From: Vitrella brassicaformis CCMP3155
Lineage: Eukaryota; Protista; Chromerida
Direction: 5' to 3'
DNA length: 64,000 bases
Assembly: GCA_001179505.1 (NCBI GenBank)
Contig: CDMY01000013.1
Span: 62,001-126,000, forward strand
In this document: positions 1 to 64,000 of the stretch, one piece after another
Layout: each line of letters starts with the position of its first letter
How positions within the stretch are numbered: the stretch's first letter is position 1
Notes under the pieces: generated by a model
Database searches by the model: none
Told to the model about the DNA's origin: nothing
What the model saw: the letters and a program-made list of their open reading frames with translations, nothing else
Program-made: the position numbers and the translations under genes

Positions 1-3000
1 CCATCTCAGCAGGACGCCGCACCGAAGCAGGAGACTGATAACGGCCCCATGGAAGCGCCGCCATCGGGTCACCAGGATGCCGCCGCAACCGCAGTGGTCG
101 ACGAGGGCAGTGGCGAGGCCGCCAAGGAAGAGAAGGACGATGAGGTCATGGTGGCCGAAGAGGAGGAAGCGTCGCCAGCAGCACAAAAGGAACCAAAGGA
201 CCAGAGCATCGCACCGCCGTCACCTGACGCACCCGCAAGCGCTGCCACAGGTGCGGCGGACCACCACGGCGGCGCCGTGAAGGAGGAGAAGCCATCTGAT
301 GGGGCGCAGGCAGGGCCGGGAGAAGCGTCGGCTGCGGCCATCGACCTCGAGCCCCCCACCCATCCCGCTGGTGCCGATGAGGAGTGCGAGGATGTGGAGG
401 ATGAGGACGAGTACGATGACGGTCCGTATGGCGCGGATGCGCTGCGGTGGGTGTGCCCCCACTGCCACATCTGCCGCTACTGCTGCGAACCACTGGAAGA
501 CGTTCCCGGACTAGAGCTGGCGGTATGCATGTATCCTAAGCAAGAGAGGCAAGGCAGTGGGGCGTCACATTCACATTCACATCACACGCGCATCACATCA
601 TCCGTGTGTCTGTGTGTCGTGTGTGTCATCCACCGTGGTTCGGTTTGAACAGACGTCTGGCGGCAAGGGCAAGAAGAAGCAGGAGAGCAAGAAGGTGGAC
701 GAGATCGAGAAGCATGTGGTGTGTTTCGGCTGCAACATGGCCGCTCACGGCGCATGCTGCCCCGGGACGGTTCCTGCGCTCACCGAGGGCTCGCAGTGGC
801 GGTGCGACGCGTGCCTCAAGTGCTCGTCGTGCGGCCGGCGTGAGAAGGATGAGACAAACTACGCCGCATGGGTCAACGACTTCAACGTCTGCGCGCCGTA
901 AGTCGAGTTGACACACATGCACTCACTGCACACAGCCAGGTCCCTTTCTGTCTGTCTGTCTGTCTGTCTGTTGTGTATCTATGCTTGTGTTGGCTGGTTT
1001 GGCGGCTGCATTCGTGACGTGAATGGAATACATTGCAGGTGTTTCAACAACAAGCGTGTGGGCAACTACTGCCTCATCTGCAACCGCATCTGGGTCGACG
1101 AGAGCGAGCCCGGCATCAGATGTGACGCCTGCAAGTGAGCCGAGCCGACACACACAGAGGGACGGGAGGGGCCCACAAGACAAGCCCCGCATCAATCCAA
1201 TCCGTTGCTGGCTGGCTGTCCATTGTCCATCAGGGGGTGGATCCACGCAGCATGTGGTGGCATCGATGCGGCTCAGCTGGCCGAGTACGAGCGCAACAAG
1301 AAGGCCGTCTACCGCTGCCCCGTGTGCAGCAGCAACGAGGACAGCGGCCGGTACCAGCGCATCGTCGAGGGCCTCCTGGACTTCGACAAGCTGGAGCTGT
1401 TTACCTCCCCTGTGGGCGGCGAGGTCCTCTCACTCTATGCCAGGGTCGTCCAGAACCCCATGGACCTGCTCACCATGAAGAAGCGGGTATCATATCAAGG
1501 GGAAGGAAGGAAGGCACCATCACGGACGATGGATGGGTATGGGACGGCCGCCTTTCTGTATGCTATGTGCAGGCGAAGAGCGGTCATTACAAGACGCTGA
1601 TGGATTTCCTGAACGACTTCGACCTCATCATCGGAAACGCTAAGGTCAATGCAATGCCTCACTCACACACAGCCAGGTTGCCGGTGCCACTCGTGTGTGT
1701 GTGATGTGATGTGATGTCTTGTGTGTTTCTGACCACCTGTCCTCTCGTCTTGCAGATCTTCAACATGCCCAACAGCCGGCCGTACAAGGAGGCGGAGCGG
1801 CTCGAGAAGCACGGCATCGCACTCATGCACGATATCCTGGGCGTCAAGGAGAAGGAGACCAAGCGCATGCTCGCCGCTAAGCGGGCCGCACCACCGGAGG
1901 TAGTCAACGGCAGCCAGCCCTCAGGCGCCAGCATCCATGAAGACGCTCTCCATGACGACACACCGGCATCCGCATGCGCGTAGGCAACACACAAGACACG
2001 ACTCCACCACACACACGATGGATGGATAAGGCTAACTACTAAGTCCATGTGTCATCGTGTGTGGCTGCGTCAGTCGTGATGAGTCGTTTGACCGCGAGAG
2101 TCCCTTCCACGGCGAGTCGGCAATCGGTGGCTTCTCTCGCCCGAGGCAGCGCATGGGGCGGAGCGAAGGCCCCAACCAGTTGCCAGAGGACGGATTGGAC
2201 GAGATGGGGGCCGACGGATGGAGCGGCGCAAGGTACGTGACTGACATCACACAAATGCAGCCAGAGCGAGCAGAAGATATCTATCTGTGCGTGGTGTCGT
2301 GTGTGCCTTTGCAGGGGGCTGGGGCGTCTGTCATTCGGTGAGGGTGCAGGCCGGTCACCTCGCGAATCCCTGGGGCCGAGAGGGGAGGAGACGCTGCCGC
2401 CGATCCACCAGATCTTCTGCCTACCCGATAACCAAGTACTCTTCCTGACGGTGAGCATACGACAGTCAATATAATGCAAACCATGACATTCCCGCTGCCT
2501 GCCATGCCATTCCATTGGTGTGTTGTGTGTTGTTTCTCTCTCGTGCCTACAGGACCCGAGCTCCGTGTTGCCCCTCAGCTTCCCATGCGGCTTCTGTTGG
2601 AGTCCGCTGCTGCTCGACCAGCTGCCCGTGACCGCCATCTACGGAGCAGCGCTGCTCGTGGCGGCACTGCTCTCACAGCCCGCCACGCACAACATGACTG
2701 ATGGCGACTTGATGGGCTCCGATCCCCCGTCCCTGGACCTGTCGCTGGCCCTCACCACCCTGGCCGACGCCGCTCGTCAGCAGTGGTCCTTCCGCCACCT
2801 GTGGCAGGACTGCTGCAGCCAGTGCGGCAGCTTCGCCTACCCCGAGTACCTCATCTACTGCGCCTCGTGCGGCGAGGCACAGCACTTCTACTGTGCCGGC
2901 CTGGACCGGTGCCCCGCCGACCCAATGCGGTACACCTTCCTCTGCTCCCTCTGCATGCAGTGCCCCACCTGCCACACCCACATGAGGGAGGGCAGGACGC

Positions 3001-6000
3001 CCCCCGATCCCAGGACCCTGCCTGTCCGCTGCACCTCCTGCGGCACATGTGCCCACCTGTGCTGCCTGTTCGAGCAGGAGCCGTCGGACCCCTCCCCTCC
3101 GCCCCAGCCCGCCACGCCGCGAGAATCCTTCGGATCGTCACGCGGCGAGAGGAGTCCGGGCACATCACCGTCGCCTGTGGGATCATCTGGATCGGCGGTG
3201 CCGATGCTGAGGCGGCCGTGGACGGAGGAGCAGAAGCGCAATCTCGTGGAGATGTTCAGCCTCTCGCGAGCGGGCCTGGTCCCCGACCCCATCCAGACCT
3301 TCATCGTTGCCCGCAAGGAGGGCTTCTCGCGACCCGAGGTGGAGGCCATGGCCAGGCTGCTGTTAGGGCCCTCACGTGCACCACCCAGGCAGCAAGGACG
3401 GCTTCAGCTGGTGGAGATAGGCACCCCAGCGCATCCACCGGTGCATCACCCCCCGTTGCCGATGATCAAGGCGGAGAGGCGTCTTCCCCACATCAAGCAG
3501 GAAGAGCATGACGGGGAGGATGAGCCACTCCGCGCTGCTGCTGACGCGGTACGCACTGCATGCAAGCCACACGCACCAATTCGCAGCCGGCACAATGACA
3601 CAGTCTGTCTGCTTGGGTGTGTCCTTCCTGCTCAGGTCAAGAGGCGTCGTGTAGAGTTGGGTCGTCCGGCAGCACCGGGCCCAATGCAGGTGTTGGGAGT
3701 GCTCGGACGACATGGGGGTCGAGTCCCCGTGCCACAAGTGTCCAGCCACAGTGTCGCCCAGCCACCGTTACTTCTACCCCTCCTGCCTCCATCGCGCCCT
3801 CAGGCCAGTCAGATGCCGGGCCTTCGTGAGCCGCCAGGTGACGAGGATGGCTCTGCCTCTGCGATGGACGTGGACGTCACTCCTGCCAGCGATGATGAAA
3901 GGAAGGGGCAGGACGGGACAGCCCAGGATGAGGCCCCCGATCCTGGTGCACCGTCGGAAGGCATGAATGCACAGCCCCAGCCGCAGCCACAGCCTATCCA
4001 TGTTGACGCAGAGCCTGCGGCAGACGACAGGAAGGAAGACCGCGTCCACAGAGAGGTCGACCCGAGCCCCGACAGCTCATGTCGAGAGCAACAGCAGATG
4101 CAGCAGGAGGATGGGGCATCCAGGGCTGCTGCAGCAGCAGCTGTGGCCACAGACGGTGGTCGGGAGAGCGAGTCGGCTGCCAAGGCATCAGCGGCATCCG
4201 CCCTGGTCAAGGAGAAGCAAGCCAAGAAGGACGCCCCCAAGCAACCACCGGAGCCTGTCCAGCGGCCGCGTCGCCAGGGGACGCAGAAGCAGCTCGACGA
4301 TGACTTTGTGGCGAGTTTCGACCTCAGAGTGCTCGAGGAGGAGCCTGAAGGCAAGAAGGGGCGAAAGCGCAAGCTGCAAGACGGCCCGGCCGCTGGCGGG
4401 TCTGCCCATTCCAGTCGGCGGCGGAGCGGTGGGGGGCAGGGAGGGAGATGGCGGCTCAAGTGGAAGTCGGGCCCAGGCACACTTGTGTGCGACAAGTGCG
4501 GCAAGGGAGAGGGGTGTTGCGAGTGGAATGACGTCTTCCATCGCAGACTCCCAACAGCCAAGCTTCTGCAGCCATACGTGCCGACAGCGCCCGCACTGTC
4601 CCCCGAGGCCAGTCCCGTCAATGCTGCGCCCGGTGGCATGGACGACGAGCCGATCGTGCCCCATCCGAATGACAGCCCAGCCAGCGGCTGTCGGCCCCCC
4701 TCTCAGCCCGCTTCACGAGCGCCATCCATGCCTTCGCCACCCGAGCTCCCTCCCTCAGAGGCCAGGCCCTCTGGTCCCGTCCCTCACCCGATTGCCAGCG
4801 GCCCGGAGGTCTTCCCCATCCCTTCCAGGCTGCCACTGCACCAGCCGCCGGGTCTTGGTGGCCCCCAACGACCCCCTGCCCCACGCCCACTGCCGACTGT
4901 TCATCCTGGGAGCGGTTCAAGTGCGGACCCCATCGACATCGACGTGGTAGAGGAGCCCTCACCTCCACCGAGGCCACCCACCAGACCAGTATACCACCCG
5001 GTGCCCGGGCATCCCCCGCCGCACGGTCCGAGGGTCAATCCGCTCGCCAGCTTGCTCTGGGCCACTCATCCAGAGAGCGAGGCGTCTGAGGCGTCAGTGA
5101 CGGGCATGAGGGCGGCCTTGTCTGACCTGCGTGAGGAGCTGGAGCCCTTCCGGCAGGCGGCACAGGCGCTGCACCGTGCCACCCAGTCTGGCCAGCAGCT
5201 GTATGAGGTGCTCATGGCCGCCGCGGGTGCGTCGATGTTCTTCAAAAAAATGAAGGGGCCCGACGGGGAGGCCAGGCGGAGCACAGCCGTGAGGAGGGTG
5301 CTGACCGACTCGATGAAGGAGGGGGTGTCCAGCCCCATCGCCAAGTACGGCCATCTGCTGGAGCGTTGGATCAAGAGCCACCCCATCAACTCCCTCCAGC
5401 GCAGGCAGCCAGGCCGCCGCAGCGGGGACGACTCCGACATGCCCAGTGTCGACCCCCGGGTGGCCGAGGACTTCAGCAACATGTTCAGACACCGCGACTT
5501 CGATATGGTGGCCAGGGTGCTCGAATCACACGGGGGGGAGGTCAGGAGGCGGGCCTCTGACAACTACGCCAAATGGGTGGCCAGCGGGGTGCCTGTCGAC
5601 GCGCCGTCCCTCCCCGACGACCCGACCGAGAGACGGTCCTTCCTGGCAGCCGGGACGGCGATTTGTTTCTCCGAATCGGGTGAGCGGCTGGATCAGTACC
5701 GCAAGGACTTCGGCAGGGAGCTGCGGCAGCGCAAGAAGGACGAGAAGGAGAGAGAGAAGAAGCAGATGGAGGAGAGGGCCAAAGAGAAGGAGAAGGCCGA
5801 CAAGAAAGCCAAGGAGGAGGCAGAGAAAAAGGCCAAGGAGGAGGCTGCCAAGATGCCAAAGGAGCAGCCGGCCAAGACACCGGAAGGCGATGCAAGCTCG
5901 AAGGGATCGGTCGTGGTGGCGGGCATGGCAGGCGCCATGGCCGACGAGCCCCTCGACAAGCCCATCGATCCGTCGCCGACCGACAAACCCAAGACCCCTC

Positions 6001-9000
6001 CACTTGCCGGTCCACCTCGGTCCCCATCGCCATCCTCCAGCTCTGACGTCAAGATGGCGGCCCCCAGCCCCAGCCCGCTACGGATAGTCGAGCGGATCGT
6101 CAATCCGTCACCCAAGGCGCCCCCTCCCTACCAGCCGCGGCCACGGCCCATCCCTTCTTCGTGGATCAACACACTGCAGGGCGTCCGTCCGAGCCCATTG
6201 GCTGCCTTCCCCCGCCCAATGGGCCATCCCTTCCCCATCTGCTCACCCGCAGCGGCAGCCGCTGCAGCACTCGCCGCTCAGAAGGCCGGAGCTGCCGCAC
6301 CGCAGTCACCGATGCGGCCCATGTCGGATGCCCAGCAGCGGCTTTTCTCCCTGCGCAATCCCTTCCCGATGCGGCCCCGTGTGCCGGTGCCGCAATTCCC
6401 CGTCCCCAAGTACCACTCGGCGAGCAGCCTCGCCGCACTGGGACTGCCCTACCTCACCACCAACTTGGCACCCAGCAAGGCGAAAGCGCCGAAGGTGCCA
6501 GCCGTGCCGAGGGCACCACGGAAGGAGAAAAGCGGACGGGACCTGGCGGTCTTGGACATCCAGAGGGCGGCGAGAGCGGTAAGCAGCAGATAGTGATAGT
6601 GAGTGGTGGTGTGGTGGATGGTCTATCTGTCGGCTGTGTTGCTTCGTTTCTACTTCTGCAGGAGCAAGGTTTCATCCAGACTGTTCTCCTCGACATCCGC
6701 CGGCGGTGCGACGATGGCGATGGCCTCCGTGCGGCCAACAGACCATCGGGGCAGGGACCCATGAGCCCGCTCCTAGCGCACCTGTCCCAGCTGCGGCAGA
6801 AGATGGCGAGGCAGAGCGAGCAGATGAAGCGCGACCTCATTGCCCGGTGCAGACACGATCTCCTTCATGTGGTCCGGAGTATGATCACCGGTGTGGGCGA
6901 CCCCATCAAGGGCCCGCAGGACGAGAGGGTGGTCCAGGATGACATGACCGATGAGACCGTTGCGGACCACGGCGCCCGCAGCTGCCTGCTCTGCGGCGAA
7001 TCATCAGACAGGTAGGTGAGGTGAACACAAATGGGATGGATGGTCTGTGCGCACTGGTCGACTTCTCCTTCTCCTTCCATTGTGCGCATCGCATCAGGTT
7101 GCTGCGGGGCGCTCTGTTGCCCCTTCCTTTCGACGAGGGCTGGGTGCACTCGGAGTGCCTGCTCTTCTCGTCCGTCCCGCGGCAGTGGGTATACCGACAT
7201 GAGGGCCTCAAGCCGCCAGCACCCAAGCCGCGGCAACAGGGCGGCAGCGGCGGAGGGCGGGGCAGCGGACAGGGCAGCAGAGGCCAGGCCAATCTGGCCA
7301 ACGAGACGCAACAGCTGGAGCAGCTGCATCAGGCCAAGAGACAACGCATGCTGCAGGTGGGCTGGGTTGGTCGATTGACAGAAACGAATCCAATGTGTGT
7401 CCCAGATGAATGAACATGAGGTCGTTTGGATCGGTCCATGTTCAGATCAAGAGTGAGGACATTCTTGCCCTAGCGAGGTCGCTCCCTGACCAGTACTGCG
7501 ACCTCTGTGGCCAGCCCGGTGCCTTCGTCAGGTGTGCTGACCCGGCGTGCAGTCACGTCCCGTCAGGAAAGGGCCTCTTCGCCGAGCCGCGACACCGCAT
7601 GTACCACTGGACATGCGCCATCGAGGCTCAGCCACACCACCAGATCAAAGGCCCCCCGCGGCACCCCACGGGAGAGGCCGATGCATCCAGAGCTGCCAAG
7701 GCCGCGGTGCCTGCCTCAGACCTGCACGCCAAGCTAGTGGAGGGCTTGGCCGGGGAGAAGGACACCGACACCCCGATGCACGATATCCCAATGGCCGCGA
7801 TGGCAGAGGAACCCTCAGGAGCGCCACCAGAGCAGCAAGAGCCACCGCCACCCATCCCCATGCCCATCCCCCGCATGCCTTTGTCGGACAGTCCAGTGAG
7901 CGTGCCGGCCCCGCCCCCGCCCTCCCCTCGGGCGCCCCTCGGTGTTCTGGTTGACTACGCCTGCCGCAAGGTGTGGTGTGCCGACTGCCGCGCACCCTTC
8001 CCTGACCCGGAGGTCCTGCGGCAGGTGGGGCAGAAGCCTCTTGCAGACATCATCGCCCGCCACGTGCTGCAGCGGCTCGTTATTGTCCGCACCAAGGGGC
8101 GGAGAGACGGCGAGAGAGCTTCGCTCGGCAGCCAGGCCGACGGGGCGGCGACCGGCATTGAGGACCAGACAGTGGAGAAGGTGCTGCAGCGCCAGATTGG
8201 CAAGCCGTCGGGTCTGGCCATGACCGAGGAGGTCGACCAGTTCCTCTCGAGTGCGGCGCTGGAAGAAGCCAAGGTGCTCAAGACCGGCCAGAAGCCACTC
8301 GCCGACGCAGCCACCATCCAGGAGCGGCTCAGGGGATCTGATCCAGACAACCTCTCACTGAGAGGCGGGGGGATCCTGTCCCGCATGGGAAGCATTGCTG
8401 TCCTCCGTGTGGGCTACTTGGACAGCTATGCGGGCGGCCGGTATGTGTACCCGATTGGGTTCATGAGCATCCGCCGCTTCTGGGAGGTGCATCCCTCATC
8501 CCGCCAGGCCGCCCCCCGCCGTGCATCCTACCTCTGCAGCATCACTCAACGAGACGGCAAACCTTACTTCGCCATCACTCGCCTGCCCGACCACCCTCAT
8601 GGTGGCAATACCAACGGCTCGGCCATGCCTGTCGTCGTGTGTGAGGGCTCCGAAATCGAGGGCGTCTTTCAGGTGCTCCTGGATAGGATTGGCCTGACGC
8701 ACGAGACACCAACAGACGAGGAGGCGGTCTCGCGTGCCAAGGGCAAAAGGAGAGGGCGGCCACCTTTACGGCCCGCCATCAAGGAGGCCGACGCCGGCAA
8801 CCGAGACGCGTCGATGGAGATCGGCGAGCCGGCGCCCGAGGCGGCTCAAGCCTCGGAGGCAGCCGAAGCTACAGCGGATCGCTCGAGGGATAGTGCGGCG
8901 GGCGAAGCCGCCCCTGTAGATCGCACGCAGCACGCCCCCATGGATGTGGTGGAGGGGCCGAAGGCCGCTTCTCAGCCGCCCGACAGCAGCCGGGACGACG

Positions 9001-9767
9001 TACACATCAAGACCGAAGAGGGTGCGGAGGCCCCTGTGGGTGGGGCATCGGTACCACCCGAGGAGCCGCCTAGTGTTGCTGAGAGGGTGGCATGTCGCAT
9101 GCGTGCTGAGACCTTCTTCGGTCTCGACGCCCCCCTGGTAGTTGAGGCGTTGAAGCGCAAGGTGAAGGAGACGATGCGGCGCCGCGTGCTGGAGACCATC
9201 CCGGCCCACCTGCTGGACGTGAGCCACTTCACACACCACCAACAGCTCAGATGGAGACGACTGCCCAGGCCACAGGTGCCTGTAGAGGTGAGTGACTGGT
9301 TGGGTGGCTGGGTACACTGACACGGCCGGGCCATATGGGAGGGAGCATTTTATTGCATTCATTCACTGTCTCATGTGTGGTTGTATGTGTTCAGTTGGGT
9401 GTTGTCACCGAGGACGTGACGGCTCCCGAGGAGGCGTCGCTGGTGCGCACCATTGCCCTGACCAAGCCGGCCACTGCCACGCAGCAGAAGATGGGTTTGC
9501 GGCGTCAGCGGAAAGTCGAAACCCAAAACAACGTGCCGCTCGCCATGCAGTACCGGTACAAACAAAGGGCACACCAACATAACAGAAGCCACTCGTTCGT
9601 CCTCATGAGCTCTTGTTGGTTGGTGTGTTCTCAGCATCTTGCAGCGGATGCCGCCCGAGAAGCGTCTGATGGTCCGCACCTCCAACATCCACGGCCTGGG
9701 GCTCTTCGCGACCGAACAGATCAACGGAGGAGACGTAAGAACCACAACACAACACACCACACACGAC

Positions 9768-9804
<37 letters not shown>

Positions 9805-10640
9805 GGATGGATAACCTGACCACATGGGCTCACGCACTGCACTCTCTGGATTGTCTGTCTGTCTGTCGCCATATTATCGATAACTCAATCATCAGATGGT
9901 GGTGGAGTACATGGGTGATGTGATCCGCAACGCCGTGGCCGACAAACGGGAGAAGATATACGAGCTGGAACTCGGCAGTGAGGGCGCCTGCTACATGTTC
10001 AAGTAGGTGACACACGTGACACAGACAGCACAGGCAGGCAGACAGGCAGACCCTCTCCCTCCCCACCCTCACAGGTATCGATCGCATCGCTTTATGTCAT
10101 GTGTTGTTATGGTATGCGTGTGGTCTGTCAGGTTGGACGATGAGTTGGTGGTCGACGCCACTCGGTGCGGCAACGTGGCCAGATTCATCAACCACTGCTG
10201 CGAGGTACCTACGTACCTGTCGTGTACACTCGATGATCGACACGAACCTGTCTGTCTGTCTGGATGTCTTCTTCTACGCATCGGTCGGTCGCTTGTCCAT
10301 TAATTATTGCAATGCAGCCCAACTGCATCTGCAAGATCATGGTGTGCGATGCCGGGCAGAAGCACATCATGATCATCGCCAAGCGGGACATCGTCCCCTT
10401 TGAGGAAATCACATACGACTACAAGGTGTGTAACCAACCAAAGCCGCACGCACAGACACTCACTAGTTAGTGTACATGGCACGGGAAGAGCGGACACCCT
10501 CTCCCCTCCCCTCCCCTCCCCTCCCCTCCCTCTGTTTGGTGTGGTGTGGTGTGTGTTGTCTTGTTGGCGTCAGTTCAACGTTGAGAGCGAGAAGATCATG
10601 TGCCGCTGCGGTGCACCCAACTGCCTGGGACGAATGAACT
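1..10640 (+). CDS. Trithorax/MLL-like SET1-family histone H3K4 methyltransferase (PHD fingers, bromodomain, second PHD pair, extended PHD, FYRN, partial FYRC, SET, post-SET); multi-exon, 5' end lies upstream of the window
   Basis: Frame is open from base 1. Spliced PHD motifs: CFGCNMAAHGAC...WRCDACLKCSSC, WIHAAC...YRCPVC. Bromodomain: YARVVQNPMDLLTMKKR...FLNDFDLIIGNAK. PHD pair in ORF 2520-6593: CSQCGS...CASCGEAQHFYC. ePHD: WVHSEC, CDLCGQPGA...YHWTCA. FYRN: YVYPIGFMSIRRFW. SET exons: SNIHGLGLFA, MVVEYMGDVIR, ARFINHCCEPNC, EEITYDYK. Post-SET: CRCGAPNCLGRMN*. Confidence 0.95.
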
Positions 10641-11029
10641 GACTGACTGACCAGTCAGAGAGACGGTCACACTAGCTGGAAAGGATGGGTATGGGCCGCA
10701 GCGCTGGCTGGCTGTGCAGGGTAGCACACGTTGAAGAGGAGGGGTTGATGTGTAACATTCCGACGACTGCCTGGCTATATGCGTAGACGCGGCAGGCAGG
10801 CAGTGAGGGAGTGAGTGAGCTGGTGTCACTTTGTCGGGCTGGTCGGTTCGTGCGTGTGTGCACATTCCCTTAATTGTCGTTCATTGGATAATGAATGACA
10901 CTTACTTGCCTTTCCTGTCCGTCCAGACAGACACTATCCCAATGCATGCAATGCCCCACTGTATGTATGGTTGTACACCACGCCGTACAGTTCACGCAGT
11001 ACCCACCCAACTACCAACATAACATCCGC

Positions 11030-11329
11030 NNNNNNNNNNNNNNNNNNNNNNNNNNNNNNNNNNNNNNNNNNNNNNNNNNNNNNNNNNNNNNNNNNNNNNN
11101 NNNNNNNNNNNNNNNNNNNNNNNNNNNNNNNNNNNNNNNNNNNNNNNNNNNNNNNNNNNNNNNNNNNNNNNNNNNNNNNNNNNNNNNNNNNNNNNNNNNN
11201 NNNNNNNNNNNNNNNNNNNNNNNNNNNNNNNNNNNNNNNNNNNNNNNNNNNNNNNNNNNNNNNNNNNNNNNNNNNNNNNNNNNNNNNNNNNNNNNNNNNN
11301 NNNNNNNNNNNNNNNNNNNNNNNNNNNNN
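11030..11329. other. Assembly gap (300 N)
   Basis: Run of N bases. Confidence 1.
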
Positions 11330-11499
11330 TCCCTCTCTCTCTCATACACACACACCCCAGCCCGCCCATCCGCTCCTTTGTCAGCTACTCTGTGTCACGC
11401 ACACAATAGGGACCTCTGTAGTCCCATAACATGAAACATGCTCAGCCCACACCATCTGAATCCAGAGCGAGTGACGCTTCCACTTGGTCCAGCAGTAGA

Positions 11500-12695
11500 T
11501 CATCGCTGTCCGCACACCACATCGATGCGCCTGACCTGCAGGCACATACCCACAACAAAGGGCCACGCATCAGCAACCGTCGCCAAACTAGCAGCCTCTT
11601 GGTTTCTCACTTGACGATGTGTTTGAGCCGCTGCCTCCGCTCCAACAGTGCCTGCAGACGATACGAGTCGTCCTGGCCGTCTGCTGCCACCACCGGATAA
11701 CCCAACAGGCTGCCGGCATGGTGGGCGCGACACAACCACCTAACATGCAGTGCACCAACATCAATCACAGTGAGTGACATCCGAGCTCAAGGCAAGGAAG
11801 GCTCAGTCATCTGATCTCACTTTCTATTAACACACCTGTGTTTCTTCTTTGCTGCGTCCGCGTCTTCCGGAGGGATGAGGCGCCTGAGTTGCTCTAAGGC
11901 CTCCTCCGCACCTCTAGTCTTCCTCACAGCCCACCTTTGCTCCGCTCCACCCTCACTGTCACTGTCACTTCCACCTCCCACCCCTGCCTCCTTCGCCAAC
12001 CGCTCCAACACCGCCAGCAGCTGATACGACTCACCCAGCCTCAGCAGACCCTCACGATTGGCCCGCTGGGTGCGAGCCTGACGAAGGAGGAAGTCGACGT
12101 ACGCCGCGGTGCCCTGCTGCTTGAGAGCCGCCTGGTCCAACATGCCGTGTGAGGAAGAGGCATCGCATGGCGAATCACGACACGTGTCTAGCACGTGGCT
12201 GAGGTGGTCGGCAATGTGTCGACTGATCTCGGGCGCCTTGGGCACTCGCAGCCGGTCGTTGAGGCGGACATACTCGTAGGGCGTGATGCCCACACCAGCA
12301 CCAGCCACCTCTTTCGGCCTCGCACCCTGCTGGACGCCCCTGCGGTCCAGAAAGCGCCTAGCAGACCGACCGAGCGTCTTGGCTGCGTCTTGCATGCGCC
12401 TCGCCTGAACGAGTCTTGCGAATCTCTTGCGCTGCAGAGCCCCTCTCCATGACGCCTGCAGACGGACCGCTGCCTCGCGCTGCGACAGCTCTGCATGCAG
12501 AAGGATCTTGCGAGGCGGCAGAGTTCTCAGGTAGGTGAGCTCCTGCTGCTTCTTGTGTAGGTCGGCTGCGATGCGCTGGCGTCGCTGGAGGAGGGCTGCG
12601 ATGCGCTGATGGCGCTTCTTGCCTCTCCACCATCGCTGAAGCTTCACTGCTGAATGGAACTGAGCCGAGGCGGCATTGGACACAATCGACGGCAT
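11500..12695 (-). CDS. IQ calmodulin-binding motif protein with coiled-coil segments
   Basis: ORF 11817-12695 carries IQ-like motifs AVKLQRWWRGKKRHQR and AVRLQASWRGALQRKRF. Two short 3' exons (about 11612-11652 and 11500-11540) have canonical splice signals. Confidence 0.75.
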
Positions 12696-12867
12696 GAAAC
12701 GGTGAAGGATAGCTGAGTGAGGGACGACGCCGTAACAATTGCCGCGACGGATAGGGGCAGGACGGTTTTACGGAGCAGAGTTGTGGGATGCGTCAGGGAG
12801 GCGGCATGACGACCTCCTTCTTCACTGGCTGAGTAGCTGTTGATTGGAGTGATCATCGCTGGACGCC
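12696..12867. promoter_or_regulatory. Putative bidirectional promoter (IQ protein / Myb protein)
   Basis: About 170 bp between divergent ATGs. No specific motif identified. Confidence 0.4.
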
Positions 12868-14593
12868 ATGTCCGGGTAAGGAAGGATGAAGAGAGGCACA
12901 AGAACGATGCGCGCATACGGCGGTGTGATGGCCCGCACTCGCCATGCCATGCAGCGCTGCCTTGCCTTGCCTGCGAAACGAGCCTATGCATTCCATGCCA
13001 CCCCACCCCACCGGTGTGTGTGCATATCATATCGCTTGGTTGGTGCGGTGCAGGCGTCGTCCGTACACGGAGGACGAGGACTTGAAGATTGCCCAGTACA
13101 TCCTCACGACCCAGGGTGGACCCAATGCCGTCGGTGAGCTGAGCACAGCACATACCCATCAACTCAACCCGGGTGGCTGGCTGGCTATGTCCTCAACTGG
13201 TCTTACGGCTCTCTCCGTGTGTGTTTCGCGTCAGGCCTTAAGGGCAATGAGGTGTGGCAGGAGGCCGAACGCAAGAAGGTGCGCCGACCGCACAGCATGA
13301 CCATGATGGGTGATGGCTATGCCGCGGCACGTGTGTGTGTGCTGTGTGCTGTGTGTTGTGTCCTTCCCCCCTCCGTCCGTTCATTCAGATCCTTAACCGC
13401 ACGTGGCAGTCGATGCGGGAGAGGTGCAAGAAACACATACTACCCAAGTTAGTAACCAAACGATAGACAGACAGACACCATGGATTGGATGCGATGCATC
13501 GAATCCAGACACACACAGCCGACATCACATCACCCTCTATGTTCCCACCCACCTGTGTGGTTCATTCAGTTTTGCCCATCTCCAGGCGGTGTTGCTGAAG
13601 GGTCCGGTTGCCGAGTCCCAGCAGTCGGTGGCCTCGGCCGCCAGAGCCTGGGAGGCCGGCGGACGGGCCGCCATGGGCATGGGGGCGGCGGCGGTGGGCG
13701 GGGGGGAGGTAGCCGATGAGATAGAGGAGCCGGGGCCGGCTGCGGCTGCTGCGGGGTACGTTCAGCAGCCGTATCAGGCACAGGCGGCCAGTCGCATGTC
13801 GTATGGCGCAGTGGCCAACGGTGCCGCTGCGGCTGCTGCTGCCGCCCCTGCGGCCGCTGCTGCCCAGTACGGTCAGATGATGCACCACCCCTACTACATG
13901 ATGCCTGAGCAGCACCAGCAGCAGTACGCAGCACCGGCAGCCGACGGAATGTATGAGGGTAGGCAAACCCCCCGCAACACACCACACACTGAATGGCAGA
14001 GGCAGACAGAGAGCATTTTTGCGGGGGCTGTGTGTGTGTGTGTGTCTGTGTGTGCAGAGGAGTTTGATGCGGACATCTGCGCGCAGAAGGTGGAGCAGGT
14101 CAAGAGGTAGGGCGGCCGCAGACCAAGACATGTATGCACGGATTCACGGACCTAGGAGCTCTCACTCGGCGTGTGTGTGTGCTGTGCTGTGGTGTGCTCC
14201 CTCACTGACTGCAGTTACTTCACGGATTTGTGTGACAACCACGGGTTTGATTTCGACGACGCCAACCTCAGCCTCATCCACTGGTTCAGGGACATGTGGC
14301 ACAAGTAAGCCACACAAACAGAGCAGACAAGCAGGCAGACAGAGAGACTGGCAGACGAAGACACCGTACCACACCGTATCACCCCTTGGCCCATGCCGTC
14401 CTTCAGAACCCACTTGGGCCCGAGCAGTGACCCCGAGGCGTACCTGGCGTTTTACGAGGAGTGCAGCGCCGTGCTGGAGAGCACGGGCGGCAAGACGGCA
14501 GAGGCCCAACAGGCCATCTTCCTCAAGTACGGGGCGGAGGGCGACGCCGCCGCCGCCGCACCTACGCCCGCCGTCCAGCGCATGCGCAAGTGA
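12868..14593 (+). CDS. Single Myb-domain protein resembling the telomeric Rap1 (TERF2IP) Myb domain, with Ala/Gln-rich linker and helical C-terminus
   Basis: Spliced reading: MSG|RRPYTEDEDLKIAQYILTTQGGPNAV|GLKGNEVWQEAERKK|ILNRTWQSMRERCKKHILPKL|AVLLKG..., ending ...AVQRMRK* at 14593. Splice phases across the Myb exons are consistent. Confidence 0.7.
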
Positions 14594-15704
14594 TGGAAAC
14601 AAGACACATACACAGACACACAGCACAGAAACCACACACCGATGAGGGTCAATGGCATTGCAAGGGAGGGAGGAAGGAAGCGCGTGGCTGAATGGATGGA
14701 TGGATGGGCGAAGGTGTGTCTGCGCGAGTGGTCGGTGCGTGCGATTGACTGGGTGCGGTTCATGGCCGGGTGGGGGGTATGGCATGACTGGACGGAGTGG
14801 TTCGTGTGAGAGGTGTGTACAGTCAGTATTTCTCCCCTCAGTGACTTTTCGCAACGGTGGTTGCATTCGAGTGCGTGTGTGATGGATACGGTCTGGCTGG
14901 CTGCCTGCATGCCCGCGCGGGAAGGAACGAAGGACTACCGCATCAAGTTAAGTCGACGTGACGCTTTCATCCTCTCAGCACATACGTGTCTGCGCGCGCA
15001 TGCACTGCATGAGTCTCGAGTGTGAAAGTCGGAAAAAGACAGCAATTGTCATGTCAGAGGGCGACAAATAGTGGACAGCCGAGAGAGAGAGAAAGAGAGA
15101 GAGACCGACCCGACCCAAGCACCTACCATACCCACCCAGGCCAAGTATACGACACACACAGCAAGGAGAAGACAGAGCTCTACAAAAACACCTAATAGTA
15201 TCTACCTGGAATAATGGAGCCTGGATTGGATTGGCCCACCTGTCTTCTTTCAAAGTGACTGACCCAAAAGGCCGACACAGACACGTAGCCAGCCCAGCCG
15301 CAGGTGAGTGAATGGATACCCACAGACAGACAGACAGACAGACACTTACCTGCCCTCTCTCGCCAGACAGCCACACGTCAACGCAGACACAGACAGACTC
15401 ACTGACTGGTGTCCCATCTCTCTCCCCGTCCCTCCCTCCCTCTCTCTTTCTTCTCTCGCTGCTACACACCTCAACAAAGACCACCAACGAGAGGTCCGGT
15501 CCACATCACCAAAGCAACCACGGACAGTACAGACATGTAACATCTATCTAGGCTAGGCCAAAAAAAGGCATGCAATGCAGCATCACCTTTGTCCGGTCCG
15601 CTACACGGATCCCATCACACTTGCACGCTACACAGTCACGTGACGCTACACCAACACACCACACCATCCCATCCCAAAAAGGGCTCGCATCGACATCGAC
15701 AGCC

Positions 15705-16520
15705 TCACATCGCCCACACCAAAAGGGCCGCGATGCCGCCCCACACGGCGATATGCATGGCATTGCCACGCGCGCCGCTGGTGGTCTCCTCCTCGCCGTC
15801 CGTGACCTCCATATCGACGCTCTCCTCGCCCCCCTCACCGATAACACCGTCAGCCTCGGGCGCCGCAGTGGTCACCAATGGACCCTCGGTCACTGACGGA
15901 GGGAGAACAGAACAGCACATATAGGTACCTGAGCTGGAGTGTCGTGTCTGTTGACGTCACATTGTGTGTACCGGTGAGGATAAACTTCTGCTTGCGTTCG
16001 CAGTGGTCATCTTCTCCACACACGATGTAGTAGGTGCCGACCTCCTCAGGGGTCCACACAAAGCCCGGCAGCCCGGCATCGTGGTCGCCGATGTACGTCA
16101 TCTTTGACTTGTCACATGACTCGTAGGCTGCAGACACGCAGACGTTCACACCAGGCAGATGAGTGAGTGCATTGCAGGTGTGCGATGGGCGATGGCATGG
16201 TGGCCACCATGGCGTACCTTCCTCGTCGCTGGCAAGCTTGACGTCGTGGAGAGGATCATAGACAAACCTCAGGCTCTGCCCGAGGGCGATGGCCATGTCG
16301 TCGTAGACTTGGCCTTCAGGGGGGATTACTGAGACAGACAGACAGACAGACAAGCAGACGCACATTCCTGACGCCTGCATAGTGTGCAGCCCCCTGCCTG
16401 CTTCAGCTCACTCCATAGTTTGTGGCCGTCCTGAGTCACCACATCGATGATGTTTGGCTGCGCAACGGCGAGGGAGATCAGTGCGAAGACCAGGACAACA
16501 AGCAGCATCATGCCAGACAT
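15705..16520 (-). CDS. Secreted, probably GPI-anchored phytocyanin (stellacyanin-type blue copper protein)
   Basis: Four exons. Signal peptide MSGMMLLVVLVFALISLAVA. Domain: LRFVYDPLHDVKL...AYESCD...GTYYIVCGEDDHCERKQKFILT, with a C-x4-H-x4-Q loop. Followed by an acidic Thr-rich stalk and a hydrophobic C-terminus (SGARGNAMHIAVWGGIAALLVWAM*). Confidence 0.85.
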
Positions 16521-16662
16521 CGCAGAGAATTGATGAGGTGACGATGATGAGAAGGATCAGTCCTGATGGATCTTCCAAGTTGCGCGAAGCCAGTGCTGCC
16601 AGTGCTGATTCGGGCCGAGCGATCGCTCTGGCGAGGTTTCATCCGGCCACAACGTTTCAGCC
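16521..16662. promoter_or_regulatory. Putative bidirectional promoter (phytocyanin / GT47)
   Basis: About 140 bp between divergent ATGs. No specific motif identified. Confidence 0.4.
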
Positions 16663-18775
16663 ATGAGTCCGGTCGTCAACGTTCTGCAGTTTCTTTACCT
16701 TCTCCTGGACTGCACCCTTGCAGCCCACCTCCTCACTTCGCTCCGCAAACCACCCCCGCCAGCGTTTTCCGCCATCGAGCGGCTGTGTGAGGCCGAGAAC
16801 ATCCGTGTGCACATCTATCCTTTGCCGTGGGACCTCGTGGCCACTGCATTCAACGCCAACCTGACTGGCCTCTCCAGTGTGGGCGAGTTCCTCACCAGAG
16901 AGAGGGTTTTTGGCCTCCCCCTCCCGCTGCAACCTTTTTCTGCGGCTACCGCTGCAGCAGCGAGATCGGTCCTCAAGGCAGCGAAGGATGGAGAGCTGGT
17001 CGCTCTCAGCGCGCCAGTGGAGCTGGGGAAGTCTGCGGCTCTGCTGTCATTGCAGCCGAATGAGTCGTCGGCCTCTCTGGTGCTGAGGGACACCCGGCAG
17101 TTCTCTCTCGGGCGGATCTTTCATCGGCGGCTGATGGAGCTGCCGCCCAAGTGTGTGGCCGATACGGCTGAGGATGGGACGCTGTTCTTCATTCCATACT
17201 ATAGGGGTAGGTGCGATGAGATGAGTGGGACGGACAAAAGGAGAACGACAAATGTGCGTGTGTGTGAATGTGTGTGAATGTGTGTTGCTGTGTCTGCAGA
17301 GTGGTACCATAATTTGATGCCTGCGTATCACCGTGGTCAGCTGACGGCGACGACAGCCACCACCACCATACTCAACGATCTATTTGGACAAATCTCTAAT
17401 ATCTTCCGCTCAAGTAACTAACACGGACGACAAGCAAACAAGACAGACAAAGAGACACACACACACCAGAAGCCCCTTAATTTTGCCTTTACCTTCTTTT
17501 CGTTCCTTCCTGCGTCAGCTGTGCAGCTCCCTCCCCTCATCTCCTCCCCCTGCACCCCAGCCGAGAACGAACTTGCAGACCTCTTCTCAAAGGAACCCTT
17601 CAGGCACACATTCAACCGGCACGCCGGTGCCGACCACTTCATGATCTGCCCCCGCACCGCCAAATCCACGGGCGACATCTGCCACCGATTCAAGTTCCCT
17701 ACCATCACATACGAAGACCCATTCACCAGCAGAAGGAGAGAGAACGAGAAGAGAGTGTCGCAGGATGACCCGTGGGGCAACGTCATCAAGCTGGCGAAGG
17801 AGAACGGCGACATATCGGTGCCACATCCGTCATGGGTGCATCGGGAGGGCAGCGGACACATCACTGCGCTGGCGTCACAACACAGCAACGTCCAGCAGAA
17901 CGACTCCCGGCCGCTGCTGGCTGTCTATGCCGGCTCCCTGATGGAGGACAGAACCTCTTTCTTCCTCGCTTCGGTGATTGGGCTGCGGAAGGTCTTCCAG
18001 GAGGCATGTCACTCAGTCACGCGAGACGACCCGCCGTTCTTTCGTTGGCAGACGGCATCTGGGGCGCTGGAGCTGACATACAGGTCGGATCAGCGGTGTC
18101 TGGTGTACGGCTTCCAGCGGAGCGAGCTGCAGGTCGGTGTGTTGGGTTCGTTCTTCCTGAGCGAGCAGCAGAGTGCCGAGGTGGCATTCCTGTACGGCAG
18201 GAGTGTCTTCTGCCTGCAGCCGCCTGGAGACATGCCCACCAGAAAGGGTCAGGAATACACAATCCGTATGCATGTGATGATTTGGCTAATTCACTCGTCT
18301 CTATGATTGGGTTCTCGTGCATGGCATGTCTGCAGGAATTCTCGATTCGATTCTCCTGGGCTGCATCCCAGTGCTCTTTGCGCGCTCCCAATACGACTAC
18401 TGGCACCCCTTCCTCAACCTCACGGAGGCATCGATCCTCATCGACCTGCCCATCCCCTCGCCATCGGCCCTCTGCAACGCTGCTCATTCCCTCTCCTTCC
18501 CGGTCCCTTTCGTCTCGACCACATGTGCACGTGAGAAGCTGCGGCTGCGCCAGGCGGGCGAGCGCATCCTGGCTGAGCTCGAGATGGTGCCCGAGGCGAC
18601 AATAAGGGCTAAGCAGGCCTATGGGCGGAGGATAGGGCAGTACATTCAGTACAGCGTGGGAGATGGCAAAGGGCAGGGGGACAGGGACGAAGATGCGCTT
18701 TATGTCGCGTTGAGAGCGCTTGCGAGGGAGAGGGATCGGGGAGTGGAGGCGTTGAAGAGACATGCAATGGTGTGA
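16663..18775 (+). CDS. Exostosin-family (GT47) glycosyltransferase
   Basis: Hydrophobic N-terminus, then IRVHIYPLP, LFFIPYY, NRHAGADHFMI, VPHPSWVH, LLAVYAGS, SVFCLQPPGDMPTRKG|ILDSILLGCIPVLF, YWHPF, all characteristic of GT47. Confidence 0.92.
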
Positions 18776-19064
18776 ATGTGTGTGTGGATCGCACGGCACG
18801 CGGACCTACACGGATGTCTATCTCTATCTGTGCAATCACGGACAGGACAGCCCGGGGCAAATAGACCCTTTCATGCGACAGCCAGAGCACAAAGTTAGTT
18901 ATTCGACACACGGCAAACCGGCCCGTGTATGCATGCATTACATCCGTCCAAAACCACGAAACACACACACGGCACATGAGTCACAAACAAATATATCAGG
19001 CACACAAAGCGAAGCACATACATACAGGCAGGCACCGCACCCGCATAGCACATCACCCATCTAT

Positions 19065-22000
19065 CTATGAGTATCTTGGTCCCGACACCGCCCCGCGCAC
19101 ATGCGGCGGGACCGTATCAATCTTGGCCTTCTTGAGCCAACAGGTGTTCCTCAACGTCTCGTCAGCCACATTGGAGTGGTAGTGTGTGAAGAACTGACAC
19201 TTAGCCGACGACTTGCTCTGACACATCGACTGGCACTCTATCTCGGAAGTGACGTCGCGCAAAGGCATCCCGGCCATATCGTTGCCGGGGTACTCTTTGT
19301 CAGGAAGCAAACCTCCTGCACACACAGCACAGGATGATGCATCAATGAATGAGACATGAGACAGCGACCTTGGTGTGCTGTGCTCTTGCCAAAGTGCTGA
19401 CTGACCGCATCCCTTCGGCCCGGTGATGTATCCCTTGACATTGGCGTTGTGTGCGTCCTTGTCGTCCATCCGCCGTTCCCGCTTCAGGTAACACGCCTGG
19501 GCGTCCGGCCGGTCCTCGCCCTTCGTCGCGCCTCCCACGTATGTGAAGCCGTTGCAGTTGGGGCTCTGCTGGCACAGCTCCTGGCACACCAGGGGGGCGT
19601 CGATCATCACCTCACCCCTGGCCGACGGGCGCTTCAAAGCTTCCCCCTTGATGGGCATGTTGGGCAGATCGGGGCCTTCGAAAGCAGTGTCCTCTTCCAG
19701 ACAGCCTGGTGGTCGGCCACACACAGAGACAGCAGGAAGGATGACCATCTCGTTCCATGTCTCCCCTCCGTGTTGTGTTTCTGCTTACTGCAGTATTTGG
19801 GACCGATGACATCGAGTGGCGAGTTGGTCGGCTCGACAACCTCCCTGCCGTATGCCGCCGTGAGAGTGCACATGTTAGTGTCCTCTCGCCAGTGAAAGCC
19901 CCTGCAGTCCCGCACTTGCTGGCAGCGGTACTGACAGAGGATTGCCGAGGTGACCTTTCCCTCGGGCGGCACGCGAGACAGAGGCCGAAGACTCCTGAAC
20001 GCACTCCACATGCACGGCTCTGCAAATGAAGAAACACATCAGTCAACCCCACCCCCAGCACACGCACAGAGATGGGTGTAGTGTATTGATGTGTCTGCCC
20101 ACCGTCTTTGGAGTATGCCGGCAGAACAAGGAAGCTTTCCCCGCCCGGGCCAGCCCCGGGGTTGATGGCGCCCTGCCACACCTCCACCTCACACAGCGAC
20201 AGAATCCGCCCCTCCTCGCCCTCCCCAGTCAGTTCAGGCAGCACCAGCCAGACGTACTGTCCCACAGGCAGGTTGCTGCAGTTGAGCTGCGTGAACTCGC
20301 CTGGCGGGAAGTCGGGGGGCGTCACGTCCACAACGCACTGGGCGTTGGCGGGGTCGTCGTAAGAAGACACGCTGGGCCCCACATACACCTCCACGCCATC
20401 GATCCTGGGGGAAGGAAGAATGGGAGAGCTGACAATCAATGGTGTGTGTCGTCTGTTTGTGCGGTCTCTGCGCGCACCAGTCGGTGTGTGTCTTGCGGTT
20501 CAGAATTCTGACTGCTCCGATGGTGTACGGCCTCGTCAGCTCCACTCGCCACCAGGGGCGCTTGCCAGGCAGCTGCAGACACAAGGTTCACACACACATC
20601 GTGCACAGAGGAGATTGCATGGGTGTGGATTGTAACCGTCTCAGAGCAGAGTGTGGATGAGAGCGTGCCATCGACGGCAAGGCTGCTGGCGTGGGGGACA
20701 CTTGCCTCCTGCTCCTCCTCCTCCTCCTGGACCGGCCTGTTGGGATCGAGCTCTGCTGGCGAGGAAGTTGTGCTCACGACTGGCTTGGGGAAGTGATCTG
20801 TCGGCCTGCAGGCCACACATCACACCACGCAGACCGGCTTTGTTGCTCCGGAATGTGAGCTCACATACGTACCTCACTCACCTGTGGAAAGCGAGATTGG
20901 GTGGAATGGCTTTGAGTCTCAGGTTCCTCTCCCTCTGTATGGCCTTGAGTTCGTGTTCATAGTACCCCAGGACCTCCACCTCACACAGCGACAGGACCGT
21001 GCTGGGGTCGCCAGGCATGGCCACCCACACGTATCGACCTTCAGGCCACCCGAAGTCAGCCAGCTTCTGGCACTCGATAAGGGTGGTGCCGAACATCTCC
21101 CAGTTGCTCTGCACGCCGCCCTTGGGGATGCAGGGCAGGTTGCCCGGCGATCGGAAGGCGCAGGCGTTGTTGCCTATCCAGATCTCGGCTCCACGGAGGC
21201 TGGGAGGGAAGAGAGACAGCATGCCATGCTCGTGAAGTGAGATGCGCGAGGGTATGTTTCCCTCTTGTTCTTGTCTGTACCGGTCCCTGGCCGTGATGGA
21301 GACCCCCCAGACGGGGTGAGAGTCCTTTAGGTCGACGCGCCACCATGGGTCCCATCCTATGTCCTGGGGGTTATGACAGACAGGTGTCATCCGTCTGAGT
21401 GGTCGGCCATTGCCCTCTATGCTCACGCACCGCCACAGTCTTGGTACACGACGGCGAGCTGCCAACTCGCGACATGGACTTCTGGCCATCGACGGGCAGC
21501 CACGCCTCGCTCCGCTCAGATGTCGAGCTCTGACTCGCCTCCCTGCATACACACACACACACACACACACACGATCACGCCTGTGTCTGTCATCTATCTC
21601 CCCCACGTACTCACTTCTCCAGGGCAAAATTGGTCCTAGGCGGCGGTGTGGGAAACGGCTCCTGCAGGGCTTCCTCTTTCCATGTCAGCGGCCCTCTGGT
21701 GGTGGTCGATGTGGTCTCCTCGCCAGGCCTGGCCGTCGCCCCTGGTGGCAAAGGTGTGGTGCTGACATTCTCCGTCGGGACGAATGGGAACTGTACGGTG
21801 CCGTTCTCGCGGTCGGTGGGCGGGATCTCGCCGACCTCTGTGCCCTGGCACATGCAGATGAAGGCCACCTGCTCGTACTTGGCGGTGGCCGGGCAGAAGG
21901 AGGTGGCGAAGGAGGCGTTGAGCTGCTTCAGGTCGCAGTACGTCTCGCCGTTGCACTTTTCCCTAGACACAAACCACGGAGAGACACATAGAGAGCGGAG

Positions 22001-23348
22001 GGGGTGTTTGAGGTGCGCTGTGAGGGTAAGGTGAAGAAAGCTTCCTTACGAGACGTCCTGCGTGATGTCCCTGAGCCTGCACTTGTCTTCATCGAATGAG
22101 GGTGTGGGTCTGCACTGGTGCTGGTCCTTCCTGCCGTAGCCGGCGTAGTAGACGTGGATCTCCTTGCCCATCTCGCACGACACGAAGTCCGAGTCCTCGT
22201 CACACTTGATGCGGGCTGACATGGACGGCGGCAGCTTCGTGTCCTGACACGTCTGCAGCGGCACATATGGCAGCGGCGGGAAGGCGTTCCTGGAGGGAGG
22301 GACGTCCTCTGATGGACGAACAAAGACCCATAGATGTTTGTTGTGGTGCGCGCGTGTGTGTGTGTTTGTTTCGCTGACCGGGCACCCCGCAGTGGCATTT
22401 GTATCTGATGTGGAGGTACTTGGGTCCGTCGCACGGGTGGCCGAAGTAGTAGAAATGCGCATACACCAGACACTGATGCTGTGTGTCGCACCCGTCCCTG
22501 CTCGAACAACCAACCATACACAACACACGCCTCTCTATGGACGGAAGCGCAAGAGAAGACAGACACTGGTTCGCCCCACCTCCCTCCCTCCCGTACTGAA
22601 TGAGCTTGGTGACGTCCAACGAGCAGTCGCCCAGCACAGGGGCCGGGGTGCATATGTCGGAGTCCCCCCGACCAAAGAAAGCCTCATACACATAGATGCC
22701 CTTGACGCCCCCAGTGTCCGGGCAGTGCAAAAAGTCCATCTCGCCCTCACAGATGATCACCTCCTGCACACTGTCGTAGCAATGAGGTCCCGTCCCTACG
22801 CCGCCCCGACCCTCTATAAAGACAGACGCCTCCAGCCGCCCCAGCTGTTTCCGAATGGAAGAAGGCACCGCTTCCCTTGTCCGTGAAGGCAGAGCAGCCG
22901 GGATACTCTGGGGAGTGCTGCTGACGTGCGGGAAGGCGTCGTGCTCACGGGGCGGGTCGAGGGCATTCACGAGGAAAGATGACCACACCTGAGGGGTTTG
23001 CGCGTGGTCTTGCACTGGTGTGAGGCTGGCAGCGGTTGAAATGGTTGAGCCATCGAGCCCAGCAGCCGTCAAAACAGAGAGAGAAGGACAACTCAGAGCC
23101 ACGAGTCCCACAATACTCCACCATAGCAGCCTTCTTGACCACAGCAGCGGACGGCGGCCCCATTTGCGATGAAGTGAGGGTAGCGGACACCATCCTCTTT
23201 TCGGGTCATTGGTGTGACGATCTCTGCATGACTGTAATGGGAAGAAGCGCGTGGATGTGGCGTCTGCAGCAGCCAGCGCCCTTGGTGGCGCTTCACAGTG
23301 CGATGGGCTGCCAGAGAGAGCAGCAGGGCTAGTTCGATGCGCTGGCAT
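19065..23348 (-). CDS. Surface lectin mosaic: signal/anchor + 2 SUEL (Gal/Rha-binding) lectin domains + 2 F-type lectin (FTP)-like domains + 3 PAN/apple domains
   Basis: SUEL: ICEGEMDFLHCP...IYVYEAFFGR...C; SCEMGKEIHVYYAGYGR...KCNGETYC. FTP: NLAFHRP...LAVDG...PWWRVDL...LSLCEVEV, twice. PAN: CQYRCQQVRDCRGF; CQELCQQSPNCNGFTY...CYLK; YPGNDM...CQSMCQ...CQFFTH...CWLK...SGPRY. The start codon is uncertain. Confidence 0.88.
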
Positions 23349-23495
23349 GATGGGGCAGAGGGGAGAGCTTGCCCCCCGTGCTTCGTGCAGTGCCCCCACG
23401 AGCCAAATTTCACCGATCCCTAAGGAGAAACAGTCGCCAGAGGAACAATGGTAGTGGATTGATCTGCGGATCTGCAGGGAGAAAGACAGCTGGCC

Positions 23496-24816
23496 ATGCT
23501 GCATCGCATCAAGCTGGTCTCCATCGTGCATCCTCGGATCTTTCTACCCGTGGTCATGCTGCTGACGCTGTCCCGCTGCTCTGGCGTTCATCCATACGAG
23601 AGGAGGTTTCATTCCTCAGCCGCCTTCCTCTCGCCCTCCACTGTCCACACGAGGAGGCGGGCATCGAGCCCAATTGCGACCAGTCTCTCATCGTCGATGA
23701 GGAGTGAAGAGGCAGCCTTCGGCAGGAGAGCGGCGCTCTCATCTATCGGTGCTGCCCCTTTCCTGCTGTCACTGATTCCGCTGGCCGATGCCGATGCGCT
23801 TGCCAAGGACGAGCTGGTCAAGAAGACGATGAGGGAGAAGACCCCTGAAGAGATAGAGGCTGAGAAGGAGGCCTTGGCGCAGGCCAAGCGAGAGAGATTG
23901 GAGAAGCAGAAGAGACTGGTTGAGGAGCAGAGGAGGCGGAGGGAGGAGGGCGAGCAGGAGGAGGGCATTGAGCCGACACTCTATGTGCAGGTGGGTCTGT
24001 CTGGCGGAGAGCTGTCCACTGTGTGTACTGTGTTGTGGTTGTTGGAAGGTTGCATCTCGCTCTCTGTGTGAGTGCAGTACACTTACCCCACTGCGCGCAA
24101 GAGGTATCTGCCTCGCGTCAAGGCATTAGCGGATGAGATTGGCGGCATCGCACCACTCGTCGAGGCGGGCAAGTGGGGCAAGGTCAAGACGTTCGCAGAG
24201 GGCACTGCAGAGGGTGCCAGACTACCGCTCAAGGTGGGTACATGCATTAATGGCATACAGACACACCTACACGCACGAGTGCGCTTCGTGTCCTGGCTGA
24301 TTGGATTGCAGCTGTATGCGTCGTCCCTCGCCGGGCAAGGGCTTGCCCAGTCGGCAAGTTTCATCAAAGTCATGAACAAAGAGGCGGAAGAGTACTCCGC
24401 CTCTTTGGACTCTTTCCAGAAAGCTGTCAACAAGAAGGACACCAACACGTCAGAAACAAGAAAGACACTCACCACCATTTCGGGACACGTGTGTGTGTGT
24501 GTGTGTGTGTGTTTCAGTGCGTTGGTCTCGCTCGCCAAGATGAGCACATCTCTGTCGACCTATCGGCGAGAAGGCAAGATTGACACCGAAGATGGGGGCG
24601 TCGGCAGGGTGGAGTCACAGCCAAGGGGCAGTGGATTCTTCAATAACAATCCGTCAGCCATCCACACACATGAATGAGTGTAGGGCCACATGGGTCACTC
24701 ACTGCATGTACTCTTGTTTGTGTCGACATATATCGTCTGGCAGGGGTCTCTATCAAAAGAACCTAAGCGCCCTCGAGAAGAAGAGGCAAAGAGGCGAGGA
24801 TAATGACGACGACTGA
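23496..24816 (+). CDS. Plastid thylakoid-lumen protein, PsbQ-like helical bundle, with tripartite leader
   Basis: Signal peptide + Ser/Arg-rich transit peptide + RRAAL twin-Arg-like motif and A-x-A cleavage site. A Glu/Lys coiled coil follows, then RYLPRVKALADEI...LVEAGKWGKVKTF, resembling PsbQ-type proteins. Last exon GLYQKNLSALEKKRQRGEDNDDD* joins in phase 2. Confidence 0.65.
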
Positions 24817-25205
24817 TCACAATGTCGAGTCGTTGCTGAACGGGCGGACAGAACGACAGAATGAGATGAGATGAGATGTGATAGTTTCCGGTGTTGATGC
24901 GTAGGGCTGCCAGATGTGATGCATGTGATGTGGGGATTCGATATCGATTTTGCCACTCGTTCGTTCATTGTAGGCATGAATGAATGGACAAACTGCGTCC
25001 AGACGCCGCGCTCATACTCACACGTGACAGTGTCCGTCCGTTGCACCTCTTTGACAGCTAATCAAACCACCCTCCCTCGTGCAGACAGACCGTTGAATCG
25101 CTCACTTCACTGGCACTCACCCAGTGACTGACATGTGACAGCCGGACTACGACACGAACAACGCATCCTGCTCTCTCCTCTGCCCTCACCACAGGTCCAT
25201 CACAA

Positions 25206-26124
25206 CTACTCGTCTGCCGGTCTGCCCTTCTTGTTGACCTTGACCAACTCGACCTCGAACAGAAGTGGCTCATTGATGTGCACCGCCAGCTTCCGCTTGC
25301 CGCTGAAGGTGTCTGGCTCTGGCCGCTGGTTGGACGTGTTGAATCCCAGCTCAGGTGGAACCAGGATCTTGCGCAGTGACCCCACCCTCATGCCAGACAT
25401 GGCGTCCTCCACCGCCAACGGAATCTGCACCCATTTAGTCGGTAAGGTAAGGCAAGGTATGGTGTTGTTTGTTCGCCGGCCTTGTGAGCACCGTTGTGTT
25501 GTGTCACCTTTTTATCCGGATCTCCGTATTTGATAGCGTAAGTGTCGAGTCTGTCCTGTTTGAACTCGCGACCATAACCTGCAGAACAACACAACACACA
25601 CGCACTGGGCGCACTCACACGAGGCCCTGCCTGCCTCTCTTCTTCCCGTGCTCACCCACCCACCCACCCAGGCTGAACACATAGTCGCCATTCCCCTTGT
25701 AGACCTGGTACTTAACCTTGCAGGTATCACCCTTCTCACACAGCGGCGCATCAGACGGCCCCTTCACAGGCTCTCTGTACCTGACGCCCTTGGAGCTCCT
25801 CAGCAGCGGCCCTTTGGCAGCTTCCTCTGCCTCTCTCTTCCTCTCGCCTATCTCCCTGGCCTCTTCTATCGACAGCGGAGGGCTCTTGGCCACGGCTGCA
25901 AGCGGCAGCAGAGAGGCCGTCAGTGCAACAGCCGCTGATGAGAGGTGGCTCCGTCTTGTGGAGGCGGCTGACATAGAGGTAGATGGCAGTGTTGCTGCAG
26001 GCCGCCTACGGTGCGGTGGATGGGGAGATCTGCGGTGCAGGTGGGAGATGCTGAAGGCATGAATGTCGATGACCAAGATGAAGATGACGTTGAAGGCGAG
26101 GAGGAAGATCCAGAATCTCTTCAT
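25206..26124 (-). CDS. Thylakoid-lumen FKBP-type peptidyl-prolyl isomerase (FKBP16-3-like)
   Basis: Signal + transit peptide + TRRSHL...AVA leader. FKBP fold: GDTCKVKY...IPLAVEDAMSGMRVGSLRKILVPPELGF...HINEPLLFEVELVKV. Confidence 0.88.
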
Positions 26125-26297
26125 GATACCAAACGCAGGATTCTCCGCTGGCGGCCATCAGCGCGTGAAACCGCTGCTGCCGTGAAACCAACCCTGGCAT
26201 TACCCTTGGCAGCCGGTGCGTCTGTTTCCGTGTGTCTTGTCTATCCTTCCTCTGTCTGCATGACCATGGTGTCACATGACTCACCTTGTTCACCGAG

Positions 26298-28319
26298 ATG
26301 ACAGTGCTCACTTCCTTTAGAGCTTCTCTGCCTCTTCCTCCCTCGTGTCGGCCTTCCCTCCCCGCCCTCGTCAACTCTCTCTGGAGAGCCGCGCCAGCCA
26401 TCAGCCACGGCGTCCGTGCGGTAGCGACAGCGGCGAGCTCCGTCACACTCTCACGGCAGCGAATCAATCAACTTCTCGAGGGCGAGATAACCCACTTTGC
26501 CTTGAAGGCTCAGCGGCCGCTTGACTTCCAGCAGATCATCAATATCCGCAACATACAGGAAACCGCGCGATTCCTGCACGCGGAGGTAAGTCAGTCAAGT
26601 CGGGGGACGCGAGAGGCGGGGTCGTTCTTGACGTGTCGCGCACTGCACACGTGTCTGGCTGTCGTGTCTTGTTTGCTTTTGTGTGTGTCTTTGTTTGTTG
26701 GGTCAGTTGCCTGTTCGGTTTGCCAACCGGATTCGTTCGTTGGAGGAGCTCCCAGGCTGGCGGTCCATCCCAGCCCTCGTCGACGTGCGGACATCGTACG
26801 TCGAGTCGTTCAAGGACCTCAGGCTGGTTGCCGTCGATGACAGGTATGGGAGGGAATGGAGGCCACTCACCTCACACACAAATGCTCACTCGGGCATCCA
26901 TCCCATGACGTGACCTCTCTTTGTGTCATCCATCCCATCCGTTCACGCCATGCAGGTCTGATTTCCGCGCGGCTCTACAGCGAGTGAAGCAGCGTCACGG
27001 CAAGGTGGTCCAGCTCCTCACAACTGGTCTGCGAGACCTGCAGCACGCCAGGCCCCTCGAGCTGTCGCCTACTTTTGTGGACGCCTTCCTGAATGAGTTC
27101 TTCCTCTCACGGATAGGCACGGAGCTAATCCGCGAACAGGTGAGACAAAGCTGTGTGACACACGCACAGCCATGCCCGCCATGTGCACATGTCTGTGTGT
27201 GTGTTGTTCTGGCAATGCTTCCAGTATATGACGGTCGAGCGCTCGAATGGCCGTGGCTCCGGCATCATCGACCCAGAGTGCGCGCCTTTGGAAGTCATCA
27301 CCAGGGCGGCCCGCGACGCCGGCCGGCTGTGCGACTACCACACCCAGAGCGCCCCCACCGTGCAGCTCTTCACCCCCCGGCTCATGACCTCCCCCCTACG
27401 CTTCGCATTCGTGTCGAGGTACCTCTACTATGTCGTGTTCGAGCTCCTCAAGAATAGCATGAGGGCAGTGTCTGAGAAGGGCCCGGCTGCGGACGAGAGC
27501 GACCTGCACAGTGGTGAGGGTGCGAGGCGGCCCACGTATGAGCTGGAAGGGACCAACACGAGGCTGCCGCCGGTGCGGGTGGTGCTGGCGGGCGACTCCG
27601 AGACCATGCACATAAAGGTGAGGGCAGTAGAGGGGAGAGGGGGGAGGTGAGTTTGTGTCCGTCTGATGGGTGGCCATGCGATGCTGTGTGTGGCTGGGCT
27701 GTTATGTGTGTGCAGGTGAGTGACCGTGGCGGCGGCATTCCTCTGGCCCTTCAGCCCAAGATCTGGTCGTACCTGTACACCACGGCCACGCCGGCGCACG
27801 TCAAGGTGTCACACACGGGCATCGACGGGCCCGCCACGACAAACGGCAATGGTAAGCGCGCCGGGCGACACACACGGCAAGCAACAAACCAAAGACGGAC
27901 GCCACATACTGTCTGTCGCCACCTCTCGCTCTTCAGGTGTCCCGCCTCTGGCTGGATTCGGTGTGGGTCTGCCGCTGAGCAACCTCTACACTCAGTACTT
28001 CGGCGGGCGGCTGCGTCTGGTCTCCCTCCCGGGCTTCGGCACTGACGCCTACGTGCAGCTTCCCGGGCTGCTCGGCAACGTGCAGGAGAAGGTGGCCAGG
28101 GGCTGGGAGCCCATCAGGGCGGGCAATCAAGACGCCAACGCCGCCGTGCCATCGTATGCGGGCGTGTCCCTCCACTACCCGACCGCCCCAGTGCTTCTGG
28201 GCTCCTGGCAGGAGCGGCCGGTGGGCGAATCGCGGCAGAGCTCCTTGGACATGAGCGGCGAGCTGGTGAATGACGAGTGGGGCAGGAGGGATATCATTGC
28301 CGCGGCCGCTGTTGCCTAG
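26298..28319 (+). CDS. Mitochondrial pyruvate / branched-chain 2-oxoacid dehydrogenase kinase (PDK/BCKDK family)
   Basis: Mitochondrial-type leader. ELPVRFANRIRSLEELP, FFLSRIGTELIREQ, N-box VVFELLKNSMRA, G1 IKVSDRGGGIP, G2 PLAGFGVGLPLSNLY, GFGTDAYVQL. Confidence 0.95.
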
Positions 28320-28875
28320 ACTGTAGACGATAGGGGCGAGTAGAGGCTGGCAGGGATGGGGCAGGGATGGTGTGTTGTTTGTGTACATATGTATGTATGA
28401 TGGGGCGGGCAGGGGCTGATTTCTTTCTCTTCTTTCTTCCACCATCAATTACATCACACGACAGACAGACAGGTGTTGACTTGACCATCTCAGGACAGGA
28501 CACACCTGTTTGTATCATTCATTCTCCTCTTGACTTTTACTCGGATCAAGCCACAAATCGCTGACCACGCGTTTGTATCTCTATGTCTGCATGTCTGTCT
28601 CTGTGTGTGGTGTGTCTGTATGTCTGTATGTATGTCTGTGTGTGGTGTGTATATACATCACTGTATCCATGTGCATGCACTACCTGAGGGTATTTGTTGA
28701 CACAACAAGACAGGCCGAGCCATATGTGGAATTCGGGCGGCTTTTTTCGCCTTATCTCGCGCCATGCACTGCATGAGCTGCCAGCCGCCCGCCCACAATG
28801 CCGACTGACAAGCACCGCCTGTTGATGCATGAGATCGAGTGCTACACGCTTATGTGCGTGTTGGGGGCCGGGGGA

Positions 28876-29175
28876 NNNNNNNNNNNNNNNNNNNNNNNNN
28901 NNNNNNNNNNNNNNNNNNNNNNNNNNNNNNNNNNNNNNNNNNNNNNNNNNNNNNNNNNNNNNNNNNNNNNNNNNNNNNNNNNNNNNNNNNNNNNNNNNNN
29001 NNNNNNNNNNNNNNNNNNNNNNNNNNNNNNNNNNNNNNNNNNNNNNNNNNNNNNNNNNNNNNNNNNNNNNNNNNNNNNNNNNNNNNNNNNNNNNNNNNNN
29101 NNNNNNNNNNNNNNNNNNNNNNNNNNNNNNNNNNNNNNNNNNNNNNNNNNNNNNNNNNNNNNNNNNNNNNNNNNN
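28876..29175. other. Assembly gap (300 N)
   Basis: Run of N bases. Confidence 1.
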
Positions 29176-30440
29176 GGGGAGGGGCAAGGGGGGGTGGGTG
29201 GGGCAAGATGCATGCCATGGGCCACACAGACGAGCGCGGCACAGCGACCATGTCGCCCTCTTTCTTCCACTTGTGCGCTCCAGTGGTGGCTGGCCCTGCT
29301 GTCTGCTGTTTGTATGCTGTTTGTTGCTGCCTCAAGGCAAGGCAAGGCAAGGCAAGGCGGAATGTCATGTCGTCTTTTTCTGTATAATAGGCTTTTTCGT
29401 AGAATCACCAGCACAGGGGAGGGCCCCGTGCCCTCGTGCCCTCTCCTCCTCGCTGTGCGCTGCGTTGCGAGCGGCGTTCCGCCTTCCTGTGTACATACTT
29501 CCACTTCCACTTCCACACATACATAACATAACACACAAGCAACCAACACATTTGCGTGGCGTGCATGTCTCTAGAGCTATGTGTATGGTGCGTGTGTGCG
29601 TGGGGGTGGCATCAGCTAGTTGGGGTGAGATGAGATGAGGTCACGAGAGAGAGACCGACCAGAGTGAGTGCCTTTTTCGTGATTGATGGGTGCAGTGCAT
29701 CCAATCCAGGGCCGTAAGGGAGGGACCTTTTCCGATGTCTCTGTCCTCTTCTTCTGAGACACATTTTCCCCGTCCCTCCCTCATGGACACGGCATGGAGC
29801 ATCCATTCCAGCCGTGTGTCGTCTGTACATGGTGTGGTGTGAGGGTGGCAAAGCGGGGGTCACGCTCGCTCATCCGTCCAGTGTCGCGTCTCTCGCTCGC
29901 TGGTGATCCACTGTGGGTGTGTGTTACGTGTTGGGGGCTCCTGTTAGCACAGGAGCCCCTCAAACCGTGACATGAGCTCGCGCATGGTTCTGAGTGAGTG
30001 GGACACGTGAGATTGGCGTGAGCGCAAGGCAAGGTGGTTTTTAAGTAGGGTGAGTGACTCATGAGAGGAGGGGGAGAGAAGGGGCGTGCGGCGCCTGTGT
30101 TGTGGTGGGCCTGAATGAATGATAGCACGTATGGACACGACGATGAGCAATTGGCTCAACCATTACATTGCAGCGATGCAGATTCGTTGGCGCCGTTCAA
30201 GTACCTGTACAAGTCCAGCACGCAGTTGTCAGTCTACCCCGCGCCAGCCACCGATGACAGCACACACACATGCAGTACATCGTCATCGTGGCACCCCTCT
30301 CTCCCTTTGCACCATCTGCACCATTCTACAGCTACGATGGGGCGGCCGACCTGACGGACAGCAATGCAGCCCAACACACACCACCGGCAGTGGAGAAGCG
30401 CACGCATACAAGGGAGCCGAACTGTACCTGTCGTCTTTCG

Positions 30441-32629
30441 TCAGGTGTCAAGGCGTATGAGAATGATCTCATATAATCTTCCCCCCAGCCGATGACGTAC
30501 CGGCCTTCAATCCCCTCGATCGTGTCGCCGTGAGTGCGCTCCTCCACCAGCCGAGCGAAGGAGGCGCTGGCCAGCGGATAGAAGGTGAGCTTCTTGATGC
30601 CGCGGATCTTGAGCAGCGACCTGACGCAGGCAATGCCGAACTCACCAGCGGCATCGCCATCGCCCAAATCCTCGGGCACTGCACACAGACAGAGAGGCAG
30701 TAGTCACAACGGCCAGCAGGCTGGTCCAAGCGGTTATTTGCAGCTCACCTTCTAGACTAACACTCAGTTCTGAGATGGCCGGCCTTCACGAAGTCGGCAT
30801 GGAAGGACTTCAACTCCCTCTCCCCACCCAACGCCTGCAGCACCGCCACCGCTTGCTCTGTCGGCCTATGTAAGAAGATGCTCTTCACGACGGGCATCTT
30901 TGTCACCAGCCTGCGGCTGATCGCGAGCCCCTTGTTGCTGTAGCTGCACAGCAACGATGCGGCGGGGAATGCGTTGGGGGGCATGCTGTCGAGCACAACC
31001 GGGTCGGACTCGTCGGCGTCAGGCTCCAAGTCGCCATTGATCATCACCCTCTCCGCCTTGGGGAATGTCAGGCAGTGTGCGAGGGACCGAGCAGCGGGGC
31101 TGGCCGTGTCGAGAGGGCCGGTGGTGGTGAGACGGTGGGAGCAGATGGTGAAGCATGGACGCTGTGATGCGGCTGCCAGCTGCTGGAGGCGCTTCTGCAC
31201 GAAGGGGGAGGGCTCCGGGCGGGTGGGGACCTCACATAGGAGCGACAGCTCGAAGTCCTGGCGCGTCCTGATGCCGACGGGGATGTCGGGCCTCACACAC
31301 ACGGTGCGGGTCAAGGCCTCCATGGCCTGCAGGGTCTCGAAGATGCGGCTGTCGATGCGGTAGTCCTCGAGCGTGACGCTGAGCTTTTTGATGGAGCGGC
31401 AGCCACGGTCGACGAGGACAGCCTGCACACAGACACACGCACATCACAAGCAAGCTCTCGCCCTCCCTCTCTGGCCTTGTGTGTCTTGTGTGGTTCGTCG
31501 CATACCTGAAGGCGCTGCAGACCCGCAGCGCTAGCATGCATGCTGAGGGTCCCGATGTCCTCCAGCTGCGACAGGGGGCCCGGCTGGCCAGCAGCTGCCT
31601 TGGGGATCTGCGCCAGCATGCCGGTCATGACGTTAGGGTGGCAGCCCACCTGCAGCTCCTTGAGGCGCCGCGACGTGGCCACCAGCTCCCCCAACGACTC
31701 CCGCCGCACCGTCCCGTCTATCTGCACCGTCTCGAGTGACGGCAGCTGCCAGTGCCGCCCGTTGCCGACACAGAGGCCAGTCAGGCCGGTGAGGGATGTG
31801 AGGGATGCGAGGGTGGGGGGCGGGTCGATGGGAGGGGGGAGTGACGCCGACCGCTGTTCGGCAGCTCGGAAAGTGCGACCCTCAGCCTCGTCGACGGTTA
31901 CGCTCGAGTCGAATTTGCTGAATTCTATGGACTCGAGCGTGCTCCCCGCCTGCTGCCCGGTTGCTGTGGCCGCAGCGGCTCTCCGCCCCTCGCTGTGCCC
32001 CTCCACCAATGCCGTGACGATCTTGTCCCTCATGTACGGCAGAGAGTGGGTTTCACGAGCGTATCGCCGAACAGGAGTCCCTCCTGGGATGAGGAGGGCA
32101 AAGGGATACCGGTTGACGATGGACTTGAGCCGTGTGAGCCACTGGCCCCATTCGAAGGCATCGCTGAACGACAGGCCGCACCAGAATCGCCGCTCGGCCG
32201 TGTCGTGGGTGTCCATGACCAGCCGTGTGATCTGGCAGCCGACGTGGCGCCAGAGCCGCTGGGGCAGCGCCGCCACCAAATGAAGCGACAGGAACGAGAA
32301 GACGTAGGCAACGACAACAGGCTGAGTGCACAACACACACACACAGAGGAAACAATAACGATTTGTGCTAACGTTTGGTGCTGTATAGACACTCACTGCA
32401 TTCCCTCCTCTATCCCAGTCTGTCTCCCTTCCCATCGTCTTACAATTTGCCTAAATTGCTGTGCGAAGGCCTCCAGATCTATGGTGTGCGATGGCGTGGC
32501 CTGCTGCTGCTGCGGGCTGTCGGTGTCCATCATCGCCTCGTCGTGTCCATCTTTCAACTCATCCTCCTCTGCCTCCGCCGCCCGCCTCTGTCGCTTCGGT
32601 GCCGACTCACTCATCGCCCAACTGTTCAT
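30441..32629 (-). pseudogene. Copy A of a lineage-specific F-box-like/LRR-like gene family; frameshifted near the 3' end
   Basis: Four exons homologous to copies B and C (DLEAFAQQFRQIVR|PVVVAYVFSFL...LWRHV; LSQLEDIGTL; QAVLVDRGCRSIKKL; VPEDLGDGDAAGEFG). Exon 3 reads into TAG at 30757 just before the donor. The last exon has a second shift relative to B: the homologous ILIRLDT* is in another frame. Confidence 0.7.
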
Positions 32630-32857
32630 CTACCAAACGGGCACCGCCTGACAGCGGCTGTCGATGGCGCCGCGACACGGGCCAGCATGTGCTGCGCAAA
32701 TGAGCGACACCCAACAATGCACCAATTAGGGACACCGCATTCGATGTGTATAATGGGTGTATGGGTTCGTCTGGTGACGTCTTCACAACTCCTGGTCAGG
32801 GTTTGTGCAAACCCAGAACCCTGCTGCCCAGAAACCTGCCACCTCCCAACCTCCAAA

Positions 32858-33547
32858 ATGACTGCAGCGGCCATTCTGTTCACCATCTTCCTCTGCCTGA
32901 CCATCGCCCTCGCGCTCGCCACCATCCTCGTGTACGTCTACTTCCAGTCGCTCAAGAACCAAGTGCGACACAGACACAAAGACAAGCGCCAAGCCGAACA
33001 AGATGGCCATTATGCCGATGCGGATGCGACCGAACTGACTCAGCTGGACGAGCTCGATGAGGAACTCGATGAGGACTATGCGAGAGAACACGGCGAGGGA
33101 TCTCCACCATTCAGCACCTCTTACGCCGGGCCGGGCGCTTCTGAGGCTGCGTCTGCATCTGCTGGTGAGGCATGGGAGGCGTCTGGCGATGCTCTGAGGG
33201 CGAGCGCTGCGGCGAGGCGAGTGCGGCCATTCGATGAGGCCGTCCGGCGACAGCAGCTGGAGGCCGAGCAGGAGTGCTACCATCTATTCAGAGACCTCCA
33301 GCATCAGCAGGCATCCGTCGACAGCAAGCTCGCCACTCTGCGGCAGCTCCGCGGGCTGCTGGAGGGTCTGGATACGACGTTTCGGGTGAACAAGCCGGCC
33401 TTGGTGACGGCGCAGATCATGTGTTGCAATGTGCTGATGAAGATGGACGGGCTGGACACATTGCAGGGGTGCAAGGAGGACAAGAGGCTGGAGGAGCACG
33501 CACAGTGGATCATAGAGAAGGTCGTGCCCATTATCTGGTCCAACTGA
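32858..33547 (+). CDS. Intronless hypothetical protein: N-terminal transmembrane helix, acidic linker, helical (armadillo-like) C-terminus
   Basis: 229-codon ORF with MTAAAILFTIFLCLTIALALATILVYVYF (TM) and C-terminal GLDTTFRVNKPALVTAQIMCCNVLMKMDGLDTLQGCKEDKRLEEHAQWIIEKVVPIIWSN*. Coding-like composition. Confidence 0.8.
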   Translation: MTAAAILFTIFLCLTIALALATILVYVYFQSLKNQVRHRHKDKRQAEQDGHYADADATELTQLDELDEELDEDYAREHGEGSPPFSTSYAGPGASEAASASAGEAWEASGDALRASAAARRVRPFDEAVRRQQLEAEQECYHLFRDLQHQQASVDSKLATLRQLRGLLEGLDTTFRVNKPALVTAQIMCCNVLMKMDGLDTLQGCKEDKRLEEHAQWIIEKVVPIIWSN

Positions 33548-33831
33548 CTGGTGTGAGAGAGGGGCGGAGACAGCCATGTGGGCGGGGCTGCGGCGCTCAC
33601 TCATGATGTAGGTACTGATCGATTCGTGTGTGTGTGTGTGTGTGTGTGCGCGTGTGTGTGTGATTAGTGTAGAGTACGTGTGCCCTGCGGCATGACCTTC
33701 CCGTGCGTGTGGGCCGGTCTATCTATAGTGAATGCTCTTGCGTCAAGTGAGCAGAGCTATAGTGGCTGTGGCGGGTGATCAGGCTGTGGCGCGTCTGGGT
33801 GACAAGTCTTAAGCCGACAGACACATGGAAC

Positions 33832-34387
33832 GTACCACATCAGCCAATGAGCGATTGTGTCTTCACGCCCACATCTCCCTCTCTCTCTCTGTCTCTCTGT
33901 GTGTGTGTGTTGCGACGTTGCAGCTGTGATGGATGCCGAGTCTCGGTTGAAGGCCAAGGAGGCGGACCTCCGTGCAGTCGAGTCGGCTCTCGAGCAGAAG
34001 ATGGCCGCGACTCACGAGAAAGAAGAGACCGCCAAGGCCGCTCTCGCCGCCCAAGACAAAGCCGCCAAGGAGAGCCTCAAGACACAACGGTGGGTGGTTG
34101 AGACAGACACGACGTGATGGACGCACGATGGCATTGGTCTGGAAAGGTGCGTGTCTCATCTTTGCATGTGTGTGTGTGTGTGTGTCATTCGTTGACGTAG
34201 TGAGGCCGCTGAGTCTGCAGTGCTCGAGGACGCGAGAGCCGCTGCTGAGCTGGGCGGCGAGGCCGCAATGACGGCCATGGCGTCCACCATGGCACGCCAG
34301 AGTTAACCCACAGACAGACAGACAACATCCGTCTCATTTGCGTGGAATCATGAGAGGCGTTGGATGAGTGGAGAGTTGAGTGACTTC
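33832..34387 (+). pseudogene. Truncated inverted duplicate of the 35550-36755 gene
   Basis: Contains an intron, the exon AVMDAESRLKAKE...KTQR, a second intron and the start of the next exon, breaking off at 34300. A 15-nt remnant of the last exon sits at 34373-34387. No intact signal-peptide exon. Confidence 0.8.
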
Positions 34388-34617
34388 ATGAATATAGCAG
34401 CAAATGCAAACCCACACCCCAAACAAATCACGGACGAATCGAGCAGACACAATCATTGCAGGTGGACTGGCTGCATTCCAAAGAATGCAGCCGTTTGAAT
34501 AACGGTCTTGGTGCGAGCTTGCTTCGTCTGGTGCCCGACGTCATGAGTTGGGTGGCTCCGATTCGGCGCTGTCGGCGAAGATCTGGCCTTTGATGCGGTT
34601 CGCAGCGGCGAAGGGGG

Positions 34618-35436
34618 ATGATTCGGCGACGGACAGCGGGCAGTGCAGCCACCTGCGGTCACATCTGCACGAGTGCGCTGGACCTGCTCTCCGTTCTACT
34701 CATCCACCATCGCTCTATCGGCATCGTTCGAGGTAGCCAGCGACTGCTGCTGCTCACCACGGCCACCCCTTATGTAGCTCATGTCACCTGCCGCACCGGC
34801 CTTGCCTGCAAGACCAAGCAGCGGGAGGGTGGTTTGATCTTAGCGTGGAGGACATTGGTGTGCGTGTCGGCGTTCCTCACGATGGCCATTGTTGCTCTCG
34901 GTGCGCCAATCAGGGAGCTACTAAGCTGCGCCCTGCTCGGCATCCAGCTGACCTGTGGCATCCTTGCGCCAGCCGTATGTAGTCGCGAGCTCGACGCAGT
35001 TATGCATTTCGTCTTCGAATGGGCTGCTGGAAGGCGAGTGAGCCATCGCACACGCACCACTGGCTGCAGGGCACCACGCCGCGTTCTTTTGTGTGTCGTT
35101 TTATTATTTGGCAGCGACGAGGGTGAGAGCCAAGCGGCCTCTGAGGCTATATCCGCTCCGACACGAGAGCTGCGAAGACGCCAGAAGCCTGCTCCTCCTG
35201 ATGGAAATGTGCCACGGGACGACGACACGTGCGAGAAGACCTCGGCGCGTGACAGTGGGAGGGTGGCGTTGGTTCACTTGCTGCCTGGCGTGTGTGGTGT
35301 GTTGTTTGCGTGGCTGGGTAGTGTGTATGTGCCCCTTGATTGGGACGTCGAGTGGAAGAAATGGCCTTTGCCGTGCGTGCTGGGCAGTCTGATCGGTCGG
35401 GGCCTCGGTGCATTGCTTGCTTTAAGAGTGACTTGA
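34618..35436 (+). CDS. PIGF: GPI ethanolamine phosphate transferase stabilising subunit PIG-F/Gpi11
   Basis: Hydrophobic segments with VALGAPI and the signature GVLFAWLGSVYVPLDWDVEWKKWPLPCVLGSLIG. One in-frame intron is likely. Confidence 0.88.
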   Translation: MIRRRTAGSAATCGHICTSALDLLSVLLIHHRSIGIVRGSQRLLLLTTATPYVAHVTCRTGLACKTKQREGGLILAWRTLVCVSAFLTMAIVALGAPIRELLSCALLGIQLTCGILAPAVCSRELDAVMHFVFEWAAGRRVSHRTRTTGCRAPRRVLLCVVLLFGSDEGESQAASEAISAPTRELRRRQKPAPPDGNVPRDDDTCEKTSARDSGRVALVHLLPGVCGVLFAWLGSVYVPLDWDVEWKKWPLPCVLGSLIGRGLGALLALRVT

Positions 35437-35549
35437 ACGAACGTTTGTGTGCATGTGTCAACATTTATTCATTTGGCATCTCGTCATTCATGCACACACG
35501 CTGTCCCTCATAAACTGTCTGTCTGTCTGTCTGTCTGTCTGTCGTTGCT

Positions 35550-36472
35550 TCACTTGGCGTCGGCCTGGGGTGGTGGTTTCTCTCCCTCGAGCTCGATGTC
35601 CTCTTGTGAGACGGTGCACGGCACCTTCCTGGGCGTGAAGATGTCTTCGTATGCTGCTGACACGCCACGCTCGAAGTCACTCAACTCCCCTGCACACACC
35701 CCACACACAGATGCATGCCGCACACACACGTCGTGGACACAGACCTTTGTATCGTTCGGCGTCGATGCGTCCCTCTGGCATCTTGGCCTCTCTCTTCTTC
35801 TTTCTCAACAGCAGCTGAGCCTGCACATGACGCACACGACACACACTCATCGATGGGACACACACCCACCCACTGTCTGTGTTTGCACCCACCCACCTGT
35901 TTGAGCATTTCCCTGGCCTTCTCCTTGGTGAGGGGCACCTTCTTCTTGTGGCACGGCAACGTTGCTGCTGCTGCTGCTGGTGGGGCGGCGGGGGCAGCCA
36001 AGCCGTGCTCCGCCTCGTACTCGGCCGCCAGGCGGTCGATGTCGGCTGCGGAAGGCAGCTGGCGTGCCATGCCAGTGGACGCCATGGCCGTCATTGCGGC
36101 CTCGCCGCCCAGCTCAGCAGCGGCCCTGGCGTCCTCGAGCACTGCAGACTCAGCGGCCTCACTACGTCAACGAATGACACACACACACAGACAGACATGC
36201 AGAGATGAGACACGCACCTTTCCACACCAATCAATGAGTGTGTCCATCACGGCGTGTCTGTCTCAACCACCCACCGTTGTGTCTTGAGGCTCTCCTTGGC
36301 GGCTTTGTCTTGGGCGGCGAGAGCGGCCTTGGCGGTCTCTTCTTTCTCGTGAGTCGCGGCCATCTTCTGCTCGAGAGCCGACTCGACTGCACGGAGGTCC
36401 GCCTCCTTGGCCTTCAACCGAGACTCGGCATCCATCACAGCTGCAACGTCGCAATACACAGACACACACACG

Positions 36473-36512
<40 letters not shown>

Positions 36513-36755
36513 TGTGGGCGTGCAGAGACAATCACTCATTGACTGATGTGGGTACCTTCTTTGTGTCCATCAGTGGTGGCCTCTGGTACCTCGGGAATGA
36601 CGCCACTAGCGCGGAGCGAGCCCACGGCACGCTGCAGGCGGACAATCTCTGCGCAGGCACGACACTTTGTCACTCAACCTGGCCACAGACTGACAGCCGC
36701 ACCGAGACGCAACAGCCAGAAGCAAGAGAGCAATGAGCACGCTGAGACGAGCCAT
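35550..36755 (-). CDS. Secreted coiled-coil hypothetical protein
   Basis: Signal peptide MARLSVLIALLLLAVASRCGCQS. Spliced exons ...GHKE|AVMDAESRLKAKEADLRAVE...KTQR|EAAESAVLEDARAAAE...MLKQ|AQLLLRKKKRE...RYK|GELSDFERG...PQADAK*. The first intron is ambiguous. Confidence 0.7.
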
Positions 36756-37147
36756 GACGTCAAGCAAACAGTCGCTTGAGTCAAGGCTTTGGGTTGAATA
36801 TGTGCTTCACTTACGGCTGTCGATCGTATCGTGCTGTGTACGTATGTGTGACAGACAAATACGTATGCGTCCACACGTTGGTACGATCGATTCTTTGATG
36901 TGATGTTTCTTTGTTTGTTGGGTGTGCATGTATATATCGGCTATCCTTAACACCGGCCGATGTGTTGGTACGATCGATCAGTGTCTGCGTCTCGAGCCCT
37001 GCCATAGAATACAGCAGACAGAGCCAGCGCATGCACTAATGCACGCATGTCGTAGTCACAAGACCTCACAACGTACGGCCAGTCAGTCAGTTAGTCATTC
37101 AGCCACACATCGTGTCGGTCGTTTATCTCTCTCTGTCTCGAACCGAT

Positions 37148-40100
37148 CTATCTGTGTGTCATGCAGGCCTGAGCCGCGTGCTGCGCCACGAAGAAGTGAT
37201 ACTGGCCCGGATGCCCGCCGCTCACGAGCTGTAAGAGCTGCCCTCCTCTCGGCGACTGCACCGCACCACCGATGCTCCCTCCGTGGTACTGCGTGTGGGG
37301 CAGCTGGTGATGATGCTGATCTGTGGCAGGATCGTAGATGAGAGGATGGCGCATTGGAGGAGGCGAAGCTGCGATACGGGGCGGCAGGTGCGCATAGCTC
37401 TGGAAGGCCACGAGTCCGGACGCCGATGCCGGTTTGGGTATGCCGATGGTGCTGGTAGACGGATGGTGGAAGAGTGCGGTGCTGCCAGCCACTTTAGCTC
37501 CGTCTCGCGCCATGCTGCTGCCGCCCTTCAGGTTCAGCGCAGGCGCGTTCAGTGACTGCAGGTTCAGTCGCGGCACGGTGGCCTTTGGGTGGTTGGCTTG
37601 TGCGTCTGGGGACCTCTTCTTGAAGAGCGCCTGAGCTGGCCGTCCACTGAAGCCATCGAGTGATGGCGCACGGGGCGCCGGGGGCGGAAGTTCTTCATTC
37701 TGCTGCTGGTCTCTTGGGGACTGAGGGGCGTATTGAGTGACTCGATTGGGTTGTGCCTGCTCTCGGGAGGGAGACGGCTGCAGATGGAATGCGGGAGGCT
37801 GCAGGGCGATGTAGCTGTCATAGCGCGAAAGGGGTGCCCTTCCACGGCCATGTCCAGGATAGTGATGGCTTTCCTGAATCCGTGGCCCCATCACGGCTCG
37901 TGTGCCGCCTCCCTGGCCCCGTGGCGACAAGTTGTTGGCTGTCGCGCTGGGCCGGGTGGTCTCTCGCATTACCATCATTCGCGTGAGGTCCCCTCGCTGC
38001 GGCGTCATGTGTGTCCTCGCCGTCTGCAGGGGCGGCACGTAGAGGGGGATTGCCGCATCCCGATGGGCCGGTGGATAGGGGGGATGGGGCGCCAGACCAT
38101 AGCAGGCGTGCTTGGGCGGGGTGGGGCACGGTACTGGCACATGAGGTCGGTGGTGCTGGTGCTGGTGGTGTATATGCGGCGGCACGGCCATCCACTGCTC
38201 GTGGCCTCCATGAAATGGGTAGTCCATGAAATGCGCCGTCGACGCCGAGTTCTTGAGTTGCGTGTGGTGGACGGGTGGCGGCCGATGGTGCGCAGGGCCG
38301 CCTTGCAAGAGATCGGTGCTGCTCATGCAGTGGGCAAAGTGCGGAGCATGTGGCTTCGGCCGATGGGTAGCATTGCGGCTGCGGGAGTAATGTCGGTAGC
38401 GGTCATCAGCCATCGAGAAAGGCCGGTTTGGCTCCTCAATATATGGGGCTGGCGGCACTCCCACCCCCGTCAGCTGCTGGTAGATGGCGTGTGCGATGGA
38501 GTTGGCGTCTCCCTGCGCGTGGGGATTCATGGCGAACTGGGCTTGGAGACGCCTGCTCTCGGCCTCGACGGCATACTGCTGCTGCAGCTTCTGCACTCTG
38601 CATGATAGTACGAAAGGGGGACATGAGACACGAACAACACACGAGAGAGAATCGTGTGGCTCTTGCTCACATGTATCGATTGCCGTAGGGGTCCACTTCC
38701 CGGTCAGGATGCGCCGTCGTAAAGAACCTCTCCCACTCCTGCAGACAAAAACGCTGCTTTATGGTCCCAAGGGACAGGGTAGTTGGAACAGTGTCGTGAA
38801 GGCCCACGGCGAGATCATATGCGTCGGCCGGTTCTGCGCCGAGGCCCACGTTGTGCTGGAGGAGCCACGCCAGAGACCCCACATATGGAAAAGGAAGGCT
38901 CTGAACACAAGCAGAGTCGGACACCACAAAAAAGCAGGCAGGCCCCTCGGCCACTCATGGTGAGTGAAGGATGACCAAACGCTTCCTTGACTAAACTACA
39001 CGGCTTGCCTCTCCATATGCGACAAACTTTCTCCTGAACGTCCAGAGCTTCCACTTGTGCTGAATCTTCCCCGCCGCAAGCTGCCGCCTCAGCTGCATCA
39101 TCAACATATCCTTCCTCGCCTGCCAGTCGCCATCCCTCGATCCCTTGCCCGTCCCCCGCCTCGGGTCTTTCTTGATGGGCGAATCGGGTTTCTCGTCCAT
39201 GGCGTCTTCCTGGTGGTCAGTAGGAGCCACGCGCTGACGCATCAGGTGGTCAAACCACTTGTAGCGCGTCTGCAAGTGGGGGAAGTCGCGCTTGGCCTGT
39301 GCACGAAGGGCGGCGAAGTCCCTGCGTACATCAACGAAGAGGATGTGCACATATCGGCGACAGCAAGAGAGATAGACAAAGAGAGAGGCCACCCACCTCT
39401 CCAGGGAAAGGCTTTCCAGTTGCAGCTCGGCCACCTCCGCACACAGAGTCTCACGCCTGTGTCTCTCCGCCAGCCGTTTCGAGTCGTCCCGAGCCGACAT
39501 GGGCCGCCTCTCGGCCTCTTTCAGTATATGAAGTGGCAGCTTGAGGGCCGATGTGGTCAGCCGTTTCTGTCGCCTGTCTGGTGTGACAATGAGGTGGCCG
39601 CTAGAGTTGAGGGATGAGTTCTCTCCGCTGGATGTGGACGTAATGGACCGGTGGCGATCGGTAGGGCGAGGGTGGGGCTTGTCGTGAGTTGTATCCACAG
39701 AGGGGTGGTCGGATGGGTGGTCCATCGACTGTGAGAAAGAAAAGAGACATCCGGCCAGTTTCCTACCACTCCCATTCTCACTCACCCCATGTTTCTGCTG
39801 TTTGTCCGGTTGCGTGTCTCCCTCATCTTCACCCATGGCATGCCGCCTGTGCTGCAGTCCCAGAGCGGTCATCCCGCGGCGGACATCCCTGACCTCACCG
39901 CCACTGCCGCCCCCATCCCTATCCTCCTCCCCATCTTCCTCAGGCACCCTCCCCAGCACTGGAGCGGCTGCGCTCCGCCTCACCTGCCGCTCCCTCTCAG
40001 CCGCGGGAGACAGGTCATACGCCCCATCGTGTTCAGTCACCATCCCCTCCGCAACACAGATCTCGCGACGCAGTTCAAGCTTCAGCCGGTCGGGCCGCGA

Positions 40101-41390
40101 GTCCGCCGGCAGACTGAGACGTGGGGCGTCCTTCCAGACCTTCTTGCGCCCGTGGGCGTTGACCTCGTCCGTGTCTCCCTCCTCTGCTCGCTTGTCCTTC
40201 TGTCCAGTGCGTCTCGGTGTCAGAGGCAGGGAGGGAGTCTGTCGCTTCCCGCTACTTTTCTGGCCAACAGGCGGGGGAGGCGGAACGTATATCGGCGCTG
40301 GCGCAGGGGGCGGGGGAGGAGTGGGGCGGTCTGCTGCACGTTTCCGTGTGTCAGGAGTGGCCTGGGGTGCAGGAGTGATACCCAGAAGGCCAGAACCTCC
40401 TCTGCTGCCTTTCTGTGCCGATAGAGGGAGCTGGTAGTGGCTCATCGCGCCCCGACTGGCCTCCACTCCTCCTTGTTTTGGCGTCTCCTCGTGTTTCTTG
40501 GCCCTCGAGTGAGAGTCGAGACGAAGAGAGGGCCCTGGGATGTATGCAGGCCTCGGAAGGACGGATGGGTCGGGAATGCACGGGCTGTCCTCCTCTTCAG
40601 GGGTGACCGTCCGCTTGCGCATCTGTCTGGTGCCAGCAGCAGCAGCCCGATCACGGTCCTCTCGGCTGGCCCCCGCCCTCGCTCTCCCATCTGCTGACCC
40701 ATCGGTCTCACTCGTCCGTGCCAGTACCGCTCTCGTCGCTTTCTTGGGATTGGCGAGCTTGAGCTGCACCTTCTGCGTTGCCACAGCAGGGCTGTGGGGT
40801 CCAGGTCGACGTGGGAGACCAGCCGACGGCCCGGCCCCCTTCCCGATGTTGGCCATCGTTGTCTGCCTGTTCATCCGCATGGCCGCCGACTCTTCCTTCG
40901 GCAGCAGCAGCGATTGCTTCAGTGTCTTGGTGAGCATGGGTCCAGGCGGCTGGTTCGCAGAAGTTGCCAGCACACTTGCGCGGAAATCGGGTCGGCCAGA
41001 GAGAGTGACGGGTGGTTGGTTCATCGGGGCGTGAGAGCACTTCTTGGGCTGATAGTAGAAGGCAGGGGATGGGCCAGCGGCTGGCCCGTTGCGCACGAGA
41101 CGGGGACTCATCAGGCGAACGACGTTACTGCTGGGTGGTGGGCCTTGGCTGATTCGGGGCTGGGGCAGGTCGTAAAGGGCCAGGCTCAGCGAAGGCGCGG
41201 GGATGTTGGCAGTAGGCAGCGGGTGGGGGAAGTGTGGCTGCTGCTGGAGGGAAGCTCTCGTCATGTGTGCGCGAGACGGTGTGAGGTCGAATGGGGAGCC
41301 GCCGTGTGAGGACGAGAGCTGCCGATGGGTGGGAGTGGCATTGTGTGTCAGATGAAAGATGTTGGCAGGGGCCTCACTGCCGTTCAGCAT
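37148..41390 (-). CDS. Large low-complexity (Pro/Ser/His-rich) protein with a central IQ-like motif
   Basis: ORFs 38991-41390, 38667-38954 and 37148-38596 join in phase (..AYGE|SLPFPY..; ..GNRY I|VQKLQQQ..). IQ-like motif AAGKIQHKWKLWTFRRKF. Confidence 0.7.
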
Positions 41391-41750
41391 AGCTGCGCCC
41401 TCTCCTTAGTGGCGAGTCGGATGGTACGAATGCCGTCAGAGAGGAGAGGGGGAGATGGGGGCCCTGTGACGGAAGACGAGACAGATCTCTGAAGTGGGGC
41501 ACTCTTTGTTGATTTGCAATGTCAAATGACTGATCAATGGTCACAGGCATACCAAACAGCCTCCAGAGGCTGAGGGCGGAAATGCAGAAATCTGGGGTTA
41601 TAGGGTACGAAACCCTTTGAATCCCCACGTTGCACCGTATATGCGGTGTCCCTATCGATGCCCGTGTGTCGTTTGCGCAGCACATGCTGGCCCGTGTCGC
41701 GGCGCCATCGACAGCTCGACAGCCGCTGTCAGGCGGAGCCCGTTTGGTAG

Positions 41751-44006
41751 ATGAACAGTTGGGCGATGAGTGAGTCGGCATCCAAGCGACAGAGGCGGGC
41801 GGCGGCGGAGAGAGCGGAGGATGACTCCGAAGACGGACACGACGAGGCGATGATGGACACCAACAGCTTGCAGCAGCAGAAGCAGCAGAAGCAGGCCACG
41901 CCATCGCACTCCATAGATCTGGAGGCCTTCGCACAGCGATTCAGCCAAATAGTAAGACCTGTGCGATCAGATGCACCAAACGGTTAGCACACATCGTTAT
42001 TGTTTCCTCTGTGTGTGGTGTGTGTTTGTCGACGCAGCCTGTTGTCGTTGCCTACGTGTTCTCATTCGTGTCGCTCCATTTGGTGGCGGCGCTGCCGCAG
42101 CGGCCCTGGCGCCACGTCGGCTGCCAGATCACCCATTTGGTGATGGATGCCTACGACACGGCCGAGCGGCGATTCTGGTGCGGCCTGTCGTTCAGCGATG
42201 TCTTCGAGTGGGGGAGGCGGCTCACGGGGCTCGAGTCCATTGTCGTCCGGTGTCCCTTTGTCTTCCATCTCCCGGGCCGTCTCAGTCTGCCCGTCCCAGT
42301 CACTTCCTATGGCCTCCCGGCGCGGATAGATGACAAGATCGTCACGGCATTGGTGGAGGGGCACAGCGAGGGACGGAGAGCCGCAGCGGCCACAGCGGCC
42401 ACAGCAGCCGGGCAGCAGGCGCCAACCACCTTGGAGTCGATAGAATTCAGCAAATTCGACTCGACCATAGTCGTCGACGAGGCCGAGGGTCGCGACATCA
42501 TAGCTGCCGAGCAGCGGGTGGCGGCCCTCCCTCGTCCCCTCGACCCGGCCCCCACCCTCACATCCCTCACATCCATCACAGTGCAGTCGTTTTCTGGGTG
42601 TCCCGGCCGTGGGCGGCACTGGCGGCTGCCGTCACTCGAGAGGGTGGTGCAGATAGACGGGAGGGTGCGGTCGGAGGTGTTGGGGGGGCTGTTTGCCACG
42701 TCACGACGCCTCAAGGAGCTGCACGTGAAATGCCGCCCTAACGCCATGGCGGACTCGCTGAGGTGCATCCCCACAGCAGCTGCGGGTCAGCCGGGGCCGC
42801 TGTCGCAGCTGGAGCACATCGGGACCCTCTGCATGCCGAGTGCTAGCGCTGAGGGTCTGCAGCGCCTTCAGGTATGCGACGAACCACACAAGACACACAA
42901 GGCCAGAGAGGGAGGGCGAGAGCTTGCTTGTGATGTTCGTGTGTCTGTGTGCAGGCTGTCCTCGTCGACCGTGGCTGCCGCTCCATCAAGAAGCTCAGCG
43001 TCAAGATCGAGGGCTCCGACATCGACAGACGTATCGACAGCCGCATCTTCGAGACCCTGCGGGCCATCGGGGCCTTCACCCGCACCGTGTGTGTGAGGCC
43101 CGACATCCCCATCGACATCAAGACGCGCCAGAACTTCGACCTCTCTCTCCTGTGTGAGGTCCCCACCCGCCCGGAGCCCTCCCCCTTCGTGCAGAGGCGC
43201 CTCCAGCAGCTGGCCGCCGCATCAGAGAGAGCCTGCTTCACCATCCGCCCCCACCATCTCACCACCCCTCTCGACACGCCCAGCCCCGCTGCTCGGTCCC
43301 TCGCACACTGCCTGACATTCCCCAAAGCGGAGAGGGTGATTATCGAGGATGGTGACCACTTGGAACCTGACGCCGAGCAGCCCGACCCAGTAGTGCTCGA
43401 CAGCATGCCCCCCAACGCATTCCCCGCCGCATCGTTGCTGTGCACCTACAGCAGCAAGGGGCTCGCGATCAGCCGCAGGCTGGTGACAAAGATGCCCGTC
43501 GTGAAGAGCATCTTCTTACGGAAGCCGACAGAGCAAGCGGTGACGGTGCTGCAGGCATTGGGTGGGGAGAGGGAGTTGAAGTCCTTCCATGCCGACTTCG
43601 TGAAGGGTGTGGGTGAGGGGGGGCTCACGTGGGGGGACGTGGCGGCTGCCGGCCATCTCAGAACTGCGTATTAGTGTAGAAGGTGAGCTGCAAATAATCG
43701 CTTGTACCAGCCTGCTGACCGTTGTGGTGACTACTGCCTCTCTCTCTCTGTCTGTGTGCAGTGCCCGAGGATTTGGGCGATGGCGATGCCGCTGGCGAGT
43801 TCGGCATCGCGTGCGTCAAGTCCCTGCTCAAGATCCGCGGCATCAAGAAGCTCACCTTCAAGCCGCTGCCCAGCGACGCCTTCAAGCGGCTGGTGGAGGA
43901 GCGGACACACGGCGACGCCATCGAGGGTATTGAGGGCCGGTACGACATCAGCTGGACGGGGGGATATCTTGAAAATACGCTCACTCTCAAGCGGCTTGAC
44001 GCCTGA
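41751..44006 (+). pseudogene. Copy B of the F-box-like/LRR-like family; one frameshift at the end of exon 3 (truncated gene or pseudogene)
   Basis: Four exons. Exon 3 ends at TAG 43672-43674 while the homologous LPAISELRISVE|VPEDLG lies in another frame (5 nt shorter than copy C at about 43636-43650). The last exon is intact to LTLKRLDA*. Confidence 0.65.
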
Positions 44007-45395
44007 CAGAAGATTACAGGTACGATATGGCTATCCTGCGTCGATGTGTGTGATGTCCTGCAGTGTTGGTTTCATGTGTGTATGTCAGGTCGGCCCATCT
44101 ATAGCTGATGTGTAGAATGAGCTGCAGAGAGAGGGAGGGAGGGATGGGTGCCGTGCCACGGTCATGGAGGGGTGCTCTCGTGTGCGGAGACGGCAGCAGT
44201 GAATGGGTCTTGATAGACAGCTACATGACATGACGGCCCCCCCGTGGCTGTCCATACGTGTCTGTCTGCCTCTCTGGATGAGGGCTGCGTAGAGATGTGA
44301 ACGACTCCTTAATTGCATGGGCGGCTGGAATTGAGCGTGTGTGCTTATGTATTATATATGTCTGTCTCTCTCTCGCTGCCTGCCTGGCCGTCTGATGATT
44401 CGGAAAAGTTGACAGCTCGCGGACAAAGGCTGCCGTGTCTATATCGGAGTTGATGAATCGGAGGGTGGTGTTGTCTGGCTTGAAGAGAGAGTCATGGAGT
44501 TTTGAGTGAGTGAGTGACTGCATGTGGACTCATTTCTGTGCATCGAATCGATCGATGTGCACTATATTCCCCACACGTGCGGACATGAGCAATACAATGC
44601 AATCAATGCTCACACACACACGTCTGTCAGTCAGTCCATCACAACAGCCAGGCAGACAGGCCGGTACACACGCATGGACTACACACACAGAGGAGAGAGC
44701 GACCGATCTCAGCCATTCCTCCATGACATACCACACACACACACACACACACAAATACACACATACACAGAGCAGCGAGAGAGGGCGGGCGGCCGGGCGG
44801 TGTCCCACAAATGGAGGGGGCCTGACACGTCACTGCGTGAAGGTACATCCATTGTTTGTGTGTGGTGTGTGCGATCAGACAGGCGGCGAGGGTGCATGTC
44901 CCCTCGACGCAATCGACTATTAAGGATAGATCGCTGCCGTTGATGCATTGATGACAATCGTTGCCTACCTTCTATAATATCCGCTGGTTGTGTCTCCGAC
45001 TTTGGTGCATTGAGGTGACGACAGACGATGGATGCTGGCGGGGTGGGCAAAGACTGATTTAGCAGGCTGACATTGATGGCCGTGCTTGCAGTGACTTTCT
45101 TGCACATACATGCAATGGATTGATGCGGTATGCATACGCCCACTGATGCACACATGAATGGAGTCGGTCTTTCGGTCTGTGGTCACTGTTCGATAGTCAT
45201 CTGTCTGTCATCATCTTCACCATCGGATGGACGGGCGACTCTCACTCATCGATACAACGCAATCTGTCGACGAACAGGAAATGACATGACACGCCGCCAC
45301 ACAAAGGTCAGGGTGTCCCGTACCTAGATGGACTTTGGCTTCAGCAGAAGGCATGCCCGACCATGTCGCAAGGCAACAATTCCCATCCATGCCGT

Positions 45396-47711
45396 CTACC
45401 CGATTGTGCCGAAGCGTCCAGGAAGGCCCTCGATGGTGTGGCCGTGTGTCCGCTCCTCCACCAGCCGCTCGAAGGAATCGAAGGCAGCCGGAGGCTCCAG
45501 CCGGAACTTGAGCTCCTCGATGCCGCGGATCTTGAGCAGAGACGACACACACGAAACGCCGAATTCGCCGGCGGCATCGCCATCGCCCAAATCCTCGGGC
45601 ACTGCACACACGCGCACACACACACACACACACACACACAGGCCGCCATTGCAGCGACATTCAGCGAGGACAGCAAGCCGATGACAGACACTCTCTGCAG
45701 TTTACCCTCAACGCAAACATGCAGCCGCTCGATGCTCGGCAGCTCGCCCGCCTTGTCTCCCCACCGAAGCCCCTCCTCACTCACACCCCTCATGTGCCTG
45801 ACCTCACACCGCACCGGGCCGCCGCCGCCGCCCACTGCCTCCAGCACCCCCACCGTATCCGCCTCTATCGTCTCATGCAGCTCGATATCTCTGACCGCCG
45901 GCATCTTCGACGCCAGCTTTTTGCCGATCGCGTACGCCTTGCTGCTGTAGATGTAGAGGCGCGATGCGGTGGGAAATGCGCTGGCGGGCAGCTTGTCGAT
46001 CACCGTGGGGTTGGGCGGCTCGGCGTCAGCGTCAGGCTCCCACTGGGCCCCCAAGAAGCCCTCCTGCTCGAAGACCTCCACTTGGTCTGCCTTGAGGAAG
46101 GTCATGGATTGGGCGAGGGCCACGGCAGATGGGCTGGGTGTGTCGAGGGGGTGGTGAAGTGGTGGGGGCCGATGACGAAGCACGCCGTCGGTGTGTCGGC
46201 GGCCAGCTGCTGGAGGCGCTTCTGCATGAAGGGGGAGGGGGAGGGGCGGGTGGGGACGCTGCACAGCAGAGAGAGGTCGAAGATCGGGACGGCCCGCTCC
46301 GACATCGCGTCGTAGACATTGATGCTGACGGGGATGTCGGGCTTCACACACACGGTGCGCGTGAAGGCCTCCATGGCCGACAGCGCCGGGAAGATGTCCT
46401 GGTCAACGGGTCGGGTCCATCGATGAAATCCACATTGAGCTGCTTGATGGAATGACACCCACGCTCAACAAGCACGGCCTGAGAGGAATGACACAGACGG
46501 TACGGTGCACCACTCATCCCCTTCTGTGTGTGTTGTGTGCATCTACCTGTAGCCGCTCGAGTCCGTTGCGCCATTGGTTGATACTGATGTGCTCCGACTG
46601 CCCCAAGACGCCGAGTGTGCCGACGAGCTCCAGCTGTGAGAGGGGGCCGGGCTGCCCACCTCCTGCTGCCACGGGGATGACCGTCAACGACTCGGCCAGG
46701 ATGTCGGGCCGTATCTCCATGTCGAGGCCCTTGAGGTGCTGTGCCGTCCGCACGAGAGGCCCAAGCACCTCGGCAGAGTCGAACTCGCCATAGTAGGCCG
46801 CCTGCACCGTGCGGAGGGACGGCAGCTGCCAGAGTCTATCATGGCGCGGGCAGTGCTTCTCGCTGAGGCCGGTGATGGATGTGAGGGCTGAGAGGGTGGG
46901 GGGAGGGTCGAGGGGAGGGGGGAGGGTGGGTGGGTTCTCTGCAATGGCCGTCACTTCGCTCATCTCGTCCATGTCGATGTCTCCTGTGGTATCACCTTCA
47001 TAACCATAGTCACCTGAATGTCCATTCACGCAAATGTGTACAGACATCTCTGGACATTCTCTTCTCATGGACGCACCTGGTGGGTCAAAGTCGTCAAATG
47101 CGATGGACTCGAGTGTGCCTCCCCCCGCCTGCGCCGCCCTGCGTCCCTCTGCATGCCCCTCCACCACTGCCGTGACTTTGTCGTTCATCGCACGCTGCAG
47201 CCCCTTTCCGTAGTCCATCCGATCCCTCCATGCCCATGCCGACTGGTCGGGCACGTAGCGGAGGCATCGAACGACAATGGATTGGAGCCCCGTCAGCCGC
47301 CGGCCCCACTCGAAGGCATCGCTGAACGACAGGCGGCACCAGAAGCGCCGCTCGGCCGTGCAGTAGGTGTCCATCACCAAATGGGTGACCTGCGCGCAGA
47401 CGTGGCGCCACAGCCGCTGGGGCAGCGCCGCCACCGAATGGAGGACACGAATGAGAACACACAACCAATGATAACAGGCTGCATGAACAACACACACAAC
47501 AAGGCAATGATGCATACGAGTGTGCTTGTGGGGAGCTTTGTGAGTGCATCTTTCATCGTACGATCTGGCTGAAGCGCTGAGCAAAGGCGCCGACATCCAC
47601 GCTGTGCTGCGCATCGTCGGACGTCTGGCCAGCATCCATCCCCGCCTCCTCGCTAAAATCGTCGCGCCGCACCGCGGCCGTTCTCTGCCGTTTCGGTGCG
47701 ACTTTGCTCAT
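45396..47711 (-). pseudogene. Copy C of the F-box-like/LRR-like family; two frameshifts
   Basis: Exon 1 MSKVAPKRQR...AFAQRFSQIVR. Homology is split across three frames by a GACCC tandem duplication (46408-46417) and a 1-nt loss in a C run (46147-46151). Confidence 0.8.
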
Positions 47712-48282
47712 TTCTTTTTGTGCAAAAAGGCAGCCGCGCGTCAAAAGGCCATGCTTGCTTGTAAACTTGAATTCCGGAGGCATGAAGAACGAATGCTCAG
47801 TGAAATGAATTCTCCGTTTGCTTGCTCTTTCGCTGTGTTTGTCTGCTGTGTGTCCATGGCCACCGATGGAAATCGCCCGGCCCTTCCGGTCCGCCAAACA
47901 AACAAATCAATCAAAGGCAAGCAATCGTCAGAACCAAGCATGCACCTCTCGTTGGCACCCTCTCATGACAGAGTGACTGACTGCAGGTGCTCCGCATCGT
48001 CTCATTCGCAGTCAGAAGGGCCTCCTCACAGCCAGCCCAACGCGTCACGCCGTGGATGACCTCACACACGCACGACACCACTAACGCCACCCACACTGAA
48101 ACACCGCAGCTGAGTGCCGGCGCCCTGTGTGTGTGTCTGTGTCGGCTGTTTTGTGTTGAATGCAGACTAGGCGTCGTCTGCGGGCGTCAAGTACGGCTCG
48201 GGCAGTGGGCGACAGGCTGCATACGGTGACCACAGAGGCAGAGTGTCAATCAACATCCCATACACTTACTGCCAGTCGTCCA

Positions 48283-48317
<35 letters not shown>

Positions 48318-50038
48318 GTGTGTGTGTGTGTGTGTGTGTTGATGAGGCTGACCTCAGTGCTGTGGCTTGTCATTGACAAGGAGGTCATGAGCTTGCTGAG
48401 GCAACCACAACCGGCTCCTGCCGCCACACGTCCTCCACCCAGAAGCCACGTGCTCATCGCCCGCTGATGCTGCGCTGAGCACGATGACCCGGCTGGCCGC
48501 GCGACTGCACCCTCACTGCCGTGAGTCGGTCACGACCGGCAAGTCGGCGATGCGGAAACTGACCGACAGACGTGACGACGCCAGGCCATCAGTGCGGCCT
48601 CGGTGGTCGGCTGCAGGGCCGCTCCCCGCGGCCCGCCGCGTCAGCACCAGAGCCCCGCCGGCCACCATCGGTGCATGCCGCGTCACCGAGCAGAGCGGCG
48701 GTCTCGTCGACCGTCCCATCCTCTCATCATCCTCTCATTTCATCGAGGGGGCGACCAAGACTCGACAGCTGTGACAGCGTCGCAGATGGCTGCCCCCCGT
48801 TGGCTTCAGCGTCGAACAGGTATCTGCACAACCAAGGAAGGCACACAGGAAGGATGAACGCCTCGCAGGTGAGTGTGGATGTGCCGTGCCCACGTGTTTC
48901 AGGTCATCGCATCGCTGCTGATTTGGCTGCACCGCACCTGTATGGCTGCCATTGAGCCGGGGGGTCATCCAGCTGCCTCGGGGGACCGCAGAGAGGCCTC
49001 CATCGAGGGCAGTTCTGCTGTGGGGGCCGATGCATCACAGAAGGAAGGCGTAAGTGGATGAAGCGGTGGGTAGACAATGAAGGAGCCTGCATACACACAC
49101 AGAGCAGTGATGCAGCTCGTGCGTAGCTGCCCGCCTGGTGCATTCTGAGCGTGCGCCTTAAGCACCTCGCGTGAAACAACAGAGTGAGCGGACCTCCGGC
49201 CTGCCTTTCGTTTTTGGACGTTTGGCGCTGCGGGGCACGTCGTGAGCGATGGAGGGGAGCCTCTCCATGCGGGATCTCCCTTGCCGCCACCCCTTTTGCC
49301 TTGCTGTGCCGCAGAAGATTCTTCCTGCTGTTGCCTCCCATCCGATGGCCGCCTCCAGGCATGTGTGGCACCCTCGTCCTCCACCATCAGCGCGTGAGGG
49401 AGGGCAGCAGCGGCGACTCAGCGGACCTCTCCAGTTAGCAGAAGGACCCCCTCTCGTGCACCTCAGGCAGCCACAGCAACAACCAGGCAAGGAATGAGGC
49501 AGGAGAGGACGGAACTTGCCTCGGCGAGAAAAAATATGTGTATTCCGGCGTGGTTGTCGCTTGCGTTGTCTCTTGACTTCTCGACACTCGACGGCGCCGT
49601 GTGAGCGGATGGCAGCCCAGCGGCCATGAAAAAGCGATGGGAGGCCAATATGGCACAAGCGGGGTGGGAGAAGGCGGAATGAGGACTTCGGCGGGGATGC
49701 GTGGACGGGTTATGCAGTGTTGATGGACACTGCACAGTGACGCGTGTTGGCTGCCGCTGGGCGTGTAGAGGCCTTTGGCATCGATGCAATGGCGTCAGAG
49801 AGGTAGGATAAGTCACGACTCGAATGAATGTTTGTGTTTGCGTGATCAGGTCGAGTGGATCGCGCCCCGCTTCGGCCGCCATCATCAAAAGAGCTAAGTT
49901 TTCGCCTGTTTGACGAGTTTGCGTCCAGTTGTGCGACGCCCGCATCCCCCTTCCCCAATCCCCCGTCCCCCTCGCCCCTCCCTCACAGAAAACCAACATC
50001 CGCCGGTCCGAAGCCGCCGGCAGGAGTGCTGAGGCGCC

Positions 50039-51290
50039 ATGCCGCCCTCAGATGGCTTCCGAATAGCCAGCCGGGTGGAGTTGCGGCACCAACACCACCC
50101 GGCTACCATGCCCGTCCCCACAAACGCCATCGCGGTGAGGACGGGCTATAGGGTGGCGGGGCATTCGTTCCGGGACCATAGGGAGTATTATGGGTGGGTC
50201 CTTCACTTCTCGGCCCGCCACCACTACACTAATACACACGTGGTAAGTTGTGAATGAGCAGATAGCAGTGCATGCAGCCATCCATCCATCCATCCATCCA
50301 ATATGCACAGACGAGTACGTGCAGCCGTCGACGCGTAATGGATGTGTTTGCTGTGTCTCTTGGTCCCTGCAGACGCTCCGACTGGACTACTACCTGCCCT
50401 ACATCATAGACTATCTAAACTTCACGGGTAACGTCATCCACACACGCGGCGACTACAATTATGAGTGAGCAGATGCCTCCACACATCCATACGTGTGTGA
50501 ATGCATGATGGGTGTGTCTGGTGTGTCTGGTGTGTCTCTCGCCCCTTCCTGCCTGTCTGCAGATGGATCTTTATACGGGAGCTGGTGACGATATGGAACC
50601 CGCAGCCCTGCCCCGAGCTGCGGGTCCGTCTGTACGTGTGGTTTAGGTGCGTAGCCGTGCCGATCGCTCTCCAGATCCGCGCGTCGCTGGGCCAGCCCAC
50701 CATCCTGCCTACCGGCAACATGGACCTGTACAGAGCTGCGGGTCGCTGGTGGGTGCGCATGGTGGGCGGCCCAGATGTGCTCATCCCGGAGAGATATGGT
50801 ACACACACAAAAGACAAGGCAAGGCAAGGCACTGGTGTCTGTTTGTATTTTGTGTTTTGTTTGTGTATGTTGTGTGTACCAATCAGGAATGCACTGGCAG
50901 CTGAGCCAGATAGCGCAGAACGGGGTGCGTGCTGCACCGGGTGCTGTGGCGGCCTACCCTCGGCAGCCCAACGCCAACACGCGCCAGCAGCTGGCCCACC
51001 AGCTGATAGCCAACTCAACGGCTGTGGCTGGGTACCAGTAGCTGGTGCACCAGATCATCAACAACTGCCAGCACCCGGGGCAGCACAACCAGCAGGTGGT
51101 CGATGTGGCCTACCTGTTCACGCACCCCCGTTTCTGCATAGGGCTGCAGTGTTTCCTGTTCGGCCACATCCCCCTCCCCGACCCCACTGACAGTGCCGGC
51201 CCACCCCCTGGACTTCAGCAACAACCAGCTGAACCATGTGCTGGCCCGGCTGCTCCAGTGACACCCGCTGCCGCCGCCGCCGGACGATGA
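50039..51290 (+). pseudogene. Hypothetical multi-exon gene with an in-frame TAG in the last exon
   Basis: Phase-consistent exons ...TNTHV|TSTCSRRR|TLRLDYYLPYIIDYLNFTG...NYE|WIFIRELVTIWNPQPC...PERY|GMHWQLSQ...AGYQ*LVHQIINNCQH...FLFGHIP. TAG at 51039-51041. Confidence 0.55.
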
Positions 51291-51417
51291 CCTGATCGAG
51301 CACGCCATCGAGGTGTGCCACACCCATCGGCGGCTGTGTGAGCTAGGGCGGCTGAGGCTGTCAGACACGGTGAGGGAGGTGGAGGCCAACATGGGGTACC
51401 ACTGAGAGCGGCTGGAG

Positions 51418-51476
51418 TGTCGATGAGTAGGTGTTTGTTGTCGATGAGTAGGAGGGAGTTGTTGTCGATGAGTAGG
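51418..51476. repeat. Three short direct repeats of TGTCGATGAGTAGG
   Basis: Copies at about 51418-51431, 51439-51452 and 51463-51476. Confidence 0.85.
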
Positions 51477-52307
51477 TATTTGGTTGGTTTGTCGGCACGA
51501 CCACCAGCTTGCCGTGTGGCCTCATGTGTGTGATGTGCCGGTCACACACGTGAGGCTGGTAGGCTGGTGGGTCGCTGCGGTGTGAGAAAGAAGTGGACGT
51601 AGAGAGGTGGATCGACGGAACAAGGGGCGTGAGTGAGTGACATCCACCCACTTGATAGGGTGTGATGGTGTTATTTGTGACGGTACGGTTGGCGGGCCGG
51701 GCTGCCTCTGTGTGCGTGGGACTGCATCCATGGTTCGTGCATCCTTCTGTGTGGGACTTTGCGGGTGGATGAACCACATACAAAAGAAGTTACCCAATCA
51801 GTCCATCTGGCTCGATCCGACCACACAGGTGTCGACAAAGTCACACACACCACGCACACACACACGTCGTACGAATGAATGCTCATGCTACCTGCGCGGC
51901 GGTGAGGTGACACTAGCTAGAGTGGATGGTGAATGAATGAATCAATGAATGAGTGAAGGTCTCCTCGCTCATCCAAGCCATGCCATGAAGCGTCATGACT
52001 GAGTCGGTATATTCTGCACATGCACCCATATATATATATACCACATCAATTGTCTGTCATGGATGATGCAATCCAGTCACCATCAATCACGTCACGCACT
52101 GGCGGTCACCTCCTCAGAGACGGCAGGCAGTGACGTCCCCCCACGCACTCGACCAACACCCAATAGCCCTGGGAGACGAAGCATCACATACACATACACA
52201 CACACTCAGTAGAAGTGCTCGTCATTGTAATCATCTGTCTGTACAGCCCCCCCGCCCCCACCCACCCACCTTGTCTGTCAGAAAGGTCCGCTCCAACGGT
52301 ATGGTGA

Positions 52308-55300
52308 TCATCCATGTGGTGTGATTGCAACCCGCCACCACGTGTCAATGACCGCCGTCTCCGCTGTGTGTGCGAGTGGTGATGAGAGTGGGGAGGGGGC
52401 CGCGCACCGGGGGACCGCTTGGACCACGCCCACATGGTGGCAGCGATGCCGGCGAAGAGGATGAATGCGGTGAAGACGACGACCAGCTTGACGTAGAGGC
52501 CCTGCTCGGTGACGGGCCCGCCCATGGTGTCGACCGGGCCGAAGTAGGTGAAATGGTTGTTGTGGCTGTCCTCTGAGCTGCCGAAATCCACACCATTGCA
52601 TGACACCTCAACCTACGGACAGGCAGACACACACACGTGTGCGTGTGGCTTTGGTGCTCTCTCCTTCCCACCCTCCCTCACCCGCACTCGTATGCGGGGG
52701 GCCTTGACGCGGTAGTCGGCACCTGCACAAGCAACACAGGCAGGCAGGCAGGCAGACCAGACATCCATTGCTGCAGCCACGCTCACATACAGCCAGCTCA
52801 CTTGTTTTGGGCGTGAAACACACGATGGTTGTCGGGTTTATCAACGCAGCAGGCGTGCTGCCCAGTGGCCCAAACCCACACCTGAGCCGGGATCGCTCGG
52901 CTGCCCACAAAGGGAAGGGGTGGTCACGGTCAGCACGCACCGTCATGCGGCTCGATCGTGTGAAGAGGCCTGATAGACATGCATGGATAAAATGACTGCA
53001 TGCATGGTGTGTTGGGTGTTTGGCTGTATGGGTTAGCGCGGCACCTGCAGTTGGCTCAATCGACACAATGCGCGGCTGGCTGTAAAACAGAAAACTAAAC
53101 CGACACAGACAGACCATTCAGCAGTCCTTGCACGGGGAGGGGTCATAGGCTGATAAAGGCTCCTCGTACGAGTGTCCTGTGTTGGTCCAGAGGTCTGTGC
53201 GATTCATGTGGCCGGCGAAGGTGATCTCGAAGTCGACACTCATGGGCAGCTGAGAGCCCTCGGGCAACGCAGGCGGGGCACTCACACAGCTGGATGGCAA
53301 CACACACACACACACTTGAATGTACTGGGTTGTGTGTGTGCCCTTTGGTGCCCACGTGAGGATCGACGGAGAGACGATGTGTGCAGGCACCTGCACCTGC
53401 CCGAAGCGGCACATTGGGTAGATCCTGAGTGAGGGCCACACACACACAGATGTGTGTACGGTACGTGTGCAACCCGCCCTTCCGCTGACACATCCACCAA
53501 CCAACCCACCCCTGTCTCTGCAGCTCTGCGTCGGTGTTTGGATCGGGGAATCCTTTGCCGTTGACACGAACGAGCGTCCCGCCCTTGACAGGACCACTGT
53601 CCACATCCAAGTAGTCGACCTCATAGGTGCGCAGCGGCTCCGGTGAGGCGGACCACGACACACCATTGAATGACAACCTGCATGACCCAGACACATCCAA
53701 CACACCACACCACACCATCCATCCATCCATTCAGTCATTACATACTTGAGTGTGAGCTGTTCTTGTCCGTTGTGTATGGGCGGCATGTAGCAGTGGGCGC
53801 CCGTGCCGTTGCTCTTGTCCACGACCTCGACACGAGTCGACACGTACTCCCCAAGGGCGCACACAGGCCGGCAGTTGAGGCATCGAACCGCACCATCCAG
53901 GTGAGAGCCCGTCAGGTCGATGCGCACAGCCTTGTGTGCAGGCAGCAGCCGGGGCGACACGCCGTCGACCTGACAGACAGACGCAGCCACAATATATCAC
54001 TGGTGACCATACCATATTGTGGGCGGTGTCGTCGTGGGTAAGTACCTTGGGTGCGGTGAAGTATGAGATTCCGCCGACAAAGAAGAAGTCATCAGGTGTG
54101 CCCCCATTCGTGAGGGCCACGGCGAAGGGCACCTGCTCGGTTGCTCGAGAGGGGGCGGGCGGGCAGGTACACCGGATGTGTGTGTCGTCACTACTGGCAG
54201 CCCCGAAGGTTCGAGAACCGAACCGGCAGACCGGGGAGGCACCCTGTGTATATGTATACAATACACACATGGGAAAGATGAGATGGCAATGCAATCAATC
54301 TGATGAGGCGCGGCACTGCACTGCACTGCACTCTCACGTGGAATCCTTGTCCAGTGACGGTGACGAAGTTGTTGGTCGACAGACCACCAGCTGGCGCCGC
54401 CAGGGGGCTGTAGCCGTCAAGCGTGAAGGCTGTGATGTGTGCATCCCCGTCGATGGCGTGCTGTTGGTCGTATGTCAGGGACACCCGGACGACGGAGCCT
54501 GGCTTCAACTCAGGGGCGATGCAGTTGACTGAAGAACCATTGCTGACACCAACACAAACATACCCACACCCACATCCGATCCATCGGGTGGGATTGTCCG
54601 CCTGTGCATAGCGTGTCCGTGTGTACTGCATGTACCCGTTCAGCGCCGGGAGGTCCATTGTGCCTGTGGCTTTGACCTCAGCCGCCCCAACGAAAATGGC
54701 TCCTTTGTCGACGCAGAACCGACATGTGGGCAAGGTCGCCCCCTTAACCAGCTTGTCGCCCTCCAACCTGCACGCCATCCCACATAGAGATGCCGACACG
54801 CGGATGCGGTGCATGTGTGGCGAGTGTCCCTCCCGCTGCCCTGCCCGCCGACCTGAGCTTCTGCGGTCCATTGTGTGTCGACACGAAGGAAGGGCTGACA
54901 CGGTGGAGCTTCGCACCTGCATGTTATGTATCATGTGTGTCCCTTTGTGAGGGTGAGGCTGAACGTGGCATGGCATGGCAGCCATTTGTTTTATGGTGGG
55001 TTGAGGGAGGACCTTGGTAGGAGAAGAATGGGACGGGGCTGGCGACGAAATCGACGCCGTTGAGCGTCACGGACAGGGGCACTGGCCCACTCTGACGTCA
55101 GGGTGGGTATGATGACACGTCGTGGACAGCAAGCACAGCACAGCACAGCACAGCAACCAATCCGATCTGGGGGCGTATAGTATATATTTGTGTAGGCAAG
55201 TGCAGTGCAGTGCTCGCCTCGCCTTGGTGAGTGGGGGTGTCCTGCACACCACCGATGTCGCCGTCACCTGCTCAGCTCTCACCTATGCACACACATCAGT

Positions 55301-58300
55301 CACATCACATACACACAACGTGCACACTGAGCATGAAGACGCTGAGCCGAGCCACCTACTTTGGTGTCGATGAATGAGCATTCCGTGACAGCACCGTCCG
55401 CCACTGCACCGCCAGCCAGCACAATGAATGAATGAATGCCTCCCGGAATCTGGAGGGCCAGACGTGGGTGGCCCCTACCCACACACTCACTGAGGTGGCT
55501 GCCGGTGATAGTCATTGTAGTGCCGCCCTCTTTTGGCCCTGCGTCATTGTCCAGAAGTGTAAGGGTGGGTGAGTGATTCTGGCAGGGCGGGGTGTGTGTC
55601 TGCCTGCCGCCCCGCCTCACCAATGGCTGGATGAATGTGTGTGATTGCCGGTGTTGGTAGTAGGGTGAAGGGCAGCCGCTCGCTGCTGAATGACGCAAGC
55701 CGGATGGCCTCCGCCCGGTCACCGATACCCTGCATGAATGAACAGACCACACACAGACGGAGGCACACGAATGTCTGTCTACCCACTGCACTGCTGTGCG
55801 GGTCTGGAAAACCTCCCTTAGACCAACCCAGTCGAAATTGGTGGAAATGTCGACATCAATGGTCACCGGGGCTGCACAGTGCAGGCGGTGCAGGGCACAT
55901 CACATGCATGGCATGTAGCCTCTTGCAGTGAGTGCAGCTGAGGTGAGTGAGCTGACGTGACGTGCCGTGCCTGTGAGTGTGCCATTGGCGTGTTTGGGAG
56001 TGACGAAGGAGAGCTTGGTGTTTGTAGAGGGGTCCATCGTGGGCAGCAGCACGTCGCCGCCTGAGTGAGTGACCCAAACATTACATAAGGATGGATGGAT
56101 GGATGGATCGATGGATTCATGGAGGTAGGTACCGAATCTGACAGCAGTGGTCTTCTTATGGAAGGGCGAGTCGTCCGTCTGTTGCACCCGTCACCCACAC
56201 GCAAAACACACAACACACGCCAGCGACGAGTGAGCGGCACACAATTCGACCCATCCACCATAGCGCCTTACAGTTGTGGCGGCGACGCGTGTGCCTCCGG
56301 TGTCGTAGCCAATGGTGGGTGAGAGAGACCGCAACTGCACACGCACACACACACATGCATCCAGTATGACATCACTGCGCACCTCCATGCCTTTGGATTG
56401 GCCACAAAGTCGACAGCAACCGATGACGCATCCCCAGGCGCCTTGACACCTACTCACTCAAGAAAGGACAAAATAGTCCTGCATCGTCAAGTCATCGGCT
56501 CAACTACCGGTGATCGAGAGCGATAATGACGACCGTTTTGGTGTGTCCACAGCGGGAGTTTCGACAGCAAACACGGCCCTGTATGCGGCTCCCGTATGAG
56601 TGTCACCCTGCATGTCAGCGAGCACAAAGAGGAACGAACCAGACACCATCGCTGTCCCATCCGCCCCGCCCCGCCCACCGTTTGCGCGTTGAGTGACAGG
56701 AGGGATGCAGCCGCCGACAGCTCGCCGCCCGAGAAGAGGACCCTGACAGAAACCAGCCAGCCGTTGCCATGGCCGTGGCGTGTGTGGTATGCGCAGGTTT
56801 GTATATAGGGTCACCGAGTGGGTAGTGATGCGGCAAGGGGATAGGTCCACTCAGTGGAGGGCGGCAAATCGACCGTCACGCTGACCACCTGTACAGGACA
56901 GACACGTCAGTCAGCGGCAAAGGTCATTCATACACCACACACACACGTGCATCACATCACACCCCTCACCGCGCCTCCTCTGATTGGCACTGCTGAGGGA
57001 CTTACACCCCGCACTACGGGCTCCTGTCTCGAAAGGAAGGCGCACACTGCACTTGCTTCTGCGTGGATATACCTGCCTGCCTGCCTGCCTCATGCTAGCT
57101 CAGCTTACATCGATGAGAGTGAAGGGTACCGCTGATGCACTCCATGTGGTGCCCCCGTTGCAGCTGACCCACACCCATAGGGGGCCCTCGCCCACACGGA
57201 GGGGGCCACCAACGTGGCCGGCAGACATGGCCTGAATGAAGCAAAGAAAGAAACAACACATCCATGCCATGCATCCGTCCGCAGCACAGCCAGCAACAGA
57301 TCGCCATGGATTGGACGCGTTCCTTCCTCTCAGCTCACCTTGACGATGTCAGCGATTCTGGGAATGTCGCAGGACACCTCTGTTGGACTCACGTACCTGC
57401 AAGTAGGTAGTGGGCGGAAATCGGCACCCCCACCCTTTTTACGTACTTGCCGCTGACGACGCAGTCGGTCTGTCCGCTGCACAGGAAAGGCACTGCAGCA
57501 GAGGGGAGGGGAGGGAGCGTGGGAGTGACGGGACGGACGCATGGGCCAGCATATCCGCTGGCTGACCTTTGCCGGACCCGCTGTCGGTCAGGCGACACTT
57601 GACTGAAGCAGCAAACACATCAATCACACGCAAACCATGGAGGCCCCCTCTCCCTCCCAAGTCAACGTGTTCCCTCACCTCCCTGGCCGGAAGGACCGAA
57701 CCCCACTCCCTCAACCTGTTCCATGCACACACAACAAGAGAGCATGGATGGATGGATGGATGGATGGTCAATCCCTTGTGTTTGTTCTCACTCCCTCACT
57801 GTGAGGTCTGTGGTGCCAACCGGCACGTATGGTGGTGTGGACGCGAGTATGGGTTGGCTGAGCGACCACACGAAGGGTGTCTCCGAAACGCTCCACAGCA
57901 CTCCGTCAACCGTTACAGAGACGTTCACGGCTCCCGGACTGCCCCATGGCGGCAGACGGCACCTTATCTCGCTCTCAGACACAAACCACGCCGTCACATC
58001 CTGCATATGGCATGATTAATGTGTGTGAATGGTGGGAGTTGGAACGGTACCCCCACTCTGCCTGTCTGTCTCACTCACCTGGTGCTGGTGGAATGCGTTG
58101 TGCCACCCTGGTGCCACAATCGGACGGCCCCCACCGCCAAAGCGACACTTGAGGTGAGGCGTGCGCCTGAACCCATGACCATACACAGATACCTCTGCTG
58201 AGCCACACCGCACACAGACAGACAGACAGACAGAAGAGACAGAGCTATGCTTTACTTCACGGACTGTCCACCAGAGCATGTGTGTGTAGTACATGGTGGT

Positions 58301-61300
58301 TTGTCGATGTCTGCTGCCTGTGGCGTGAGGCCCTTGACCACCGGTGGCTGCACGTACTCAAATGCCGCTGCATACGGATGGCTTGCGAAGAAGTCCCGGC
58401 CGTTGGTCGACACCGACAGCGACACCTCCTCGCTCCAATGCCACTTGGGGGTCAAGCAGTGCACTGATTCCAATCCACACACACACAGGGAAGGGAGCCA
58501 CCCAGGGGGACACAAATCTTAAGCTCTGTTCCCCTCATCCCTCTCTCGTACCAACGTTTCGCCGCACTGCTTTGCCCGCCATAATCACCGTCTCTTTGTC
58601 GCGAGTGAATCGGCACCACACGGGCAGGTCGTCAGCAAGAGTCAGGCCGGTGCCGACCACTTCAACCAGCTCGCCGCCCGCAATGGAGCCTCTGGCGGGC
58701 ACCACTGCACGGATGACTGGCGGGGGCAGGACGGCAATGGCAAGTCCATCTGCTTTCACACACACAAGCGATGAGATGAGACCTTCCATACAAAGGAAGC
58801 CAGGCGGTCATCTTATCTTCCCAATCTTTGTATATTGACGCACCTCTCTCTTTGCTGCCGATGACGTCGACGCCATTCAGCGCTAGTGTCTGCACAGAAA
58901 GAATACCACGCATGTCATGATCACACACATAGGCGGATCGGATGGGGTCCGAAGACCTGTGCGTTTGGGTGTGGTGTGGTGTGCCAATCTAACTAACCAG
59001 GCGGTATGCGCCGGCCAGCACTTTGGGCACGGTGCACTCGACCAGCACCTCTGACGCTTTCATGGCCTCGGGCAGCATGTCTGCCCCTTCCTTGACGTCT
59101 TTTCGCTTCACCACACGGGCTGCAAGCGAGTGCATGCCAAACCTGACATATATGACAGGCACCGCACACGAGGACGCAGACGAAGAGTGAGTGACACGCA
59201 GGCCGGGCCGGGCCGGCGGCATGGCATGTCATGTGGCCTGTGGGTTGGGTTGGCTCGGCTTACATGCAGGCCGGGCTGCACGTTTCCCCTTCTGCGGTCG
59301 GCAAGTTGTCAACTGCATGCGATGCACCCACAGGACAACACATGAGCCAGCCGTATGTATGTGTGTAAATGGGCCAGGCCACCTCTGAGCAGCAGCACTC
59401 CTCCGGACTCGTATAGGACGGCAGGGAATGCCTCGGCGAGGAACGGAGGAGTTTCGGATGACCCTGTGTAGGTGAAGGGCAGCGGTGGACCGAACCATCG
59501 ACGGCCGCCATCGATGGACATCTGCACGTCGGCCCCGCCATATCCCGCTGGTGACGTACAGAGGGCTCGAGTAGCACTGAATGATATGAAGCAAGAACAC
59601 AGAAAGACACACAAGCACGGTGGGTACGGTCAGACAATTGAGTGTGCCCTGCCCGTGTGTGGATGTCATGTCGACCTGAGTATCTCCATGGGAGTACTTG
59701 TGCCTCCGAACCGACACAGAGGCCGCAGCTCAACACCCTCCCCTCCAATCCTCCCCAATGCCCGCGCGTAGGCCACCTTGGCGACCACCTTGGCGACGCT
59801 GACACTCTTGTTGACGGGCTCATCGACGTACGGCAGGCCCTCGGCACTGACCTCAACCTGCATACAAACACATATGCACGTCACGTAGGTAAGTGGGTGT
59901 GTTGCTGGTACGGTAGGTACTGCTTCATGTACCTACCTGAGTGCCTCCCGAGTAGGGGCCGCATGACGGTGTGACGCGTGTCAACCTCGGAGGGTCGTAA
60001 AAGAGGAAGGGGAGAGAGCGGGAGCTCTGACATACATGACAACAGACAGCACCGACGCACACACAGGGAGGGAGGGAGGGAGGGAGGTCAGAGTGAGAAG
60101 GCGCCGAGCCTACCTCAGCCACGTCTGGCAGCACGAGAGCGAAGTCAACCTGGTCAAGAAATCACAATTAGTGGTGAGCTCAGCTCGCTGGTGTCCCTCC
60201 CTACACTTATCTCCCTCTCTCAACCTCTTTTTGCCCACCGGTCCTGGTTGTGTCATCTTTGGCGTCACGCACAGCAGTAAGGAGCTTGTCAAAACCTGCT
60301 CAGTCAGTCACGACAGACGTCAGAAACACACACCATACTACTACACTACAGGCATGCTCGTCCCCCCATGCCTTGGGTACTTCCATACCTTGGCTGGCAC
60401 GGTGACACCACCGAAACGACACACAAGGCGGGGCAATGTCAATGTCGCAGAGGGCGATGGAGATGGGGATGGAGCCGACGCAAACATGTCAAAACCCACA
60501 CCTGCACTCAACTCACACCACACACACACATGCACATGCATACGCACACACACACAGATAGAGTACATGGCTATCAGAGTGAATGGCGGCGTTCATTGCC
60601 ACGTTACGTTGGCTGACCCGACCCACCTGTGACGTTGATGGTCTCCTGGCCGTCCGTGACAGCCAACTGCGGTGCCAATGAGAGCGCTTCAGGAGGCGCC
60701 GCGAATAGAAACGAGTATCCAGTGTCCATAAAATCACCCTGAGTGAAGCTCACCTACGCACAGCGCAGTGCACGGGGCACACACACCAGGTAGCAGCACA
60801 GCAACCACCCCACCCCACCCAGCTGTGTGTATCTATCTTGACACGACACACGTACGTATATCCTGAGCGTCACTCGCTCATACGAGGGAGGCGTCCGACA
60901 GCTCAGACGAGTGGGGTGATCAACAATACTGCATGCCATGCCATGGCATGCCATGGCACACACAAACACACAAAACACACAACGCACTCTATGCTATGCC
61001 TCCTCCAGCTCAGCTAGTTCGGTTCATGTGCGTCGTACGACACTCACGTGGCCATGACTTCAAAAGCATCAGAGAAGTCCCCAAATCGACACCGCGGCTC
61101 AAGGCCAGCACTGGCACCCGCCACTTGACTGTCGCTGCCATTTGTAGAGGGGGCGGGGGGCATCTTTGGCAGTCCGCTGGTCGTTATCACCACCTCTGTG
61201 CCGCCTGCATACAAAGGAGTGACGTGAGTGACACCATGGACAGACTCACTCACACAGATCCGATTTGGGTGTGGTCTTAGCGCCGTGGTCACACACCTGT

Positions 61301-61417
61301 CCGCGGGCCCATCAATGGCGCTGCGCCAGTGAATGTCACCTCTGCCCCGCATTGAAGCAGGAGAGTGGCGTACGTCAAAACCACGATAAGAATCAGCCGA
61401 CGACAGAAGGCCGTCAT
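52308..61417 (-). CDS. Giant type I membrane protein with roughly 14-16 IPT/TIG (Ig-like) repeats
   Basis: Signal peptide MTAFCRRLILIVVLTYATLLLQCGA. Repeated P-x-x-G-P-x-x-GGT-x-V-x-V-x-G starts (TPSCGPYSGGTQV, DNDAGPKEGGTTMTITG, DVDSGPVKGGTLVRVNG) and CRFG...C-x-x-P motifs across more than 30 small exons. C-terminal TM helix LYVKLVVVFTAFILFAGIAATMWAW. The tail end is uncertain (52184-52400). Confidence 0.88.
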
Positions 61418-61855
61418 GAGTGCACTCCAGGTCTGAGCTGCTGATCTCGACAGACAGAGATCTAACGCATCAACACAAGCAGCTGTCAGGGCACCTGTAA
61501 GGCACGGGCAGGGGCAATTCATCTGCGTGATGTGATGAGTGGATAGATAGGCATGCCTGCCTGCCTGCCTGCGCGTCCATACCGTCCTACCTACTCATCC
61601 ATCGCAAAAGAGTCGAGCCGTCAACGGCAGGAGATCTGTGATCAGTAAGGTGCGATGCGGCACACTGTGCGTCGGGAAGCGCATCGCCATCGCCGTTTCA
61701 AAAGCTCGCAAATGCGGATCGGCGGGGAGGACGAAAGAGAAACGGCAGATAGAGTGTTGTCGAACAACCTGCTGCGTCGGTTTCACACCCATTGTGATAG
61801 CCATCTAGATGGCTTGAAGCCGCGTCAGTCAAAGTAGAGCGCATCTTGCGGCACG

Positions 61856-64000
61856 ATGGCAGAAGGTAAGATCCTGATCTTGATGGCGTCACGATACGGC
61901 GTGCAGCTGCAACACGCACATATCTCTGTTTGCGCCGATGGCTATTGTCTGTCTGTGTGCTGTGCCTGTCAACCAGACCGTGCGTCACGCGCTGAGCGGA
62001 AGCGCTTCGAGGCCGAGGTGGCTTCGGTGCTGCAGAGCTTCGAGAAGGCCAAGGAATGGGCAGATCTCAGCAACTGCCTTCAAAAACTCCACAAAGTAAG
62101 TACGCTCGGCCAAGCCGAGAGGAAAATGACTTGCCTCTTCCGCACAACCAAACCAGCACGTGTCGTGTGTGTGTGTGTCGTGTTCTGCTCTGCCTCGTGT
62201 GCCGTGCGTGTGTCTTTGGGTATTCTATTTATTCTGTCTGCAGGCGTTCCAACGTCCCAGCAAGTTGACGGTGGTGCCGCTGAAAGAAGTCGTGTCAAAG
62301 CGGCTGGCGCAGTGCCTCAACCCTGCGCTGCCCAGCGGCGTACACACCAAGACACTCGAGACCTACGCATGCATATTTGACCGAATTAAGGTAGGGAGCA
62401 TAGCAGGGGAGGGAGGGAGGGAAGACGGCTCCTGGCAAGGGGGGCAAGCCGACCGTGTGTGTGTGTGTGTTGTGATGTGTCTGTCTGTCAGACCGACGGG
62501 CTGTGTGCCGATTTGGCCATGTACAGCAGCGGCCTCTTCCCATTTTTTCAAAATGCAGCCACACACGTGAGTCACCCACCGATGGTGCCTGGCCTGGCTG
62601 GTCTCGTGTGTGCGTCGGTGGAGTGCATCATATCTGCGCTGTGTGTGTGTGTGCACCCCTTCAGGTGAAGCCTTTGTTCCTTGACGTGTTGGAGCGGCAC
62701 TACATCCCTCTGGGTCGGTGCAGTGCAGCACAGCACACTCACGCGCATCGCATACGCACCACGTGTGCTGTGCACTGCCATGAGCGCCAGTCAAATGCTG
62801 GTCTGGTCTGTCTGTAGGTCACCGGCTGTTGCCCTGCCTGACGGGTCTGCTGGTGTGTCTGCTGCCCGGCGTGGAGGACGAAAAGACCGACTCGTACGAC
62901 AGGTACGGTACGTAGCTGAGGCCATGGATGTACCCTCCCTTCCCTGGTGAGCAAGCAAATCTGGTGTGCTGTCCCTGCCCTGCGCCACCAGGGTGTTTTC
63001 GACGATATTGCGTATCGGTGAGTGTGTGGGCGAGGGCAACTTCATGTGTGCCCTGTGGCTGATCCTGCTGCGCACCTCGCGCACCCGGCTGCCGGCGCTG
63101 ACTGTGCTGTCGTCCAAGATGGCCCCCTCCCTGCCGGACATGGCCCCCGACCGCATCGACCTCCTGCTGCCTGAGCGGGGCGTGCTTGTGCTGCGCAGCT
63201 TCGAGACGGTGTTCGAGGACACCAACGTGCTGGTGAAGCGGTCGCTGCTCGACCTGCTCATCAAACACTTCCCCTTCTCGTCACACATATTCGCTTACGA
63301 CCAGAAGGTGCGGCTGTTGAGGAGTGCGCTCAAGCTCTTCACGCAGAGAGAGTGGTCGCTGACCAGGTGAGCGAGAGAGGTGTGTGATATCTGGTGTGGT
63401 GGATGCGATCAATGCCATTGCACTGCACGTCAGGATGTCATAATTAATGTGTGTATCTTAATATGTGTGGGCGGGCCGTCCCGTGCGTGTGTATGTGTGT
63501 TATGTGTGTTAGGCGTTTGATCCAGTGGTTGACGCACCAGACGGACTCAATGGACACGATCGACCTGTCCTACTTCAAGACACAAGTGCGGTCAGAGCTC
63601 TGCATGGCCATGAGGGAAGAACTCAGGTCTGTATACACCACCCCACGAACCCACACACAAAGCCATGCATTGCATACCGGGCGGGTACTACGGTCCACTC
63701 ACTCCACAGGTGTCAGCCCAAGACGGAGTCAGCGGCAGTGCTGCCATTGCACGTCTTGGAGATATTCCTAACAGAGGTGGAGGGGGTCAGCGGGGTCGTC
63801 ATGAGAGACCTTAACGTCGCCGTACTCGTATACACCAAACGGTAGGTACCGGGGGACGACAGACAGACAGCACAGCACGGGTGTGTACCAGTTATCCAAT
63901 GTGTGTGTGTGTGTGTGTGTGTGTCAGTGAGTCGTCGGGTGCGTCATGGAGCAAGGCCGTGTTGGAGGAGGCCCAGGCACTGTTCCACCCCCGCACCACA
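61856..64000 (+). CDS. DOP1: Dopey family protein (Dopey_N domain), 3' end beyond the window
   Basis: MAE|DRASRAERKRFEAEVASVLQSFEKAKEWADL; VSKRLAQCLNPALPSGVHTKTLETY; SGLFPFFQNAATHVKPLFL; LLPCLTGLLVCLLPGVEDE. Confidence 0.95.

What the first reader, a model, noticed from the sequence alone, without database searches (positions are those of the whole stretch)
15705..16520. Plant-type stellacyanin (blue copper protein) with a complete Cu site and GPI signal in an alveolate
Seen: His in PLHDV, then YYIVC-GEDD-H-CERK-Q, giving His/Cys/His/Gln ligands with exact C-x4-H-x4-Q spacing. The second Cys pair is present (YESC and HC). The protein has a signal peptide, a Thr/Glu stalk and a GPI-like tail. 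Known: phytocyanins are regarded as mainly a plant family, a Gln axial ligand defines stellacyanins, and many are GPI-anchored cell-wall proteins. Inference: an extracellular redox or wall-modifying copper protein in a chromerid, gained by HGT/EGT or retained from a wider ancestral distribution. Its three introns in host style show it is integrated, not contamination.
Basis: partly seen in the sequence, partly recalled or inferred. Interest (0 to 1): 0.78.

Follow-up and report, generated by a model that had tools for sequence, protein, structure and literature searches.

The report
Phytocyanin-type blue copper protein in Vitrella
The gene model is already in the public genome annotation, and the family also occurs in several non-plant protists, so this is a solid but fairly ordinary find.

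Summary
Window 16520-15705 (minus strand) holds a four-exon gene with three phase-1 GT-AG introns. Spliced transcript contigs from two or three studies match it exactly.

- **Protein:** The 187-aa product passes Pfam Cu_bind_like (PF02298). Its His64/Cys110/His115/Gln120 and Cys78-Cys116 align residue for residue with the copper ligands and disulfide of cucumber stellacyanin.
- **Fold:** The modelled domain fits umecyanin, mavicyanin and stellacyanin best (Z 13.5-13.9).
- **Ends:** A signal-peptide-like N-terminus and a GPI-like C-terminal tail are present by heuristics only.
- **Organism:** The genome is Vitrella brassicaformis CCMP3155. The public assembly annotates this same gene span with a 187-aa product.
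- **Paralog:** A two-domain paralog shares all three intron positions. UniProt already names it "Phytocyanin domain-containing protein".
- **Relatives:** They occur in Entosiphon, Prasinococcus, many marine protist transcripts and, per the literature, a choanoflagellate. The "plant family" premise is therefore weak.
- **Origin:** Transfer versus ancient inheritance is unresolved. An AU test (p = 0.64) does not reject grouping with plants.
- **Function:** Some relatives are fused to PHM/DBH-type copper monooxygenases or multicopper oxidases. This hints at a role as an extracellular electron carrier.

Verdict: a new member of a known kind, of modest interest.

The parts
16521..16607 (-). 5' UTR as far as the transcript contigs reach
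   Evidence: Spliced contigs begin at 16593-16607.
16412..16520 (-). Exon 1. Start codon at 16520-16518. Signal-peptide-like residues 1-20 (MSGMMLLVVLVFALISLAVA|QP). Start of the mature domain, ending after Trp36.
   Evidence: Translation. Hydrophobic core scores 3.7 on the Kyte-Doolittle scale, and Ala sits at positions -3 and -1. Transcript alignment.
16329..16411 (-). Intron 1: 83 nt, GT-AG, phase 1. Contains a (CAGA)n-type repeat.
   Evidence: Absent from the transcript contigs. The paralog has an intron at the same position and phase.
16218..16328 (-). Exon 2: first half of the cupredoxin domain, with ligand His64 (codon 16248-16246) in PLHDV.
   Evidence: Translation. Aligns with His46 of cucumber stellacyanin. 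This position is invariant in alignment A2.
16128..16217 (-). Intron 2: 90 nt, GT-AG, phase 1. It happens to be open in frame.
   Evidence: Joint 16127/16218 seen in three runs. The paralog has an intron at the same EE|A|Y position.
15972..16127 (-). Exon 3: second half of the domain. Holds Cys78 (16116-14) and the ligand loop Cys110 (16020-18), His115 (16005-03), Cys116 (16002-00) and Gln120 (15990-88).
   Evidence: Translation. These residues align with Cys60, Cys89, His94, Cys95 and Gln99 of stellacyanin. Pfam match.
15893..15971 (-). Intron 3: 79 nt, GT-AG, phase 1.
   Evidence: Joint 15892/15972 seen in three runs. The paralog has an intron at the same L(T/N)|V|TE position. This intron is only 59% identical to the related contig L003, against 95-99% for the exons.
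15705..15892 (-). Exon 4. Acidic Glu/Asp/Gly-rich linker (residues ~127-161). Small-residue stretch TTSGARGNA (candidate GPI attachment region, 15779-15759). Uncharged hydrophobic tail HIAVWGGIAALLVWAM (15755-15708). Stop codon 15707-15705.
   Evidence: Translation. Composition and tail hydrophobicity of 2.4. The model has low pLDDT from residue ~130 onwards. The paralog ends in a similar ...ATSGA...hydrophobic tail.
15461..15704 (-). 3' UTR, minimum extent.
   Evidence: Transcript contigs are continuous to 15461. The stretch beyond is repeat-masked in the reads tool.

Best explanation
The gene encodes a small secreted type-1 (blue) copper protein of the phytocyanin family in Vitrella brassicaformis. 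After signal-peptide removal, a ~105-residue cupredoxin domain would bind one copper through His64, Cys110, His115 and an axial Gln120. This is the stellacyanin-type ligand set. A Cys78-Cys116 disulfide would brace the ligand loop. An acidic flexible linker and a C-terminal hydrophobic signal most likely tether the domain to the outer face of the plasma membrane, or to the cell or sporangium wall, through a GPI anchor. There it would act as a one-electron carrier for extracellular oxidoreductases. The most likely partner class is copper enzymes such as PHM/DBH-type monooxygenases or multicopper oxidases. Shown here: the gene structure, expression and splicing, family membership, ligand and disulfide alignment, and predicted fold. 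Inferred: copper binding, GPI anchoring, surface location and electron-transfer role. Weakly inferred (about 25%): the identity of the partner.
For: - **Splicing and expression:**
- **Family match:** PF02298 at 25.4 bits against a 20.8 cut-off.
- **Solved relatives:** the single sequence hits mavicyanin (2e-4) and stellacyanin (5e-3), with all ligands and both cysteines aligned. A profile of relatives hits stellacyanin 6e-19, mavicyanin 4e-17, umecyanin 6e-16, cucumber basic protein 2.5e-12 and plantacyanin 6.6e-12. Every other cupredoxin scores 2e-5 or worse.
- **Fold:** the AlphaFold model has pLDDT above 92 for residues 30-125. The best structural matches are umecyanin and mavicyanin (Z 13.9, rmsd 1.9-2.0 A) and stellacyanin (Z 13.5). 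Ephrins score 8-9.4 and plastocyanin or pseudoazurin 8 or less.
- **Conservation across relatives:** W, F, His, both disulfide Cys, the ligand Cys and the second His are invariant in 37 diverse relatives. Of 279 distinct related domains, 190 carry His/Cys/His/Gln and 52 carry His/Cys/His/Met.
- **Constraint:** against a 93%-identical environmental relative, the exons are 95-99% identical with no indels. The introns are 59-94% identical with indels. Codon changes are 9 synonymous to 6 non-synonymous, and no ligand is changed.
- **Ends:** hydrophobic N- and C-termini with a small-residue stretch before the tail. 74 of 158 relatives have a similar uncharged C-terminal tail.
- **Partner hint:** the best single-domain match outside Vitrella (56 bits) sits in a Cu2_monooxygen + Cu2_monoox_C fusion. 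Other relatives are DOMON + Cu2 monooxygenase + 2 cupredoxin domains + GPI-like tail, or cupredoxin + three-domain multicopper oxidase.
Against: - No metal-binding, spectroscopic or localisation data exist.
- No dedicated signal-peptide or GPI predictor was available. The C-terminal segment could be a plain membrane anchor.
- The linker lacks the Pro/Hyp-rich glycomodule and the N-glycan sites of plant stellacyanins.
- The Pfam score is only about 5 bits above the cut-off.
- Fusion partners are varied (Hint, fasciclin, rhodanese, trypsin and others). Only 3 of 33 long relatives carry the monooxygenase domains, and physiological partners are unknown even for plant phytocyanins.
- The model's copper-site geometry could not be inspected.
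Confidence: 0.72

Rival explanations
1. It is a surface adhesion, recognition or signalling protein that uses the cupredoxin fold as a scaffold, as plant early-nodulin-like proteins and animal ephrins do. Redox chemistry would play no real part.
For: It has GPI-like surface architecture. Ephrin ectodomains are the next-best structural class after phytocyanins and one hemocyanin domain (Z 8-9.4). Some relatives carry adhesion-type modules such as fasciclin, fn2 and Hint. About 10% of related domains have lost ligands.
Against: All four ligands and the disulfide are intact here, in the paralog's first domain and in the 93%-identical relative. Ephrins and ENODLs are defined by having lost them. 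There was no ephrin Pfam hit even at E = 10.
Confidence: 0.12
2. It is a copper-handling protein at the cell surface, serving copper buffering, sensing or delivery to an importer or to a secreted cuproenzyme. It would not be an electron carrier.
For: It has a complete Cu site and an acidic Glu/Asp-rich linker that could attract cations. Relatives co-occur with copper enzymes in fusion proteins.
Against: A buried His2Cys type-1 site with a Gln axial ligand is, in every solved relative, an electron-transfer site and not an exchangeable one (established knowledge of cupredoxins; matches).
Confidence: 0.1
3. It is a plastid or thylakoid-lumen carrier that stands in for plastocyanin or cytochrome c6. 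The N-terminal signal peptide would be the first part of a bipartite plastid-targeting leader.
For: Chromerid plastid proteins do start with a signal peptide (established knowledge). One genome paper treats algal 'phytocyanin' genes as cytochrome c6 substitutes (bioRxiv 10.1101/2021.10.25.465678).
Against: The cupredoxin domain starts right after the predicted cleavage site, leaving no room for a transit peptide. A C-terminal hydrophobic tail and an acidic stalk are present. Plastocyanins match far worse than phytocyanins: 5e-4 against 6e-19, and Z of 8 or less against 13.9.
Confidence: 0.03
4. A rival about origin only: the Vitrella genes were acquired from the green lineage by endosymbiotic or horizontal transfer, and were not inherited from an ancient eukaryote-wide family.
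For: The AU test does not reject a tree that joins the Vitrella pair with the clade holding all labelled land-plant domains. That constrained tree even had the higher likelihood (p-AU 0.64). A green alga, Prasinococcus, also has the family.
Against: The free tree places the pair with Entosiphon and marine protist sequences (support 92) and places plants apart (94). The best single-domain matches are non-plant: 56-44 bits against about 37 for members of the plant clade. Three introns are shared by two dispersed paralogs, and composition matches the host, so any transfer would be old. No Chromera or other alveolate relative could be identified among the labelled hits, so the distribution is not mapped.
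Confidence: 0.25

Closest known systems
Cucumber stellacyanin (1JER), zucchini mavicyanin (1WS7/1WS8) and horseradish umecyanin (1X9R): stellacyanin-subfamily phytocyanins
   Same: Same Pfam family. Same His/Cys/His/Gln ligands with C-x4-H-x4-Q spacing. Same disulfide linking the Cys next to the second His to a Cys after the first His. Best sequence matches and best structural matches (Z 13.5-13.9). Secretory leader.
   Different: Only 22-26% identity over the structural alignment. The linker is acidic, not a Pro/Hyp/Ser-rich glycomodule, and has no N-glycosylation sequons. The host is an alveolate alga. Placement inside the plant stellacyanin clade is not shown.
Vitrella brassicaformis CEM20958.1 / UniProt A0A0G4FZK1, 'Phytocyanin domain-containing protein' (P0002)
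   Same: Same genome assembly. Its first domain is 54-56% identical. All three intron positions and phases are shared. Same signal peptide, acidic stalk and ...TSGA...hydrophobic tail layout.
   Different: It has two cupredoxin domains (338 aa) and lies on another contig. The second domain is divergent, with an extra Cys-rich insertion before the ligand loop.
Plantacyanin and cucumber basic protein (1F56, 2CBP)
   Same: Same family, fold and disulfide.
   Different: They have an axial Met where this protein has Gln, and no stalk or anchor. Their matches are weaker (Z 10.7-12.3).
Ephrin receptor-binding domain
   Same: Cupredoxin-like fold. Often GPI-anchored at the cell surface. Z 8-9.4 to the model. 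The literature derives ephrins from monodomain cupredoxins (PMC6485061).
   Different: Ephrins have lost the copper ligands, whereas this protein keeps all of them. No sequence-level match.
Plastocyanin
   Same: Single-domain type-1 copper electron carrier.
   Different: It has an axial Met, lacks the phytocyanin disulfide and sits in the thylakoid lumen. Its matches are much weaker (5e-4; Z 7.7 or less).

Membership tests
Phytocyanin family (Pfam PF02298 Cu_bind_like) | Sequence match to the family model above the curated threshold | tested here: met
   25.4 bits against a gathering score of 20.8, E = 1.4e-5, for the spliced product P0001. The intron-containing reference alone gave 18.6 bits, and single exons gave nothing. 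28 of 37 aligned relatives also match PF02298.
Phytocyanin family (Pfam PF02298 Cu_bind_like) | Cupredoxin beta-sandwich closest to solved phytocyanins and not to other cupredoxins | tested here: met
   Model pLDDT is above 92 over residues 30-125. Umecyanin and mavicyanin Z 13.9, stellacyanin 13.5, cucumber basic protein 12.3, plantacyanin 10.7. The next classes score 9.9 or less. Foldseek gives the same order.
Phytocyanin family (Pfam PF02298 Cu_bind_like) | Type-1 copper ligands: N-terminal His, then Cys-x4-His-x4-(Gln/Met) in the C-terminal loop | tested here: met
   His64, Cys110, His115 and Gln120 align with His46, Cys89, His94 and Gln99 of 1JER. The ligand His, Cys and His are invariant in A2.
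Phytocyanin family (Pfam PF02298 Cu_bind_like) | Family-specific disulfide joining the Cys next to the second His ligand to a Cys downstream of the first His | tested here: met
   Cys78 and Cys116 align with Cys60 and Cys95 of 1JER. Both are invariant in A2, and Cys116 is present in 279 of 279 domains. The bond itself is inferred.
Phytocyanin family (Pfam PF02298 Cu_bind_like) | Actual binding of one Cu with a blue (~600 nm) spectrum | not testable with these tools
   Needs recombinant protein, UV-vis and EPR.
Stellacyanin subfamily (as defined for plants) | Axial Gln in place of Met | tested here: met
   Gln120 (CAG, 15990-15988) aligns with Gln99 of 1JER.
Stellacyanin subfamily (as defined for plants) | C-terminal Pro/Hyp/Ser-rich glycoprotein (AGP-like) module and N-glycosylation | tested here: not met
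   The linker has 8 Glu, 3 Asp, 6 Gly, 3 Thr and only 2 Pro in 33 residues. There is no N-x-S/T sequon anywhere in the protein.
Stellacyanin subfamily (as defined for plants) | GPI-anchor signal: small omega-site residues, a spacer and a terminal hydrophobic segment | tested here: inconclusive
   The TTSGARGNA stretch is followed by a 16-residue uncharged hydrophobic end, and the paralog shows the same pattern. No GPI predictor or experiment was available.
Stellacyanin subfamily (as defined for plants) | Phylogenetic placement inside the plant stellacyanin clade | tested here: inconclusive
   The free tree puts it with protist sequences. The AU test does not reject union with the plant-containing clade (p = 0.64). 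Only 109 alignment columns were usable.
Early nodulin-like / ephrin-like copper-free cupredoxins | Loss of one or more copper ligands | tested here: not met
   All four ligands are present, so it is not filed here.

The most novel reading that the evidence does not exclude
Phytocyanin-type cupredoxins may not be a plant invention. They may be an old, eukaryote-wide family of GPI-tethered cell-surface electron carriers, whose natural partners are extracellular copper oxygenases and oxidases (PHM/DBH-type monooxygenases with DOMON, and multicopper oxidases). The protist fusion proteins found here point that way. If so, Vitrella, which an unchecked scan note says also encodes a secreted PHM/DBH-like protein, would be a simple unicellular system for finding the long-unknown physiological partner of phytocyanins. 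A more remote extension (under 5%): such an endogenous GPI-anchored cupredoxin in the free-living relatives of Apicomplexa bears on the disputed origin of the cupredoxin-like SRS/6-Cys surface antigens, which have so far been tied to animal ephrins.
Probability: 0.2. Interest if true: 0.6.

Novelty: new member of a known kind. Interest (0 to 1): 0.33.

Why it matters
Plant-science papers still call phytocyanins "plant-specific" (for example PMC4499708). This gene, its paralog and about 180 relatives from non-plant sources show that the family, including the Gln-axial "stellacyanin" site and the GPI-like architecture, reaches well beyond plants. That is a useful correction, but sequence databases already reflect it: the paralog is auto-named as a phytocyanin-domain protein, and PF02298 has been noted in a choanoflagellate. 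The more valuable by-product is the set of natural fusions of this domain to copper monooxygenases and multicopper oxidases. They give a testable hypothesis for what phytocyanins donate electrons to, which is unknown even in plants.

Tried and rejected
- The in-frame reference spanning exon 2, intron 2 and exon 3 gave a sub-threshold hit.
- **The joined product was never typed.** Whole-protein work used P0001, a database protein returned that equals the spliced product from Met4. It also used the transcript reference L001:88-648. Exons were concatenated only inside scripts, for codon counting and intron-phase bookkeeping, and were not sent to any search.
- **The three word-index searches** were too insensitive to give taxon-labelled relatives.
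I did not repeat it, so presence in prokaryotes is untested.
- **Taxon labels for metagenomic relatives** via contig look-ups yielded only sample accessions. I could not establish whether Chromera, dinoflagellates or apicomplexans have members.
- **I first read the Vitrella hit P0002 as an ortholog** from "the other chromerid". One search showed the window itself is Vitrella, so P0002 is a paralog.
- **The tree suggested separation from plants**, but the AU test did not back this, so I dropped that claim.
- **Plastid targeting and contamination** were considered and rejected.
- **The chromerid genome paper** does not mention cupredoxin, plastocyanin or blue copper.
- **Literature searches** pairing phytocyanin with dinoflagellate, diatom or phytoplankton found only the Pelagomonas preprint.
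- **The copper-site geometry of the model** could not be measured, because coordinates are not exposed.

Full report
**Observation**

On the minus strand of the window, a start codon at 16520 opens a gene of four exons: 16520-16412, 16328-16218, 16127-15972 and 15892-15705. They are separated by three GT-AG introns of 83, 90 and 79 nt, all in phase 1.

- a hydrophobic leader (MSGMMLLVVLVFALISLAVA|QP);
- PLHDV;
- YESC;
- YYIVCGEDDHCERKQKF;
- an acidic linker;
- a terminal ...TTSGARGNAMHIAVWGGIAALLVWAM.

**The splicing is real**

- A word search with the in-frame reference window:15973-16326 returned a 184-aa database protein, P0001, that is exactly the spliced product from Met4.
- That protein is encoded without interruption on two transcript contigs, Logan SRR646408 and JGI 3300017297.
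- Aligned to the window, both contigs are 100% identical and lack precisely the three predicted introns.
- Laying public runs on the region showed the same joints in contigs of three runs from two studies, with CT..AC ends on the plus strand (GT..AG for the gene). A DNA run carried the unspliced form.
- The ligand loop lies wholly inside exon 3, and splicing does not disturb it.

**Handling of the spliced model**

The joined sequence was never typed. All whole-protein analyses used P0001 or the transcript reference L001:88-648. Exons were concatenated only inside scripts, to count codon changes and intron phases.

**What the protein is**

- **Pfam.** P0001 passes Cu_bind_like (PF02298) at 25.4 bits against a 20.8 cut-off.
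- **Solved structures, single sequence.** The only meaningful hits are the three stellacyanin-type phytocyanins: mavicyanin 2e-4, cucumber stellacyanin 5e-3 and umecyanin 0.11.
- **Ligand alignment.** In full-length numbering, His64, Cys78, Cys110, His115, Cys116 and Gln120 sit on stellacyanin's His46, Cys60, Cys89, His94, Cys95 and Gln99. Those are its four copper ligands and its disulfide.
- **Solved structures, profile.** A profile built from 37 diverse relatives (A2) hits stellacyanin at 6e-19, mavicyanin at 4e-17, umecyanin at 6e-16, cucumber basic protein at 2.5e-12 and plantacyanin at 6.6e-12. Every other cupredoxin class scores 2e-5 or worse.
- **Model.** An AlphaFold model made with A2 is confident over the domain, with pLDDT above 92 for residues 30-125, and disordered afterwards.
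- **Structural ranking.** Foldseek and VIA-align both rank umecyanin, mavicyanin and stellacyanin first (Z 13.5-13.9, rmsd about 2 A over about 100 residues). Cucumber basic protein (12.3) and plantacyanin (10.7) follow, then a hemocyanin cupredoxin-like domain (9.9), ephrins (8-9.4) and pseudoazurin or plastocyanin (8 or less).

Membership in the phytocyanin family with a stellacyanin-type site is therefore well supported. Membership in the plant stellacyanin subfamily in the strict sense is not. The linker is Glu/Asp/Gly-rich with two prolines and no N-glycosylation sequon, so it is not an arabinogalactan-like module.

The signal peptide and GPI signal are consistent with simple rules: a hydrophobic core, Ala at positions -3 and -1, a small-residue stretch, and then a 16-residue uncharged hydrophobic terminus. 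No dedicated predictor was available for either.

**Organism and public status**

Earlier notes of this scan said other pieces of this genome are Vitrella brassicaformis, and I tested that.
- The 187-aa product read from the transcript contig is the product of an annotated gene in NCBI assembly GCA_001179505.1, contig CDMY01000013.1.
- The gene span there is 816 nt, exactly 15705-16520 of the window. It lies next to an Exostosin_GT47 gene, as it does in the window.
- The same assembly holds CEM20958.1, which its record labels Vitrella brassicaformis CCMP3155.
- GC content (59%) and (CAGA)n repeats also match.

So the exact gene model is already public, with a precomputed PF02298 hit.

The best relative in 1.84 billion cluster representatives is P0002 (E = 7.6e-33; its first domain is 54-56% identical). 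P0002 is CEM20958.1, which UniProt names "Phytocyanin domain-containing protein". It lies on another contig of the same genome, so it is a paralog. It has two cupredoxin domains and the same leader, acidic stalk and ...TSGA...hydrophobic tail plan. All three introns of the window gene are shared with it in position and phase: after the conserved Trp, at EE|A|Y, and at L(T/N)|V|TE. Together with the host-like composition, this rules out contamination and recent insertion.

**Constraint**

A metagenome contig (ENA ERZ893784, L003) carries a 93%-identical syntenic copy.
- Exons are 95-99% identical with no indels.
- Introns are 59-94% identical with indels.
- Codon differences are 9 synonymous to 6 non-synonymous.
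- Only two replacements fall in the domain, and none falls at a ligand.

**Distribution and origin**

The exhaustive search found 185 relatives at E of 1e-3 or better.
- Hits that carry an organism label include the euglenozoan Entosiphon sulcatum (three proteins) and land plants. The green alga Prasinococcus was returned by a separate word-index search.
- An MMETSP transcript, Tara and MERC marine eukaryote sequences and many metatranscriptome contigs carry no organism label.
- Many relatives are tandem arrays of two to six domains.
- 74 of 158 have an uncharged hydrophobic C-terminus.
- Among 279 distinct domains, 190 have His/Cys/His/Gln and 52 have His/Cys/His/Met. The Gln-axial state is the common one in this set.

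The plant literature calls phytocyanins plant-specific, with one member in Chlamydomonas (PMC4499708). Other papers record a PF02298 protein in the choanoflagellate Salpingoeca rosetta (PMC6993872) and "phytocyanin" genes in Pelagomonas. I found no paper on chromerid or other alveolate phytocyanins.

A quick maximum-likelihood tree was built from 153 domains and 109 alignment columns.
- It joins the window protein to the paralog's first domain (support 99).
- It places the pair in a clade with Entosiphon and marine protist sequences (92).
- It places all labelled plant domains in a separate clade (94).

However, an AU test does not reject a tree that unites the Vitrella pair with the plant-containing clade (p = 0.64). 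That constrained tree had the better likelihood. By single-domain score, the nearest non-Vitrella matches are non-plant: 56-44 bits against about 37 for plant-clade members.

My reading is that the family is clearly not confined to plants. Whether Vitrella inherited it vertically or took it from a green-lineage donor long ago is undecided. I could not label enough hits to say whether Chromera, dinoflagellates or apicomplexans have it.

**How it probably works**

All solved relatives are one-electron carriers with a buried type-1 copper site. The architecture here points to the outer face of the plasma membrane or the wall.

A clue to the partner comes from natural fusions among the relatives.
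- The closest non-Vitrella domain is the C-terminal part of a protein with Cu2_monooxygen and Cu2_monoox_C domains.
- Another relative is DOMON + Cu2 monooxygenase + two cupredoxin domains + a GPI-like tail.
- Another is a cupredoxin fused to a three-domain multicopper oxidase.
- In a census of 33 long relatives, copper monooxygenase (3) and multicopper oxidase (2) were the most frequent enzymatic partners. Hint, rhodanese, fasciclin, trypsin and others also occur.

An unchecked first-reader note reports a secreted PHM/DBH-like protein elsewhere in this genome. I therefore favour an extracellular electron shuttle feeding copper oxygenases or oxidases. I mark the partner as weakly inferred.

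The rivals are less likely, for the reasons given in their entries: a copper-independent adhesion or signalling role, copper buffering or delivery, and a plastid carrier.

**Verdict**

The identification is right, and the chromerid guess is right. The evolutionary framing ("plant-type", HGT/EGT) is only partly supported. The gene is already present, and its family recognised, in public databases. It is a new member of a known kind, of modest interest, with an interesting side lead in the fusion proteins.

Noticed in passing
window 16663-18800 (+), and L003 538-1293: A GT47 exostosin-like glycosyltransferase gene is transcribed divergently from the copper-protein gene. The two start codons are only 142 bp apart. 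Two exon ORFs hit PF03016 at 31.6 and 23.3 bits. The public annotation lists a 608-aa Exostosin_GT47 product, and the pairing is kept in the 93%-identical metagenome contig. They may share a bidirectional promoter for two surface or wall-related genes.
   Followed up: partly
P0024 (locus L007 304-2433), P0036, P0057, P0065: Environmental relatives fuse the phytocyanin-like domain to other modules. Seen were a PHM/DBH-type copper monooxygenase (with or without DOMON), a three-domain multicopper oxidase, and a Hint autoprocessing module. These are possible Rosetta-stone evidence for the unknown redox partners of phytocyanins.
   Followed up: partly
L003 (ENA ERZ893784), runs X12-X16: A contig 93% identical to 3.1 kb of the window, and partial word matches in marine sediment metagenomes, suggest uncultured close relatives of Vitrella in marine samples.
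   Followed up: partly
P0019, P0032, P0044, P0049 (C-termini): One well-supported clade of relatives ends in a dockerin-like or EF-hand-like motif (...D(V/L)xDLLxxLxxFGxxC) where others have a GPI-like tail.
   Followed up: no
L008 8001-9797 (P0173, ENA ERZ28548078, 141-kb contig): A protein with four tandem domains sits on a long contig packed with short ORFs that have no Pfam hits. Its 90%-identity cluster representative P0020 shows CxxxxHCxxxH (axial His) loops. The host could be a picoeukaryote or a giant virus; it was not identified.
   Followed up: no
window 19065-19748 (-) and 11817-12695 (-): Neighbouring ORFs carry two PAN/Apple domains (56 bits) and an IQ calmodulin-binding motif, respectively.
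   Followed up: no
window 16324-16363 and 15320-15350: (CAGA)n/(GACA)n microsatellites lie inside intron 1 and downstream of the gene. The same repeat type is frequent on the other Vitrella contig examined.
   Followed up: no
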